From an uncultured bacterium (GTDB taxonomy: Bacteria > Krumholzibacteriota > Krumholzibacteriia > LZORAL124-64-63), in contig CAVSGO010000007.1 in assembly GCA_963727525.1 (NCBI GenBank), forward strand, positions 1,312,001 to 1,376,000: a DNA stretch of 64,000 nucleotides, in the 5' to 3' direction. Below the pieces are notes generated by a model. It saw only the letters and a list, made by a program, of their open reading frames with translations. It was not told the origin of the DNA and did not search any database. Each line of letters opens with the position of its first letter. Position 1 is the first letter of the stretch. Shown piece after piece: positions 1-64,000 of the stretch. The translations under genes were made by a program, and so were the position numbers.

Positions 1-182
1 GGGAAATCCGATCGTCGACCAGCGAAAAAGACTGCTTGACGCTTTCGGGCGCCAGCAGGGACGCTAGCCACTCCCACGACCGGTCAGTTGTATCGGTCAG
101 TATCCGCATGGGACTCGGCTCCCGTGTTCTGGACCCGCGGTGACGTGTGCATGATGGCACGCCCTGTGATTGACGCCAAGGA

Positions 183-227
183 GGAGTGATGACGCGTGGA
201 GTGATGACGCGTGGAGTGATGACGCGT
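183..227 (+). repeat. 15-bp tandem repeat x3 (GGAGTGATGACGCGT) overlapping the fadL RBS/start
   Basis: Three exact copies at 183-197, 198-212 and 213-227. They are in frame and encode the (V/M)MTRG repeats. Confidence 0.95.
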
Positions 228-1565
228 GGGTTCACGAAGCTCGCGCTAACCGCGCTCGCCCTGTCCCTCACCACCAGCGCCTGGGCCGGTGGCTTCAGCA
301 TCTACGAGGCAGGCGCGCGCGCCACGGGACTCGGCTGCGCCTTCACCGCAACGGCGGACGACGGGTCGGCCATGTTCTACAACATCGCCGGCATCAGCTT
401 CCTCCAGGGCAACCTGGTCGATCTCAGTCTCATGCCCATCGCGCCGCGGATCAAGTTCACCGGCGTGACTCCATCTTTCCCGAACGCCTCCGGCGAGACC
501 AAGCACGATCTCTACCTCTCACCTGGCTTCGGCGCTTCGCATCCGCTGAACGAGCACTGGACCGTGGGCCTGGGCTTCTACGCGCCGTTCGGCCTGGGCG
601 TGAAGTGGCAGGATCCCGAACGGTGGGTCGGCCGCTTCACGAGCTATGACGTGGAGTTGCAGACGTACCTCATCGTACCTGCCGTATCCTACCGGTTCAG
701 CGACAAGCTCGCCATCGGTGTGGGCGCGGACGTGTCGTGGCAGCACATCACGCTGAACCGCTACCAGGGCACCGAGTTCGGCGGCAACAACGAGTTGGTG
801 AACGTCATCGACGTGGCTCTCGAAGGTACGAGCGATCTGAACGTGGTGCCCTCGGTGGGCGTGATGGCCCGCCCGACGCCGAAGCTCTCGCTCGGCGCGA
901 TGTACCACCACGAGAAGACCCTGAAATACTCCGGTGGCACCGGCACCCTGACCAACGTGGCGCCGGACGCGCTGCGCGACGCCGTGGACGCTCAGATCGC
1001 GGCGCTCGGCGGCACGGACTACGCGTTGACCACCGAGATCGGCCTGCCCCACATGCTCAGCCTGGGCGCCGCCTACCAGGTGCACCCGCGCGCGCGCATC
1101 GAGGTGGACGCCGTGCACTTCTCGTGGTCGAACTTCGCCGAGCTGCCGATCACCTTCTTCCCCGACGTGACGGGCCAGCTCAGCACCGTGGTACCGGAGA
1201 AGTACAAGGACGTGTGGCAGATCCGCGCGGGCGCCCAGCTCGACCTGGCACCCGGCTGGCAAGGCCTGCTCGGCTACGTGCGCGATAACACGCCGCAGCC
1301 GAAGGCCAGCATGAGCCCGCTGCTGCCGGACGCCGATCGCAACGACTGGTCGCTCGGCGTGCAGCATCGCCGTGGCGCCTGGACCTACACCGCCAGCGCG
1401 ATGTTCGTGGTCAACCAGGAGCGCGACAACCTGGTGAACGGCCAGGTCGCCCTCTTCCCCGAGGAAGCCGCCGATCCTGACGAGATTGCCCGCAAGCAAC
1501 TCGAGGCCGGATCGTACACCGCGCTCACCACAGTCCTCGCCTTTGGCGTGGGCTACCAGTTCTAG
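189..1565 (+). CDS. fadL: OmpP1/FadL/TodX-family outer-membrane long-chain fatty acid/hydrophobic compound channel
   Basis: Signal peptide ending AWA followed by GGFSIYEAGARATG, an ADDGSAMFYN hatch motif, YAPFGL, and a C-terminal aromatic strand (GVGYQF). Start is uncertain (186/189/204/219) because of the repeat. Confidence 0.88.
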   Translation: MTRGVMTRGVMTRGFTKLALTALALSLTTSAWAGGFSIYEAGARATGLGCAFTATADDGSAMFYNIAGISFLQGNLVDLSLMPIAPRIKFTGVTPSFPNASGETKHDLYLSPGFGASHPLNEHWTVGLGFYAPFGLGVKWQDPERWVGRFTSYDVELQTYLIVPAVSYRFSDKLAIGVGADVSWQHITLNRYQGTEFGGNNELVNVIDVALEGTSDLNVVPSVGVMARPTPKLSLGAMYHHEKTLKYSGGTGTLTNVAPDALRDAVDAQIAALGGTDYALTTEIGLPHMLSLGAAYQVHPRARIEVDAVHFSWSNFAELPITFFPDVTGQLSTVVPEKYKDVWQIRAGAQLDLAPGWQGLLGYVRDNTPQPKASMSPLLPDADRNDWSLGVQHRRGAWTYTASAMFVVNQERDNLVNGQVALFPEEAADPDEIARKQLEAGSYTALTTVLAFGVGYQF

Positions 1566-1574
1566 GGAGGTGCC

Positions 1575-2993
1575 GTGATGACTCTCGTGCGAACCACCAT
1601 CGTCGGCGCCGCCATCGCGGGGCTACTCGCCGCCGGCTGCAGCCCCAGCGATCCACAGCAGCTCACCCTACAGGTCGACCAGCCCACAGGATCCGGCGTG
1701 CTGGCCAACTACGTCGCGATTGGCGATGGCCTGATGGCGGGCTTCATGGACGGCGGCCTCATCGCCACCGCGACCGCCCCGAGCAACGGCCAGTTCGCCA
1801 GCGTACCGTTCCAGATCGCCGGCAAGCTCGGCTACACCGGCACGGGCGGCAGCCATCCGTTCTATCAGCCCCTCGTGGGCACGCCAGGGCTCGGCAGCGC
1901 CGACACGGGCGATCCTGCGGTCGTGGCGGGAGTGCTCTATTTCGACACCGTCTCCCAGGAGATCACCCTGCGCGGCACCACGCCGCGCGACCAGGTGCCG
2001 TCGCTGCTCCTGGCGTCGGCCGTGCCGGTGCCCTACAACAACCTGGGCGTGCCGGGAGCCGTGCTGCTCGACGTCAGCCAGGCGCTTGACAGCATGACCA
2101 GCGCGGTGCCCGACAACAGCTTCTTCGACGTGGTCTTGCGAAATCCGACCTTCGGCGACGTGACCATGCGCGGTCAGGCCGCGGCCCGGGGCCCGACGCT
2201 CGTCACGGTGTGGATCGGCGAGGGCGATGCGATCAATGGGGCCCGGACCGGCTCCCCGGTACTGGGCACCAACGTGACGCCGGGGCCAGCCTTCAGCGCA
2301 CTGCTCACGCAGCTCGTGAACGACTTGCAGGCACTGGTGAACACGAGGTACGGCTACGACCCGACGATCATCGTCGCCACGGTGCCACCGCTGGAGCTGC
2401 TGCCCTACTTCGTACCGAAGGCCGTTTTCGACACGGTCGTGGGCGCCACGATCCCGACCGCGGAGACCGGCGTGACCTACGTGCTCTTCCCGACGCTGGC
2501 TGACGTCCAGGATCCGGGATTTACACCTCCGATCCCGGCCACCAGCACGCTGACGGCGAGCGAGGCCGCCGTGGTCAGCGGCGCACTCGCCGACTACAAC
2601 ACGGCGATCATGGGTCTCGACGCCCTACCGGGCGTGACCGTGGTGGACGTGGCGGCCCTCCTGGGGGCGCAGGCCCAGGCGAATCCGGCCACGGTCACCC
2701 ATTTTCTGTTCCTGCTCGGCCAGGGCGCGACCGTATCGCAGGCGGCGGCCGCCACGCTGTTCTCGCTCGACGGTCTGCACCTCAACAGCCATGGCTACAG
2801 TCTGGTCGCGAACGCCTTCATCGATGCGATCAACGCCGAGCTGGCGTTGACCGGCGCCGATGTCATTGCGCACGTGGATCCCGCGCTGTCCTGGGACCCC
2901 ACGTATGCCGTGGGCGGATCGCCGGCCGCTGCCGGCGCCGCGCCCCGGCTCTCGGCGGCGGCCGCGGCCGCATTGCGCGGTATGCAGCGCTGA
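1575..2993 (+). CDS. SGNH/GDSL-fold lipoprotein, apparently lacking the catalytic Ser
   Basis: Lipobox LAAGC; block I YVAIGDGL; YNNLGVPGA; block III WIGEGD; block V FSLDGLH. Lies directly downstream of fadL with GGAGG RBS. Confidence 0.8.
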   Translation: MMTLVRTTIVGAAIAGLLAAGCSPSDPQQLTLQVDQPTGSGVLANYVAIGDGLMAGFMDGGLIATATAPSNGQFASVPFQIAGKLGYTGTGGSHPFYQPLVGTPGLGSADTGDPAVVAGVLYFDTVSQEITLRGTTPRDQVPSLLLASAVPVPYNNLGVPGAVLLDVSQALDSMTSAVPDNSFFDVVLRNPTFGDVTMRGQAAARGPTLVTVWIGEGDAINGARTGSPVLGTNVTPGPAFSALLTQLVNDLQALVNTRYGYDPTIIVATVPPLELLPYFVPKAVFDTVVGATIPTAETGVTYVLFPTLADVQDPGFTPPIPATSTLTASEAAVVSGALADYNTAIMGLDALPGVTVVDVAALLGAQAQANPATVTHFLFLLGQGATVSQAAAATLFSLDGLHLNSHGYSLVANAFIDAINAELALTGADVIAHVDPALSWDPTYAVGGSPAAAGAAPRLSAAAAAALRGMQR

Positions 2994-3016
2994 TCTGGCA
3001 CAGAAATGCGCACACG

Positions 3017-3050
3017 GGCGGGGGAGCCGCAGCTCCCCCGCCTTGCTTTG
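3017..3050 (+). terminator. Rho-independent terminator after the fadL-SGNH pair
   Basis: 11-bp stem GGCGGGGGAGC/GCTCCCCCGCC with a CGCA loop, followed by TTGCTTTG. Confidence 0.7.
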
Positions 3051-3140
3051 GAACCCAAAGGGTGTTTTCATCTGCGGGTGCCTACGCGACCGTCTGCGGG
3101 CCGCAGATCACCGGAATTGATGTTTCGAGGGGAGTGCTCG

Positions 3141-4112
3141 GTGTCGCCATATCGCCGTCGTAGTCGTCTGGAGGATTGGGGGGCCCAGTTCGGCATGGGT
3201 CCAGCCGTGACGCTGCTGGTCACGCTCAACGTGGTCATCTTCATCTTTCAGATGCTCACCAATACCGCGCGGGGATTCGGCGGCATGGGCGGCCCGACGA
3301 TGGAGTGGTTCTCCTTCGTGCCGTACTTCGCCATCGAGAGGGTGCAACTCTGGCGGTTCGTCACCTACATGTTCCTGCACGGCGGCTTCTGGCACGTCGC
3401 CCTGAACATGTTCGTGCTCTGGATGTTCGGACCGCGTATCGAGGAGATCTGGGGCAAGCGCATCTTCTTGATCTACTACTTCGTGTGTGGCATCGGCGCC
3501 GCGCTCACGTACGGCATGTTCTCACTCGTGGGCATGAAGGCGCTCACCCCCATGGTCGGCGCGTCGGGGGCCATCTACGGCCTGCTGCTCGCCTACGGCG
3601 TGACCTACCCCGATTCGCTCATCTACATCTTCTTCGTCATCCCGCTGCGCGCGAAGTACGCGGTGATCGTGTTCGGACTGATCGAGTTGATGTCGGTGCC
3701 CGGCGGTGGTCATACGGCGCACCTGGCCCACCTGGGCGGAATGCTCTTCGGCTGGCTCTTCCTGCTGTGGTCCACCGGCGGGCGCCTCGGACGCATCCCG
3801 CGCGTGCCGCGCCCGGGCGGCAGCGTTGGTGGCGCCAGCAGCAAGCGCGGGGGCGATCCCTGGAACAACCGCGGTGGTAGCGGCAGCGGTGGTCTGACCG
3901 GGGCCTTCCGCCGCTGGCGGACCCGAGCGCGCATCAAGGTCGTGGACAGCCGCCGCACCCGCGGGGGCGACGCCGGCTCCGGAAACGGCGGCCTGAACCG
4001 CGATGACCAGGCCCGCATCGACCAGATCCTCGAGAAGATCTCGCGCGAGGGGCTCGCCAGCCTCACACCGGAGGAGCAGGATATCCTGCGCCGCGCCAGC
4101 AAGAAGGACTGA
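3141..4112 (+). CDS. Rhomboid intramembrane serine protease with C-terminal DUF6576-like helical tail
   Basis: WRFVTYMFLH, HVALNM, catalytic GASG, AHLGG; tail IDQILEKISREGLASLT. GTG start after GAGGGGAG. Confidence 0.9.
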   Translation: MSPYRRRSRLEDWGAQFGMGPAVTLLVTLNVVIFIFQMLTNTARGFGGMGGPTMEWFSFVPYFAIERVQLWRFVTYMFLHGGFWHVALNMFVLWMFGPRIEEIWGKRIFLIYYFVCGIGAALTYGMFSLVGMKALTPMVGASGAIYGLLLAYGVTYPDSLIYIFFVIPLRAKYAVIVFGLIELMSVPGGGHTAHLAHLGGMLFGWLFLLWSTGGRLGRIPRVPRPGGSVGGASSKRGGDPWNNRGGSGSGGLTGAFRRWRTRARIKVVDSRRTRGGDAGSGNGGLNRDDQARIDQILEKISREGLASLTPEEQDILRRASKKD

Positions 4113-4113
4113 T

Positions 4114-4872
4114 ATGGCGATTCGGCCTCGCGAATTAGCGCTCCGTATCTTGATGCATTGCGGCCTGTACCCCCACGTCGCGTTCACCTACAGCCCGTTC
4201 AAGATCGTCGAGTTCGAGGAGTTGCTGGCGCCTATCCACTGGCGGGGCGACGAGCGCGTGCTCGACATTGGCTGCGGCGCCGGACTGCAGACCATGCTGA
4301 TCGCCCGGCACGCCGGTCACACCACGGGACTCGACATCGAGTCAGCGTTCATCGCCGACGCTCGGCGCCGTGCCTCCCACGCACGCATTCGCGGGACGAT
4401 CGACTTCGACGATCGCCATCTGCACATGATCCAGTATCCGGACGCCACCTTCGATCACATCTTCAGCGTCTGCGTGCTCGAGCACATTCCGGAACACGAG
4501 GACATCCTCCGCGAGTGTCTGCGGATCCTCAAACCGGGTGGGCAGATCCACTTCTCCGTCGATTCTCTCGAACCCATCACGGCTCCCGCGCTCGTTGCGT
4601 CGCACACGGCCCAGCACAAGGTCGTCCACTATTACCGGCCCGATGAACTCCGGCACACCCTCGAGAGTATCGGGTTCGGCGGCGTCTCGGTGCATCCGAT
4701 CTTCCGCAGTGCCTTCGCGAAACGCTACTTCGAGGAGGGGATCCGCCGCGGTTTCAATTTCGGACGCATCCGCGCCAGTGTGCTCGCATCATCGCTCCGC
4801 AAGGCCGAGGCGAAGCCCGATGTATCCGGTCCCGGTATCTTCCTGCTCGCGCGTGCGCGCCGGATTCCATGA
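4114..4872 (+). CDS. Class I SAM-dependent methyltransferase
   Basis: VLDIGCGAG motif I, FDHIFSVCVLEHI and LRILKPGG. ATG lies 1 nt after the rhomboid stop. Confidence 0.88.
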   Translation: MAIRPRELALRILMHCGLYPHVAFTYSPFKIVEFEELLAPIHWRGDERVLDIGCGAGLQTMLIARHAGHTTGLDIESAFIADARRRASHARIRGTIDFDDRHLHMIQYPDATFDHIFSVCVLEHIPEHEDILRECLRILKPGGQIHFSVDSLEPITAPALVASHTAQHKVVHYYRPDELRHTLESIGFGGVSVHPIFRSAFAKRYFEEGIRRGFNFGRIRASVLASSLRKAEAKPDVSGPGIFLLARARRIP

Positions 4873-4935
4873 TTGACGTTTGTCGGGTAGCGTCAAAGCG
4901 CTATTCGAGTAACATTGCTGATCAGGCACCGAGGG

Positions 4936-4968
4936 AACTCCCTCCTCCCGCGGCGAGGAGGGAGTTTG
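4936..4968 (+). terminator. Stem-loop (terminator-like) between the methyltransferase and GT2 genes
   Basis: 12-bp stem AACTCCCTCCTC/GAGGAGGGAGTT with a 7-nt loop. The U tail is short. Confidence 0.5.
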
Positions 4969-4987
4969 GCTCGTCCATCGGGGTGGT

Positions 4988-5998
4988 ATGACGGTCGTGG
5001 ATCTGAGCATCGTTATCGTGAGCTGGAACACGCAGGCCTTGCTCCGCGCCTGTCTCGCGAGCCTCCCCAAGGCTGTGGCGCCGCTACGATACGAGGTCCT
5101 CGTCGTCGACAATGGTTCGCGGGACGCAACGCCGGCGATGCTGCGGCATGATTTCCCCTCGGTGACGCTCATCGAGGCCGGTGAGAATCTCGGGTTTGCG
5201 CGGGCCAATAACCGGGCCTTCCGCGTGGCCTCGGGTCGCTACATCCTCATGCTCAACCCCGATACCGTGTGTCCGCCGGGATCGCTCGCGGCACTCGTGG
5301 ATCACGCCGATCGGCATCCAGGCCACGGCGGCTACGGACCGCTACTGATCGACGCCGAGGGGCGACCGACGATCACCTACGGTCACTTCCCCTCGGCCCG
5401 TTATCATTGGATCTGGCCCCTGGGCCTCTTGACGATCGGCCCCAGGTGGGCGCGTCTGACCCAGTTCGTGTACGTACCGCGGCGAGGCGAGCACGACCGG
5501 ACGGTGCCTTACGTCGCCGGTGCCTGCATGCTGATCCCGCGCGACATGCTGGCGACCGTGGGCGACCTCGACGAGCAATTCTTCCTGTATTTCGAGGAGA
5601 CGGACTGGTGCCGTCGCGCGTGGGAGCGCAACCTCCCGATCCGTCTCTGCATGGCGTCGGAGGTCGTGCATCTCGAGGGGCAAGCGGCGCTGCAGGCGTC
5701 CGCGTTCAGCGTCCGCCAGTTCCACCACTCGCTGCGTCTCTATGCCCGCAAACACCACGGACGGCTCGCCGTCTGGAATTTCCGGGCCGCTCTCTTCTGG
5801 GAATACGCCGGCAAGGCAGCGCTGCGCGTGCTGCTGCCGACCGATCGCGTGCGGAATCGTGCGCGCGCGCGGCGTTTCTGGTCGATCGCCCTGCTGCAGT
5901 TGCACACGGATATCGCACCGGCCCCCCCGCTCGCGTCGACGACTAGTGCCGGCGTCGCCCCTCGTTGCTGCGCGCGCGGCGCTCGAACTCGGCGATGA
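4988..5998 (+). CDS. Glycosyltransferase family 2 (WbbL/rhamnosyltransferase-like)
   Basis: LSIVIVSWN, VVDNGSRD, NLGFARANN, LNPD, GACML and FFLYFEETDWC motifs. Confidence 0.9.
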   Translation: MTVVDLSIVIVSWNTQALLRACLASLPKAVAPLRYEVLVVDNGSRDATPAMLRHDFPSVTLIEAGENLGFARANNRAFRVASGRYILMLNPDTVCPPGSLAALVDHADRHPGHGGYGPLLIDAEGRPTITYGHFPSARYHWIWPLGLLTIGPRWARLTQFVYVPRRGEHDRTVPYVAGACMLIPRDMLATVGDLDEQFFLYFEETDWCRRAWERNLPIRLCMASEVVHLEGQAALQASAFSVRQFHHSLRLYARKHHGRLAVWNFRAALFWEYAGKAALRVLLPTDRVRNRARARRFWSIALLQLHTDIAPAPPLASTTSAGVAPRCCARGARTRR

Positions 5999-7517
5999 GG
6001 TCCTTCTCGGTGTCCAGGCTGATGACCCGGAAATCTTCGACGTGCAGGGCGGCGTCATCGAGCACCGTGATCTCGAGGTCGAACACGCGGCACATCTCAC
6101 GGAACTGCTCGGGGCGCTCCTCGAGCAGGTGCAGCGCGAGGAGCGGGTTGGCCTGGATCTGCAGGCGCTTCTCGCGCGTGACGATCGCGATCCGGTGCAT
6201 GAGCCGCTCGATGCGATTGCCCAGCGTCTCCAGCGAGAGCACCTTGCCCGTGCCGGTGCAATACGGGCAGGGGTCGCTGAGCTGGCTGAGCAGCGACGGC
6301 CGCACGCGCTGACGACTCATCTCCACGAGGCCGAGGCCACTGATCTGGAAGACCTTGGTGCGGGCCCGGTCGCGCTTGAGGTTGTTGCGGATCTCCTGCA
6401 GCACGCGGCGCTTGTTTGCCTCGTTCTCCATGTCGATGAAGTCGATCACGATGATGCCGCCGATATCGCGCAGGCGGAGCTGCCGCGTGACCTCGCGTGC
6501 CGCCAGCAGGTTCGTCTGCAGGATCGTCTCTTCCTGGTTGCGCTTGCCGGTGAAGCGGCCGGTGTTGACGTCGACGGAAACGAGCGCCTCGGTGGGCTCG
6601 ATGATCAGATAGCCACCCTTCTTGAGCCAGACCCGCTTGTCGAGCGACTTCTTGATCTCCGCCTCGATCTCGTATTGATCGAAGATCGGCAGGTCACCGC
6701 GGTAGAGGCGGATGCGCTCGCGCAGCTCCGGTGCGAAGATCTTGGCGTAGTTGACCAGGCGCTTGTGATCGTCAGCGTCGTCGATGATCAGTTCCTGCAC
6801 GTCTTCCTTGAAGATGTCGCGGATCAGGGCGACAACGAGGCCCACGTCCTCGTGCACGAGTGACGGCGCCGGCACCTCCTTGGCCACCGTCTCGCTGATC
6901 TGCGCGGCGAGATCGCTGAGATAGCGCACGTCGTTGGCGATGGCTTCCTCGCTGGCCGACTCGGCGGCCGTGCGGATGATGAAGGCGCCCTTGTCGGGGC
7001 GGTTCTTCTGCAGGAGCTGCTTCAGACGCACGCGCTCGCGACGGTCGGCGATCTTGCGCGACACGCCGATGTGGCGCCCCTTGGGCATCATCACCAAATA
7101 GCGACCGGGCAGACTGATGTCCGCCGTCAGGCGCGGCCCCTTGGTGCTGATCGGCTCCTTGGTCACCTGCACGATGATCTCGTCGCCCACCTTCAGCATG
7201 GTGCCAATGTCGGGGATGGGATCGTGGCGGCCGCGGCGTCCCGGCGCCGTCGGTTCCTCGTCGTCGTCCTCCACGTCGCCGAGGTTGCCGGCGTGCTGGA
7301 TATCCGACGCATGCAGGAAGCCGGCTTTCTCCAGACCGATCTCGATGAAGGCCGCCTGCAGGCCAGGTTTGACGGAGCTGACCTTGCCCTTGTAGAGATT
7401 GCCCACGATGCGGCGGGAATCGGCTCGTTCGACGAGTAGCTCGACGGGCTCGCCGTCCTCCTGGATCGCCACCCGCACCTCGTGGGGCGACGAGTTGATG
7501 ATGATATCCTTGCGCAT
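5943..7517 (-). CDS. rng: Ribonuclease G/E family (Rne/Rng)
   Basis: S1 domain (GNLYKGKV...AAFIEIG...GFLH), VDVNTG, LRLRDIGGIIVIDFIDM and Zn-link CPYC. No long RNase E C-terminal tail. Confidence 0.93.
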   Translation of the reverse strand: MRKDIIINSSPHEVRVAIQEDGEPVELLVERADSRRIVGNLYKGKVSSVKPGLQAAFIEIGLEKAGFLHASDIQHAGNLGDVEDDDEEPTAPGRRGRHDPIPDIGTMLKVGDEIIVQVTKEPISTKGPRLTADISLPGRYLVMMPKGRHIGVSRKIADRRERVRLKQLLQKNRPDKGAFIIRTAAESASEEAIANDVRYLSDLAAQISETVAKEVPAPSLVHEDVGLVVALIRDIFKEDVQELIIDDADDHKRLVNYAKIFAPELRERIRLYRGDLPIFDQYEIEAEIKKSLDKRVWLKKGGYLIIEPTEALVSVDVNTGRFTGKRNQEETILQTNLLAAREVTRQLRLRDIGGIIVIDFIDMENEANKRRVLQEIRNNLKRDRARTKVFQISGLGLVEMSRQRVRPSLLSQLSDPCPYCTGTGKVLSLETLGNRIERLMHRIAIVTREKRLQIQANPLLALHLLEERPEQFREMCRVFDLEITVLDDAALHVEDFRVISLDTEKDLIAEFERRARSNEGRRRH

Positions 7518-7538
7518 GATTCCTTTCAGGCGCGAACG

Positions 7539-10283
7539 CTAGTCGTTCATGTGGGCCCGCAACCACATGTGGGCGCGGGTCGCCAGAATGTCCTCGACGG
7601 GCGAGAGCCACTGCCCTCGTGCGTCCTGGCCGTAGATGCCGGTGCGCGTCACTCGGCAGAAACGCGGCTCCGACAGAAGATCTCCGAACAGGGCCGCGAG
7701 GAAGTCATGGATCGGCAGCCCCGCTCCCTCGGCACCATGTCGCAAGCTCACGCACAGGGCGGGCAGTTCCTCGCCCCGGGTGTTCGACGGCTCCCAGGTC
7801 GGACCCGGCGCCCAGACGATCGCCCGCGCGTCGACCTCGACGTCCCCCTTGGGACGCCGGCGCAGGAACGGCCAGCGGTCGGCCGCAAGAAACGCGGCCA
7901 CCGCGGCCCGTGCCGCGTCGGGATCGGGGCCCCCGTCCGCGCGCGTCGGCAACGCCACCCGGTAATCGAGGCGCTGGGCGCTCGCCTCGATGGACGGCGG
8001 CGTGACGGTGCCCACGATCACGGCACGATTCACCGCGAGCCCGGCCGTCAGCGCCCGGTCCAGCCGCGGCCCCACGCCGGCCTCGTCCCACTGGAACGCG
8101 ACATCGAGGACCTCGTGCTCGCCGGCAACGCCGACCGCGAGTGGCGGACCGAACTTCATCAACGGATGAGGATGATAGCCCTTGCTGTAGGCAACGGGCA
8201 AGCCAGAACGGCGCAGGGCGAGCTGAAGGTGGCGCTGGAAATCGAGATGGCCGAGGGTGACCATGGCACCGATCTTGGCATACTCCAGGCGATACCACAC
8301 TTTGGCCGAGGCTTGCTCGCGCCAGTGGCGCCAGCGGTCGGCACGGGCCGGGTCTGTCTCGGGAGGCCGATAGGTTGGGCCGCGCCCGCCGTCCGGCTCC
8401 GCGCCCGGCGCGTGGTCCGCCAGGGCCTGGGCGGCCACCGAGAGCGGCTGTAAGGTGGCCATCACATGCCCGAGGCCCTCGTCGCAGGCGGCACAGGCCA
8501 CGCAGTCGCCCTCCAGACGGCAGTCCGGCGTCGTCTTTCCCGCCAGGGCAGCTTCCCATTCGCGCCGCAGAAACTCGGGCGAAACCGGGCCGGCGATCGT
8601 CGCCCACGGCAGGGGCGATCCTGGATCCCGCGGCGCCAACCACGCGGCACCGTCGATCCCGCACGCCGTGATCGCGGCGTCCCAGCGGGCGAAGTCGAAG
8701 GACTCGTCCCAGGCATCGAACCGTGCGCCGCGGCGCCACGCGTCCTGCACGACGTCGGCGAGTCGCTCGTCGCCAAGGCCGAGCAACGCCTCGAGGAAGC
8801 TCACCTCCGGTTCGCGCAGGCTCACCTTCACGTGCAAGCGGCGCAGCCGCTTCGCGAGATACAGGTTGCGCCGCGCAATCTCCTCGCGCGGGATCTGTCC
8901 GGCCCACTGGAACGGGGTGTGCGCCTTGGGCGCGAAGGGTGATATCGAGACGTGGATCTGCCCCCCGCCCTGTGGCGCCAAGCCCACCAGCCGGCCCACC
9001 AGGGCCACGATGCCGTCGAGGTCGTCGTTCGTCTCGGTGGGAAGACCGATCATGAAGTACAGCTTCATGGATTTGACGCCGCCGCGAAACGCCTCCTTCG
9101 CGGTATGCACGATGTCCTCGTCGGCGATGCGCTTGTTGATCACGTCGCGCAGGCGCTGCGTGCCCGCCTCCGGCGCGAACGTGAAGCTCGCCGGACGTTC
9201 GCGACTGATCCGCCCGTAGAGTTCGGCGTCGACCGAGTCGACCCGCAGGCTCGGTAACACCAGGTTGGTGCGCGTGCCGGCCAGGGTGTCCTGGATGCCG
9301 GCCACCGCGGGACCGAGGGCGCTATAATCCGACGTGGAGAGTGACAGCAGGCCTACCTCGAGATGTCCCGTCTGCCGGGCCGTGCGCTCGGCCGCCGAAA
9401 CGACGGCATCGACGTCGCGCTCGCGTACGGGTCGCTGAATCATGCCGGCCTGGCAAAAGCGGCAGCCGCGGGCGCACCCGCGCATCACCTCGATGGCCAC
9501 GCGGTCGTGCACGGGTTCGATCACCGGCACGAGCCCGTCCGGCGGCGGTACCTGGTTGAGGTCGGCGAGCACACGTACGGCGATGGGCGCCGAGACGCCA
9601 GGATGCCACACGCCAGGCATGGCGTGCAGAGCGGCGAGCGTGCGCGCGCGGTCCCAGCCACGGGCGCGGGCATCGGCCACGAGGGTCGCCACGTCGGTGA
9701 TCGCCTCCTCTCCATCGCCGGGCAGGACAGCATCGCAGAAAGGCCCCATCACAGTGGGATTCATGGCGAACGAGCCCCCTGCGATGACGAGGGGATCGCC
9801 TTCGCCGCGGGCGGAGGCGCGCAGAGGCAGACCGGCGAGGTCAAGCATCGTGAGCACGTTCGTGTAGCCCAGCTCGTAACCCAGCGAGAAACCGATCACG
9901 TCGAAGGCGCGCGCCGGACGCCGCGACTCCAGACCGAAGAACGGCAGCTCCTCGCGGCGGAGCGCGTCCTCCATGTCGGGCCAGACCGCAAAGCCCAGAT
10001 CGCAGAAGGTGTCGGGCCATTCGTTCAGCCGCCCGTACAGCACGCGCAGACCGGTGTGGGACATGCCCACCTCGTAGGCGTCGGGGAAGCAAAGCAGGAC
10101 GTTGGCGCCCGTCTCGCGCCAGCGCGTGCCAGGCGTGGCGCCCTCCTCGCCGCCGATGTACCGGCCCGGGCGGCTCACGAGCGGTAGCACGCGGTCGAGC
10201 AGGGTGCGCGACAGGGTGGCGGGGTCGTCGAAGCGGGATGCGGGGCGGTACGGACCGCCCTCGCCAGTTGCGAGCTTGTTCAT
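7539..10283 (-). CDS. TIGR03960-type B12-binding radical SAM protein fused to a TIGR03936/DUF2344-type domain
   Basis: FPDAYEVGMSH, RGCARGCRFC (CxxxCxxC), TFAPEAGTQRLR. C-terminal GHLDFQRHLQLALRRSGLPVAYSKGYHPHP. Lies upstream of rng. Confidence 0.88.
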   Translation of the reverse strand: MNKLATGEGGPYRPASRFDDPATLSRTLLDRVLPLVSRPGRYIGGEEGATPGTRWRETGANVLLCFPDAYEVGMSHTGLRVLYGRLNEWPDTFCDLGFAVWPDMEDALRREELPFFGLESRRPARAFDVIGFSLGYELGYTNVLTMLDLAGLPLRASARGEGDPLVIAGGSFAMNPTVMGPFCDAVLPGDGEEAITDVATLVADARARGWDRARTLAALHAMPGVWHPGVSAPIAVRVLADLNQVPPPDGLVPVIEPVHDRVAIEVMRGCARGCRFCQAGMIQRPVRERDVDAVVSAAERTARQTGHLEVGLLSLSTSDYSALGPAVAGIQDTLAGTRTNLVLPSLRVDSVDAELYGRISRERPASFTFAPEAGTQRLRDVINKRIADEDIVHTAKEAFRGGVKSMKLYFMIGLPTETNDDLDGIVALVGRLVGLAPQGGGQIHVSISPFAPKAHTPFQWAGQIPREEIARRNLYLAKRLRRLHVKVSLREPEVSFLEALLGLGDERLADVVQDAWRRGARFDAWDESFDFARWDAAITACGIDGAAWLAPRDPGSPLPWATIAGPVSPEFLRREWEAALAGKTTPDCRLEGDCVACAACDEGLGHVMATLQPLSVAAQALADHAPGAEPDGGRGPTYRPPETDPARADRWRHWREQASAKVWYRLEYAKIGAMVTLGHLDFQRHLQLALRRSGLPVAYSKGYHPHPLMKFGPPLAVGVAGEHEVLDVAFQWDEAGVGPRLDRALTAGLAVNRAVIVGTVTPPSIEASAQRLDYRVALPTRADGGPDPDAARAAVAAFLAADRWPFLRRRPKGDVEVDARAIVWAPGPTWEPSNTRGEELPALCVSLRHGAEGAGLPIHDFLAALFGDLLSEPRFCRVTRTGIYGQDARGQWLSPVEDILATRAHMWLRAHMND

Positions 10284-11759
10284 TCAGTCCCTGTCGTAGG
10301 ATGCGCGATCGGCCTGGTCGCCGCGCACCGCGGGAGCCTCGAGGCTGATCTCCGCTCCGGCGGCATGGCGATCGAATACGTCTTTCTGCGGCTCCTCCGC
10401 GAACGACACCGGATACTGGCCGGTGAAGCAAGCATTGCAGTAGCGATGTCCTTCCCCCGTCGCCTCGAGCAGTCCTTCGAGCGAGAGATAGTGCAGGGAG
10501 TCCACGCGCAGGTATGTGGCGATCTCGTCGACCGTATGGGTCGCGGCGATCAGCTCCTGCCGGTGCGGCGTGTCGATGCCATAGAAGCACGGATTGGTGA
10601 CGGGGGGCGAGGCGATGCGCAGGTGCACCTCGCGCGCGCCCGCGTTGCGCAGCAGCTTGACCAGCTTGCGCATCGTGGTGCCGCGCACGATCGAGTCGTC
10701 CACGACGACCACGCGCTTGCCGGCGAGCACCTCGCGCACGGGATTGAACTTGATGCGCACCGACATGTCGCGGACCTTCTGCGCCGGCGAGATGAATGTG
10801 CGTCCGACGTAGTGGTTGCGAATGAGCGCCAGCTCGAAGGGCAGACCGGTGGCGCGGGCGTAGCCGAGTGCTGCGGTGTTGCTGGAATCGGGCACGGCCA
10901 TCACGAGGTCGGCGTCGACGGGAGCTTCGCGACCCAGGATCTCACCGCTGCGTCGGCGCGCCCACTCCACGCTGACGCCGAAGACGCGGCTGTCCGGCCG
11001 CGAGAAATACACATGTTCGAAGACGCAGAACTTCTCGGGCTGGGACGGCGCGAGCCGCCGGCTGGACAGCTCGCCCTCGCCAAGCACGACCAGCTCGCCG
11101 GGTTCGATGTCGCGCAGGTACCGCGCGCCGATGATGTCGAAGGCGCAGCTTTCGCTGGCCACGACGTAGCTGTCCCGATAGCGGCCGAGGCAGAGCGGCC
11201 GGAACCCGAGGGGATCGCGCGCAGCGATGAGCTTGTCACACGTCAGCACGACCAGACTGTAAGCGCCCTGCACCCGGGGCAGCACCTCGGCCAGGGCATC
11301 GGCCACGGTGTCGGCGTGGCTGCGCGCAACCAGGTGCAGGATCACCTCGCTGTCGCTCGTCGTGGAGAAGATGGATCCGTCGGCCTCCATCGCCTTGCGT
11401 AGCTGGGGCGCGTTCACGAGGTTGCCGTTGTGCGCGAGGGAGATGGCCCCCTTCGCGCTCGCCACCTGGATCGGCTGGGCATTGATGAGCTGACTCGAAC
11501 CCGACGTACTGTAGCGCACGTGGCCGATGGCGAAGTTGCCGGTGAGCGTCTTGACCGTGCCCTCGTCGAAGACGTCGGCCACCAGGCCCATCCGCTTGTG
11601 CGTCGTGATGCGAAGCCCGTCGGCCACCGTGATGCCGGCACTCTCCTGCCCGCGATGCTGCAGCGCGTGCAACGCCAGGCTCGCCAGCTCCGCCGCCCCC
11701 TTCACACCGGCGATGCCGACGACCCCGCACTCCTCGCGCCAGTGCCGACCCTCACTCAT
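10284..11759 (-). CDS. purF: Amidophosphoribosyltransferase
   Basis: Propeptide followed by CGVVG, LQHRGQESAG, GHVRYST, HNGNL, VVVDDSIVRGTT, and Fe-S cysteines (FCVFE, PCFYG, CNAC). Confidence 0.97.
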   Translation of the reverse strand: MSEGRHWREECGVVGIAGVKGAAELASLALHALQHRGQESAGITVADGLRITTHKRMGLVADVFDEGTVKTLTGNFAIGHVRYSTSGSSQLINAQPIQVASAKGAISLAHNGNLVNAPQLRKAMEADGSIFSTTSDSEVILHLVARSHADTVADALAEVLPRVQGAYSLVVLTCDKLIAARDPLGFRPLCLGRYRDSYVVASESCAFDIIGARYLRDIEPGELVVLGEGELSSRRLAPSQPEKFCVFEHVYFSRPDSRVFGVSVEWARRRSGEILGREAPVDADLVMAVPDSSNTAALGYARATGLPFELALIRNHYVGRTFISPAQKVRDMSVRIKFNPVREVLAGKRVVVVDDSIVRGTTMRKLVKLLRNAGAREVHLRIASPPVTNPCFYGIDTPHRQELIAATHTVDEIATYLRVDSLHYLSLEGLLEATGEGHRYCNACFTGQYPVSFAEEPQKDVFDRHAAGAEISLEAPAVRGDQADRASYDRD

Positions 11760-12360
11760 GATTGCCTCCGACGGCTGCGGCGGTACGTACCGCGGTCAGC
11801 CAGCCATGCAAATGCGGATTGACGAGCAGCCCCTGATCGCCTGCGCGCGACACCGCCAGGCGATCGGCGAGGCGCCGCGGCGCGCGGCCCTCGGGCCGCA
11901 GCACGAGTCGCCACAGCACGCCCGAGAGCAGCGGCCCCGGCTCGCCGAGGGCGAACGACGCCACGTCCACGGCCACGAGATCGTCCGCCACGGCGCCACC
12001 GAGCAGGCTCTCGTGGAGATCATCGTCCGTCGCGCTCAGGGAGCTGGCGACCGGCACACCGGGCCAGCTCGCGTCGAGATCGGCCCCCGCGAGCGCGCCA
12101 CGCGCGAACCACGGATCACCCCCATCGGCCAGACGGAAATGGCCGAAGTGGTGCTTGTTCGGGTTGAAGTACCGCCCGATCGCGAGCAACGCGGCCACGT
12201 CCGGAGCGTCGGCTCCCTCCCAGAAGGTGTGCATCTCGCAGCGACGCAGCGCCACGAGCGCGTCGCCGCCCCCGAGATGGCGCTGCATCACGCGCACGGC
12301 CGTGGCCGCGTGCAGGTCGATGCCCTTGTGGCTCGTCAGCAACGTGATCTGTGCGCTCAT
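11752..12360 (-). CDS. Putative tandem PurS-like FGAM synthase subunit
   Basis: Sits between purL/Q and purF and overlaps the purF start. Each half ends in a PurS-like motif (YFNPNKH; LLVNPHLH). About 202 aa, roughly twice PurS. Confidence 0.55.
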   Translation of the reverse strand: MSAQITLLTSHKGIDLHAATAVRVMQRHLGGGDALVALRRCEMHTFWEGADAPDVAALLAIGRYFNPNKHHFGHFRLADGGDPWFARGALAGADLDASWPGVPVASSLSATDDDLHESLLGGAVADDLVAVDVASFALGEPGPLLSGVLWRLVLRPEGRAPRRLADRLAVSRAGDQGLLVNPHLHGWLTAVRTAAAVGGNHE

Positions 12361-12382
12361 GGGTGCTCCCACTCCGTCCTCG

Positions 12383-15300
12383 TCAGCATAGTTCCACCAG
12401 GCGTCGCAGCAACGGCATCCCGGGGCCTGCCCCACGTAGGGACTCCGCCCGCCCCGCGGCAAGGCGGCGCCGACTGCCCCAGGCCGACGGGAGATCCTCG
12501 GGCACCTGTGCCAGCAGCAGGGCGCGTTCCGGGTGCGGCATGAGGGCGAGCACGTTGCCGCCGGCGTTCGTCAGGCCGGCCACATCGTCGAGGGATCCAT
12601 TGGGATTGCCACCCGCGCCGCCATCGAATCCCCGGTAGCGCAGGGCCACGTAGCCCTCGGCCGCGAGTCGCGCGAAGAAGGCCGGATCCTCGTGCGTGAA
12701 CCGTCCCTCGGCGTGGGCCATGGGCAGCGGCACCTCGCCGTCGAGACCGGCCACGAACGCGCAGCGGCTGCCCATTGCGGGCGCGAGGTTGACCCACCGG
12801 GAGTAGTAGCCGCGACGCCCCGGCACGCGGTTGGTCGCCAGCGCCACTTCCACGGCGCCCGGCTCGATTCCCGGCACGATGCCGGCCTCCACGAGCACCT
12901 GGCAACCGTTGCAGATGCCGAGGATGGGCTTGCCACCGGACGCGGCGTCGCGCAACACGGAGAGCAGCGGATCCTTCGCCGCGACGGCGCCCGCACGCAC
13001 GCGATCCTGGTAGCTGAAGCCTCCCGGCACGAGGAAGCCGTCGAACCGGGCCAGGTGTGCGGCCGATCGCGTCCAGCGGAAGATCTCGGCGTCGGCGCCC
13101 ACATGCACGAGAGCCCGCGCCGACTCGTCCTCGCAGTTCACGCCGGCGAGTTGCACGACGGCGACTCGCGGCCGGCGGCCCAGATTAATGAGGGGTGCGG
13201 ATTCCGCGGCGGGCGCCGGCATCGCCCGCGCCGCCTCCGGGACCTGACGCACGGCGTCCTCACCGCCCCATAGCCGGGGCAGGCCGGTCTGCCATGCCCG
13301 CGCGAGCGCGTCCACCGCCACGGTCACGCGCTCGCCCCGCGGGCCCGTCACGTCGAGGGTGGGCTGTTCCGTCACGGCACCGAGCGGCCACCACGGCGCG
13401 CCCGCGAAGGACAGGAGCTTCTCCACCTCGGGCGCGGCCACCGCGGGCGCCGTCAGGAGGAATCCCCCGCGCTCGTTGAACAGGATCTCGCGCAGGCTGA
13501 GATCGTCGAGATCGGACGGGATCGTGAGGCTGGCGCCGCGCCGCATCTGCCCTTCGAGCCCGATGGCCATCTCGGCGAGCGCCACGGCCAGCCCGCCGTC
13601 GCTGATGTCGTGCACCGCGTTCGCGATGCCGGCGCGGACGAGCGAGAGCACGCCGTCGAGTTCCGCCCGTACGACGCCGAAGTCGACCGGGGGCACCGCC
13701 GGACGGCCGGCCTTGTAGCCGGCGTCGAGGTAGAGGCTGCCGCCGAGGTCCGCGCCGGGACGGCCCACGAGGTACAGTCGGTCGCCAGCCTCCTTGAGGC
13801 GCAGGCTCCGGCAGCGCGCGGCATCGTCCACCACGCCGACGCAGGCCACGATCGGCGACGGCGCCACCGAGCGGCCCGACGCGCTCTGATTGTAGAAGCT
13901 CACGTTGCCCGACACCACGGGCAGCGGCTCGCCCGGCGCCGAGAGGCGGCCGAGACCGCGGCACGCATCGCCGATGCCGCGCACGCCCTCGACGAAGGCG
14001 CCCATCGCACGAGGCTCCTCCGGGTTGCCGTAGTTGAGGCAGTCGGTGATGGCCGCTGGTTCGCCGCCCACGCACACGACGTTGCGGCAGGCCTCGATCA
14101 CGGCCATGGCCCCGGCCGTCCAGGGATCGGCGAGGCCCAGCAGGGGATTGCCGTCGGCCGCGATCGCCACGGCGCGCGCACAGCCCGGCAGGGGGGCCGT
14201 CACACCCGCGTCCGCCTCGCCGGGGCGCAGGATCGTGCTGGCTTGCACCTCGCTGTCGTAGTGCCGGAAAACGCACTCGCGGCTCGCCACGTTGGGATGC
14301 CCCATCAGGGCCTGCCACTCGTCGGCGATGGTCGACTCCGGCGCCTCGGGCAAGCGTGCGTCGGCCGGCACCTCCAGGCGCGGCGGCGACTCGGCGGCGC
14401 GATCGTAGCGGATGCCCTCGGTGATCGTGGCCACCGGCGCATCGCAGAGCATCTGATCGCCGAGGCGCAGCACGTAGCGCGTCTCGGCGGTGACGCGGCC
14501 GATGCGCCGCGCGCAGGCGCCGTCGTAAAGATCGGGCAGCGCGAAATCCTCGTTGTAGATGGCCAGCACGCGCTCCGTGAAGCGGGCCGGCACGGCGAGG
14601 CCGTAGCGCTCCTGCGTCTCGCTGCAGGCGATCACGCGCGCAGGCACGTCGCCGGGCGCCACGTGCACGTGGGCAAGATCGACGTCGCAGCCGAAGCCGC
14701 CGGCATCGCACAGCTCGCTCGTGACGCAGGCGATACCGCCGGCGCCGAGGTCCTTGAAGCCGATCGTCACTTGCTCGGCTGCGGCGAGATCGAGCACTGC
14801 GCGGTTGGCGACGCTGAGGATGCGTTTGAGGAACGGATCGGGCGTCTGGACGCTACCCTTGTTCTCGGTGGCGGCGGCGGCGTCGAGGGTGGCCGAGGCG
14901 AAGGCGGCGCCCCCCATGCCCGACCAGTCGGTGGGCTTGCCCACCAGGATCAGGTCGTAAGGCTCGTCATTGGCCTGCGACGGTACGGCGCTGTGGGTGA
15001 TGCGCGCCTGGTCCACCAGGCCGAGGGCCACGACGTTCACGAGACAGTTCTCGTCGAACGACGGATGGAAGACCACGTCGCCGCCGAGGTTCGGTACGCC
15101 CAGCGCATTGCCGTATTCCCAGATGCCGTTGACGACCTCGCGCGCGATGTCGAGGCGGTGCGCCGCGCCATGGTCGTCGGCGCTCTCGGCGAGGGGCCAG
15201 CCGAAACGCAGCGGATCGAGCACGCCGATGACCTCGGCGCCCATGCAGTAGACATCGCGTACGATACCACCGATGCCGGTGGCCGCGCCCTCGACGGGCA

Positions 15301-15661
15301 TGACCTGGCTGGGATGGTTGTGGCTCTCGTGGGCAATGACGATGCCCCAGCGCCGACCGTCGTGCTCGCCGAAGTCGACCACCCCGGCATCCTCAACAGG
15401 GCCGATGACGACGTTGGCGGCCCGGCTGGGCAGGTTCGCCTTGAGATGCGGCCGGCTGCTCTTGTAGGAGCAGTGTTCACTCCACATGGTGTCGAAGAGG
15501 GTCATCTCGCAGAGTGTCGGCTCGCGTCCGATCAGCTCGGCTACCCGACGCGCCTCGGCGGAGCTCAGGGTGAGTCCGCGCGCGCGCAACCAGGTGCGCA
15601 GGGTGTCGTCGTCGGATGCAAAGACCGGTACGGGGGCGAAACTCTCGTCGTGCGGCGCCAC
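12383..15661 (-). CDS. purL: Phosphoribosylformylglycinamidine synthase: small-type PurL fused to PurQ
   Basis: WSEHCSYKSS, HESHNHPS, DLGAGG, DCLNYGNP, HDISDGG. Then a glutaminase domain VNCE...GGFSYQD...GICNGCQ...AHAEG...MPHPER. GTG start after GGAGGG. Confidence 0.95.
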   Translation of the reverse strand: MAPHDESFAPVPVFASDDDTLRTWLRARGLTLSSAEARRVAELIGREPTLCEMTLFDTMWSEHCSYKSSRPHLKANLPSRAANVVIGPVEDAGVVDFGEHDGRRWGIVIAHESHNHPSQVMPVEGAATGIGGIVRDVYCMGAEVIGVLDPLRFGWPLAESADDHGAAHRLDIAREVVNGIWEYGNALGVPNLGGDVVFHPSFDENCLVNVVALGLVDQARITHSAVPSQANDEPYDLILVGKPTDWSGMGGAAFASATLDAAAATENKGSVQTPDPFLKRILSVANRAVLDLAAAEQVTIGFKDLGAGGIACVTSELCDAGGFGCDVDLAHVHVAPGDVPARVIACSETQERYGLAVPARFTERVLAIYNEDFALPDLYDGACARRIGRVTAETRYVLRLGDQMLCDAPVATITEGIRYDRAAESPPRLEVPADARLPEAPESTIADEWQALMGHPNVASRECVFRHYDSEVQASTILRPGEADAGVTAPLPGCARAVAIAADGNPLLGLADPWTAGAMAVIEACRNVVCVGGEPAAITDCLNYGNPEEPRAMGAFVEGVRGIGDACRGLGRLSAPGEPLPVVSGNVSFYNQSASGRSVAPSPIVACVGVVDDAARCRSLRLKEAGDRLYLVGRPGADLGGSLYLDAGYKAGRPAVPPVDFGVVRAELDGVLSLVRAGIANAVHDISDGGLAVALAEMAIGLEGQMRRGASLTIPSDLDDLSLREILFNERGGFLLTAPAVAAPEVEKLLSFAGAPWWPLGAVTEQPTLDVTGPRGERVTVAVDALARAWQTGLPRLWGGEDAVRQVPEAARAMPAPAAESAPLINLGRRPRVAVVQLAGVNCEDESARALVHVGADAEIFRWTRSAAHLARFDGFLVPGGFSYQDRVRAGAVAAKDPLLSVLRDAASGGKPILGICNGCQVLVEAGIVPGIEPGAVEVALATNRVPGRRGYYSRWVNLAPAMGSRCAFVAGLDGEVPLPMAHAEGRFTHEDPAFFARLAAEGYVALRYRGFDGGAGGNPNGSLDDVAGLTNAGGNVLALMPHPERALLLAQVPEDLPSAWGSRRRLAAGRAESLRGAGPGMPLLRRLVELC

Positions 15662-15702
15662 GATCCCTCCCTGGACGGCGTAAGGGAGCCCGAAGTGGTC
15701 CC

Positions 15703-15730
15703 CAATGTAACGCCCCCGCAGGGGAATTCA
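15703..15730 (-). promoter_or_regulatory. Candidate sigma70 promoter for purL
   Basis: Minus strand reads TTGAAT-16 nt-TACATT about 40 nt upstream of the purL start. Confidence 0.4.
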
Positions 15731-15757
15731 AACGGGGAAGGCGGCGGCCTTCCCCGT
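15726..15757 (-). terminator. Terminator after the FlgD/LVIVD gene
   Basis: 11-bp stem ACGGGGAAGGC/GCCTTCCCCGT, followed on the minus strand by TTGAATT. Confidence 0.65.
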
Positions 15758-15780
15758 GAACGTCCGCGCGGAAACCGGAT

Positions 15781-18186
15781 TCAGCGCGTCAGGACCAGCC
15801 GCGCCGTCGTCGTGGTCCCGGCAGCGCGGAGACGCGCCAGGTAGAGGCCTGACGGCACCTGGCGCCCATCGTCGGCCCGTCCATCCCAGACCAGATCCTG
15901 TGCGCCGGCCGACCACACACCCGCAAAGAGGGCGCGGACGCGCCGGCCCTGCACATCGAAGATCGCCACCTCGGCCGGGCCCGCGGCGGGCACCGACAGG
16001 CGCAGGTGCGTGACGGGATTGAACGGATTGGGACAGGCCGTCAGGGAGGCTTGCGGCGGCACCACGGGCTGCGGTTCCGGCGCCGCCGTCAGCTCGCTGC
16101 AATCGTGTGGCAGCACGGCGCCGGTGACGACGATCACCCCGCCGCGCCAGCGGACATCATTGGCGGCCAGGCCGCCCCCGCCCCGCAGCAGGGGACGGGC
16201 GGGGTCGCTGATATCCACGGCCTTCACGCCCAGAGCGCCGCACGCGACGTAGGCCACGCCATCGCCCAGCATGACCCGCCGCGCCTCGATCGGCACGCTG
16301 CACGGCAGGCCGACCAGGGCAGGCGCCGTAGGATCTTGGAGATCGACGGCCAGCAACTCGTCACCCGAGCGGAGCAGCCACGCGAGGTCGCCCTGCACGG
16401 CCATGTCGATCACGGCGCCGAGTCCGGACAGCGTGCCGACGACCTGTACGGTCTGGGGATCGATCACGCGCAGGGTCCCCGCGCCCTCCACACCGATCAG
16501 CCGATCGCCGACGACCTGCTGGTCACTGAGGATGGAGCCCAGCGGCAGGCTGCCGACCACGAACGGCGCATCGGGATCGGAGGCGTCCACGATGTGCAGT
16601 TGTGTGGGCGCGAGCGCGCCGATCGCCAGACGCCGTCCGGGCAGGGCACAGAACCCGTACGACGTGGAGACATGGTCCAGGGGCAGGAATCCGCGTGTCA
16701 CCGGCGCGGCCGGATCGGACACGTCGAAGACCTCCACGCCCTCGACTGACGGGTACGTCTCGACCTCGCTCCCGATCGCCAGGAGCAGATCGCCACTGAA
16801 AACCGCGTCCCAGCGCACCGGCGCGATGCTCGCATGGGTCGCCGGCGTATGCGCATGGTCGGCGAGCGACCAGCTGGAACTCCCGAACATGTACGTCTCA
16901 CGCAGCACGAGAGCGCCGTCCACGGCCTTGATATGGGTGATGTTCGGGTACGCCAGTCCGTCGTTGCAGAAGGCGCTATCCACGACTGCGGGCTGGACCG
17001 GGTCGCGCAGATCCCAGACGTACTCCATGTATCCGGTGTCCGCGTACATGCCATGGGGCGTGAACGATTCGGCCCAGCCGTCGCCCCAGAGCCGCACCGA
17101 TTGACCCGACGCGTACGTCGCCAGCGCGGGCACCACCTCGGGTGGTCCTGCGGGGAGCGTCCTCAGGACCGGAGCATGCGCAGCCACGGCGATCGCTGCC
17201 GGCGTGATCGCCCCGGCCACGATCGTGGATCCGGCCGCCAGCGCGAGTTGCGGTTGCCAGGATTCGGGCCAGGCCAGCGGTGCTTCGGGCAACGCGAAGG
17301 CCAGACTCATGGACATGTCGTGCGCGAGGACGAGATCATCCGTCACGGCATCGACCCCGACCGACGTACCCCGCCACACCCCCAGAACACTGTCGGTGGG
17401 ATCGGGAACCGACAGGTCGACGAGCAGCAGGACCCAGGGGTCGGAACCGTCGACGCGATCGTCCTGCTTCTGGACCGGCAGCGACTCCATCACGGCAAGC
17501 ACGGCACGGTCGCCGACCACCCGCACACCAAAGTACATCGGCCAGTTGGCCGGGTTGCTCGCGGGGTGGTACTCGGCCACGACGACGGGTTGGACGGGGT
17601 CGGCCAGCGAGACATCGCAGAGGACCTCTTCCGTCGCCACGAGACAGTGGTCGGCGCCGTAGGCGGCCACGCCGTGGGCGAACATCAGGCCCTGCGTCGC
17701 GCTGCCCACGAGCGTGGGCGTATCGGGGGCGGCAACGTCGTACACGAGGAGACCGCTGGAGAATGTGATACCCAGGAGCAGGGAGCCGCCCAGGGCGAGG
17801 TCTTCCAGCGGAGCCGCGGTGGCGATGAGCGCGCCTGCCACCGGTTGGGCCGGATCGCTCACGTCGACCACCTGCAGGCCGCCGTCGACGAGCGCCACGA
17901 GCAGCCGGTCGCCCACGAGCTGGCACGCGGTCGCGCCGCCGCTGCGCGCGAGCTGACCGATCACATGCGGAGCATCGGGATCGGTCACATCGAAGACGGT
18001 GAGCGACGTGGCCGCGACGACCATGACCGTGTTGCCCTGCGCGGCGACGCACTCCGCGTCCGTCGGACTGGAGATGAGACCGGTGAATCCCGAGGTGTTG
18101 GCATAGGGGAAGCACGGCTGGGACAGGCCGGTGATGGGCGTCGCGGTCGCGGCCACGACCAGTACGGCGACGAAAATGGCTCGCAT
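15781..18186 (-). CDS. Secreted LVIVD-repeat beta-propeller protein with C-terminal FlgD-Ig (T9SS-CTD-like) domain
   Basis: Signal peptide; repeated L(Q/H)VVDVSDPxxP units; C-terminus CPNPFNP...IFDVQGRRVRAL...WDGRADDG...SGLYLARL. Confidence 0.85.
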   Translation of the reverse strand: MRAIFVAVLVVAATATPITGLSQPCFPYANTSGFTGLISSPTDAECVAAQGNTVMVVAATSLTVFDVTDPDAPHVIGQLARSGGATACQLVGDRLLVALVDGGLQVVDVSDPAQPVAGALIATAAPLEDLALGGSLLLGITFSSGLLVYDVAAPDTPTLVGSATQGLMFAHGVAAYGADHCLVATEEVLCDVSLADPVQPVVVAEYHPASNPANWPMYFGVRVVGDRAVLAVMESLPVQKQDDRVDGSDPWVLLLVDLSVPDPTDSVLGVWRGTSVGVDAVTDDLVLAHDMSMSLAFALPEAPLAWPESWQPQLALAAGSTIVAGAITPAAIAVAAHAPVLRTLPAGPPEVVPALATYASGQSVRLWGDGWAESFTPHGMYADTGYMEYVWDLRDPVQPAVVDSAFCNDGLAYPNITHIKAVDGALVLRETYMFGSSSWSLADHAHTPATHASIAPVRWDAVFSGDLLLAIGSEVETYPSVEGVEVFDVSDPAAPVTRGFLPLDHVSTSYGFCALPGRRLAIGALAPTQLHIVDASDPDAPFVVGSLPLGSILSDQQVVGDRLIGVEGAGTLRVIDPQTVQVVGTLSGLGAVIDMAVQGDLAWLLRSGDELLAVDLQDPTAPALVGLPCSVPIEARRVMLGDGVAYVACGALGVKAVDISDPARPLLRGGGGLAANDVRWRGGVIVVTGAVLPHDCSELTAAPEPQPVVPPQASLTACPNPFNPVTHLRLSVPAAGPAEVAIFDVQGRRVRALFAGVWSAGAQDLVWDGRADDGRQVPSGLYLARLRAAGTTTTARLVLTR

Positions 18187-18275
18187 GGCGGCACCCCCGA
18201 GCTGGGCCCTTTCGAAATCACGGTATCAAGATCGTACCACGCGGGGGCGCCGACGTCACGCTCGGTGATATCTCG

Positions 18276-18719
18276 TCAACGGGAGCCCTGGCCGGCCCAG
18301 TCGAGCAGCGTCTGCTTCTGCTGCGCGTCGAGACGCGCCTCGGGATGGCCGAGGCGGTAGCTGCGCAGGGGCATCTTGTTCTTCTCGATCTGGTGGGCGA
18401 TGTCACCCATGGCATCGCGCTGCGCTGCGAAGTCGAGTACCGGCCACTCGGTGAAGTTGAGATCCTTGCGCCCCTCGTCCACGTGATCGACGAGCCACCA
18501 CGAGATCGGCGCCATGTGGCTGTACCAGGGCCAGCGTGTGAGGTTGGAATGGCAGTCGTAGCACGCGGCGCGCAGGATCGTCATCACCGGCACGGGCGCG
18601 TGGATCTCGGAGGTCACCGGAGGATTCGTCCGCGCCACGGGCACGAGCTGGATGGCGAGAAGGAGCACGGCCAGGATGACCGTGCTCCCGATGACGGGGC
18701 GTTTCCCGATCCGTCGCAC
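18276..18719 (-). CDS. Heme-binding domain protein (Haem_bd-type monoheme cytochrome c)
   Basis: IQLVPVARTNPP, ACYDCHS (CxxCH), WPWYSH, LNFTEW and MPLRSY...HPEARL. Confidence 0.88.
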   Translation of the reverse strand: MRRIGKRPVIGSTVILAVLLLAIQLVPVARTNPPVTSEIHAPVPVMTILRAACYDCHSNLTRWPWYSHMAPISWWLVDHVDEGRKDLNFTEWPVLDFAAQRDAMGDIAHQIEKNKMPLRSYRLGHPEARLDAQQKQTLLDWAGQGSR

Positions 18720-18731
18720 GAGTTGCGGCCC

Positions 18732-19469
18732 CTACTCGCCGAGCTGCTTGCGCATCTGCTGCGCCGCGCGGCTCTGCGGATCGATCGTCAGCGCCTTGTC
18801 CAGGCTGGCCGTCGCGCCGGCCTGGTCGCCGCTCGCGAGCTGGAGCTGGGCCTTCATCACGTAGGCCTCGGCGTCCTGCGGATTCATCTCGATGTTCAGA
18901 TCCACGACCTTGGTCGCGCCCGCCATGTCGCCCTGCTTCTGTGCCAGGGTCTCGGCGACCGTACCGAGCGTCTCGGGGCTGAAGTCGTACGAGCCGCTGC
19001 CGTAGTACTGATCGCGCAGCTCGCGGTACTTCGCGATCGCCGCGTCGACGCCGTCCTTCCCCGCCACCCGCACCATCACCTGGTCGAGGGTAGCCGGATC
19101 GGTGAGACCCCGGTGGCAGGTCACGCAGGAGATCTGCACATCGTCCTCACCAGTGGCCTGCGGCAGCAGCTGCGCGTTGAGCGTATGCGCCATCTTCATC
19201 ATCTCGCGGGCGACCTTCTTGTGCGCGAGCTCGTCGCTGGCCCAGTCGATCGTGCTGTGATCGCCCGGCACCTTCTCGACGTGGCAATAGGTGCAGCGCA
19301 CGCCGAGAGCCCCGGAGACGTTGCGCATGGCGCCGATGAGTTCCTGCTTGCCCGTGTCCTTGGGGAAGACCTGCAGGTTGGTGAACTTGTCCGGCACCTG
19401 CGCCGAGGCGGCGGTGGCCAGGATCGCGCCGACCAGCGCGAGCAGGCCGAGCACAACGAGTCGTTTCAT
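18732..19469 (-). CDS. Diheme c-type cytochrome (CytoC_RC-like) with C-terminal TPR
   Basis: Signal peptide; FTNLQVFP; CTYCH and CVTCH; TPR-like NPQDAEAY...ALTIDPQ. Confidence 0.8.
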   Translation of the reverse strand: MKRLVVLGLLALVGAILATAASAQVPDKFTNLQVFPKDTGKQELIGAMRNVSGALGVRCTYCHVEKVPGDHSTIDWASDELAHKKVAREMMKMAHTLNAQLLPQATGEDDVQISCVTCHRGLTDPATLDQVMVRVAGKDGVDAAIAKYRELRDQYYGSGSYDFSPETLGTVAETLAQKQGDMAGATKVVDLNIEMNPQDAEAYVMKAQLQLASGDQAGATASLDKALTIDPQSRAAQQMRKQLGE

Positions 19470-19538
19470 GGTCGCTCCGTTTCGTCGATAAAATGTCGCC
19501 AGAATCGCGGACATGGTACCCCGGGTCGCGCGCGACGG

Positions 19539-20411
19539 CTACACGTCGACGCCGAGCAGATGTTTGACCACCACGCCGATCCCGAACGACAGCGCCGCCA
19601 CCCCCAGGCTGATGCTCACCATCTCACCGAATCGGACCCAGAAGCTCAGATCCTTGGCGACGGCCAGGTAGAACGCGAAGACCAGGATGATGAGGATGGC
19701 CGCGCCGAGAGCCAGCGCGAGGCACACGACGTAATTCTCGATCAACAGGTACGGCAGCGTCATCAGGAAGACGGTGACGATGTACGCTATCCCGGTGTAG
19801 AAGCTCGACTTGAGTGGATTGGCGCCCCCCTCCGCGCGCGTGGACAGGTACTCGCTCGCCGCCATCGACATGGCGGCCGCGATCCCCGTCACCAGACCCG
19901 AGAGGGCGATGAGCCGCGTGTTCTGCAGGGCGAAAGTGAGGCCGGCGAGCACGCCCGTCAGTTCCACGAGCGCATCGTTGAGCCCGAGCACCACCGAGCC
20001 GACGTAGGTGAGGCGTTCGTCGTCGAGCATGCTGAGGAGGCGATCCTCGTGCTCCTCCTCCTCCTTGCGAATGTCCTGGATGTCCGGGAAAGCCGCCTCC
20101 AGCTCGCGGTAGCTCGCCTGTGCGCGTTCCTCGGCCTTCTCCATGAGCTTGACGCCGAACGTCAGCCCGAAGAGGCGGGCCACCAGCACGATGAAGCTCA
20201 CCTGCCAGTGGTTGGGGCGCAGCTTGCGGCCGGTGAGGCGGGCGAAGGTCTGGTTGTGCTCCAGCTCATCCTCCGCGATGCGCTCGAGGATGCGCCGGTT
20301 CTCGGGATTGCGCTCGATGCGCGCGAGTTGACGATATACCTGACACTCGGTGATCTCGTCGCGCTGGGCGGTGAGCAGCTTGCGCCGCAGCGCGGGGTCG
20401 ATCGCGGCCAT
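19539..20411 (-). CDS. Rubrerythrin/ferritin-like domain fused to VIT1/CCC1 metal transporter
   Basis: N-terminal ExxH pairs (EDELEH, EEEEH); VLGLNDALVE; SMAASEYLS. Confidence 0.9.
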   Translation of the reverse strand: MAAIDPALRRKLLTAQRDEITECQVYRQLARIERNPENRRILERIAEDELEHNQTFARLTGRKLRPNHWQVSFIVLVARLFGLTFGVKLMEKAEERAQASYRELEAAFPDIQDIRKEEEEHEDRLLSMLDDERLTYVGSVVLGLNDALVELTGVLAGLTFALQNTRLIALSGLVTGIAAAMSMAASEYLSTRAEGGANPLKSSFYTGIAYIVTVFLMTLPYLLIENYVVCLALALGAAILIILVFAFYLAVAKDLSFWVRFGEMVSISLGVAALSFGIGVVVKHLLGVDV

Positions 20412-20414
20412 CGG

Positions 20415-21719
20415 TCACGCGCCCTTCATGGCCAGGGTCCGGGTGAAGATCTGTGGCACGTGACGGAGCTGATGCTGCAGATCGAAGCAGCGTTCGATCG
20501 TCGCGGCGTCGAGGTGGCGGCTCACGTCGGGATCCGCCGCCAGGGCCTCCCGCAGGCTCACGTCCTCGTTCCATACCCGCATCGATGCGCGCTGCACCCA
20601 CAGGTAGGCGTCCTCGCGGGTCACGCCGGTCTCGGTGAGCGCCAGCAGCACGGCCTGGCTGAAGTACATGCCCCGCACCTTGTCCATGTTGGTGCGCATC
20701 TGTTCCGGATACACCACGAGCCCGCCGATGAGCCACGTCATCTTGCGCAGCATGTAATGGAGCAGATGGCAGGCGTCGGGAAAGATGATGCGCTCCGTGG
20801 AGCTGTGGCTGATGTCGCGCTCGTGCCACAACGCCACGTTCTCCAGACCGGTGTGCGCGTAGCCGCGCAGCAAGCGCGCCATGCCGGTGATGCGCTCGCT
20901 CACGATGGGGTTCTTCTTGTGGGGCATGGCGCTGCTGCCCTTCTGCCCCTTGGCGAACGGTTCCTCCACCTCGTGCACGTCGGTGCGCTGGAGGTTGCGG
21001 ATCTCCACGGCCACCTGCTCGAGCGTGGCGCCCGCCAGAGCCAGAGCGCACAGGAATGCGGCGTGGCGGTCGCGCTGCAGCACCTGCGTGGTCGCGGTGG
21101 CCGAGCCCAGGCCGAGGCGCCGGCACACCTCGTCCTGCACCGCGGGCTCGAGGTGCGCGTGCGTACCCACGGCGCCCGAAATCAACCCATAGCTGCACTC
21201 GGCGATCGCCGCATCGAGGCGCTTGCGCGCCCGCAGCAGGGCCGACCAGTAGACGATCAACTTGAGCCCGAGGGTCGTGGGTTCGGCGTGGATGCCGTGG
21301 CTGCGGCCCATCATGACCGTGTCACGGTGCTCGCGCGCCTTCGCCTCGACGGCGTCCAGGAGTTCGGTGAGCGCTGTGCGCAACACCACGCCGGCGGCCT
21401 TGATCTGCAGGGCGAAGGTGGTGTCGAGCAGGTCGCTGCTCGTCATACCCTGGTGCACATAGCGCGACTCGGGCCCGACGTGTTCCGCAAGGTTGGTGAG
21501 GAAGGCGATGACGTCGTGCTGGACCGTGTTCTCGATCTCCAGCACCCTGGCGACCTCGAACCCGCCCTTCGCGCGGATGGCTTGCGCCGCCTCGCGTGGG
21601 ATCTCGCCCCGCGCCGCCCGCACCTCGCACACCACCGTCTCGATCTCCTGCCAGTGGCGGAAACGCGCCTCGTCCGACCAGATGGCCATCATTTCCGGGG
21701 TCTCGTAGCGGGGGATCAT
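20415..21719 (-). CDS. purB: Adenylosuccinate lyase
   Basis: MIPRY start, [22 protein letters not shown] and signature [11 protein letters not shown]. Confidence 0.97.
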
Positions 21720-21803
21720 GCGGGCCTCCTGCCGGCGGCGTCCGGGGGTTTCGCGGGTTGCGGGATCGCCGGGTAGGATGCCCGAAAAATCGTGGCCCCG
21801 CAA

Positions 21804-21867
21804 GTGGCGGCTCACGATCCGTGGCGGCTCACGATCCGTGGCGGCTCACGATCCGTGGCGGTTCACG
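21804..21867. repeat. 17-bp tandem repeat (GTGGCGGCTCACGATCC x3 plus a partial copy containing the hldD stop)
   Basis: Exact copies at 21804-21820, 21821-21837 and 21838-21854; partial variant GTGGCGGTTCACG at 21855-21867. Confidence 0.95.
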
Positions 21868-22837
21868 CTCCTAGATGCCGTCCGGTCACGAGATGCTGGG
21901 TCACGTACTCCGCCACGGCCTCGCGAACCGGCGTGATGGGCACATCGCACCCTGCCGCGCGTAGCTTCGCCATCTCCGCTTCCGTGAAGTACTGGTACTT
22001 GCCGGCCAGTTCCTGCGGCATGGGGACGTACACGATGTCGGGTTGGCGGTCGAGAGCGGCGAAGATGGCGCCGATGAGGGTGTTCCAGTCGGTGGCCTTC
22101 CCCGTGCCGACGTTGAAGACGCCGTTGGTCTCGGGATGATCGAGGCACCACAGCGTCATGGCCGCGGCATCCTGCACGGAGACGAAGTCGCGCATCTGAC
22201 CGCCGTCGGCGTATTCCGGCCGGTCGCTCTTGAAGAGACTCACACTGCCGGTGTCGCGGATCTGCTCGTAGCCCTTGCATACCATCGAGCGCATATCGCC
22301 CTTGTGCCACTCGTTGGGACCGTACACGTTGAAATACTTCAGGCACACGATCGCATCGAGCAGACCGCTGCCCAGCGCCCAGAGGTCGAACTCCTGCTTC
22401 GAGCGCGCGTAGAGATTCAGCGGTTCGAGGTCGCGCAGGCGCGCATGGTCATCGCTGTACCCGCGGCTGCCGTCGCCGTAGGTGGCCGCGCTGCTCGCAT
22501 GCACGAAGCGCGCGCCGGCGTCGAGGGTGGCCCGGCACAGCACCTGCGAGTAGTTGAGGTTGTTGCGCTGCAGGTAGCCCCAATCGGTCTCGGTGGTCGA
22601 GGAGCAAGCGCCCATGTGCAGCACGCCGCGCAACACGTCCTCGTACTCGCCTCCCATCATCGCGTCGAGGAAGGCCATGTGCGGCTGGTAGCCACGCGTG
22701 CGCAGCGGCGCCAGGTTGGCGCAGGCGCTGGCATCGGGGTGCACGTCGACGGCGAGGATGTCGTCCTCGCCGCGCTGGTTGAGGAGCCAGATCAACACGG
22801 AACCGATGAACCCGGCCGCTCCGGTGACGGCAATCAT
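21863..22837 (-). CDS. hldD: ADP-L-glycero-D-manno-heptose 6-epimerase
   Basis: VTGAAGFIGS, HMGACSSTTE, ASSAATYG, YARSK, YFNVYGPNEWHKGDMRS and YQYFTEA. Confidence 0.95.
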   Translation of the reverse strand: MIAVTGAAGFIGSVLIWLLNQRGEDDILAVDVHPDASACANLAPLRTRGYQPHMAFLDAMMGGEYEDVLRGVLHMGACSSTTETDWGYLQRNNLNYSQVLCRATLDAGARFVHASSAATYGDGSRGYSDDHARLRDLEPLNLYARSKQEFDLWALGSGLLDAIVCLKYFNVYGPNEWHKGDMRSMVCKGYEQIRDTGSVSLFKSDRPEYADGGQMRDFVSVQDAAAMTLWCLDHPETNGVFNVGTGKATDWNTLIGAIFAALDRQPDIVYVPMPQELAGKYQYFTEAEMAKLRAAGCDVPITPVREAVAEYVTQHLVTGRHLGA

Positions 22838-24063
22838 GGGGCCTCCTTCAGTTCGATGATGCCATTGAAGGTCTTGCCGTCGCGTTCGGCCGTGAACGGC
22901 ACGTGATCACCGACGGTGGCCTCGTAGGTCACGCGCGTGACGGTATCGCGCGAGTCGAGTGTGACGCCGTTGATGGTGCGGATGATGTCGCCCTTGCGCA
23001 GACCCGCCTTCCAGGCCTGCGACCCGTCGGCGATCCGGTAGACGATGAAGCCGACCGGATCCTTCAGGTGCAGATTGCGGACGATGGTCGGCGAGAGCTG
23101 CAGTAGCGCCATGCCCCAGTCGACCTCGCGATAGTGGCCGAACTCGCGGATCTCCTCCAGCACCCAGTTCACGCGCTCGCTCGGTACCGCGAACCCGATG
23201 CCGATGCTGCCGCCCGTCTCGGTGAAGATGAAGGTGTTGATGCCGACGACGTCGCCCAGAGCATTCACGAGCGGCCCGCCGCTGTTGCCCGGATTGATGG
23301 CCGCATCGGTCTGGATCATGCCGAGATAGGCGGGACCATCCTCGTTCTGCCGCACGATGTCGCGATTCACCGCGCTGATCACGCCGACGGTCACGGTCGG
23401 TTGCGTGTCGGCCAGCAGGTCGCCGAAGGGAGAACCGATGGCGATCGCCCATTCGCCGATCTGCAGATCGCGACTGTCGGCGAGCTTGGCGACGGGCAGA
23501 TGATCGCCGTCGATCTTCAGCACCGCGAGGTCGAAGTGCCCCACGACATCGACCACATCGGCGTGGAACTCGCGACCGTCGGAGAGCGTGACGAGGATGT
23601 CCACCGGCGTGCCGATGACGTGGGCATTGGTCACCACGTAGCCGTCGGCGGAGACGATGACGCCCGAGCCATAGCTCTGCGTCTGCTGGACGAGCGGACG
23701 CCGCGGCGTGAAACCCGGGATGAAGCGATTGAAGAACTCCAACCGGGGATCGGTCACCGCGTGCTGCTGCGTCACGCTGATCGACACCACCGCCGGGGCC
23801 ACCTTGCGGGTGGCGAGCACGATGGCGTTGCGACGCGAGCCGGCTACGGGATCGTAGAATGACGGATTCGCGGCTGCCGTCGTACCTGGTGGCGCCACCG
23901 TAAGTGCCGTGTCCACCGCGGTCGGCGGAAACTCGGTGGCGGCCTGGTACGCCGGCGGGCCCGCGTTGCGGGCGCGAACCAGCAGGAGCAACGTGCCGGT
24001 GAGCGCTCCCAGCAGGAGCCCCATCACGATACCAGTCCAGATCGGCAACCGGGGTCCGCTCAT
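22834..24063 (-). CDS. HtrA/DegS-like trypsin serine protease with one PDZ domain
   Basis: N-terminal [35 protein letters not shown]-terminal PDZ (AGLRKGDII). Confidence 0.93.
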
Positions 24064-24716
24064 CCACGCGCTCCCTGCAGCTTGTCCCAGTCGGCGAGGA
24101 ACTTGCTCAGGCCCTTGTCGGTGAGCGGATGCGCGACGAGTTGCTTGACCACGGACGGCGGAATGGTCGCGACGTCGGCGCCCATGAGAGCCGCCTGCAC
24201 GACATGCAGCGGATGGCGCACGCTGGCGACGAGGACCTCGGTCAGGAAATCGTAATTGCGATAGATGGTCACGATCTGCTCGATCAGCGCCATGCCGTCC
24301 TCGCTGACGTCGTCGAGGCGCCCGACGAAGGGCGACACGTAGGCGGCGCCAGCCTTCGCCACGAGCAGCGCCTGGCTGGCCGAGAAGACCAGGGTGGAAT
24401 TGACGGGGATGTCCTCGGCGGCGAGGGCTGCGATGGCCTTGAGCCCCTCGTAGGTGGTCGGGATCTTGACGACGATGTGATCATCGAGCTTCGCGAGGCG
24501 CTTGCCCTCGGCGATCATGCCCGCCGCCTCCGTGGCCACCACCTCGCCGCTCACCGGCCCCTGCGCCACGTCGCAGATCTCGCGCAGCAGCTGATCGGTG
24601 TCGGTGCGCCCTTCCTTGGCCATGAGGCTGGGGTTCGTGGTGACGCCATCGCACATTCCCATGGCTTTGACCTCGCGGATGGCCTCGAGATTCGCGGTGT
24701 CGATGAAGAACTTCAT
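24060..24716 (-). CDS. fsa: Fructose-6-phosphate aldolase / small transaldolase
   Basis: [33 protein letters not shown] and ASVRHP. Confidence 0.93.
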
Positions 24717-25525
24717 GCCCTGTCTCCTTCGTCCGTTGGACGGTACAGAGGATCCTCCAGCACAGGAGGATAGCTCACTTCCTCGAGAAACAGCCCGTGT
24801 GCCGGCGCCCGCATGCCGGCCGCACGGCGATCGCGCGCCGCAAGCACCGCCGGGAGCGAGGCGGCGTCGCGTCGCCGGGCGCCCACTTCGAGCAGCACGC
24901 CGACGAGGTTGCGCACCATGTTGTGCAGAAATCGGTCGGCGCGCACGTGGAAGATACCCCAGGTGTCGCTCCATTCAAAGCCGCAGCGGTCCACGCGGCA
25001 CACGTTGTCGTCGCGCAGCGAGGTTGCACGGCAGAAGCTCGCAAAATCGTGGGTGCCGACGAGGTGCGCGCAGGCGGCGTCCATGGCCGCGGTCTCCAGA
25101 TGCCACGGCACCTGAAATGCGTGCGGTATGAACAGGTTCCGCTCGAGCTGCAGATGGTACGCGTAGCGCCTCGCGGTGGCCGAGCGTCGCGCGTCGAAAT
25201 AGGGCGACACCTCGCGCGCGCCGCAAACCTGGATGTCGTCGGGCACCATGCGTGGCAGGGCGCGGACCACGCGCACCACCTCGTCGAGGTCGTCCAGCGA
25301 CACATGCGCCACCTGCCCGCGGGCGTGCACGCCGGTATCGGTGCGACCCGCCCCCACCGGCACGCAACGGCGGCCCAGAAGGCGCTCGAGACAGCCGGCC
25401 AGTTCGCCCTGGACGGTGCGCAAACCCGGCTGGATCTGCCAGCCATGGAACCCGGCTCCGACGTAGGCCACATCGAGCCGCACGCGCGGCCCCCGCCCGG
25501 GCATCCCCATGGCGTCAACCGTCAT
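24713..25525 (-). CDS. truA: tRNA pseudouridine(38-40) synthase
   Basis: [39 protein letters not shown] and APAHGLFL. Confidence 0.95.
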
Positions 25526-26253
25526 CGCGCTACCACCACGAGAGCCGCGAGCCAGACCACGAGACCCGCCCCCTGCCACCACGGCAGCGGGGTCGCGCGG
25601 ACAGGCCGGACGACGCGCCCGTGCAGAGCCAGGGGCAGCGTCTCGGCGCGCCGCAGCAGGCTCTCCAGCGCCGGTACGGCCGCGGCCATCGCGTCGCGCC
25701 ATGCGGGTCCGCGGGCGCCACCCCGGCGCAGGCGCAGCGCGGCACGCACGCGGCGGCCGTCGTCAAGCACCCGCCCCGCCGTGCCGAGCGCCACCGCGAG
25801 CACGAGAGCGACGTGGGACACGTCGCAACGCAGGGGGCGCAGCCACCAGGCCAGCGCACTTGCGAGTTCGGGCAGCGGCACGAGGCGGCGCACGAGCGCC
25901 ACGGCCACCGCCATGCCGGCAAGCCGCGTCAGCGTGACGACACCGCGCAGAAAGCCCGTCCACGACGGATGGCCGAGTGGCGCCGCGTCGAGCGTGGTCA
26001 GGATGTGCACGAGGAGCACGAGCGCGATCAGCCAGAGCCAGGGCCGCAGCGCCGTACCCAGATGGCGCCAGAGGTAGCCGGCGCGCGCCAGCGCGATGCC
26101 CTCGACGACGAGCACGATCGGGAGCCCCCGCGCCGGTGCCACAAGGACGGTGGCCACGAGGAGGATACCGGCCGCCAGCCGCGCCGCCGGATGGACTCCC
26201 GCGAATGGCAGCGACGCCACGGGACGGTAGGCCGTGGCCGCGAGCGGCCTCAT
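25522..26253 (-). CDS. Energy-coupling factor transporter T component (EcfT/CbiQ-like), divergent
   Basis: YRPVASLP..VHPAARL N-terminus, several TMs, and coupling-helix Arg motifs (ALRLR, ALHGR). Lies upstream of truA. Confidence 0.65.
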   Translation of the reverse strand: MRPLAATAYRPVASLPFAGVHPAARLAAGILLVATVLVAPARGLPIVLVVEGIALARAGYLWRHLGTALRPWLWLIALVLLVHILTTLDAAPLGHPSWTGFLRGVVTLTRLAGMAVAVALVRRLVPLPELASALAWWLRPLRCDVSHVALVLAVALGTAGRVLDDGRRVRAALRLRRGGARGPAWRDAMAAAVPALESLLRRAETLPLALHGRVVRPVRATPLPWWQGAGLVVWLAALVVVAR

Positions 26254-27278
26254 GGCGACGCGCGCCCTGCCAGGGTCGCCGCGATCTGCGCCGCGATCTG
26301 CACCGCGTTCCAGGCCGCTCCCCTGAGCAGGTTGTCCGCCACGATCCACATGAGCACGACGTCGGGTCGTCCCGCCTCGTGCCGCAGGCGCCCCACATGC
26401 ACGTCGGTCCGCCCGGAGATCTCCGCCGGCGTGAGGTACGCGTCCGGCGTGGGGCCAACGGCGACGCCGGGCCATGCGCCGAGCGCCGCGTGCGCCTCCG
26501 CCAGCGGCACAGGGCGTGCGAACACGGCGCGCACGGCCGCCGCGTGACCGTTCCACACCGGCACCCGCGTGGCCGTGCAGGTGACGGCGATGTCCGGGAG
26601 CGCGAGGATCTTGCGCAGCTCGTCCCCCACCTTGCGCTCCTCGAGCGTGACGCCGTCGTCCCCGATGCTGCCGATCACCGGCACGGCATTGGCCGCCACC
26701 CGGCGCGGGAACACGGAACCCCGTTCGGCTCCCGTTCGTTCGCCGGCGGCGAGATCGGCCGCCTGCTTCAGGAGCTCGTCACGGCCGTTCTGGCCCGCCC
26801 CTGAAACCGCCTGCAGGGTGGTGACGTGGGCCTCGCGCAGGCCGTAGGCGCGGGCGAGCGGCGCGAGGGCCAGCGCGATCTGGATCGTCGAGCAGTTGGG
26901 ATTGGCGATGATGCCACCGCCGGCGCGGCCGGATGGCACACGGTCACCATTGATCTCGGGCACCACCAAGGGAACCTGCGCGTCCAGACGCCAGGCCGAG
27001 GAGTTGTCCACGACCCAGGCACCCGCCGCGGCGGCCAGCGGCGCCCACGTGCGGCCAGGGCCGGCCCCGGCAGAGAAGAGCGCGAGGTCGACACCCGCGA
27101 AACTCCCAGCGCCCACGGCAGTGCACACCAGAGCCTCGCCCCGGAACGTCAGCGTGGTCCCGGCCGAGCGCGGCGACGTCAGCAGGCGCGGGGACGCGGT
27201 GACCCACGGGGCATCGGCCAGGAGCGCGAGCATGGTGCGGCCCACGAGGCCGCTGGCGCCGAGGATCGCGGTGCGCAC
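26250..27278 (-). CDS. asd: Aspartate-semialdehyde dehydrogenase
   Basis: GASGLVG, VVDNSSAWR, IIANPNCST, QAVSGAG, RVPVWNGH and DNLLRGAA. AGGAG RBS before GTG. Confidence 0.95.
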   Translation of the reverse strand: MRTAILGASGLVGRTMLALLADAPWVTASPRLLTSPRSAGTTLTFRGEALVCTAVGAGSFAGVDLALFSAGAGPGRTWAPLAAAAGAWVVDNSSAWRLDAQVPLVVPEINGDRVPSGRAGGGIIANPNCSTIQIALALAPLARAYGLREAHVTTLQAVSGAGQNGRDELLKQAADLAAGERTGAERGSVFPRRVAANAVPVIGSIGDDGVTLEERKVGDELRKILALPDIAVTCTATRVPVWNGHAAAVRAVFARPVPLAEAHAALGAWPGVAVGPTPDAYLTPAEISGRTDVHVGRLRHEAGRPDVVLMWIVADNLLRGAAWNAVQIAAQIAATLAGRASP

Positions 27279-27430
27279 TAAGGGTCTCCTTGGCGGTGAA
27301 GGCTTATGGCGAAGGTAGCAGCACTGGACTTGCCGGTCAAAGGCGGCGGGGTCCCCGGCGGAGGTCCGCGATTGTCCCCGGCCGGGCCGGGGTGGTAAGG
27401 TCGCGGCGACGCCAACCCGGAGGTCTGCGC

Positions 27431-29833
27431 TTGGCATCGCAACTTCGCCATCTGGCACCCAACGCCCTGACCGTGCTCCGGATCCCGACGCGCGGGATCG
27501 TGATGATCGCGATCGTGATGATCGCGATGGTGACCGCGTGCTCGCCGCCCGCGGAGCGCACGGAGGCTCGCCGCGCCCTCGCGCGCTGGGAAGACCGTCG
27601 GCTGGCGCCCCAGGATTCGCTCTCCAGGTTCCTCACCTCGCCCGACGCCCACGTGCGGGTGGCGGCGCTGCGCACCGCCGGCCTCATCGGCCGCAGCAGC
27701 GCCCTGCCGGCCATGCTCGCCGCGCTCCGGGACCGCAGCCAGGCCGTGCGCTGCGAGGCCGCGTTCAGCCTGGGCGTGCTGGGCGATCCGGCGGCGGTCA
27801 CGGCGCTCGGCGAGCGCGTCGCCGACGACCGCCGCGCTGTGCGCATCGCGGCGATGCAGGGACTCGCCTTGCTGCCCGGCGAAGGCGTCGCACTCCCGTC
27901 ACCACTGTTCGGACCGGCCGGCGGTGGCACCTCTCGCGAGGCCCTCGCCGCCTGGGATGCGCTGATCCACGTGGCCGCGACTTGCGACCGCGACAGTCTC
28001 GCACCTGTCATCGCCGCCGGACTGCGACGCGAGGAGCATGCGATCCGCTGGCGCGCGCTGCGCTGCGTGGAGCGGGCGCCGGATTCGTCGCTCGTGGACG
28101 TGATCGTGCCGCTGGCGCACGACGGCGATTTGCTCGTACGCACCCACGCATTGCGGGCGCTCGGACACATCGGCGGCGACGCCGCCCTCGCCGCCGTCGT
28201 GGGCAGCGGCGAGCAACTCTCCCGCTTGCGCAGCTACGATCGCGTGCGTTGCCAGGTGGCGGTGATGCGGGCGCTGGGCGACCTCGCGGGACCGGCGCTG
28301 GCCGCCGACACGACCGGCGCCCCGACCAGCCTGTCCGGGCGCGCGGCGGCCCTCCTGACCGCCGCGGCCGGCGCCGCCGAGCCGTTTGCCAGCGAGGAAG
28401 CGCTGCGGGCGATGGCGCGGGTCGTGGCCACCGCACCGCTGCCGCCCGAGGCCGCCACGCAGGAGAGTCTGCTGCCGGTGTGGCGCATCCGCATGGCGCG
28501 CACGGCGCGCGAGAAGCTAGAATCTGGCACGTCCCCGGCCGTCCGGTCGGCGGCCGTGGAGGCTTATGCCGCATTGCGGGGCCGTGGCTGGGATCGCGAT
28601 GGGTTGCGCGAAGCGCTCGCCGACGCGTCGGACCTGGTCCAGGCCGCCTGGCTGCGGGCGCTGGCGCATACCGGCAGCGCCGCGGCGCCGGCCTCGCCGC
28701 TCGTGGGCGCGGTGGCGGCACTCACCGACCGCGGGACGGAGCCTCCGTCACCGGTCGTGCGCGTGGCCGCCGCGGAGGCCCTGGCCGCCTGCTACCGCGA
28801 TCGCAAGGCCACCTTCCCCGACCAGCCGGATCTGCAGGCCCATGCCGCCATCGCCGCGCTGGGCAGCCTCGCGACGGCGGCGCGCGAGGATCCCGACTTC
28901 ACCGTCCGCGCCACCTGTGCGGGCTTGCTGGGCGAGTTCCCGCTGGGCTGGACCCTCGACGAGCTGCGCCGCGCCTACCCGGGCGACGGTCTTGCGGCCG
29001 CCGAGGTGAGCGACCTGCGGCTGGCCTGTCTCGACGCCATCGGTGCGATCGCCGTGGCCCGTCGTGATACCCCTACCGCGCCCGCGGCCCTGGCCGCGCC
29101 CACCGGCGGCTTGCGCTGCGCACCCGCCTGGCTCACGCACGAACGCCTGCCGTCAGGCACGAACGAGGCCACGAGGGATTCGTTGCGCGCCTGGAACCTC
29201 GACGTCGCACCCCATGCCGGGGCCATGGCTACGCTGCTGCGCGGCGCCTTCGACGACGACGACCTGAGGGTGCGCCTGCGCGCTCGCCAGGTGGCCGGGA
29301 AAGCGGCGTTGCTGCCCGCCGCCCTCATCCCCACCGAGGCGAGCCTGCGCGCCACCCTGCCGGCGTTCCTACGCGCGCCCGCGCAGCCGCCGGTGGCGTT
29401 GCCACATCATGCTCCGCGCGTGCGCTGTGTGACGGATCGCGGCACCTTCACCATCCAGCTCGACGGCGAGCGCGCGCCCAACACCTGCGCCACGTTCCTG
29501 CACCTCGTCCGGGACGGGTTCTATGACGGGCAGGTCTTCCACCGCGTGGTGCCCGACTTCGTGATCCAGGGCGGCGACCCGCGCGGCGACGGCTGGGGCG
29601 GACCCGGCTACACGCTGCGCAGCGAGTGGTCGCGCGCCACGTTTGCGCGCGGCGCCGTGGGTCTCGCCCACAGTGGCAAGGACACGGGAGGGAGCCAGTT
29701 CTTCGTCTGCCACTCCCCGCAGCCGCACCTGGACGGGCTCTACACGCTCTTCGGGGAGGTCGTGGACGGCATGGCCGTGGTCGACGCCATCCAGGTGGGC
29801 GACCACTTCCGCTGCGAAGTCGTGACTGACTAG
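27431..29833 (+). CDS. HEAT-repeat lipoprotein with C-terminal cyclophilin-type peptidyl-prolyl isomerase
   Basis: Lipobox MVTAC; HEAT repeats (VRVAALRTAG, VRCEAAFSLG); FHRVVPDFVIQGGDP...GSQFF...HLDGLYTLFG. Start inferred from TTG after GGAGG. Confidence 0.87.
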   Translation: MASQLRHLAPNALTVLRIPTRGIVMIAIVMIAMVTACSPPAERTEARRALARWEDRRLAPQDSLSRFLTSPDAHVRVAALRTAGLIGRSSALPAMLAALRDRSQAVRCEAAFSLGVLGDPAAVTALGERVADDRRAVRIAAMQGLALLPGEGVALPSPLFGPAGGGTSREALAAWDALIHVAATCDRDSLAPVIAAGLRREEHAIRWRALRCVERAPDSSLVDVIVPLAHDGDLLVRTHALRALGHIGGDAALAAVVGSGEQLSRLRSYDRVRCQVAVMRALGDLAGPALAADTTGAPTSLSGRAAALLTAAAGAAEPFASEEALRAMARVVATAPLPPEAATQESLLPVWRIRMARTAREKLESGTSPAVRSAAVEAYAALRGRGWDRDGLREALADASDLVQAAWLRALAHTGSAAAPASPLVGAVAALTDRGTEPPSPVVRVAAAEALAACYRDRKATFPDQPDLQAHAAIAALGSLATAAREDPDFTVRATCAGLLGEFPLGWTLDELRRAYPGDGLAAAEVSDLRLACLDAIGAIAVARRDTPTAPAALAAPTGGLRCAPAWLTHERLPSGTNEATRDSLRAWNLDVAPHAGAMATLLRGAFDDDDLRVRLRARQVAGKAALLPAALIPTEASLRATLPAFLRAPAQPPVALPHHAPRVRCVTDRGTFTIQLDGERAPNTCATFLHLVRDGFYDGQVFHRVVPDFVIQGGDPRGDGWGGPGYTLRSEWSRATFARGAVGLAHSGKDTGGSQFFVCHSPQPHLDGLYTLFGEVVDGMAVVDAIQVGDHFRCEVVTD
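27496..27534 (+). repeat. 15-bp in-frame tandem repeat in the signal peptide (GATCGTGATGATCGC x2 plus a degenerate copy)
   Basis: Encodes IVMIA-IVMIA-MVT. Confidence 0.85.
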
Positions 29834-31083
29834 CTGCGCAGCGCCCGCACCAGCGAGCCCCAGGTGGGCGACGCGCCGTAGAGCAGGATACCGACGCGGA
29901 ACAGCTTGCCCGCCATGCGGCTGGCGATGACGATCGACACCAGCAGCAGCGCCCATGACAGCGCGATCTGCCACATGGGCGGCGTCTGGATCGCCACGCG
30001 CATGAACATGAGGACCGGTGCGAAGAGCGGTACGAGGCTGAGCACCACGGAGGCCAGCGCGTCGGGCTGACGCATCACGAAGCTGAGCATCACCATGGGG
30101 ATGATGTTGCCCATCATGAGCACCGAGTTGAATTGCTGCGCGTCCTGCACCGAATTGCACATGGCCCCCACGCCGGCGAAAAGCATGGCGTAGAGGAAGA
30201 ATCCGAGCACGAAGAACACGACGAACGACACCAGTATGATGGGCGTCAAGGCGCTGACGTCGAGCTGGAAATCGCCGAAAGACACGCCCTGTACCGACAG
30301 GATGATGAAGGTGAGCACCCACACGCCGAACTGCGTCATACCCGCCAGCCCCAGTCCCAGCACCTTGCCGAGCATGAGCTGCCCCGGCTGCAGGCTCGAG
30401 AGCAGGATCTCCGCCATGCGGCTGCCCTTCTCCTCGATCACGGCCAGCAGCGCCTGATTGCCGTACAGCAGCATCATCATGTAGAGGATGAAGATCAGGA
30501 CGAAGGCCACGGCGAACGACACCGCCTCGTTCTGCTCCGTCTCCGCCCCGGCCTTCACGGAGATGCTGGTCCAGTCGCTGCCCGCCAGCACGTAGTCGTG
30601 TAGCGACGACGGCACCCCGGCCTCGTCGAACCTGGTCTCGCGCAGTACGCGGTCAAGAGCCGGCTCGAGCGCCTCCTCCCTGACGACCGAGGCGCTGACC
30701 GACGTGTTGTAATAGGTCACCTTGCGCGAGTCGATGAAATCGGCGGGCACGACGATGCCGGCGAAGAGAGAGTCGTCGAGGATCATCTGCTTGAGCGTCG
30801 CGGCGCACCCTTCGGGCGGCTGGTCCCCGCAGGGAATGGGCACGAGCTTGATGTGGCTGTCGCCGCGCGCGTCGAGATCGTGCTGGAGCTTCTCGTACAC
30901 CTGACCCGAGAGGTCGACGACGCCGACCTGCCGCTCCTTCTCACCCCCGGCTCCGGCGAGCAGCGCCGGCCCGAGGATGAACAGCGCCATCACCGCCGGT
31001 CCCAGCACCGTCCCGATGACGAAGCTGCGGCTGCGCACGCGCTCGAGGTATTCCTTGCGAACCACCGTCAGGATCTTGTTCAT
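29830..31083 (-). CDS. ABC-2 type transporter permease (NatB/YhaP-like)
   Basis: KEYLERVRSRSF N-terminus, IEEKGSRMAEILLSS, GKVLG and multiple TMs. Confidence 0.9.
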   Translation of the reverse strand: MNKILTVVRKEYLERVRSRSFVIGTVLGPAVMALFILGPALLAGAGGEKERQVGVVDLSGQVYEKLQHDLDARGDSHIKLVPIPCGDQPPEGCAATLKQMILDDSLFAGIVVPADFIDSRKVTYYNTSVSASVVREEALEPALDRVLRETRFDEAGVPSSLHDYVLAGSDWTSISVKAGAETEQNEAVSFAVAFVLIFILYMMMLLYGNQALLAVIEEKGSRMAEILLSSLQPGQLMLGKVLGLGLAGMTQFGVWVLTFIILSVQGVSFGDFQLDVSALTPIILVSFVVFFVLGFFLYAMLFAGVGAMCNSVQDAQQFNSVLMMGNIIPMVMLSFVMRQPDALASVVLSLVPLFAPVLMFMRVAIQTPPMWQIALSWALLLVSIVIASRMAGKLFRVGILLYGASPTWGSLVRALRS

Positions 31084-32039
31084 GCCGCGCCTCCCGCGCC
31101 GACGACGGCCTCGCGCTGGCGGCGCACGGCGGTCAGGAAGATCTCGCCCAGGGACGGGCGGTTGGCCGCGAACAGGCTGAGCGACCCGTCAGCGTTCAAC
31201 GTCTGCAGGAGCGCCTGCGCATCGCGTCCAGCGGCCAGCGTGAGGCGCCAGGAACCCTCGTCGTAGAGCCGGTCGGTGACGCCCGGCAAGTCGGCCGGCG
31301 GCTCGTGGCCGTCGACGTACGCGACGCGCACCATCTGGAAGGGGAACTCGGCGCGCACCTGAGCGAGCGGACCGTCGAGGATCTTGCGGCCGCTGTCGAT
31401 GAGACAGATGGCGTCGCAGATCTTCTCCGCCTCGGCCAGCATGTGCGTGGAGAACAGGATCGTTGTGCCTCGCTCGCGCTGCCCGAGGATCATCGTGCGC
31501 ATCAGCTCGATGTTCAGGGGGTCCAGCCCGCTGAAGACCTCGTCGAGCACCACGAGTTCGGGCTCGAAGATGAACGTGGCCGCGAACTGGATCTTCTGCT
31601 GCATGCCCTTGGACAGGTTGTCCACCTTGCGCTGGGCGTAGTCGCCCAGACCGAGACGTTCGAGCCACTCGCCGGAGCGCCGCTTCGCCTCGCGGCGCGG
31701 CACGCCCTTCAGCTCGGCGAAGTAGGCGAGCTGGTCCAGGCACTTCATCTTGCGATAGAGGCCGCGCTCCTCGGGCAGGTACCCGATGCGGTCGCGCACC
31801 TTGCCGCGCAAGGGCTCGCCTCCGAGGGTGATCGTGCCGGAATCCGGCAGGAGGATGCCCATGATGCAGCGGATGGTGGTGGTCTTGCCGGCACCGTTGG
31901 GCCCGAGGAAGCCGTAGATGCTACCGCGCGGGATCGCCAGGCTGACGTCGTCGACGGCGACCTGCTCGCCGTAGCGCTTCGTCAGGTGCTCGACGCGCAG
32001 CGCGGTTTCCGCCGGAGCGAGCGTTGTCGGTGCAGGCAT
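31080..32039 (-). CDS. ABC transporter ATP-binding protein (YhaQ/NatA-like)
   Basis: GPNGAGKT, GYLPEERGLY, LSKGMQQK, VVLDE and FSTH. Confidence 0.93.
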   Translation of the reverse strand: MPAPTTLAPAETALRVEHLTKRYGEQVAVDDVSLAIPRGSIYGFLGPNGAGKTTTIRCIMGILLPDSGTITLGGEPLRGKVRDRIGYLPEERGLYRKMKCLDQLAYFAELKGVPRREAKRRSGEWLERLGLGDYAQRKVDNLSKGMQQKIQFAATFIFEPELVVLDEVFSGLDPLNIELMRTMILGQRERGTTILFSTHMLAEAEKICDAICLIDSGRKILDGPLAQVRAEFPFQMVRVAYVDGHEPPADLPGVTDRLYDEGSWRLTLAAGRDAQALLQTLNADGSLSLFAANRPSLGEIFLTAVRRQREAVVGAGGAA

Positions 32040-32120
32040 CGCCTTTCCTTTCCATTGGCGTGACGCGCGACAGGTTAGCCTCCCGACCGCAGCCAGGCAA
32101 GGTCGATGCACACGAATGCG

Positions 32121-32152
32121 AAAAGGGTCGGCCCCCAGCGAGGGGCCGACCC
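32121..32152 (-). terminator. Rho-independent terminator located upstream of the ABC operon
   Basis: 11-bp stem GGGTCGGCCCC/GGGGCCGACCC, followed on the minus strand by TTTT. Confidence 0.7.
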
Positions 32153-32437
32153 CGAAGCAACCTGCGATCGCATCCTCCGATCAGGTTGCGCCAGTACGCC
32201 GCAGATAGGATAGTGCGTATTCGATCTGCTCGAGAGCGCCCCGGCACTGGCCATGTCCGAAGACGGCCGCAGGTTTGTCCACAAGCAGGCGTCCGCCGTG
32301 ACACCCGGGGCCATGATGCCGCGCGTCTCTCACGATTCCATCACAAGAAGTGTCTATTTTCTGGATAGCCCCGATTTTATCTTAAAATACGATATTATGC
32401 GCTGATAAAAGTCCCGATATCGGGATGAATATTATAG

Positions 32438-32466
32438 TTGGCCACGATCTATCAAACTGATATAAT
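32438..32466 (+). promoter_or_regulatory. Sigma70 promoter for the response regulator/kinase pair
   Basis: TTGGCC-17 nt-TATAAT with an extended -10 TGn, in an AT-rich tract 60 nt upstream of the ATG. Confidence 0.7.
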
Positions 32467-32526
32467 TGCAGTTAGCAAAGAGTATCACGATCGGCATTTC
32501 GCCAGGGATAGCTTCAGGAGCGCACC

Positions 32527-33255
32527 ATGGAAAGTCTGCAACCGCAATCCCGCCGCCTGCTCATCATCGAGGACGACCGCGAACTCATCGATTTGCTCAG
32601 TCTGCACCTGCAATCCGAGGGATTCGACGTGGCTGCGGCCGCGGACGGCGAAGCCGGTCTGCGGGCCTTCCAGTCGGGCCCCTGGGCTCTGGTGATTCTC
32701 GACTGGATGCTGCCCTCGATGAGCGGACTGGACGTGCTGCGGGAGATCCGCCTCGGCGACACCCGCACCCCCGTCCTCATGCTCACGGCCCGCGGCGAGG
32801 AGGCCGACCGCGTGCTCGGCCTGGAGCTGGGTTGCGACGACTACATGACCAAGCCGTTCAGCGTGCGCGAACTGATCGCGCGGATCAAGGTGCTGCGGCG
32901 CCGGATCGAGCGCGCCGAGGAACTGGCCCGCATCGCCGCCGGCGACCGCATCATCGACATCGGCCCGCTGAAGATCGACCATAGCAAGCGCAAGGTGCAG
33001 GTCGATGGAACCCCCATCCAGCTCACGGTGAAGGAATACGACCTGCTCTATACGCTCGCGTCCCGGCCGGGCCGCACGTTCAGCCGCCGCCAGCTCCTCG
33101 ATCTGGTGTGGGATCAGGATTCCGACGTCTACGAGCACACCGTCAACTCGCACATCAATCGGCTGCGCAACAAGGTCGAGAAGAATCCGAACCGTCCACG
33201 GCTCATCCTGACAGTGTGGGGCATCGGGTACCGCTTCACCGAAGAGTACCTGTGA
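32527..33255 (+). CDS. OmpR/PhoB-family response regulator
   Basis: IIEDD, ILDWMLP, LTAR, DDYMTKPF and wHTH TVNSHINRLRNK...TVWGIGY. Confidence 0.95.
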   Translation: MESLQPQSRRLLIIEDDRELIDLLSLHLQSEGFDVAAAADGEAGLRAFQSGPWALVILDWMLPSMSGLDVLREIRLGDTRTPVLMLTARGEEADRVLGLELGCDDYMTKPFSVRELIARIKVLRRRIERAEELARIAAGDRIIDIGPLKIDHSKRKVQVDGTPIQLTVKEYDLLYTLASRPGRTFSRRQLLDLVWDQDSDVYEHTVNSHINRLRNKVEKNPNRPRLILTVWGIGYRFTEEYL

Positions 33256-34775
33256 CCATGCGCGCCCCCCGTTTCACGCACTCGCTGCACATACGGGTCA
33301 TGGCCCTGTTCCTGCTGCTGCTCGCACTGAGCGGCGGGGCCTACGCGTGGTGGGTGAACACCACGATCCTCAGGCCCTCGAGCAATCCCGTGGCCGATCA
33401 TTGGTGGAACGATCTCGCCGAGGGCGAGATCGACAGCCTCGGACTGGCCGTAGCCACGCATGTCGACGATCCGGTGCGGCTGTCCACCGACCTCACCCGT
33501 TACGGTGCGCGGGTGCGGGCGTTCGAGGCGGAGGTGGCCGTGGTCGACAGCAGCGGTCAGGTGATGGCCACGAGTGCGCCCGAGAGCCTCGCTGCGGCCA
33601 TCGGCGAGATCGATCCGCAGCTGCTTTCCGCCATGGCCCGGCCCGACTGGGACTTCGACAGCTATCCCGACCCCACGTCCTTCGACGCGTACGTCAACCG
33701 CATCTTCCAGGTGGAGGCACTGCCCTCGCCCGGCGACAGCACCATCGCTCAGGGCTACCTGGTTGCAACCTTCATGCCGGTCACGATCACGCCGGCGGAG
33801 CTGCAGACGAATTTCCGCCAGCTCTGGGTCCAGGCCATCGTGATCATGCTCGCCGCCGGCGCGCTCAGCGGTCTCATCGTGATGGTCTGGTTGAGCCGAC
33901 GCGTGCGCACACTGAGTCATGGCGTGGCCGCCTTCGCGGAGGGCGAGTTCACCCGCCGAGTGCCGGCCACCAGCGGCGACGACCTGGGACGCCTCGGCCG
34001 CAACTTCAACACGATGGCCTCGCATCTGGAGACGCTGATCCAGGAGCTGCGCAACAAGGAGCAGTTCCAGCGCCAGCTCATCGCCAACATCTCCCACGAT
34101 CTGCGCTCGCCGATGGCCGCCCTGCGCGGATACGTGGAGACGCTGGTCCTGCGCGGCGATCGTCTCGACGCCCAGGAACGCGACCGCTACCTCGAGATCA
34201 TTAGCGGCAACCTCGACCACCTCGACCATCTGGTCGACCATCTCCTGCAGCTCTCGCGGCTTGACGCGGGACAGGCGCGCTTCCAGATGGAGGAATTCTC
34301 GCTGCCCGAACTGCTCGACGGCGTGCTGGCGCGCTGCGCCGCCCTCGCCGAGCGCAAGGGGCTCACGTTGCGCGCCGACGTGCCCGACGATCTCCCCCTC
34401 GTGCACGCCGACCCCTTGCAGATCGCGCAGGTGCTGCAGAACCTGGTCGACAACGGTACCAAGTTCAATCACGAGGGCGGCGAGGTCGTGGTCTCGGCCG
34501 CGAATGTCGCCGGCCGCGTGAGCGTCGCCGTGCGCGACAATGGCGAGGGCATCGCGCCGGAGATCCTGCCGCGCATCTTCGACCGTTTCTACACCGCCGA
34601 CGTGAGCCGCCACCGCAAGGGCGAGAGCAACGGCCTGGGCCTGGCGATCAGCCAGAAGATCGTGCAGGGTCACGGCAGTGAGATCCGCGTGACCAGCCAG
34701 CAGAATCAGGGCTCGATCTTCACGTTCGAGCTGCCGGCGGCCGAGGCATTGCAATCGGATGCCGCCAAGGGCTAG
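33252..34775 (+). CDS. HAMP-domain membrane sensor histidine kinase
   Basis: Two TMs, HAMP, H-box ISHDLRSP, NLVDNG, DNGEGI, IFDRFY and GLGLAI. GTGA overlap with the regulator. Confidence 0.93.
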   Translation: MTMRAPRFTHSLHIRVMALFLLLLALSGGAYAWWVNTTILRPSSNPVADHWWNDLAEGEIDSLGLAVATHVDDPVRLSTDLTRYGARVRAFEAEVAVVDSSGQVMATSAPESLAAAIGEIDPQLLSAMARPDWDFDSYPDPTSFDAYVNRIFQVEALPSPGDSTIAQGYLVATFMPVTITPAELQTNFRQLWVQAIVIMLAAGALSGLIVMVWLSRRVRTLSHGVAAFAEGEFTRRVPATSGDDLGRLGRNFNTMASHLETLIQELRNKEQFQRQLIANISHDLRSPMAALRGYVETLVLRGDRLDAQERDRYLEIISGNLDHLDHLVDHLLQLSRLDAGQARFQMEEFSLPELLDGVLARCAALAERKGLTLRADVPDDLPLVHADPLQIAQVLQNLVDNGTKFNHEGGEVVVSAANVAGRVSVAVRDNGEGIAPEILPRIFDRFYTADVSRHRKGESNGLGLAISQKIVQGHGSEIRVTSQQNQGSIFTFELPAAEALQSDAAKG

Positions 34776-34799
34776 GCCAGCGCCACCGCCGTCGTCGCG

Positions 34800-36554
34800 T
34801 CAGCGCCGCAGCTCCCGCACCACCACCACCGCTGCCACTGCCGCAATGGCCAGCAGGCCGAGCCCCGCGCCTGTGCTTCCCAGCACGAGCTTGCCGATCC
34901 CGAAGAGGATCCCGTACACCATCACGACACCGGCAAGCCACACGCCCACGATCCCCCAGGACAGCCCGTCGCACCGCACCTCCGGGCAGGCAGCTGCCAC
35001 CGGCCCCCAGGCCCCGCCCGGACGGACGCGGCGGTAGAATCCGGAGAGGCGGGCGATCGGTTCCGGCTGGGTAAGGAAGGTGGCCGTCAGCCAGACGACC
35101 AGGGTGAAGGGAACGAGGATGAGCACCTTGTGGTGGGTCTGCAGAACCATGCCGTGCAGGTGAAGCGGCGACGAGAAGAGCTGGTAAGCGCGCCCCGCCT
35201 GGATGCCCGCAGCCACCTCGAATCCTACGGCCCCCACCACGCTCGCGGCCAGGGCCGCGATCTCGCTCCACGCGTTGATGCGCCACCAGAACCAGCGCAG
35301 GATGAGCACGGGACCGATCCCCGCCCCCATCGCCCACACGAAGAGCCAGGCCTTGCCGATGCTCTGCAGGGAATACGCCACGAGGACGGCCAGGCTCATC
35401 AACACCGCCACCGCCACCTTGGCCGCAGCCACGGCCTCGTGTTCCCCGGCCTGCGGCCGCACGAAGCGCCGGTACACGTCGTTGACGAGGTAGCTCGCCC
35501 CCCAGTTGAGATGCGTGTCGACGGTGGACATGAAGGCCGCCAGGAAGCTCACGAGCATCATGCCGAGCAGTCCGGGGCCGAGCACCATGGCCATCACCTG
35601 CGGATAGGCCGCCTCGTCACTCATTCCGGCCGGCATGTTCGGTACGAGCACGAGCGAGCACAGTGCCACGACGATCCACGGCCAGTAGCGCACCGCGTTC
35701 ACCGCGACCGCGTACCACAGCGTGGCCCCGCGGGCGTGTCGTTCGTTGCGGGCCGCGGCCATGCGCTGGATCAGGTAGCCGCCGCCGTCGGCGTTGTGAC
35801 TGGCCCACCACATCACCGTCACGAAGATGAGGAACTTCCCGAAGTTGGCGTGGCCGGGAATGAACGCCAGCGTGTCGGGATGCACGAGTGGCGAGGCCGC
35901 GAGCTTCGCCTGAAGCTCCGCGATCCCCCCCACGCGCCCCACGGCCACCACCGCCAGGGTGATCGATCCCGCCATCGCGAGCACGAACTGCACCACGTCG
36001 GTGACGACCACGCCCCAGAAGCCGGCCATCAGCGAATAGCTCAGCGCCAGCGCCGCGCCGCCCACCACCGCGACCGTGGACGGGATGCCCAGCACGGTCT
36101 GCGCCACCGTGGCCATGCCCTTGAGCACCCAGCCCAGCACGATGAAGTTGTAGAGGACGGCGAAATAGACCGCCTTGAATCCGCGCAGCAGCGCCGCCGG
36201 CCGGCCCGCATAGCGCAGTTCGATCAGCTCGTTGTCGGTGACCACCTCCGCGCGCCGCCAGAAGCGGCTGAAGAGGAACACCGCCATCGTCTGGCTCAGT
36301 ACGTAATGCCAGCCGAACCAGTTGTACCAGATGCCGTCGTGGCGAACGAAGCCGGTCACGGCCAGCGGCGTGTCGGCCGCGAACGTGGTGGCCACCATGC
36401 TCGTCCCCAGCACCCACCACGGCAACGACCGCCCCGCGAGGAAGTACTCCTGACTGCTCCGGCTCGCGCGGCGGGAAAAGAGCAATCCCAGGGTGAGCGT
36501 CAAGACCAGGTAGAGGGCGATGACGATCCAGTCGAGCAGATGCAGATCGGCCAC
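34800..36554 (-). CDS. Sodium:solute symporter family protein
   Basis: YFLAGRSLPWW, SMVATTFAADTPL, YLIQRMAAA and AAFMSTVDTHLN; many TMs. Confidence 0.92.
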   Translation of the reverse strand: MADLHLLDWIVIALYLVLTLTLGLLFSRRASRSSQEYFLAGRSLPWWVLGTSMVATTFAADTPLAVTGFVRHDGIWYNWFGWHYVLSQTMAVFLFSRFWRRAEVVTDNELIELRYAGRPAALLRGFKAVYFAVLYNFIVLGWVLKGMATVAQTVLGIPSTVAVVGGAALALSYSLMAGFWGVVVTDVVQFVLAMAGSITLAVVAVGRVGGIAELQAKLAASPLVHPDTLAFIPGHANFGKFLIFVTVMWWASHNADGGGYLIQRMAAARNERHARGATLWYAVAVNAVRYWPWIVVALCSLVLVPNMPAGMSDEAAYPQVMAMVLGPGLLGMMLVSFLAAFMSTVDTHLNWGASYLVNDVYRRFVRPQAGEHEAVAAAKVAVAVLMSLAVLVAYSLQSIGKAWLFVWAMGAGIGPVLILRWFWWRINAWSEIAALAASVVGAVGFEVAAGIQAGRAYQLFSSPLHLHGMVLQTHHKVLILVPFTLVVWLTATFLTQPEPIARLSGFYRRVRPGGAWGPVAAACPEVRCDGLSWGIVGVWLAGVVMVYGILFGIGKLVLGSTGAGLGLLAIAAVAAVVVVRELRR

Positions 36555-36647
36555 GGCGACGTCCTCGGGGTTCGTGCAGCTGAGGGCATGGCGTCGGGCC
36601 ATTGAATCAGCCGTATGTGGACATCGTCAATAGTCTTCGCGGCCGTC

Positions 36648-37805
36648 TCAGCGGAAGAGCGCCTTCACCGTGCCCCAGGTGCGTGGCTCGGTGGCCACCT
36701 CGCCCCCGGCCACCGGAACGACATCCACGACGAGACGGACATCCGGATCGTCGGCGTGATCGAGGATCCAGGCGGAGATCGTCGCCAGGTCGGTGGTGCC
36801 CCACCAGTTGCCGGTGAGGTCGGCGTGGTCGTCGCCGGTTGGCGAGCCCTGGCCAGCGCGGACGGACCAGGCATCCGGGGCGGTGCGCAGCACGTGCCCG
36901 GCCGTGAACGAGACGTCGGCGCAATCGTCGAGCGCGATCGCCGTCACGCCGCTGCTGACCACCGTGCCTGTGGCCATGAGCCGTGCGTCGTGTCCCACCA
37001 TGACGATGCCCGAAGCCGTCGGCTCGTCGACATGGGAATCGACAACTATCGCCGCGCTCGTGTCGGACACGAAGAAGGCGTCGCTGGTGTGGTCATGGAC
37101 ATAGCAGCGCCGGAACGTGCCCTGGCTGCCCTGCAGCAGCATCGCCCCGTGCATCCCACCGGAGAGGATGGCGTCCTCCACGGTCGCCTCGGTCACGCCC
37201 GCGCCGACGAGGCGCACACCGCTGCCGCAATCCTGGAACAGGCACGAGCGCAGCGCGAGCGGCCCATCGGTGCTCGACGCCTGGAACCCGATGTTCCCGC
37301 GCACGAATACGCAGCCGACCATGTCGCTGCCGTTCGCGAAATCGCCGCGGATGCCGTAACCGCAATCCGCGAAGCGGCACGCGGCGACGCTGGCGGCGTA
37401 GTGGTCGACGTCCAGGGCGATCCCCACGACGTTGCTCACCGCAAGCGTCTCCAGGGTGAGGTGCGCGATGCCGCGTCCCACGATGGCGCGTACGGTGCCG
37501 GGATCGTGGGTGCCCGACAGGTCGGGCCCGATGATCGTCTGCCCCGCGCCAGCGCCCCGGATTAGGAGATCGTCGGTCTCGACGAGGGCGTAGACGTCCG
37601 TGCCCACACCGCCGATGTCCACCGTGGCATAGTCCTGGTAATGGCCCGTCGCAATGCTGATGGTGTCGCCCGCGGACGCCGCGGCTAGCGCGGGCTGGAT
37701 CGTCGTGAAGTCGCCCGTGCCGTCCAGGACGACGCGCCAGTCGCGAGCGCTGGCCGGGATGGCCGCGAGCAGCAAGGCGAGGAATGCGAGGGTCGGGCGT
37801 CGCAT
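36648..37805 (-). CDS. Secreted right-handed parallel beta-helix (pectin-lyase-fold) protein with TWGTVKALFR tail
   Basis: Signal peptide; GDFTTIQPALAAASAGDTI; PbH1-like repeats; DLTGNWWG; terminal TWGTVKALFR. Confidence 0.8.
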   Translation of the reverse strand: MRRPTLAFLALLLAAIPASARDWRVVLDGTGDFTTIQPALAAASAGDTISIATGHYQDYATVDIGGVGTDVYALVETDDLLIRGAGAGQTIIGPDLSGTHDPGTVRAIVGRGIAHLTLETLAVSNVVGIALDVDHYAASVAACRFADCGYGIRGDFANGSDMVGCVFVRGNIGFQASSTDGPLALRSCLFQDCGSGVRLVGAGVTEATVEDAILSGGMHGAMLLQGSQGTFRRCYVHDHTSDAFFVSDTSAAIVVDSHVDEPTASGIVMVGHDARLMATGTVVSSGVTAIALDDCADVSFTAGHVLRTAPDAWSVRAGQGSPTGDDHADLTGNWWGTTDLATISAWILDHADDPDVRLVVDVVPVAGGEVATEPRTWGTVKALFR

Positions 37806-37947
37806 GTCATGTCCTTCCCGGTGGCGTGACGGAGCCGTGGCTGCCGAGGATGGCACGTAAACCGTATCGGCGACCTCGCGCCAGCGCCCCTTGCGCCCCG
37901 GTGCGTGCCGCACCTACCATGGCGGCATGACCAGCGAGGAGACCGCC

Positions 37948-38514
37948 ATGAGCAAGACCGTGCTCGTTCCCATCGCCGACGGTTCCGAGGAGATCGAGGC
38001 CGTCACGATCGTCGACACGCTGCGGCGCGCCGGCGCCACCGTCACCGTCGCTGCCGTCGGCGACCGTCTCGAGGTACAGTGCTCCCGCGGCGTGAGACTG
38101 GTGGCCGACACGCTCCTGGCGCGCGTCCGCGATCAGCGCTTCGACCTGATCGCCCTGCCGGGGGGGCAACGCGGCGCCGAGCGCCTGCGCGATAGCGACG
38201 GACTCGTGGCACTGCTGCGCGACCAGGTGGCGCGCGATGCTCCGGTCGGCGCGGTGTGCGCAGCGCCCGGCGTGGTGCTGGCCACCCACGACCTGCTCGG
38301 CGGTCGGCAGGTGACGAGCCACCCCAGCGTCTTCGAGACGCTGCCCGCGGCGACGCGTCGCGAGGACCGTGTCGTGGTGGACGGATCGCTGGTCACCAGC
38401 CGTGGGCCGGGCACGGCCCTCGAATTCGCGCTGGCGTTGGTGGAACTGCTCTACGGCGCCGCGCAGCGCGAGGCCGTGGCGGGTCCGATGCTCGTGGCGA
38501 AGGGGATGCGATGA
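37948..38514 (+). CDS. DJ-1/YajL/ThiJ family protein
   Basis: GSEEIE, LPGG, AVCAAP (catalytic Cys) and TSRGPGTA. Confidence 0.92.
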   Translation: MSKTVLVPIADGSEEIEAVTIVDTLRRAGATVTVAAVGDRLEVQCSRGVRLVADTLLARVRDQRFDLIALPGGQRGAERLRDSDGLVALLRDQVARDAPVGAVCAAPGVVLATHDLLGGRQVTSHPSVFETLPAATRREDRVVVDGSLVTSRGPGTALEFALALVELLYGAAQREAVAGPMLVAKGMR

Positions 38515-38894
38515 AGGCCCTCGTGATCGTGGCGCACGGCAGCCGCCTGCCCGAGGGCAATGAGCTCGTGCGGCGACTCGCGTCGCGCGTGCGCCGGCAG
38601 GCGAGCGGACGCTTCGTCCACGTGACCAGCGCGTTCATCGAGCACGGCACGCCCACCACCGCCGAGGCGATCGAGCAGTGCATCGGGCTGGGGGCGCGGG
38701 AGGTCCTGGTGCTGCCCTACCTGCTGGCGCCGGGCAAGCACCTGAACGACGACATCCCGGCCGCGGTGCAGTCGCGCCAGAAGGCGCATCCGGACGTGTT
38801 GATGCGCACGGCCCCCTGCGTCGGCTGCGCCGAGGGCATGGCGCGCCTGTTACTCGAGCTGGTCGGGGTTCCGCCCAGCGTCGATGATCTCTAG
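38511..38894 (+). CDS. Short CbiX/SirB-type sirohydrochlorin chelatase domain protein
   Basis: VAHGSR, AFIE, PYLLAPGKHLNDDIP. ATGA overlap with the DJ-1 gene. Confidence 0.85.
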   Translation: MKALVIVAHGSRLPEGNELVRRLASRVRRQASGRFVHVTSAFIEHGTPTTAEAIEQCIGLGAREVLVLPYLLAPGKHLNDDIPAAVQSRQKAHPDVLMRTAPCVGCAEGMARLLLELVGVPPSVDDL

Positions 38895-41605
38895 CGCGCC
38901 TGCTCCGCCACCACCTGCGGGACCATCGCGATCATCTCGCCGAGGCGGCCGGCGTCGGGCAGGCCGGCCTGAGCCGTGCCCGGCTTGCCGCCACCGCGAC
39001 CGCCAACCGCGGCAGCCAGGGCCTTGACCAGGTTCCCCGCGTGCAGGCGGCCGCTCGCGACCAGGTCGGGCGTGAGCGTCACCAGCGCGGTGGCCTTGCC
39101 GTCGAGCACCGCGCCCAGCACCACCACGCCGGCGTCGCCCAGGCTGTCGCGCACGTGGTCGCCCAGGCTCAGGAGTTGATCGCGCGCGTCGACCCCGACC
39201 TCCGCGGCCACGACCTTGAGACCCGCCACCGGCTGCGGCTCGGCGAGGTGGGCGGCGAGCGAGGCCTGCGCCTCGGCCTTCTGCGTGTCGGCCAGTTCGC
39301 GGCGCAGGCGGTCTCGCTCCGCCTGCAGCTCGCGCACCTGGTCGGCGAACGACCCGCCATCGCCGCGTAGCACGCTCCCCAGTTCGCCCAGCATGGTCTG
39401 GTCATCGCGTACGAGCCGCTGGGCCACATCGCCGGCGACCGCCTCGATGCGGCGCACGCCGGCAGCCACGCTGCTCTCGCTCATGATGCGCACGTAGCCG
39501 ATATCGCCAGTGTGCATGCAGTGCGTGCCGCCGCACAGCTCCAGGGAGAAGGTCGGTCCCGCGTCGGCCGGCGCATCGAGGGTGGCGACCGGTCCGCCGT
39601 GGATCTCGATCATGCGCACGCGCTCGCCGTACTTCTCGCCGAACAGCGCCATGGCACCGGCCGCCCTGGCCTCGGCGAGGGGTACGTCATCGCGGCGGAT
39701 CACGGCGCGATTGTCGAGTACGGCGCCGTTGATGAGCGCTTCCACCTGCGCGACCTCGGCCGGCGTCATGGCTCTGTCGTGCCGGAAGTCGAAGCGCAGA
39801 TGGTGCGGCGTGACCTCGCTGCCCGCCTGCTCCACATGGTTGCCCAGCACCCGGCGGAGCGCCGCGTGCAAGAGGTGGGTGGCCGTGTGGTGCCGCATCG
39901 TGGCCCGGCGGCGCGCGGCATCCACGGCGAGCGTGGCGCGCGGATTGGCGCGCAGATCGTCGCGCAGATCCGCGGCGTCGCCATGCACCACCAAGGCCGG
40001 CCCCTCCTCCGTCTTCAGCGTGGTGAGCACGTCGAGCACGACGCCCGAGGGATGCAGGGTGATGGTACCGGTGTCGCCGATCTGACCGCCACCCTCGGGA
40101 TAGAACGGCGACGGGGTGAAGAGCACGTGGCTGATCGCACCGTCGGCATCGTGACCCGCCGCACGCACGGCCAGCGGCTCGCCCTCGCAATGCAGGAGGT
40201 CGTAGCCGACGAAGCGCGCCTTCGGCAGGTCGCCATCGCCCTTCACCGGCTCCCAGGCACCGATGCCGGCCATGTAGACGCGTACGCGCCCGCTCTGCTC
40301 CCGCTGCCTCTGCATGGACGCCTGGAACCCGGCGGTGTCGATGGTAAAGCCGTCCTCCTCGGCCATGACCGCGGTGAGGTCCACCGGGAAGCCGAACGTG
40401 TCGTGCAGCTTGAAGGCTTCCTCGCCCAGCAGCTCGGTGCGCCTCTCGGCGCGCATGCGGTCGCGGAACTCGCCGTAGATCTTCAGGCCGGCGGCCAGGG
40501 TGCGCAGGAAACGCTCCTCCTCCTGGCGGATGACGCCGAGCGTGCGCTCACGGCGCTCGCGCAGCTCCGGGTACGCCTCGCTCATCTCGTCGATCACGAC
40601 AGCGGCTATCTCGTGCAGGAACGGTCGCTCGAGGCCCAGGCGATGGCCGTGGCGCGCGGCGCGGCGCAGGATGCGGCGCACCACGTAGCCGCGCCCCTCG
40701 TTGCTGGGGATGGCGCCGTCGGTGACGGTGAAGGTGACGGCGCGCGCGTGGTCGGCAATGACCTGCATCGAGATGCGGTCCTCGCCCGCGGGTTCGCGTC
40801 CGCTGAGTGCACTGGCCTTCGCGATGAGCGGGGTGAACAGGTCCGTGAGGTAGTTCGACCCCACCTTCTGCTTGACGGCAACCAGGCGCTCGAAACCGAG
40901 CCCCGTGTCGACGCTCTTCATGGGCAGCGGGTGCAGCACGCCCTGCTCGTCGCGATTGAACTCCATGAAGACGTGGTTCCACAACTCGAGCCAGCGGTCG
41001 CAGTCGCACACGCCACAGGCGCAACCGTCGGGGTGGTCGCAAGCCATCTGCGCACCCTGGTCGTAGTGCATCTCGGCGCAGGGTCCGCATGGGCCGGTGT
41101 CAGCCATCGACCAGAAGTTCTCCTCGTCGCCCTGCGCGATGTCGCCCAGACGGATGATGCGTTCCGCAGGAATGCCCAGCTCCTCGTGGAAGATGGCGTA
41201 GGCCTCGTCGTCGTTCTTGTAGACGGTGAACCACAGTCGGTCGAGCGGCAGACCCATCTCGCGCGTGAGGAACTCCAGCCCCCAGGCCAACGACTCACGC
41301 TTGTAATAATCGCCGAACGACCAGTTGCCGAGCATCTCGAAGAAGGTGTGATGGCGCGCGTCCTTGCCCACCTCCTCCAGGTCGTTGTGCTTGCCGCTCA
41401 CGCGCATGCACTTCTGCACGGACGCCGCGCGGACATAGTCGCGCTTCTCCAGCCCGAGGAACACGCCCTTGAATTGATTCATCCCCGCGTTCGTGAACAG
41501 GAGCGTGGGGTCATCGTGCGGCACGAGCGACGACGACGTCACGACGGTGTGACCGCGCGCGGCGAAGTAATCGAGAAAACGAGCTCGGATCTGCTTGGCA
41601 TCCAC
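38891..41605 (-). CDS. alaS: Alanine--tRNA ligase
   Basis: DPTLLFTNAGMNQFK, HHTFFEMLGN, editing HTATHLLH and ELCGGTH, C-Ala GGRGGG. Confidence 0.98.
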   Translation of the reverse strand: MDAKQIRARFLDYFAARGHTVVTSSSLVPHDDPTLLFTNAGMNQFKGVFLGLEKRDYVRAASVQKCMRVSGKHNDLEEVGKDARHHTFFEMLGNWSFGDYYKRESLAWGLEFLTREMGLPLDRLWFTVYKNDDEAYAIFHEELGIPAERIIRLGDIAQGDEENFWSMADTGPCGPCAEMHYDQGAQMACDHPDGCACGVCDCDRWLELWNHVFMEFNRDEQGVLHPLPMKSVDTGLGFERLVAVKQKVGSNYLTDLFTPLIAKASALSGREPAGEDRISMQVIADHARAVTFTVTDGAIPSNEGRGYVVRRILRRAARHGHRLGLERPFLHEIAAVVIDEMSEAYPELRERRERTLGVIRQEEERFLRTLAAGLKIYGEFRDRMRAERRTELLGEEAFKLHDTFGFPVDLTAVMAEEDGFTIDTAGFQASMQRQREQSGRVRVYMAGIGAWEPVKGDGDLPKARFVGYDLLHCEGEPLAVRAAGHDADGAISHVLFTPSPFYPEGGGQIGDTGTITLHPSGVVLDVLTTLKTEEGPALVVHGDAADLRDDLRANPRATLAVDAARRRATMRHHTATHLLHAALRRVLGNHVEQAGSEVTPHHLRFDFRHDRAMTPAEVAQVEALINGAVLDNRAVIRRDDVPLAEARAAGAMALFGEKYGERVRMIEIHGGPVATLDAPADAGPTFSLELCGGTHCMHTGDIGYVRIMSESSVAAGVRRIEAVAGDVAQRLVRDDQTMLGELGSVLRGDGGSFADQVRELQAERDRLRRELADTQKAEAQASLAAHLAEPQPVAGLKVVAAEVGVDARDQLLSLGDHVRDSLGDAGVVVLGAVLDGKATALVTLTPDLVASGRLHAGNLVKALAAAVGGRGGGKPGTAQAGLPDAGRLGEMIAMVPQVVAEQAR

Positions 41606-41699
41606 GGTGCGTGATCCTCTCCTGGACGATCTCGTGAGCGTCTTTTCAGCGGCCTGGAGTGCGGAATTCTAATGATGGACGGCGATCGGGTCAACCGGT

Positions 41700-41741
41700 G
41701 GTCCGGACGCGTGGGGTCCGGACGCGTGGGGTCCGGACGCG
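41700..41741. repeat. 15-bp tandem repeat (GGTCCGGACGCGTGG x2 plus a 12-bp partial) in the alaS/arfB divergent intergenic region
   Basis: Copies at 41700-41714, 41715-41729 and 41730-41741. Confidence 0.9.
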
Positions 41742-41805
41742 GGGTTGCGTAAGGCGGATCCCGGGGCCATCATGCCTGCGGACCTGCAACCCGGAGCGAG
41801 CCGCC

Positions 41806-42234
41806 ATGCCCGCCGACCTTCCCGTGAACGCCAGCCTCGTCATCCCCGCCGCCGAGCTGGAGATCACGGCCAGTCGCGCCTCGGGGCCGGGCGGCCAGCA
41901 CGTCAATACCACGGATTCCCGGATCCAGGTGCGCTGGAACGTGGCGACGAGCGCGGTCCTGAGCGACACCCAGCGTGCCCGCCTGCAGGAGAAGCTGGCC
42001 GCACGCCTGTCTGCCGACGGCGCGCTGCTGGTGGCCTGCGACACGCACCGCAGCCAGCGACGCAACCGCGACGAGGCGCTGGCCCGGCTCGCAGCCCTGG
42101 TGAAGCAGGGCCTCCAGCGTCCGCGACCACGCCGGGCCACGACCATGCCCCGGGCCGCCCGGGAGGAACGGTTGCGGCAGAAGAAGCAGCGCGCCCAGCG
42201 CAAGCGCGACCGGCGGCCGCCCGAGGGCGATTGA
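41806..42234 (+). CDS. arfB: Alternative ribosome-rescue peptidyl-tRNA hydrolase
   Basis: RASGPGGQHVN, RSQRRNR and a basic C-terminal tail. Confidence 0.93.
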   Translation: MPADLPVNASLVIPAAELEITASRASGPGGQHVNTTDSRIQVRWNVATSAVLSDTQRARLQEKLAARLSADGALLVACDTHRSQRRNRDEALARLAALVKQGLQRPRPRRATTMPRAAREERLRQKKQRAQRKRDRRPPEGD

Positions 42235-42247
42235 GCGACCTTGCCGG

Positions 42248-42823
42248 TCAGGCAAGCAGGAACACCGCCAGCATCACCACCCAGACGATGTCCAGGAAGT
42301 GCCAGTAGCGGACGAACAGCCGCACGCCGCCATGGTCGTCGGGCACCAGGGGCCGGCCGCCACCCCAGGCGCGGCGCAGCAGCAAGGCGAGAGGCACGAG
42401 CCCGCCGACGACATGCAGCGCGTGCAACAGGACCAGGAAGAAGACGAAGCCGAGCAGGGGGTTGCCCTCCGGGCGCAGCGTCCGGTGGGTGTGCAGGAGC
42501 TGTCCCAGCGCAGGGATCTGCAACGCCATGAACGCGATGGCCAGACCGCCCATGATTGTGATCCACATACGGAAGCCGGCCACGTCGCGCCGCCAGAGGC
42601 GGCGGCGCGCCACCTCGACCACCACGGCGCTCGCCAGGAGCACGGCCGTGCTGCCCCACAGCAGCCCCGGCAGAGGCAAGGCGAGGGCATCGCCGAGCCG
42701 CCTTCGCGTGACCACGTAGCCAAGGAGGCTCGCCGCGAAGAGCATCGTCAGCGACGCCAGCAGCACCCGCATGCCGAACGTGGCCATGCCGCCTGCGGTG
42801 AGCGAGGGTGCCGCCCGGTTCAC
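42248..42823 (-). CDS. Cytochrome c oxidase subunit III-family protein (orphan)
   Basis: LASLTMLFAA, STAVLLAS, LHALHVVGG and YWHFLDIVW. Confidence 0.85.
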   Translation of the reverse strand: MNRAAPSLTAGGMATFGMRVLLASLTMLFAASLLGYVVTRRRLGDALALPLPGLLWGSTAVLLASAVVVEVARRRLWRRDVAGFRMWITIMGGLAIAFMALQIPALGQLLHTHRTLRPEGNPLLGFVFFLVLLHALHVVGGLVPLALLLRRAWGGGRPLVPDDHGGVRLFVRYWHFLDIVWVVMLAVFLLA

Positions 42824-43389
42824 GGCTTTCCACCCTCGGCGCGCGCAAGGGGATGGCACCCACCGATGACGTACGGGCGAAACCGATCGACGATGAAGTG
42901 ACGCCACGTGGCCTCGACCACCCCGGGCCAGCCGGGTTGCACCTCGCCGGCCGCGTTCACGGCCACGGTCATCTTCGTACTGTCGGCCCCCTGGGGCGAG
43001 AAGGACCAGGTCGTGACCAGGGTGATGGCGTGTCCGGTCAGACCGAGCGGCCCCTCGAAGCGGAGCAGTTCCCCGCGCTTCGCATAGGTCACCTCGGCGT
43101 GACGGACGCCATCGCCAGAATCGTCGAAGATCTCCCAGAAGCCCCCGCCCGGCCGCGGTTCCAGCTCGAACCGCACGGGATTCGGGCTGAAGGAATGGTC
43201 CCACCAGCCGCTGATGTCGCCGGTCGCCGCGTCGTAGATCGCCGCCGGCGCGCCAGGCAGCGTGACCGCGAACTCGAAGCCGAAGCCCCCGACCGGCAAG
43301 TCGACCGACGTGGCGTTCGCGGGCATCGCTGTCGCCGCGAGCCACACGGCCACCGTCGCGGACATGATCAGAGCCAGACGTGAGGTCAT
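42820..43389 (-). CDS. Secreted SRPBCC/START-domain protein
   Basis: Signal peptide; [27 protein letters not shown] and LRFEGPLG. Confidence 0.75.
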
Positions 43390-44332
43390 GATTCCGTTCC
43401 TTCCGGGGTAGCGTCGCCCGCGTCGAGCAACGATTTGCCGAATGCCCGGATCGTGAACACGGGGCAGGGCGCCCAGCGCACGACCTTCTCCGCCACGCTC
43501 CCGAGCAGGAATCGCTGCAGACCAGTGAGCCCGTGGGTGGCGATGACGATGAGATCGATGTCCTCGTCGGCCGCGAAGTCGCAGATCACGGCCGCCGCTC
43601 CCCCTCGCGCACGTGCATCTCCACCGGCACCTCCGGTCCACCCGCCGCTCGCAGGAGCTTCTGCATCTCCTCGCGTCCACGCGGCACGATGTCGGGATCG
43701 ACCCGCAACATCGACTCCACCCCTGCGGCGTAGAACGGCGGCGGCACGGACTGCACGACCACGTGCAACAGGTGCACGGTGGCCCCGGACCCGGCGGCGA
43801 GCCGGCGCGCCTTGGCGATCGCGCGCCGGCTGGGCGGGCCGAAGTCGACCGGCACGAGGATGCGACGCAGTTCGCGCAGCGGACGCGGATGCCGGCGCTC
43901 CTTGACCGTGAACACCGGGCAGCGCGCGTGGCGCACCACCTCCTCCGCAACGCTCCCCAGAAAGAGCTGCCCCAGACCGCGCCGGCCGTGCGTGCCCATA
44001 ACCACGAGGTCGGCCTCGATCTCGCCGGCATAGGTGAGGATCTCCTCCGCCACAGACAGGCCCCGGCGCTCCACCCGCACCGTCTCGACCTGCGGCGGCA
44101 CCGGATGCTGTTCCATCTCGTCCGTGCGCGAGGCGGCAGCCTGGGCGAGTTCGTCCTCGAGCGTGGTCACGAACGACTCGGGCCCGTCCGCACCCTGTCC
44201 CATCCAGGCATGGACGTGCAACAGGTGCAGGGTGGCGCCGGTCTGCGAGGCGAGCTCGACGGCGTGCTCGAACGCCTGGCGCGCGCAGCGCGAGAAGTCC
44301 GTGGGCATGAGGATGGTCTGCATGGAGAACAT
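43386..44332 (-). pseudogene. Tandem-domain universal stress protein interrupted by a 1-nt frameshift (real or sequencing error)
   Basis: ILMPTDFS...[17 protein letters not shown], then a second domain ILVPVDF that breaks at the G5 run (43600-43604). It resumes in another frame as [23 protein letters not shown]...GSVAEKVVR. Confidence 0.85.
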
Positions 44333-44404
44333 GGCGCTCCTTCCGTGGCCGCGATCGGGATGACGACCACCAACAAGGAACATCCAGCGCGCCCGCCCGG
44401 CAAT

Positions 44405-44428
44405 GGTGCCCGGTGGGGCCCGGGCACC
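44405..44428 (-). terminator. Stem-loop after glnA
   Basis: 9-bp stem GGTGCCCGG/CCGGGCACC just downstream of the glnA stop. The U tail is weak. Confidence 0.4.
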
Positions 44429-44449
44429 GCGGACGGCGTCGGCCACCGG

Positions 44450-45826
44450 CTAGAAATCGAAGTACATCGAGAACTCGTAGGGATGCGGCCGCTTGTTGAT
44501 GCGGTTGATTTCCTCCCGCTTGATCTCCAGCCAGCGCCATATCAGCGCCTCGGGCATGACCTCGCCACGCAGGAGGTACTGGTGGTCGGACTCGAGGGCA
44601 TCGAGCGCATCGTCGAGGTTGCGGGGCAGGAACTCCACTTGATTGTCCCGCGTGCCCTGACTCGGCGCGTCGGCCGGTTGCCATCCGCGCGCGATGGGAT
44701 CGATCTTGTTGACAATGCCGTCGAGCCCCGCCATGAGGATCGCCGTGGTGCCCAGGTAGGGGTTGCAGGTGTAGTCGGGCGGGCGGTACTCCACGCGGCG
44801 GAACTGCGGATCGGTCACGTAGCTCGGCACGCGGATCGCGGCGCCGCGATTGCTGCGTCCGAAGGTGCGTACGGTTGGCGCCTCGAAGCCCGGCACCAGA
44901 CGCTTGTAACTGTTCGTACTGGGATTGGTGAACGCGCTCAGCGAGGCGCAATGCTCCAGGATTCCACCGATGTAGTACAGCGCCGTCTGCGAGAGACCGG
45001 CGTAGCCGCCAGCGTCGTCGAAGACGTTGCGCCCCTCGCGGGTGAGGAACTGGTGCAGGTGCCAGCCGCTGCCGGCATTCTCGTAGAGCGGCTTGGGCAT
45101 GAAGGTCACACGCAGTCCATGGCGTCGCGCGAGATTGTGCAGGATGTACTTCGTGAGCACCGCGTGATCGCCGGTGGTCAGGAGACTGGCGAACCAGCCC
45201 TCGATCTCCTGCTGACCGCTAGCCCCAACCTCGTGGTGGTGGTAGCGCACGGGAATGCCGAAGTCTCGCATCACGCGACTCACGTCGTCGCGGAAGTTCG
45301 CGTACAGGTCGAAGGGATTACAGGCGTGATACGCGTTCTGATAGAAACGTTCGGCGCTCGTGACCCGGTAGCTGCCCTGGCTCGCATTGGACTCGAACTC
45401 GCACGCCTCGAAGATGTAGAATTCGTATTCTGGCGCCCATGACGATGTATCGGCCACGCCGAGTTCGCGTAGCGTCTGCTCGGCGCGACGCGCGATGTGC
45501 CGGCTGTCCTGGTTGAACGGCGTGCGCTCGTGATCCGTCAGGTAGGCCTCCGCCAGCAGAGAAAGCGTGGGGTGCTCACGGAAGGGGTCGATGACGGACG
45601 TCGTCAGGTCGGGAATCAACACCATGTCGCTGTTCTCGACCTTGCGGAACCCGTAGCTCGAGCCGTCGAAACCGACGCCTTCCTGGCACACGTCGGGCGT
45701 GAAGCGATCGAAGGGCAGCGTGAGATGGTGCAGGCGGCCCGTGAGGTCGAGCATCTTCAGGTCGATGAACTCGACCCCCTTGGCTCCGGCTTCCTGACGA
45801 ACCTGTGCGAAGAGATCCCTGGACAT
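44450..45826 (-). CDS. glnA: Glutamine synthetase type I
   Basis: [46 protein letters not shown] and EYRPPD. Confidence 0.95.
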
Positions 45827-45932
45827 GCGACGACCTCGGGGACGGTGTGAAGCGAGACGTTGTATGGCGCCGGCGCGGCCGGTGCGCAGCCATACCAATA
45901 TAGGAAGCGAGGGCGCGGTTGATAAGAAAAAG

Positions 45933-46841
45933 TCAGGCCGGCAGGAGGTCGTCGAAGGCGCGCTCCAGGTCCGGGAACGTGAAGCGGAACCCCTGCGCGC
46001 GCAGGGCCCCGGGCACCATGCGCTGGCTCGCCAGCAGCATCGAGGCCCGCGCGCCGAGAACGAGCCGCAGACCCCAGGCCGGGGCCGGCAGTTCGAAGGA
46101 CACGCCCGCTCGCGCCGCGAGTGCCTGGGCGAATTGGCGCTGGCGCGGCGGATCCGGCGCCACCACGTTCACCGCCCCGCGCAGGGCGGGCGTCGCGATG
46201 GCGAAGAGGCAGATATTCACCACGTCGCGCACGTGCACCCAGGGAAAGTATTGCTGTCCGGAACCGAGCTTGCCGTTGAGATGGCGCCGCGACAGGCCGA
46301 CGAGGCGCGGCAATGCCCCACCCTCGCGCGCGAGCACGACCGCCAGGCGCAGGCACACCACGCGGCAACGTTCCGAATCGGCGCTCAGCGCGTTGTGCTC
46401 CCATTCCGCGGCCAGGCGGGCGAGGTAATCCTGGCCCGGTTCGGCATCCTCGGTGAGAGCGCGATCCCCCGCGTCGCCGTAGTAGCCGCTGGCCGACGCG
46501 CTCAGGAACACGCAATCGCCGCCACGGCGCGCCGCCTCCGCCAGGTAGGCGGTGGGGCGCACACGGCTGCGGCGCAGCTGGCGCCTGCGCTTGGCGGTCC
46601 ATCGGCCCTCGGCCACGCTCGCGCCCGCCAGGTTGATCACGGCATCCGCTGCCGCGGCCTCGTCTTGCCAGGTTCCCGGCTCGGTGGTATCGGCCTCGCA
46701 CATGGCCACGTCCGCCGGCAGGACGGCGCGCGCACGCTGTGCATCACGCGTCAGGCACACGACCTCGTCCCCGCGGGCCAGCAGCGCCGCGATCACGTGA
46801 CGGCCGATCAGGCCCGTTCCGCCTGCCACCAGGACTCTCAT
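45933..46841 (-). CDS. TIGR01777-family NAD-dependent oxidoreductase
   Basis: GGTGLIG, VINLAGAS, SASASGYYG, GSGQQYFPWVH and LLASQRMVP. Confidence 0.9.
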   Translation of the reverse strand: MRVLVAGGTGLIGRHVIAALLARGDEVVCLTRDAQRARAVLPADVAMCEADTTEPGTWQDEAAAADAVINLAGASVAEGRWTAKRRRQLRRSRVRPTAYLAEAARRGGDCVFLSASASGYYGDAGDRALTEDAEPGQDYLARLAAEWEHNALSADSERCRVVCLRLAVVLAREGGALPRLVGLSRRHLNGKLGSGQQYFPWVHVRDVVNICLFAIATPALRGAVNVVAPDPPRQRQFAQALAARAGVSFELPAPAWGLRLVLGARASMLLASQRMVPGALRAQGFRFTFPDLERAFDDLLPA

Positions 46842-46983
46842 GCCCACCCCTTCGATTGCAGACAAGCTAGAGGTTCCCGCCGTCGCTGTCCATCGAGGAC
46901 ATCCGACGACGACCGGGTTGGCTGGCCGGCGGCGACGCGTTAGATTTGTCGGGCAAACCGCGTCCCCATCCGAAAGGCCGCCT

Positions 46984-47799
46984 GTGCAGTACGAGCACTT
47001 CGACACCGAGATCCAGTCCGGCGTCGCCCATATCCGTCTCATCGGCGATAGCAACCCCAATCTCGCCGACCTATGTAGCGAGTTTCTCGACCTGATGCTG
47101 CGCCTGCAAGAAGACCGCGCCGTGCGTGCCATCCTGCTCACCGACGGAGAATGCCTCTTCGACCAGCAGCCGAACCTCCATGGCCTCGCCGCGGAGCGCC
47201 AGCGCACGCACGACTTCGACCTGGTGGCCGCCGACCTCGATCAGATCCGCCAGGTGGTCACGTTCCTCCAGGAGCTGATCAAGCCCATGGTGATCGCCGC
47301 ACGCGGCGACGTGCGCGGGGCCGGCCTGGGTCTCTTCATGGCCGGCGACGTCCACCTGGCCGGCAGCGCCGCCAGCTTCACGGCACCCGACGTGACGGCC
47401 GGACTCATGCCCGACTGGGGACTCACCTTCACGCTGCCGCGGCAGGCGGGCTCAGGCGTGAGTCTCGAGTTCCTATGGTCGGGTCGTACCGTGTCCGCCG
47501 GCGAGGCGGCCCGGATGGGGCTCGTCGACCGGGTCATCCCGGACGCGAGCTGGGACGAGGAGCTGGCCGTGTTCATGGAACGCCTCGCTCACCTGCCCCA
47601 GCCGATGGTGCGCCTCACGAAGCTGGCCACGCAGCAGGCCGGCCAGTTCGACCTCACGAGCATGCTCAGCCTGGAGTTCGAGGCCCAGATGCAATGCTGG
47701 GACTCGCAGGAGACGTTGGAAGGACTGTCGGCCTGGCAAGAGGGGCGCCGCCCCGTATTCCAGGCGCCGCAGTCGGATTCCGAGGACGACGACGCCTAG
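46984..47799 (+). CDS. Enoyl-CoA hydratase/isomerase (crotonase) family protein
   Basis: KPMVIAARG, GAGLGL, GLMPDWG, EAARMGLVD and EGRRPVF. Confidence 0.85.
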   Translation: MQYEHFDTEIQSGVAHIRLIGDSNPNLADLCSEFLDLMLRLQEDRAVRAILLTDGECLFDQQPNLHGLAAERQRTHDFDLVAADLDQIRQVVTFLQELIKPMVIAARGDVRGAGLGLFMAGDVHLAGSAASFTAPDVTAGLMPDWGLTFTLPRQAGSGVSLEFLWSGRTVSAGEAARMGLVDRVIPDASWDEELAVFMERLAHLPQPMVRLTKLATQQAGQFDLTSMLSLEFEAQMQCWDSQETLEGLSAWQEGRRPVFQAPQSDSEDDDA

Positions 47800-47812
47800 G
47801 AGGCCACGAGGC

Positions 47813-49615
47813 ATGGGCCAGACCCTCATCGAGAAGATCATCGCGCGCCACACCGACCAGCCCGTGCGCCCCGGCGCAATCGTCGATGTCGCGATCGACT
47901 TGCGCGCCGCCCGGGACTTCGGCGGCGCCAACGTCGTGAAGAACCTGCAACGCGCAGGCCTCAGTGTGGCCGACCCACGCCGCACGCTCTTCTCCTTTGA
48001 CTGCAATCCCGGGGGGAGCGACCAGGGCTACGCCGCCAATCAGCACCTCTGCCGCACCTTCGCGCGCGAGACCGGTGTGATCCTGCGCGACGTCACCCAG
48101 GGCATCGGCACACATGTCGCCATCGAGGAAGGACTGGTGGGCCCCGGCAAGACCTTCGTCTCCACCGACAGCCACGCCAATATCATGGGCGCTGTGGGCG
48201 CCTTCGGGCAAGGCATGGGCGATCAGGACATCGCCGCGGCGTGGGCCCACGGCAAGGTGTGGTTCAAGGTGCCGCCCACGGTGAGGGTGGTGCTCCAGGG
48301 CAAGCCCGGTCCGTACGCCACGGCCAAGGACATCGCCCTGGCCATGGCGCAGCATCTCGGCGCCGACGGGTTGCTGGGCTGCGCCGCCGAGATCGAGGGC
48401 GACATCGTGGATACCCTCGACGTGGCCGACCGCATCACCATCGCCTCCATGGCCACCGAGATGGGCGGAATCACGATCCTCTTCGCACCGAACCAGGCGG
48501 TCCTCGACTTCTGCCGCGCCGCCAGCGGCCACCCCTGGGAGCCCCTCGCCGCGAGCCGCAGCGCCACCTATCGGGACACGATCACCATCGACATCGCCGG
48601 CCTCGGCCCGATGATCGCGCGGCCCGGTCATCCGGAGGACGTGGTGCCGGTGGCGGAGGTGACGGGGCGTCCCGTCGATTCCGTCTTCCTCGGCAGCTGC
48701 ACCAACGGACGGCTCGAGGACCTGCGCATCGCCGCCGCCGTACTGCGCGGCCAGCGCGTGGCCCCCCACGTGGTGCTGAAGGTGGTGCCGGCCACCCGCC
48801 AGGTGTGGGAGCAGGCCCTGGCCGAGGGGCTCATCGGCGAACTCATGGAGGCCGGCGCCCTCGTCGGCAATGCCGGCTGCGCTGGTTGCGCCGCCGGTCA
48901 GATCGGCCAGAACGGGCCCGGCGAGGTCACTGTCAGCAGCGGCAATCGCAACTTCGCGGGCAAGCAGGGCAAAGGCGAGGTGTACCTGGCCAGTCCCGCC
49001 ACCTGCGCCGCCTCCGCCCTGGCGGGCGTGATCACGAGCATGGATGCGGCCGACCACCAGACAGCCGTCGCGCCCCGACCTGCCGCCGTAATCGACCCGC
49101 CCGTGGCGGCCGCCGCACCCGCGGCCCGCTCCGTGCGCCCCACGCAGTTGCACGGCCGCGCCTGGCTCGTCGATGTCGACAACGTCGATACCGACATGAT
49201 CTTCCACAACCGGCACCTCGCGATCACCGACTGCGGTCAGATGGGCCCACACGCGTTCGGCAACCTGACCGGCTGGGAGGATTTCCCGCAGAAGGTACAA
49301 CCCGGCGACATCGTGATCACGGGCAGCAATTTCGGTTGCGGCAGCTCCCGGCAGCAGGCGGTGGATTGCTTCTGCGCCCTCGGCGTGGCGGCCCTCGTGG
49401 CGCGCAGCTACGGCGCCATCTACGAGCGTAATGCGATCAATGCCGGCCTGCCCGTGCTGGTGGCCGACCTGCGTTCCGCCGGTCTGGCGAACGGCCAGGA
49501 GATCGCGATCGATCTCGCGGATGGAACGATCAGCTGGGACGGTGGCACCATGCTGACCGAACCCTTCAGCAAGGTGCAGATGGACATCTACCAGCGGGGC
49601 GGATTGCTGGTTTGA
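47813..49615 (+). CDS. Aconitase-family hydro-lyase: fused LeuC-like and LeuD-like subunits
   Basis: MGQTLIEKI, DSH, GSCTNGR, CAGC, NRNF, YLASP. After a Pro/Ala linker come NVDTDMI and NFGCGSSR. Confidence 0.9.
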   Translation: MGQTLIEKIIARHTDQPVRPGAIVDVAIDLRAARDFGGANVVKNLQRAGLSVADPRRTLFSFDCNPGGSDQGYAANQHLCRTFARETGVILRDVTQGIGTHVAIEEGLVGPGKTFVSTDSHANIMGAVGAFGQGMGDQDIAAAWAHGKVWFKVPPTVRVVLQGKPGPYATAKDIALAMAQHLGADGLLGCAAEIEGDIVDTLDVADRITIASMATEMGGITILFAPNQAVLDFCRAASGHPWEPLAASRSATYRDTITIDIAGLGPMIARPGHPEDVVPVAEVTGRPVDSVFLGSCTNGRLEDLRIAAAVLRGQRVAPHVVLKVVPATRQVWEQALAEGLIGELMEAGALVGNAGCAGCAAGQIGQNGPGEVTVSSGNRNFAGKQGKGEVYLASPATCAASALAGVITSMDAADHQTAVAPRPAAVIDPPVAAAAPAARSVRPTQLHGRAWLVDVDNVDTDMIFHNRHLAITDCGQMGPHAFGNLTGWEDFPQKVQPGDIVITGSNFGCGSSRQQAVDCFCALGVAALVARSYGAIYERNAINAGLPVLVADLRSAGLANGQEIAIDLADGTISWDGGTMLTEPFSKVQMDIYQRGGLLV

Positions 49616-49628
49616 AGCGCGGGCCGAT

Positions 49629-52364
49629 TCACGCCGACGGCGGCGCGCTCTCGATCGCGCTCCGTACCTTGCGGGCCAGCTCGGCGCGCGAAAACGGTTT
49701 CGGGAGAAAGTTGACGCCGTCGTCGAGCACGCCGCGGTGGGCGATGACGTTGGGCGTATAGCCCGACATGAACAGCGTCCGTACCCGCGGGTGTTGCGCC
49801 TCGAGCCTCCTCGCAAGCTCGCGCCCGTTCATATCCGGCATGACGACGTCGGTGATCAGCAGATCGATCGCGCCGTCCTGGTGCGCCGCCACCGTCAGTG
49901 CCTCGCCCGGCGTGCTGGCGGTGATCACGACGTACCCGAGTCCTTCCAGCATCACAGCGCCGAGCGCGAGGATCGATGGCTCGTCTTCCACGAGCAGGAT
50001 CGTCTCGCCGTGGCCGACCGGGGGTGCCTCGTCGACGACGACGTCCGCGTCCGTGACCGCCCCGCGGTGTCGACGCAGATAGATGCGAAACGTCGTGCCG
50101 TTATCGGGCTCGCTGTAGACGTTGATGAAACCATCGTTCTGCTTCACGATGCCGTATACCGTCGAGAGACCGAGACCGGTGCCTTCCCCCAGCATCTGGG
50201 TGGTGAAGAAGGGCTCGAAGATGCGCCCCTGCACCTCGCGCGTCATGCCGCAACCGTCGTCGCTCACGGTGAGCACGGCATACTGGCCGGGCACGAAACC
50301 GATATGGTCGTCGCAGTAGTCCTGGTCGAGCTCGACGTTCGCCGTCTCGATGGTGATCTTGCCGACGCCCTCGATGGCATTGCGCGCGTTGACGCAGAGG
50401 TTGGCCAGGACCTGGTCGAGCTGCGACGGATCCAGCTTCACCGGCCATACATCGTTGCCGGGCAGCCACGCCAGGTTGATGTCCTCGCCGATCAGGCGTT
50501 TCAGCATGGACAGCAGGTTGCTCACGCTCGCGTCGAGATCGATCACCCGCGGCGCGATGGTCTGCTTGCGCGCAAAGGCCAGGAGCTGGCGAGTGATATC
50601 CGCCGTGCGGAGCCCCGCGTTCAGGATGGCCTCGAGGTCGGCCCGCAACGGATCGCCGGCCGGTACCTGCGCCAGGGCCAGCTCCGCATAGCCGTTGATC
50701 ACGCTGAGCATGTTGTTGAAGTCGTGGGCCACGCCGCCGGCCAGGGTACCCACCGTCTCCATCTTCTGCGCCTGCAGGAGCTGCTGGCGCAGGCCCTCGC
50801 GCTCCGCTTCGGCCTGCTTCTGCTCGGTGATGTCGTGCACGATGGAGTGCACGTACGAGCGCCCCTCCATCTCGATGACCGTGGAGTCCACCACGACGTC
50901 GCGCAGCGCACCGTCGGCCTTGAGGTGCTGCACCTCGAAACGCGAGGCCTCGCCGCTCTCCAGCTGGCTGATCGCCTCCTGCAGTCGTTCGGGCGCCATG
51001 GGATTGATATCGCGCACGTGCATCGTCACGAGTGTCTCGACCGGCCAGCCATAGTATGCGGCCGCCGCCGCGTTCGCGTCGACGATGGCGCCGTCCTGCG
51101 GATCGAAGATCAGCTTCACCGCGCTATGTTTCTCGAACATGTCGCGGAATTTCTGGGCGTCTTCCTGGGCCGCCTGGGCCGCCAGTTTCTGCGCGGTGAT
51201 GACCTCCGAGAAAATGATGATACCCCCCACCTCCCCCGAGGGTTCATACCACGGGCGAATCTCCCAGCGGACCCAGTCGACCGAGCCGTCCGCGCGCGGG
51301 AACGGATCCTCCTCGCTCCGCTCGGTGGCGCCGGCAAGGCAACGCCGGTGGATCTCCTTCCATCTGTCGGTTATCTCGGGAAACACGTCGTAGTGCGAAC
51401 GGCCGATGATGGCACGATCCTCGATGCCGTAGTCCTTCGCGAAACGCCGGCTCGCCGCGATGTAGTGCATTTGCGTGTCGAACATCGCGATGGCCGCTGG
51501 CGCATGCTCGACGAAGAGGCCGAGGATGCGCTCGCTGTGCTCGACTTCCGCCTCGATGCGTCGGCGCGTCGTCACGTCGGTGAAGATGATGAAATCCATC
51601 CCGTCGGCCGACGACTGGCGGAACTCGATGTCGCGGACGGTGCCGTCCTTGCAGGTGACGGCATAGACCAAGGGCTCGGCGATGCCGCCAGTGGCCCTGG
51701 ACCGCGCAACCACCTCGTCCCAGCGACGCCGCGCCACTTCGCGGTACGGAGGGTCGGGGTAGGCCAGCTCCCACCATTCGGCGATCGATGGGATCTCGGC
51801 CAGCGTGTAGCCGAAGAATTCGGTGAAGCGCGGACTGACGTAGAGGACCTGCCCTTGCCCATCGGTGATGGCGATGGCAAGCGGCGCCGACGCGGCGAAC
51901 GCGCGGAAACGCGCCTCGCTGCGTCGCAGCGCCGCCTCCACCTCGCGTCGCTCGGAAATGTTGCGCACGAAGACCAGCGCCCCCTGCTCGCCCTGGTACG
52001 TGATCGGTTCGCCCCGGGTCTCCACCCAGACCTCGCCGCCGTCGGGGCGCAAAAAGCGAATCTCGCGCAATTCGGTGATGGAAGTGCGTTCCTCGTTGAG
52101 CAGCCGGATCCGTTGAGCGGCGGCGGCGCGGTCGTCCGGATGGATGCGCTCGAGAACGGCTGTGCCGACCAGTCGCGCCGGCTCCGCCAGTCCGAAGAGA
52201 CGGCAGCAGGCGGAGTTCATGTAGGCGAAGAGTCCGCGCGTCTGGATGAAGATGGGGTCGGGCGCGCTTTCCACCATACTCTGGAAGCGGCGCTCGGACT
52301 CGCCCGCACCGGACGGCTGACCGGCGCCCTCCCAAGGTCGATCATAAAAGGTATCACGTACCAT
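49629..52364 (-). CDS. Cytoplasmic multi-PAS hybrid sensor histidine kinase/receiver
   Basis: About four PAS/PAC units; AGGVAHDFNN, NLCVNAR, DDGCGM, GTGLGL; receiver ILLVEDE...TDVVMP...KPF. Start is uncertain. Confidence 0.92.
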   Translation of the reverse strand: MVRDTFYDRPWEGAGQPSGAGESERRFQSMVESAPDPIFIQTRGLFAYMNSACCRLFGLAEPARLVGTAVLERIHPDDRAAAAQRIRLLNEERTSITELREIRFLRPDGGEVWVETRGEPITYQGEQGALVFVRNISERREVEAALRRSEARFRAFAASAPLAIAITDGQGQVLYVSPRFTEFFGYTLAEIPSIAEWWELAYPDPPYREVARRRWDEVVARSRATGGIAEPLVYAVTCKDGTVRDIEFRQSSADGMDFIIFTDVTTRRRIEAEVEHSERILGLFVEHAPAAIAMFDTQMHYIAASRRFAKDYGIEDRAIIGRSHYDVFPEITDRWKEIHRRCLAGATERSEEDPFPRADGSVDWVRWEIRPWYEPSGEVGGIIIFSEVITAQKLAAQAAQEDAQKFRDMFEKHSAVKLIFDPQDGAIVDANAAAAAYYGWPVETLVTMHVRDINPMAPERLQEAISQLESGEASRFEVQHLKADGALRDVVVDSTVIEMEGRSYVHSIVHDITEQKQAEAEREGLRQQLLQAQKMETVGTLAGGVAHDFNNMLSVINGYAELALAQVPAGDPLRADLEAILNAGLRTADITRQLLAFARKQTIAPRVIDLDASVSNLLSMLKRLIGEDINLAWLPGNDVWPVKLDPSQLDQVLANLCVNARNAIEGVGKITIETANVELDQDYCDDHIGFVPGQYAVLTVSDDGCGMTREVQGRIFEPFFTTQMLGEGTGLGLSTVYGIVKQNDGFINVYSEPDNGTTFRIYLRRHRGAVTDADVVVDEAPPVGHGETILLVEDEPSILALGAVMLEGLGYVVITASTPGEALTVAAHQDGAIDLLITDVVMPDMNGRELARRLEAQHPRVRTLFMSGYTPNVIAHRGVLDDGVNFLPKPFSRAELARKVRSAIESAPPSA

Positions 52365-52560
52365 ATTGTCCGGAGCCCCTCGAGTCTTGCGACAAGCTAG
52401 CACCGACGGCGCGGTCGTGACACCAGAAATCCCCGGTGCGCGCCTCGCAGCGCCCGATCGTCCGCTATCGGCCCGGGATCCTCGCTCTCGACAGACACAC
52501 CGCCACTCCCTATGCTCGCCGGGAACCGCCGGCGCGCCTCGCAGCCGAAAGGACCGGCCC

Positions 52561-54321
52561 ATGCCGTGGCTGATCGTCGCGATCCTCGGCCTCTTCTACC
52601 TGGTCGGGCTCCCCCTGGTCATCTTCCAGGTGATCCTGTTAAGACGGCGGGTGCGCGATCTGGAGCAGCGCCTCGCCTTGCGCGGTCCGCTGGCCGCCCC
52701 GCTACCCGCATCGCCCGGCCCCGCGTCCGCTGGCTCACCGGGCACGGTGGCCCGCCCGCCGCGCGCGGACGCCGGGGGTCTCGAGACGCTGGTGGGCGCG
52801 CGGGGACTCACCTGGGTGGGCGTGCTCGCCATCTTCTTCGGCACCGCGTACTTCGTGGCCCTCGATCTCACGGGCAGCCCGCTGTCCGGTGTGGTGCAGG
52901 TGCTGGTCGAACTCGCGGTGGCGTTGCTCTTCGTGCTCGCCGGTCGCTGGTTCTCCGGACGGGCCGGGCGTTTCCTCGGTCTGAGCCTGCTCGGCGGCGG
53001 CCTGGCGCTCCTCGACCTGGGCGCCTACGGCGCGTACGGTTTCCACCATCTGATCGGCGCCGCGACGGTATACCCCTTTCTCGCCGCGATCGCCGTGCTG
53101 GGTGCGCTGCTCGCCCTGCGGCAGAATGCGGCGGTGATCGCCGCACTCACGCTGGCGGGGGCGCTCCTCGCCCCGCTTATCCTGTCCGTACGGGGCGACC
53201 CGGCCGCGGCGCTCTTTCCCTACCTCGCGGCCGTGAACCTGGGTACCGTGCTGGTGGGGCGCCGCACGGGCTGGGCGGGTCTGCCCCTGGCCGCCTTCTC
53301 CGGCAGTGCGATCCTGCTGGTTGCCTGGGCCGATGCTCACTACGGGCCGGAGCAGCGCCTCGCATTGCTCAGCGTGGCGAGCTGGCTCTGGCTGCTCTAC
53401 GCGATCACCCCCTTGCTCGGCGAAGCGGAGCCGGGCTTCTGGAGCGTGGCGCGCGGTATCGTGGTGCTGGTCGACGGCCTTGCCTTCGCCGGCACGCTCT
53501 GGTTCCTGCTCGGGCCCGAACTGACCGGGCTGCGCGGCGCGACGCTCGCCGGGCTGTCTCTCATCTACGTCGCGAGCGAGCACCTGGCGCGACGACACCT
53601 GCCTGCCAGCCTCGGGCTGGAGCTGACGCGCGTGGCGGGCGTGGCGATCGCGGCGCTCGCCGTACCGGCGCAACTCGACCGCGGCTGGGTGACGCTCGGC
53701 TGGACGGTGCTGGCCGCCGTGCTGTTCTGGACCGATCGCCGCGGTACGAGCGCATGGTACCTTCCGCTCGCGTGCGGCGCTGTCCTCCTGGCACTGGGCA
53801 AGACCGTCACCGTGGATACGGCGGCGCTGTTCGCGGGGAGCGATCGCCCGGACGCCGTGATGAACGGCGGTTTCCTGGCCGGCCTCGCTATCGTGGCGCT
53901 CATGCTGCTCGTGTGCGTCGTGTACGGACGCCGGCCCCGGGACGCACGCGACCGGACGCTGAGCACGCTCGTCCTGGTCGTCGCTCTGGTGCTGCTCCTG
54001 TGGAAGATCACCTTCGAGATGGCCCTCTACTTCGACATCCGCCATGACGTCATGGGCACCGACCAGAACAAGAGACTGCTGCTGTCCTGGTCGCTGGTCT
54101 GGGCGCTCTACGCCTTCGCCGTGACGGCGTGCGGCCTGATCTGGCGCCGCGCCGCGCTGCGCACGCTCGGTCTGGTGTTCGCGGGGATGCTCGTCGTGAA
54201 GGTGTTCCTCATCGATCTACAAGCCCTCGAGCGCGGGTACCGGATCGCCTCGCTCGTGGGCGTGGGCGTGCTGATGCTGGTGGTCTCGATGCTCTTCCAG
54301 CGGCGTCGGGGGTCGGCATGA
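52561..54321 (+). CDS. DUF2339-family polytopic membrane protein
   Basis: LETLVGARGLTWVG motif, many TMs, and C-terminal KVFLIDL..L...YRIAS. Confidence 0.82.
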   Translation: MPWLIVAILGLFYLVGLPLVIFQVILLRRRVRDLEQRLALRGPLAAPLPASPGPASAGSPGTVARPPRADAGGLETLVGARGLTWVGVLAIFFGTAYFVALDLTGSPLSGVVQVLVELAVALLFVLAGRWFSGRAGRFLGLSLLGGGLALLDLGAYGAYGFHHLIGAATVYPFLAAIAVLGALLALRQNAAVIAALTLAGALLAPLILSVRGDPAAALFPYLAAVNLGTVLVGRRTGWAGLPLAAFSGSAILLVAWADAHYGPEQRLALLSVASWLWLLYAITPLLGEAEPGFWSVARGIVVLVDGLAFAGTLWFLLGPELTGLRGATLAGLSLIYVASEHLARRHLPASLGLELTRVAGVAIAALAVPAQLDRGWVTLGWTVLAAVLFWTDRRGTSAWYLPLACGAVLLALGKTVTVDTAALFAGSDRPDAVMNGGFLAGLAIVALMLLVCVVYGRRPRDARDRTLSTLVLVVALVLLLWKITFEMALYFDIRHDVMGTDQNKRLLLSWSLVWALYAFAVTACGLIWRRAALRTLGLVFAGMLVVKVFLIDLQALERGYRIASLVGVGVLMLVVSMLFQRRRGSA

Positions 54322-55616
54322 GGCGCGCTCCCGACCCGCGCCTCTGGCTGCTCGCCGTCGTGATCGGAATGCTGGGAAGCGTGCGCACCCACGCAGCCGT
54401 CCCGGACGCGGTGCGGGGCATGCCGTGGCGCCGCGAGGTGATCGTTCCGCGGATCGCGCCGGGCGACACGGCGGACACCTGGTACCTCATCGAGGCCGAT
54501 TCCCTCCTGGCGGCGGTCACGGACGGCGACCTCGCGAAGGTGCGCCTTGTGGATACCGACGGCGAACCGGTTCCGACCTCCTATCTCGAGCCGACATGGC
54601 CGGAGCTGCGCAGTGTCCCGGTGGCCACGGCCGCCCTGACGTGGCAACCGTCGCCCGGCACGCCGGGCCTGTTCTCGACCGTCGTGGCACTCCCCGCCGG
54701 CGACCACGTGGCCGTGGCCTGGGATGCGAACGACGTGCGCGACGTCCATCTGAGCGGCCGGGCTGTCCGGCCGGCACGCCCGGGCCATCCCCTGGATCCC
54801 TTCGGTGCGCTGTGGACGGATGAGGAGTTGCCGCGGCCATGGCCCGCTGGCGGCCAGCGCGTATGGACCTATCGCGAAGCCGACACGACGACCGCCATCC
54901 TCAGCGTGCGGGTACCGGACGGCCACGCACCGCCGGCCGTGGTCATCCGTCGCCTGCGGGAACGGACCGAACGCCTGCGGGCCGTGTCGTTCGCGCCGCC
55001 CGAGGTGACCTATCAGGGTACCCGCTTCACGGCGAGCGTGCTGCTGGCCAACGGCCCCCGGGCCGTGGCTCGGCTGGTGGTCGAACGGGCCCCGAACGCC
55101 CGCAGCGGACTCGTTGCGGTGGAGCTGCGCGGCCCGGATGGCACGTGGCGGCGGGTCGCGGCCGATCGCGGTACGGATGTCCGCCCGGAGGTCGCGGCCG
55201 CGAAGGCGCGAGCCGAGACGCTTCTCGTGCGCCCACAGCCACGCCTGGCGACGGCGGTGCGTCTGAGCTACGCCCACGCCGAACCGCCCAATCCTCCGTT
55301 CACGCTGCGCGAGATCAGCGAGGTGCCGCCGGCCCTCGCCTTCGCACCGGGCGCGCGAACCCAGGTCTGGCTGGCATACGGCGCGTTCGCCGCCGTGGGC
55401 GCGCCAGGCATCGCCCCGGCCATGCTGCGTACCACGGCTCGGCTGGTGCCGGTGGTCCTCGGTCCCGCGACGGCGAACCCATGGTTCCGCGAGCGAACAC
55501 TCGGGGCAACCTGGCTGCAGCGGCGCCCGGCCGTGCTGACGGTGGCCATGGTCGCGATCCTGGCGGTCGTGGCGTTGCTGCTGGTGAAACCGGCGCCGCG
55601 AGAGCCGCGCCGCTGA
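54318..55616 (+). CDS. Exported protein with C-terminal membrane anchor (DUF3999-like partner of DUF2339)
   Basis: ATGA overlap; signal peptide; DLAKVRLVDTDGEPVP; WLAYG; C-terminal TM followed by a basic tail. Confidence 0.6.
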   Translation: MRRAPDPRLWLLAVVIGMLGSVRTHAAVPDAVRGMPWRREVIVPRIAPGDTADTWYLIEADSLLAAVTDGDLAKVRLVDTDGEPVPTSYLEPTWPELRSVPVATAALTWQPSPGTPGLFSTVVALPAGDHVAVAWDANDVRDVHLSGRAVRPARPGHPLDPFGALWTDEELPRPWPAGGQRVWTYREADTTTAILSVRVPDGHAPPAVVIRRLRERTERLRAVSFAPPEVTYQGTRFTASVLLANGPRAVARLVVERAPNARSGLVAVELRGPDGTWRRVAADRGTDVRPEVAAAKARAETLLVRPQPRLATAVRLSYAHAEPPNPPFTLREISEVPPALAFAPGARTQVWLAYGAFAAVGAPGIAPAMLRTTARLVPVVLGPATANPWFRERTLGATWLQRRPAVLTVAMVAILAVVALLLVKPAPREPRR

Positions 55617-55618
55617 GA

Positions 55619-56464
55619 TCAGCCGGTGGCTTCCGACAGGCCCACGAGCTGCAGGCTGAGCATGCGCAGCTTGCGACGCGCCTGGCGATCATAGACCTGC
55701 GGATGGGCCCGCGCGCGTTGCTTGCCGTCGTAGTATTCCCCCGACTCGCCTTCCACGTCCGGCGACGCCGCAAGGTACAGCACGGAATAGGCGCCATCGT
55801 CGACACTCGTGAGCGGCTCGGCGAAGTAGTCGGTGTCGCGCACCATGCGCGTGTCCATGAGCGACGCCGGATGCAGGGCGTTGACGGTGACTCTCGTCCC
55901 GCGCAGCTTGTCCGCGAGGTCGAAGGTGAACATCACCTGCGCGAGCTTGCTCTGCCGGTACGCGCGCAGGCCATCGTACGCCTTCTCCAGCATCACATCA
56001 TCGAAATCGAGCGGCTGCTGTCCCACCGACGCCACGTTTACCACCCGCGCCGGCGCCGACCGGCGCAGCAAGGGCACGAGCTGATACGTCAGCAGGAACG
56101 GCGCCAGGTAGTTGACGGCGAAGCGAAGCTCGTGACCATCGACGCTCATCTCGCGCGGCTGGTCGCGGTAGCCGCCCCCGATGCCCGCGTTGTTCACCAG
56201 CAGGTCGAGCTGATCGTGCGTGGCGGTCACCGCACTGGCGAGGCGGCGCACCTCGGCCAGCGACGCGAAGTCGGCGCTGTAGTAGCGAAGATTCGCGTTA
56301 CCGGTCTGTTCCTGGATCTCCGCGATCGCGGCGGCGCCCTTCGTCCGATCACGGCCGTGCAGGAGCACCGTCGCCCCCTGGGTGGCCAGGTCGCGCGCAA
56401 TGCGCTTGCCCAGACCATCCGTCGCCCCGGTCACGAGAACAACCTGTTCGCAGATGGGTCGCAT
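55619..56464 (-). CDS. Short-chain dehydrogenase/reductase
   Basis: TGATDGLG, NNAG, VNVAS, YRQSK and LHP. Confidence 0.93.
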   Translation of the reverse strand: MRPICEQVVLVTGATDGLGKRIARDLATQGATVLLHGRDRTKGAAAIAEIQEQTGNANLRYYSADFASLAEVRRLASAVTATHDQLDLLVNNAGIGGGYRDQPREMSVDGHELRFAVNYLAPFLLTYQLVPLLRRSAPARVVNVASVGQQPLDFDDVMLEKAYDGLRAYRQSKLAQVMFTFDLADKLRGTRVTVNALHPASLMDTRMVRDTDYFAEPLTSVDDGAYSVLYLAASPDVEGESGEYYDGKQRARAHPQVYDRQARRKLRMLSLQLVGLSEATG

Positions 56465-56527
56465 GGGATCACCTCACCGGCAGTATCGCGCGGTGCGGCG
56501 TCACTCGCCAGCGCCCGGCCGCGCCTG

Positions 56528-56567
56528 GTGGTGAACATCCCGGTTCAGTGGTAAACATTCCGGTTCA
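56528..56567. repeat. 20-bp direct repeat x2 (2 mismatches) containing the GNAT-HDAC stop codon
   Basis: GTGGTGAACATCCCGGTTCA followed by GTGGTAAACATTCCGGTTCA. Confidence 0.85.
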
Positions 56568-58928
56568 ATCGAGGCGCCAGTGTTCCGTCTGGATCTGCAG
56601 GACCTTCTTCAGCCCAGGCAAGTGATCGAGCCGGCAGTGTTCGAGCCGTGACAGCTCGGCCGGCGTGAGTGCGTCGAGACCCGCGAGTCGCCGCAACACC
56701 ATGCGCCCGGCGGCCTTGATGCCTGCCACGCTGTAGCCGCCCTCGAGCACCCAGGCGATGCGCCCGTCGCATACCTCGGCCGCGATGCGTCCGAGCAGGT
56801 CGGCGATCCAGCGGTAGCCCGCCTCGGTGAGCTGCAGTTCGCCGATGGGATCGTCACGGTGCAGGTCGAAACCACAGGATACGAGCAGGAACTGCGGACG
56901 GTATTGCTGCGCGATCGGCCGCAACAGCCCCCAGAGCAGGCGGGCGTACTCGTCGTCGCCCACGCGACGATCGATCGGCACGTTCACGCTGAACCCGCGT
57001 CCCGGCCCCTCGCCAACTTCGGTGGCGGCGCCGGTGAACGGGTAGGCACCATCGCGATGAATTGAGAAGTACAGCACGTCCGGCCGCTGCCAGAACGCGG
57101 CCTGTGTCCCGTTGCCATGGTGCGCGTCGACGTCGACGATCAGCACGCGCTGCAGGCCGTGATACGTGAGCAGGTGCTGAGCCCCGAGCGCGGCGTTGTT
57201 GAAGTAGCAGAACCCCATGGCCTTGTCGGGCTCGGCGTGGTGTCCGGGCGGCCGCACGAGCGCGAACCCGTGCCGGCCGCGGCCCGCCATGATCTCGTCG
57301 AGCAGATTCAGCAGACCGCCGACGGCGAACAGGGCGGTGTCCTGCACGCGCTCGCTGGCGAGGATCTCCTCGCCCTCGGGCACGGTGCGAGGGCCGAAGG
57401 TGCCGGCACAACGCTGCACGTGCTGGAGCGTGTGCACGCTCTGCAACTCTGCCACCGTGGCCTGGCGCACCGGCACCTTGCGCCAGCGACCCTCGAGTTC
57501 GGGATCGTCGAGGACCTCGAGGAGCGCCCGCAGACGCTTGCCGCTCTCGAACGAGAGGATCTTCTCGAGATGACCAGCGAAGCGATCGTCGATGACCAGG
57601 AGCAGTGGTGGCGTGTCGGGGGCCGAGCCTCGTTCGCGTACCAGGCCGTACTCGTGCGCGTACCGCAGCAGTTCCTCGCACCAGGGTACGCCCTGACCGC
57701 GTTCCACCAGCGCGGCCGCCGCCTCGCCGGCCCAGGGCAACGACCGCTTGGCCCGGAAACACTCCTCGAAGAAGAACGCGCCGGCCACGCGGCGCGACTC
57801 GGTATCCGGCCGCGGGAACGGGTCGCCGATCTCCGCCGCGATCAGGGCCCGTGCCTGGCGGCGCACGAGGAAGCTGATCTCGCGCTGCGTCGACTCGGGC
57901 AGCGAAGGCAGCCGGTTCGCCATCGCCACGATGTTGCGCAGGAAGTGGCCGCGCGGGTCCTCGAGCCGGTAGACGTAGGGCAAGGCATGCACGAACCCGA
58001 GCGACTCGTAGAAATTCACGGCGCCGGGCTCGGCGCGCGCCACGACATTGGCCAGCGTCGGTTCGTAGATCTTCCAGAGGAGCCACGCGCCCGCGAGGAG
58101 CATCGCTCCCGCCCCACGGTGCACCCACTCGCCCCTCACGGGATGGCCGTGGGGCCCGCCCTGCGAGGTGGCGAGGTACCGGATCTCCAGTTCCTGCGGC
58201 CCGGCGCCGGCCGTGAGGCCCACTTCCATCATGCCGGCCAGACGACCGTGTACGATGCAGGCGAAGAGGCGCCTGTGCTCGCCATGCCGCACGACGTCGA
58301 GCACGTGTCGCAGGTTGAAGAACTCCAGGTCGCGGTCGGCGATCTGCAGGAGGCAATCACGCGTCAACGGGAGTTGCACGAAGAGCGCCGAGGTGTCGAC
58401 CTCGACCACGCCCTTGAAGTAGACCGCGGCATGGGCCGGATTCCAGGGCAACGCATCCCCGGGAAAGTCGCCCCGCAGATCCTCGAGCAGGGTAAGGCAA
58501 GCGCTCGCTGTCTCGTCGAGCGGCTCCTGCGCGAGCTGAGCCTCGTAGTGAGCCGACTCCTCGTTGAGGCGGTAGTCGACCAGGTACGCCAGACCGGCGC
58601 GCCGTGCCTCGCGACGCTGACGGGACCGTTGCCAGCCAAAGTCGGGTGACGATTGCCGCCTCTGCTCGCGCAGCGTCCCGTAGGCCAGCAGGAGGCGCTC
58701 CACGAGGGCAGGGAGCCCCTGGTGCAGGTACTGATGCCGGCGCACGTGGATACTCTCGCCATTGAAGGCGAACGCGGGTTCCTGACCCGACCCCGACGCC
58801 ACGTCGTCATCGGGGGGCACCGGCGCGAGCAGACCCCAGGTGATCATCTCGGTCAACGTATGGGCCGCCTCGGCGTCGTGCCCGGCGATTTCGCCGATCG
58901 CCTGCTGCAATGCGTCACGGCCGATCAT
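56565..58928 (-). CDS. GNAT-like acetyltransferase / Zn-dependent HDAC-family deacetylase fusion
   Basis: HDAC motifs RPPGHHA, GFCYFNN, DVDAHHGNGTQ, GFDLHRDDP and LEGGY. GNAT-like LEIRYLAT, HRGAGAMLL and AVNFYESLGF. Start taken at the ATG overlapping the TauE stop. Confidence 0.85.
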   Translation of the reverse strand: MIGRDALQQAIGEIAGHDAEAAHTLTEMITWGLLAPVPPDDDVASGSGQEPAFAFNGESIHVRRHQYLHQGLPALVERLLLAYGTLREQRRQSSPDFGWQRSRQRREARRAGLAYLVDYRLNEESAHYEAQLAQEPLDETASACLTLLEDLRGDFPGDALPWNPAHAAVYFKGVVEVDTSALFVQLPLTRDCLLQIADRDLEFFNLRHVLDVVRHGEHRRLFACIVHGRLAGMMEVGLTAGAGPQELEIRYLATSQGGPHGHPVRGEWVHRGAGAMLLAGAWLLWKIYEPTLANVVARAEPGAVNFYESLGFVHALPYVYRLEDPRGHFLRNIVAMANRLPSLPESTQREISFLVRRQARALIAAEIGDPFPRPDTESRRVAGAFFFEECFRAKRSLPWAGEAAAALVERGQGVPWCEELLRYAHEYGLVRERGSAPDTPPLLLVIDDRFAGHLEKILSFESGKRLRALLEVLDDPELEGRWRKVPVRQATVAELQSVHTLQHVQRCAGTFGPRTVPEGEEILASERVQDTALFAVGGLLNLLDEIMAGRGRHGFALVRPPGHHAEPDKAMGFCYFNNAALGAQHLLTYHGLQRVLIVDVDAHHGNGTQAAFWQRPDVLYFSIHRDGAYPFTGAATEVGEGPGRGFSVNVPIDRRVGDDEYARLLWGLLRPIAQQYRPQFLLVSCGFDLHRDDPIGELQLTEAGYRWIADLLGRIAAEVCDGRIAWVLEGGYSVAGIKAAGRMVLRRLAGLDALTPAELSRLEHCRLDHLPGLKKVLQIQTEHWRLD

Positions 58929-59959
58929 GATGTCCAGAGCGTCTGCAGGTCGGGCCAGAGCTTCCAGAAGGTGAGGGCCACCACCACCAGACTGTAGGCC
59001 GGCACCACGAGGCGCCAGACACGTTCCGGGAACACCCGCGTGATATACGGGGCGATCACCGCCGAGAACGTCGTGGCTAGCATGATGCTCGGCAACAGCA
59101 CGTAGTCGGCCGGCACGCCGCTGGCTCCCATCAGCAACCATGCGATCGCCGCCAAGCCGCACACCACGCCCTCGGAGAGGGCCGTCACCGCGAGCATGCT
59201 CTTCACCGGCACGCCGGATAGCAGGCCGCCGACGGTGACCACCGGCCCGTAGCCGCCGCCGCCCACGCCCTTGTTGAAACCTGCCAGCGCCGCAAAGACG
59301 ATCATGCGATTGGGCCGGTACGGCCGCTCGTGGCGCGACTGCTTGAGCGAGATCAGACCCATCGCCAGCAGCAGAATAGCCACGTAGAGCTTGATCCACA
59401 GGCGATTCACCTCGAATACGCCGTAAATCCCGATCGTCGCTGCGAGCACGAAGACCGTGCCGACGCCGGCGATGATCAGGCACAGCCGCACCGTCTCGCT
59501 CATCGGCCGGAACTTCCACTCGACATTCTGGAACTCGCGATGCAGGAAGGCGCCGATCAGGCCGGCGAAGGACTGCTGGATCAGCACGGCCGGGACGATC
59601 TGGAGGGGATCGAAGCCCATCACCAGGAGCACCGGCGTGAGCGCCGTACCGAACCCCATGCCCGCAGCCGCGTCCATGAACTCGAAGACGAGCGCCAGGA
59701 CCACGACGCCCCAGATGATGCCCCATTCGCGGGTGCCGGCCCACCCGTATTCCGCCATCAGTGGATTACCTGGCAGGCGCGAGCTGTGGGAGGCCAGCCA
59801 GCACCCACCCAGAAAGACCAGAAAGAAGAGAACGACGCTCGCGAGCGCGGCACGCACCTGCCGCCACTCCGGCACGATGCGCTGCCAGACCGAACCCTTC
59901 TCGCGTTCGAGATCGCGCGCGACTTCCCAGCCCATGCGTCGCTCGGGTTTGCGATCCAC
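58925..59959 (-). CDS. Sulfite exporter TauE/SafE (TSUP) family membrane protein
   Basis: EFMDAAAGMGFGTALTP and GFNKGVGGGGYGPVVT repeats. GGGGAGG RBS before GTG. Confidence 0.88.
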   Translation of the reverse strand: MDRKPERRMGWEVARDLEREKGSVWQRIVPEWRQVRAALASVVLFFLVFLGGCWLASHSSRLPGNPLMAEYGWAGTREWGIIWGVVVLALVFEFMDAAAGMGFGTALTPVLLVMGFDPLQIVPAVLIQQSFAGLIGAFLHREFQNVEWKFRPMSETVRLCLIIAGVGTVFVLAATIGIYGVFEVNRLWIKLYVAILLLAMGLISLKQSRHERPYRPNRMIVFAALAGFNKGVGGGGYGPVVTVGGLLSGVPVKSMLAVTALSEGVVCGLAAIAWLLMGASGVPADYVLLPSIMLATTFSAVIAPYITRVFPERVWRLVVPAYSLVVVALTFWKLWPDLQTLWTS

Positions 59960-60124
59960 GGACGCCTCCCCTAGATATTCTCGCCTTGCCACTGGACACG
60001 TGGCGGGAATAATAGCCGAAGTCGCCCCTTTCGGCCCAGTCCTGACATCACGCCGTCCCGAGGTTGACCCGATGCCGGTGCCGATCCATCCCCTGTCCCC
60101 TCTCCGGCTCGCCCGCGCGGTCTC

Positions 60125-60961
60125 GTGGTGGCCGGTATTCCGATCCTACAGACGCTGGACCTGGTGATCGGCGCGCTCGTCCTGCTGTTCTTCCTGATCA
60201 GCGCCTTGATCGAGGACGGCGACGTGTCGGGTGCCCTGGTCGGCGCCATGGGCGTGATGGGGATCATGTTCGTGGTCGGCGCCACGATCGAGGTGATCAT
60301 CGAGGCTCTGCGCGATTTGCCCGGCCTGGGCACGGTGATCGGGTTCATCACGAACGGACCGGAGGCGTTGTGCCTGATCGTCGGCCTGGCCGCCGGCGAC
60401 GTGCTCTTCGCCGCGAGCACGCCCCTCGGCTCGAACTTCATGAATCCGCTGCTGCTCTTGGTGGCGGGGCTGATCACCGGCAGCACGGCACTGATCTTCC
60501 GCCAGCACCGAGCCACGACCCTGATCACCCTGGGCGTGACCGCCATCCTGGCCGGCAGCTTCTTCCTCATCCCCCCGGCGATCTACCCCTGGTGGCTGGC
60601 GGCGACGGTGGCGGTGAGCGTCGTGCTCTTCCTGCGCCGGCCGCCCGAACCGTCCGAGACGGTGGACACCGCCGGACAGATGCCGCGCTGGGCGGTGTTG
60701 CCGGCCGCGCTCCTGCTGGTGGTGGCGGGATATTTCCTCGACCCGGTCGTCGGCTACGCCGCCGCGGCGTCGCACGCGCCCAAGGGCGTGATCGGCTTCT
60801 TCGTGCTGGCGACACTGACGAGCTGGCCGGAGTTCAAGTCCTGCCTGACGCTGCTGCGCCGCGGACGGCCGCTGGCCTCGGTGCTCAACATCACGGTCTC
60901 GAACATCACGAACCTCTGGCTCGCGAGCATCGGCGTGATCATTCACCTGCTCACCCGCTAG
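60125..60961 (+). CDS. Ca2+/cation antiporter (Na/Ca exchanger-like) membrane protein; the true start may be 60072 via a frameshift
   Basis: Alpha-repeat-like motifs ITNGPE...GSNFMN and LTSWPE...SNITN; about 10 TMs. Confidence 0.7.
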   Translation: MVAGIPILQTLDLVIGALVLLFFLISALIEDGDVSGALVGAMGVMGIMFVVGATIEVIIEALRDLPGLGTVIGFITNGPEALCLIVGLAAGDVLFAASTPLGSNFMNPLLLLVAGLITGSTALIFRQHRATTLITLGVTAILAGSFFLIPPAIYPWWLAATVAVSVVLFLRRPPEPSETVDTAGQMPRWAVLPAALLLVVAGYFLDPVVGYAAAASHAPKGVIGFFVLATLTSWPEFKSCLTLLRRGRPLASVLNITVSNITNLWLASIGVIIHLLTR

Positions 60962-60967
60962 CGGGAA

Positions 60968-61558
60968 TCAGTCGGCGTCCAGGGCGGCCTCGATACGTTG
61001 ATGCAGCTCCGGATCGTCCGGCGTCGTCTTCGGGCCGAAACGGGCCACCACGTGTCCTTGCCGGTCCACGAGATATTTCGTGAAGTTCCAGCTCGGCTCG
61101 TCCAGCGCCTGGGTGAGGTACCGGAACACGTTGGAGCGCTTCTCGCCCTTCACGTGATCCTTCCACATCAGCGGGAAGGTGATGTGGTACGTCGTGTCGC
61201 AGAACGTGCGGATCTCGTCAGGCGTGCCCGGCTCCTGATTCATGAAGTCGTTGCTGGGAAAGGCAAGGATCACGAAGCCTCGCGGTGCCAGCTCCTGGTA
61301 CAACTTCTCCAGTCCCTCGTACTGCGGGGTGAAGCCGCATTTGCTGGCGGTGTTGACCACCAGCATCACCTTGCCCGCGTACTTGTCGAGATTCACGGGG
61401 TGTCCGTCGATCGCGCGCGCGACCATGCCGTACAGCGTGCCCGGGACCTCGCGCGACGGCTCCTGCACGTCCGCAGCGAGGGCGCTGGCGACACGCAGCG
61501 CCACGAATGTGCCCGCGATCACGACGGCCACGGCCAGTGTGATGACGACGGTCTTCAT
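60968..61558 (-). CDS. Cys-type glutathione peroxidase-family protein with N-terminal signal/anchor
   Basis: NTASKCGFTPQY, FPSNDFMNQEP and WNFTKYLV. Confidence 0.93.
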   Translation of the reverse strand: MKTVVITLAVAVVIAGTFVALRVASALAADVQEPSREVPGTLYGMVARAIDGHPVNLDKYAGKVMLVVNTASKCGFTPQYEGLEKLYQELAPRGFVILAFPSNDFMNQEPGTPDEIRTFCDTTYHITFPLMWKDHVKGEKRSNVFRYLTQALDEPSWNFTKYLVDRQGHVVARFGPKTTPDDPELHQRIEAALDAD

Positions 61559-61659
61559 GCTGACCTCCTCGTTGGCTGGTTCCCATGCCTATGATAGGAC
61601 GGAACGGCCACCGGGCCAGAATGCCCGGCCACCATACCGCGGCCGTCGTCTCACCACCG

Positions 61660-63207
61660 CTAGAGCAGCCGCGCCAGCGCGTCCCTGCGCACCTTGCCGG
61701 CCGCGCTGCGCGGTAGATTCGCCAGGAAGTGCACACCCCGCGGAATCTTGTACATGGCGAGGTTCTCGCGGCAGTGAGCGAGTACGCGCTCGGCCGGCAG
61801 CGCAGCGCCGGGAATGGGCACGACGAAGGCCTCGACCGCCTCGCCGAGCAACTCGTCCGGCACGCCGATCACGCTGATCTCCGCCACCTCGGGCAGTTCG
61901 GCGATCACGTCCTCGATCTCGCGCGGGCTCACCCGATTGGCACCGACCTTGATCATATTCTTGATGCGATCGACCAGGAAGATGTAGCCCTCGGCGTCCT
62001 TACGTCCGAGATCGCCGGTGTGCAGACCGTCGCGGTCGAGAACGAGGGCCGTCTCGGCCGGGTCGTTCCAGTAGCCCTGCATGATGTTGTCGCCCGTGGC
62101 CACGACCTCGCCCACCTCGTCCACGCCGCACTCACGCCCGCCCTCGCCACGGATGATGAGCTGCACGCCGGGGATCGGCAGCCCGATGCTCCCGAGCTTG
62201 TCGGACAGCCGCTCGGGGGGCACGTAGCTGAGGCGCGCGCTGGCTTCCGTCTGGCCATACATCACGAAGAGTCGCACGTGCGCCGGCAGCGCCTCGAGCA
62301 GGCGTCGCTTCAACGGCACCGTCATGCCACCACCGGCCTGGGTGAGGTAACGCAGATCGGGCCACGGCCGCCGCAGGAAATCGGTGCGTGCCGCCAGGAT
62401 GGCGTAGGTCGAAGGCACGCCGGAGAACCCGCTCACCTTGCTGCTCGCAATGGCATCGACCACCGCGGCCGGATAGGCGAAGCGGTTGTCCACGACGATC
62501 CGCCCGCCCACGGCCACGTGGGTCAGCAACAGGGAGTTGCCGAAACTGTAGTGGAAGGGCAGCACACAGAGCACGCTGTCGCGAGCCGTCAGCTCCAGGT
62601 AGGCCAGGATCTGCTGCGTATTGGCGACGAGGTTGCCGTGCGTGAGAGTCACGCCGCGGGGCCGTCCCGTGGAACCGCTCGTGTAGAGGATGGCCGCGAG
62701 ATCGTCGGGGCCGCACCGCGGCGCCGGACACGCGTCGCTGCACGCGGCCAGCTCGGCCGGTCCCAGCAGTGTCACGGACTCGGGCAGATCCCATGCGGGA
62801 TTGAATCGATCCAGCAGCACGAAACGGAGGTTCGGCGCGCCCTGGATCAGGGCCGGCAGATCCCGCCGCACCTGGGCAGCCACGGTGACCAGCCCCACGG
62901 CACCGCTGTCCTGCAGGAGTTCGGCCGTCGTGCGCGCCTTGTTCGCGCTGTTGAGGGCCACGCAGCAGGCCCCGGCCTTCAGGATGCCGAAGAAACCCTC
63001 GACGTAGGCGCGGCCGTTCTCCGCGAGCAGCCCGACCCGATCGCCGCGATCCACGCCCTGCGCGAGCAGGCGGTTGGCGACGCGGTTGGCACTCGCATCC
63101 AGGTCACCGTACGTGAGATGGGTATCGCCGTGCTCGAAGGCGACGACGCCGGACGCCGAACCGGCACTCGTCTCCAGCAGTTCCGCGACCGTGCGGGGGG
63201 ACGACAT
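61660..63207 (-). CDS. Class I adenylate-forming enzyme (acyl-CoA/acyl-ACP ligase)
   Basis: YTSGSTGRPRG, MYGQTE, LHTGDLG and terminal GKV. Confidence 0.92.
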   Translation of the reverse strand: MSSPRTVAELLETSAGSASGVVAFEHGDTHLTYGDLDASANRVANRLLAQGVDRGDRVGLLAENGRAYVEGFFGILKAGACCVALNSANKARTTAELLQDSGAVGLVTVAAQVRRDLPALIQGAPNLRFVLLDRFNPAWDLPESVTLLGPAELAACSDACPAPRCGPDDLAAILYTSGSTGRPRGVTLTHGNLVANTQQILAYLELTARDSVLCVLPFHYSFGNSLLLTHVAVGGRIVVDNRFAYPAAVVDAIASSKVSGFSGVPSTYAILAARTDFLRRPWPDLRYLTQAGGGMTVPLKRRLLEALPAHVRLFVMYGQTEASARLSYVPPERLSDKLGSIGLPIPGVQLIIRGEGGRECGVDEVGEVVATGDNIMQGYWNDPAETALVLDRDGLHTGDLGRKDAEGYIFLVDRIKNMIKVGANRVSPREIEDVIAELPEVAEISVIGVPDELLGEAVEAFVVPIPGAALPAERVLAHCRENLAMYKIPRGVHFLANLPRSAAGKVRRDALARLL

Positions 63208-63215
63208 GAGTCCAC

Positions 63216-63467
63216 CTACGCCGCGGCCTGCTTGCGCGTGACGAAGTTCACGAGGTTGTCCACCGAGTCCAGGTTCTCCGGCACCAGTTCCTCGTCGGCC
63301 ACCTGGACACCGTGGTCCTTCTCCAGGAACGCCACCAGCTCCATCACGCCCACCGAATCGATGATGCCGCTGTCCAGCAGCGACATGGTGTCGTTCTGCA
63401 TCGGGGCGCCGTCACCGAAGAGGAAGTTCTCGATGATGTAGGCTCGAATACTCTCACGCATGTCCAT
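63216..63467 (-). CDS. Acyl carrier protein
   Basis: GIIDSVGVMELV phosphopantetheine motif; ENLDSV; GAGGAG RBS. Confidence 0.92.
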   Translation of the reverse strand: MDMRESIRAYIIENFLFGDGAPMQNDTMSLLDSGIIDSVGVMELVAFLEKDHGVQVADEELVPENLDSVDNLVNFVTRKQAAA

Positions 63468-64000
63468 GGGGCTCCTCGCAGGGGGTCGGATTGCGCCAGG
63501 CGAGCGCCATCGGCGCCAGGGCGGCGTCATCAATCCGGTGATGGTAATCGGCACCGAAGAGGTCGGCAAGAATCTGGCCCGTGAGCACGCCGACGAAACC
63601 CATCGTCTCGCGCGCGCTGGTCAAGCGACCGGCCTCCCACTTGCGCAGGAGACTGGCCACACGGGTCGGCTCCCACAGGCCCGCCCCGGCCACAGTGGCC
63701 GGCGCGAGTCGCTCCTTCACGAGCCGGCGCCCCGCATCGCTGCCGAGGCACGCGAGGTCGGGCGCCCGGTACGGCAGCTTGGGACGGCGGACTATGGCCG
63801 GCGGCAGGAGATCGGCGACGGCGGCGCGCAGGATATCCTTCTCGGCCAGACACGGGAGTTTCACGCTGGCGGGCAGCGAGCCGGCCAGCTCGGCCACGTG
63901 CACGTCGAGAAAGGGGAATCGCCCCTCCACCGAGTTGCCCATGAGCATGCGGTCACCCTGGCTGCTGAGCAGGTAGCCGGCCAGAAATGTCGTCATCTCC
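63454..64000 (-). CDS. asnB: Asparagine synthase (glutamine-hydrolysing)-like amidotransferase, C-terminal part (truncated by the window)
   Basis: LLSSQGDRMLMGNSVEGRFPFLD, EKDILR and RPKLPYRAP. Confidence 0.88.
   Translation of the reverse strand, partial: EMTTFLAGYLLSSQGDRMLMGNSVEGRFPFLDVHVAELAGSLPASVKLPCLAEKDILRAAVADLLPPAIVRRPKLPYRAPDLACLGSDAGRRLVKERLAPATVAGAGLWEPTRVASLLRKWEAGRLTSARETMGFVGVLTGQILADLFGADYHHRIDDAALAPMALAWRNPTPCEEPHGHA

Follow-up and report, generated by a model that had tools for sequence, protein, structure and literature searches.

The window analysed here, a stretch of 64,000 nucleotides of bacterial DNA, encodes a protein of 787 residues in which a divergent GNAT-fold domain and a class-II HDAC-type zinc deacetylase domain are joined in a single chain (Table 1). 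The module family to which this protein belongs is not rare, as it comprises 71 cluster representatives at 50% clustering and was found in 56 species-level genomes. By analogy with the Acu system, the protein may be a single-chain AcuA/AcuC-like writer and eraser of protein lysine acetylation, a reading to which we give a probability of about 0.5. In particular, both domains carry invariant residues where catalysis is expected, and the module and the deacetylase are either fused or encoded side by side in nearly all related loci.

Domain anatomy of the fusion protein

The gene lies in a longer open frame (56565..59744, minus strand), and the relatives support translation from the ATG at 58928, since 22 of 22 full-length close relatives begin with M/V-I-x-R at the equivalent position. 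This ATG and the stop of the upstream TauE-like gene overlap as ATGA. The AF2 model of the full-length protein has a pLDDT of 81.3 and a pTM of 0.82, while the model of the N-terminal half reaches a pLDDT of 91.7. The proposal of the initial annotation that a GNAT-like segment and an intact-looking HDAC domain share one chain of about 787 residues is confirmed. In addition, the residues that never vary among 23 diverse fused relatives cluster at the expected catalytic positions of the two domains. A scan of the whole protein against NCBIfam returned no family at E<=1.

Table 1. Positions in the window of the fusion gene, its parts and the neighbouring genes.
Feature	Position	Strand	Description
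Fusion gene	56565..58928	-	787 aa; N-terminal region, GNAT fold, helical region and HDAC domain
N-terminal region	58449..58928	-	residues 1-160, alpha/beta plus helix; two short helices, small three-stranded sheet, three long helices (N-half model)
GNAT-fold domain	57954..58436	-	residues 165-325; low-confidence 17-residue insertion (254-270) before the G272-x-G274 loop
Five-helix region	57639..57950	-	residues 327-430, between GNAT and HDAC; N-half model
Class-II HDAC-type zinc deacetylase domain	56565..57605	-	residues 442-787 plus stop; Pfam PF00850, PDB matches, Foldseek
SDR oxidoreductase	55619..56464	-	100 nt downstream, same strand; Pfam adh_short E 5e-35
TauE/SafE (TSUP) permease	58925..59992	-	directly upstream; Pfam TauE E 1.1e-18; stop overlaps fusion-gene ATG
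Divergent membrane protein	60125..60961	+	weakly Na_Ca_ex-like; scores 27.4 bits with Pfam Na_Ca_ex (cut-off 24.9)

The N-terminal region has no Pfam or NCBIfam match over residues 1-160, an ESM Atlas look-up with residues 1-165 gave no usable match, and the mean pairwise identity of the region among the 23 diverse fused relatives is 0.31. An unassigned N-terminus of about 190 residues had been described, and it is real, but the GNAT fold already starts near residue 165. The suggestion that this region sets the switch found no direct support; the single hint is a relative (P0040) in which a PilZ domain is placed in front of the module. What had been called a helical linker is indeed helical, but it is a conserved five-helix region (327-426) rather than a loose connection, with helices at residues 327-338, 345-368, 374-391, 398-410 and 415-426, and it is also found in stand-alone module proteins. 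Within the close clade E388-E389-C390-F391-R392 is invariant, and P415 is invariant in 17 of 17 rows of alignment A3, which is made up of the N-terminal half of the window protein, 15 relatives without the HDAC domain and a frameshifted fragment (P0029).

The middle segment models as a GNAT fold, as had been anticipated, both in the predicted structure and in its structural matches. The predicted topology is a mixed sheet with the order beta1-alpha1-alpha2-beta2-beta3-beta4-alpha3-beta5-alpha4-beta6, and the motif sites LEIRYLAT (247-254), HRGAGAMLL (270-278) and AVNFYESLGF (303-312) fall at window positions 57993-58190. Among its top matches by structure are the toxins TacT2, TacT3 and AtaT, which acetylate aminoacyl-tRNA, and a 'bacterial toxin' entry, 7byy. 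At the sequence level the Pfam GNAT profiles remain below threshold (Acetyltransf_10 with E 0.0024 and 18.3 bits against a cut-off of 23.6; Acetyltransf_7 with E 0.028), and the cut-off is passed by one of the 41 relatives scanned (P0072, 25.1 bits). Searched against PDB sequences, the module profile gives marginal GNAT matches, the best at E 0.017, and two of its 11 matches at E<=5 are unrelated designed proteins.

A 46-row alignment of the N-terminal half has seven invariant columns (G232, E248, G272, G274, E300, F306 and Y307), all of them inside the GNAT domain. They sit at what we take to be the beta4 Glu, the G-x-G pyrophosphate loop, the end of beta5 and the alpha4 F-Y of GNAT motifs A and B, and E248, E300 and Y307 presumably occupy the positions of catalytic or acceptor-side residues of active GNATs. 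The pyrophosphate loop of GNAT motif A has the form Q/R-x-x-G-x-G/A. Here the loop reads V-H-R271-G272-A-G274-A-M, with G272 and G274 invariant; its register against the canonical motif is ambiguous, as the sixth position of the strict motif counted from R271 is Met.

The HDAC domain is recognized far more clearly, with a match to Pfam Hist_deacetyl (PF00850) over residues 461-746 (E 4e-87; score 292.7 bits, cut-off 27.9). Among PDB sequences it matches HDAC6, HDA15 and P. aeruginosa HDAH best, and the matches to class IIb HDACs and HDAH span the whole catalytic domain with E-values from 1e-105 to 5e-53; Foldseek gives target-normalised TM scores of 0.71-0.79 to HDAC4/6/7 and HDAH. The PDB matches also include propanil and dimethoate hydrolases and acetylpolyamine amidohydrolase. 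The histidine dyad, the zinc ligands and the GGY tyrosine had been noted as retained, and the alignment to HDAC6 (H563, H564, D599, D601, H603, D688, Y732) confirms this; H563-H564, D599, D601, H603, D688 and G730-G731-Y732 are invariant in 23 close and 23 diverse fused relatives, and the dyad, the Asp/His/Asp zinc ligands and the catalytic Tyr are also invariant in 15 split-form relatives. The domain thus resembles class IIb HDACs and the bacterial HDAH (5g0x/5li3) in catalytic residues, hydrophobic gatekeeper, sequence and fold, but differs from HDAC6 and HDAH in the L1 loop, where H-P-E-x-P-x-R is replaced by S459-F-E-S-G-K-R465. The earlier reading of this loop as SFE was therefore correct, and its Arg is kept, since R465 is invariant in the same 23 close and 23 diverse fused relatives. 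The gatekeeper position is held by I695 (D-D-P-I-G), which aligns to the Leu of HDAC6 CD2 and the Lys of CD1 and is Ile or Leu in 23 relatives, while the acidic Glu of the HDAC10/APAH type (G-D-P-E-G position) is absent. According to PMC5454378, a gatekeeper Leu or Met is typical of lysine deacetylases, and a Glu marks the polyamine deacetylase. On these residues the domain looks catalytically intact and is predicted to be a zinc-dependent amide hydrolase.

Fused and split forms and their genomic context

Alignment A3 was used as the query to find related loci. In 56 loci the module and the HDAC domain are fused in one reading frame in 31 cases and encoded by adjacent genes in 22, two lie at contig ends and one (L055) is an orphan module without an adjacent HDAC gene. 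In the split loci the HDAC gene lies directly downstream of the module, with between -34 and +394 nt separating the two genes. The distribution of the fused and split states follows the clades and requires at least three changes on the tree. The search for the same architecture proposed in the initial annotation thus shows a real and conserved fusion, as there are 22 full-length close relatives and the HDAC domain is carried by 23 of the 41 distant representatives scanned. The occurrence of homologues as separate genes, which had been named as the finding that would count against a fusion, is literally observed in the 22 split loci. The fused and adjacent arrangements together form a Rosetta-stone pattern, however, which speaks for a functional link between the module and the HDAC domain and not against it. 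A complex prediction for one split pair (L042; module of 436 aa and HDAC of 350 aa; alignments A4 and A5) scored 0.00 and weighs neither way.

The operons of deltaproteobacterial relatives also encode dCache histidine kinases, REC-CBS regulators and a TauE permease. Across the related loci, a TauE gene is upstream in 25 of 30 eligible cases and a REC-CBS protein in 32 of 39, the latter being flanked by the dCache kinases; the PDB sequence matches listed for the REC-CBS neighbour are filled by receiver domains and do not bear on a CBS relation to AcuB. In 10 of 57 loci the HDAC gene is followed, immediately or at a distance of up to about 5 kb, by a true AcsA gene, which TIGR02188 identifies with 997 bits (cut-off 725). 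Transporters of the carboxylate and sulfate type (CitMHS, Na_sulph_symp, MFS) are also encoded near the relatives' genes. No conserved biosynthetic genes were seen around the relatives, whose context is dominated by signalling proteins.

Proposed function, alternatives and known systems

As a single-chain writer and eraser, the protein would use its divergent GNAT domain to N-acetylate a target from acetyl-CoA and its zinc-dependent HDAC-type domain to hydrolyse the same acetyl mark, with the conserved helical scaffold (residues 1-160 and 327-430) holding the two enzymes together. The net direction of this lysine acetylation switch would be set by acetyl-CoA supply and partner proteins. We infer activity of both domains, a protein lysine as the target and reciprocal regulation of the two activities; a regulatory step must be assumed, because a writer and an eraser in one chain would otherwise cycle futilely. 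For the deltaproteobacterial relatives, candidate substrates would be acetyl-CoA synthetase or the two-component proteins (dCache kinase, REC-CBS regulator), all encoded next to the pair. Bifunctional enzymes that modify and de-modify the same mark within one polypeptide are known as 'paradoxical' enzymes and include GlnE, AceK and bifunctional histidine kinases; those act by adenylylation or phosphorylation, whereas here the bifunctionality would concern acetylation. A more detailed and less probable scheme can be proposed tentatively, in which this is a 'paradoxical' family that writes and erases the same lysine mark while the scaffold picks the winner, phosphorelay-linked in deltaproteobacteria and reduced in the window. 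In the deltaproteobacterial form, the dCache kinase would phosphorylate the REC-CBS adaptor as an AcuB analogue, which in turn would gate the deacetylase, so that the acetylation state of acetyl-CoA synthetase, or of the signalling proteins themselves, would combine an extracellular carboxylate signal with the adenylate and acetyl-CoA state of the cell. The window version may be a stripped-down form coupled to the TauE permease.

It is rather unlikely that the GNAT-fold module serves instead to control the attached or adjacent HDAC, as an acyl-CoA sensor, a docking site for the substrate or a regulatory subunit. This would resemble the control of AcuC by AcuB and would leave the protein a regulated eraser only. 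Several features would fit such a role, namely the weak GNAT sequence signals, the unusual 17-residue insertion before the cofactor loop, the large non-catalytic helical parts conserved along with the module, the PilZ input domain of P0040 and the orphan module L055. However, E248, E300 and Y307 are invariant besides G272 and G274, at what we take to be GNAT motif positions, and since a sensor would need binding residues only, conservation beyond the cofactor loop favours an active GNAT over a pure sensor. The improbable proposal that the pair acts on a small molecule, either an amine or amino-sulfonate moved by the co-transcribed TauE/TSUP permease or a protect-and-release metabolic step, draws on the ATGA overlap with the TauE gene and its recurrence upstream in the relatives, on the CitMHS, Na_sulph_symp and MFS transporters of the relatives, on the SDR gene downstream in the window and on the small-molecule amidohydrolases of the HDAC family, which are seen among the PDB matches. 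Against it stand a hydrophobic Ile/Leu gatekeeper as in lysine deacetylases, and not Glu as in HDAC10, best PDB sequence matches to HDAC6, HDA15 and HDAH, the futility of making and undoing the same change to a free metabolite within a single chain, and a neighbourhood in which signalling proteins dominate and conserved biosynthetic genes are missing. The presence of TacT2, TacT3, AtaT and 7byy among the top structural matches would suit a toxin-like GNAT, acetylating tRNA or N-termini, that is joined to a neutralising deacetylase in a self-contained growth-control module, which we regard as very improbable.

To our knowledge, lysine acetylation is widespread in bacteria and its enzymatic control is known from few systems (Pat/CobB, AcuA/AcuB/AcuC). 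The preferred writer-eraser reading brings the family close to AcuA/AcuB/AcuC of B. subtilis, where a GNAT-type writer and a zinc HDAC-type eraser are likewise encoded together and control AcsA by acetylating and deacetylating its catalytic Lys; a true AcsA gene is near in the 10 related loci mentioned above. The REC-CBS neighbour in turn recalls AcuB, because a CBS-domain protein is encoded alongside in most eligible loci. AcuB is a CBS and ACT protein that inhibits AcuC, as reported in PMC13121692 and PMC13039410. The CBS protein of the relatives differs from AcuB in bearing a receiver domain, not ACT, and in being flanked by dCache histidine kinases. In contrast to the Acu system, the writer and the eraser here form one chain or are adjacent genes in the order module then HDAC, and neither AcsA nor a CBS protein is adjacent in the window's genome. 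Unlike AcuA, the GNAT here is embedded in a module of about 430 residues that adds an N-terminal region and a helical region. AcuA was not matched by sequence in a comparison made through NCBIfam, which gave no match, and through the 11 PDB profile matches of the module at E<=5, which do not include AcuA.

Compared with multidomain acetyltransferases of the Pat/PatZ type, the partner domain is an opposing enzyme and not a sensor domain, and the GNAT is too divergent for Pfam thresholds. An N-terminal module of 440 residues like the one here was not found described for bacterial deacylases, and no such fusion is mentioned in the passages of PMC11532494 that were searched. A literature search found no description of a natural single-chain acetyltransferase-deacetylase. 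The family would offer a small model in which to study how two opposing activities that share a scaffold avoid futile cycling, it brings in a divergent GNAT-containing module of about 430 residues that current profile libraries miss, and the repeated association in genomes of acetylation enzymes with two-component signalling and CBS proteins is directly testable.

Neighbouring genes in the window and its genome

The window's own clade (the window and L001-L004) lacks the neighbouring kinase, REC-CBS and AcsA genes. The window TauE is 62% identical to that of a related locus (L007), and its true start, judged from a comparison of N-termini, is likely near 59935, at the M of MGWEVARDLE. A homologue of the Na_Ca_ex-like gene is adjacent and divergent in all five members of the clade. 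A 199-residue frame at 59971-60570 on the minus strand was rejected as a conserved neighbour, as it is a shadow of this plus-strand membrane gene. The window SDR, used as a query, is matched in one of 57 loci, the window itself counted, and it is possibly an operon member in the window's genome only. A scan of 55400-60300 for terminators gave three terminator-like sites, not above shuffled sequences (mean 1.8), and a promoter scan of the same interval gave one promoter-like site, on the plus strand at 59986-60013, before the divergent membrane gene.

The window's AMP-binding neighbour (61660-63207) was considered as an AcsA-type substrate and rejected, as it is a generic acyl-CoA ligase and not AcsA. 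The true AcsA gene of the genome is on contig 7 (2056414-2058282), about 0.69 Mb from the fusion gene. Some 6 kb away from this AcsA gene there is a further HDAC gene, which stands alone.

Domain anatomy and conservation of the fused protein

Within a single open frame spanning 56565..59744 on the minus strand, the target gene starts at the ATG at 58928, giving a protein of 787 aa. Indeed, an equivalent M/V-I-x-R opens 22 of 22 full-length relatives at this position, and the ATG shares the four bases ATGA with the stop of the gene before it. Since the G+C content of the region is 66-70%, most other ORFs there are shadows. A 199-aa Arg/Pro/Ser/Thr-rich ORF (59971-60570, minus strand) was rejected, being "conserved" only as the shadow of the plus-strand gene at 60125-60961.

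The evidence for a GNAT domain is weak in sequence and clear in the predicted structure. Acetyltransf_10 scores E 0.0024 against the target (18.3 bits, below the cut-off of 23.6), the NCBIfam search of the target gave no match, and the profile of the N-terminal half (N-terminal part, GNAT and helical region; hereafter the module) reaches at best E 0.017 against solved chains. When residues 1-440 are folded with a 46-row alignment (pLDDT 91.7, pTM 0.91), the predicted elements from residue 169 to residue 322 are ordered as in a GNAT, bearing out the fold that the initial annotation had assigned to the middle segment. We take E248, on beta4, to occupy the position of the general base in many GNATs and G272-x-G274 to be the pyrophosphate loop; E300 presumably stands where the motif-B Asn is expected, and Y307 is presumably the alpha4 Tyr that is often the general acid. 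Unusually, 17 residues predicted with low confidence (254-270) are inserted immediately before the G-x-G loop.

The C-terminal domain matches Pfam Hist_deacetyl over residues 461-746 (E 4e-87). Its nearest solved protein by sequence is HDAC6 (1e-105 across both its catalytic domains), with Arabidopsis HDA15 among the closest solved matches (5e-58) and Pseudomonas aeruginosa HDAH ("acetoin utilization protein") at 5e-53; with the full-length model, Foldseek gives target-normalised TM values of 0.71-0.79 against HDAC4, HDAC6, HDAC7 and HDAH. The catalytic residues of HDAC6 align with H563-H564, D599, D601, H603, D688 and G730-G731-Y732, which are invariant in 23 close and 23 diverse fused relatives, as are their equivalents in an alignment of 15 HDAC genes of the split form (own numbering). 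The earlier remark that the usual HPE loop is altered holds: here the L1 loop has S-F-E-S-G-K-R, with an invariant Arg (R465). The "gatekeeper" position aligns to I695 and is Ile or Leu across the family, while HDAC6 has Leu (CD2) or Lys (CD1). According to PMC5454378, Leu or Met at the gatekeeper goes with lysine deacetylases and Glu with the polyamine deacetylase HDAC10. Because of the Ile/Leu gatekeeper and the intact catalytic residues, the domain looks like an active, lysine-type deacylase.

Among 23 diverse full-length fused proteins, 67 positions are invariant, 52 of them in the C-terminal half from H453 onward (49 within the Pfam HDAC match) and 15 in the N-half. Nine of these 15 belong to the GNAT domain, none of them before G232 (G232, E248, G272, G274, W282, E300, F306, Y307, G311), and the seven invariant columns of the 46-row N-half alignment (G232, E248, G272, G274, E300, F306, Y307) are all in this domain. 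Mean pairwise identity in the 23 proteins is 0.31 for the N-terminal part, 0.39 for the GNAT (0.42 without the 255-270 loop), 0.24 for the helical region and 0.51 for the HDAC. As far as sequences can tell, this pattern argues for two live active sites.

Fused and split forms of the module

A word-indexed search scored 8000 proteins, of which 28 passed E<=0.001: the window protein, 5 shorter pieces, and 22 relatives of full length, which are 743-809 aa long and show 47-74% identity. With residues 1-440 as query, exhaustive HMMER reached 71 cluster representatives (E<=0.001), and 38 of these have E values of 1e-30 or lower. An HDAC domain lies behind the module in 23 of the 41 representatives scanned, while 17 have no other Pfam domain, many being ~430 aa long and ending where the HDAC would start. 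The last, P0040 (a 575-aa metagenomic representative), carries PilZ (E 2.8e-10) in front of the module and no HDAC in the same chain, a hint that the module can also be combined with input domains for second messengers.

In species-representative genomes the module is encoded at 56 loci. At 31 the HDAC shares the module's ORF, and at 22 it is a separate gene directly downstream (gap -34 to +394 nt); two loci are at contig ends. At the remaining one, L055, no HDAC was found within 7.9 kb downstream of the module gene (L055:8001-9392), which may be an orphan paralogue; L055 comes from the same MAG as L049, a split module-HDAC pair. The split forms are not assembly errors, because the same overlap recurs in independent assemblies. 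In a tree of 52 module sequences, built by a quick method and with several long branches flagged, fused and split states form clades that need at least three changes, the starred branches forcing only one. Thus, the fusion of module and HDAC is real, old and reversible. In the fused relative L004, the HDAC part matches in two frames (L004:9297-10185) with ~85 residues missing between them; the gene is broken there or else misassembled.

The window and its relatives L001-L004 (59-61% identity), the window clade, form a long, fully supported branch of this tree; for one relative the source gives the name Candidatus Krumholzibacteria. At the remaining 52 loci, identity in the best tblastn segment is 26-42%; most of these loci belong to Desulfobacterales and other "delta" MAGs. 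In the window's phylum, 9 of 201 sampled genomes have the module, all in one family, within which one genus has it in 6 of 9 genomes.

Neighbourhoods in relatives and a putative acetylation switch

Neighbours were counted by Pfam on representative loci and by tblastn tallies, on the same strand and at loci with enough flank. Upstream of the module lie a dCache histidine kinase (directly, 34/43 loci), a REC-CBS response regulator (32/39) and a TauE permease (25/30); downstream, a second dCache kinase (32/45) and a single-domain receiver (25/38). A true acetyl-CoA synthetase, AcsA (TIGR02188, 997 bits; cut-off 725), is present at 10/57 loci, all in split-form clades, and directly follows the HDAC gene in 7 of the 10, often with an MFS transporter next. 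This AcsA/CBS/HDAC neighbourhood is strongly reminiscent of acsA-acuABC, in which, as PMC13121692 and PMC13039410 report, AcuA and AcuC respectively acetylate and deacetylate AcsA, and AcuC is itself bound and inhibited by AcuB, a CBS+ACT protein. No kinase, REC-CBS or AcsA context was found in the window clade.

The target may thus represent a single-chain AcuA/AcuC-like switch, to which we give a probability of about one half. The GNAT would acetylate a protein lysine with acetyl-CoA, the HDAC would take off the same mark, and the helical parts would provide scaffold and docking surface; opposed activities on one chain would demand reciprocal control. The fusion noted by the initial annotation is confirmed, and the switch it proposed has partial support: anatomy, predicted fold, conservation and synteny are observed, and from them we infer activity, acceptor and regulation. 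Set beside the signs of two live active sites, a GNAT serving only as sensor or adaptor seems unlikely, if still worth considering in view of its weak sequence match. The frequent TauE permease would suit a pair acting on a small molecule tied to that permease, a reading we hold rather improbable next to the lysine-type gatekeeper. A toxin-like GNAT with the HDAC as built-in antidote appears very improbable.

Neither a GNAT-HDAC fusion nor the module was found described in the full-text literature, mostly of non-subscription journals, or in the passages searched of a survey of bacterial classical deacylases (PMC11532494), of PMC13039410 and of an Asgard chromatin preprint. Enzymes of reversible acetylation are known; what appears to be new is their arrangement here, fused or in one operon, with a GNAT module not profiled before.

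A protein of ~175 aa (L007:4365-4892, in a Desulfobacteraceae MAG, and homologues), which has a Cys/His-rich stretch besides its two or three hydrophobic segments, is encoded between the TauE and REC-CBS genes at 26 of 34 eligible loci; no Pfam or NCBIfam family matched it. In L007 a DUF1232 gene follows; used as query, it was found in only 4/57 loci.

The target's surroundings in its own genome

Features around the target gene (window coordinates)
Feature	Position	Strand	Remark
Asparagine-synthase-like gene	63454-63996	-	
Acyl-CoA ligase	61660-63207	-	
Glutathione peroxidase	60968-61558	-	
Na_Ca_ex-like membrane gene	60125-60961	+	278 aa, weak match; divergent from target
TauE	58925-59992	-	between glutathione peroxidase and target
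Target	56565-58928	-	787 aa
SDR	55619-56464	-	after target
DUF2339 predicted membrane protein	52366-54321	+	E 6.6e-47
Hybrid sensor kinase	49629-52562	-	977 aa; several PAS, HisKA, HATPase_c, receiver

The Na_Ca_ex-like gene is kept divergently adjacent in 5/5 window-clade loci, and the ligase, which adjoins the asparagine-synthase-like gene, is kept upstream in 4/5. This ligase is generic, its best NCBIfam model (exosortase-A-associated ligase) scoring below cut-off. TauE in the window shares 62% identity with that of L007 (3237-4274), whereas the modules of the two loci are only ~31% identical, and TauE queries had no match at >=50% coverage in the closer relatives L001-L004; the permease could have been acquired separately or be far more strongly constrained.

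In this genome the stretch 2054000-2068000 of contig 7 contains the true AcsA (ACAS_N + AMP-binding, a 674-aa ORF), ~0.69 Mb from the target, and, about 6 kb from AcsA, a stand-alone 358-aa HDAC gene different from the target; an M20 peptidase gene comes next, on the other strand. This second HDAC may serve AcsA here as a conventional partner of the AcuC kind. The genome also has one sirtuin.

The DUF2339 stretch has 70-72% G+C and a strong AT skew (down to -0.38), and the adjoining ORFs at 54.1-55.6 kb gave no family match. In L001 an aconitase gene directly follows the target's counterpart, so the block from SDR to kinase (~49.6-56.5 kb) is specific to the window's genome.
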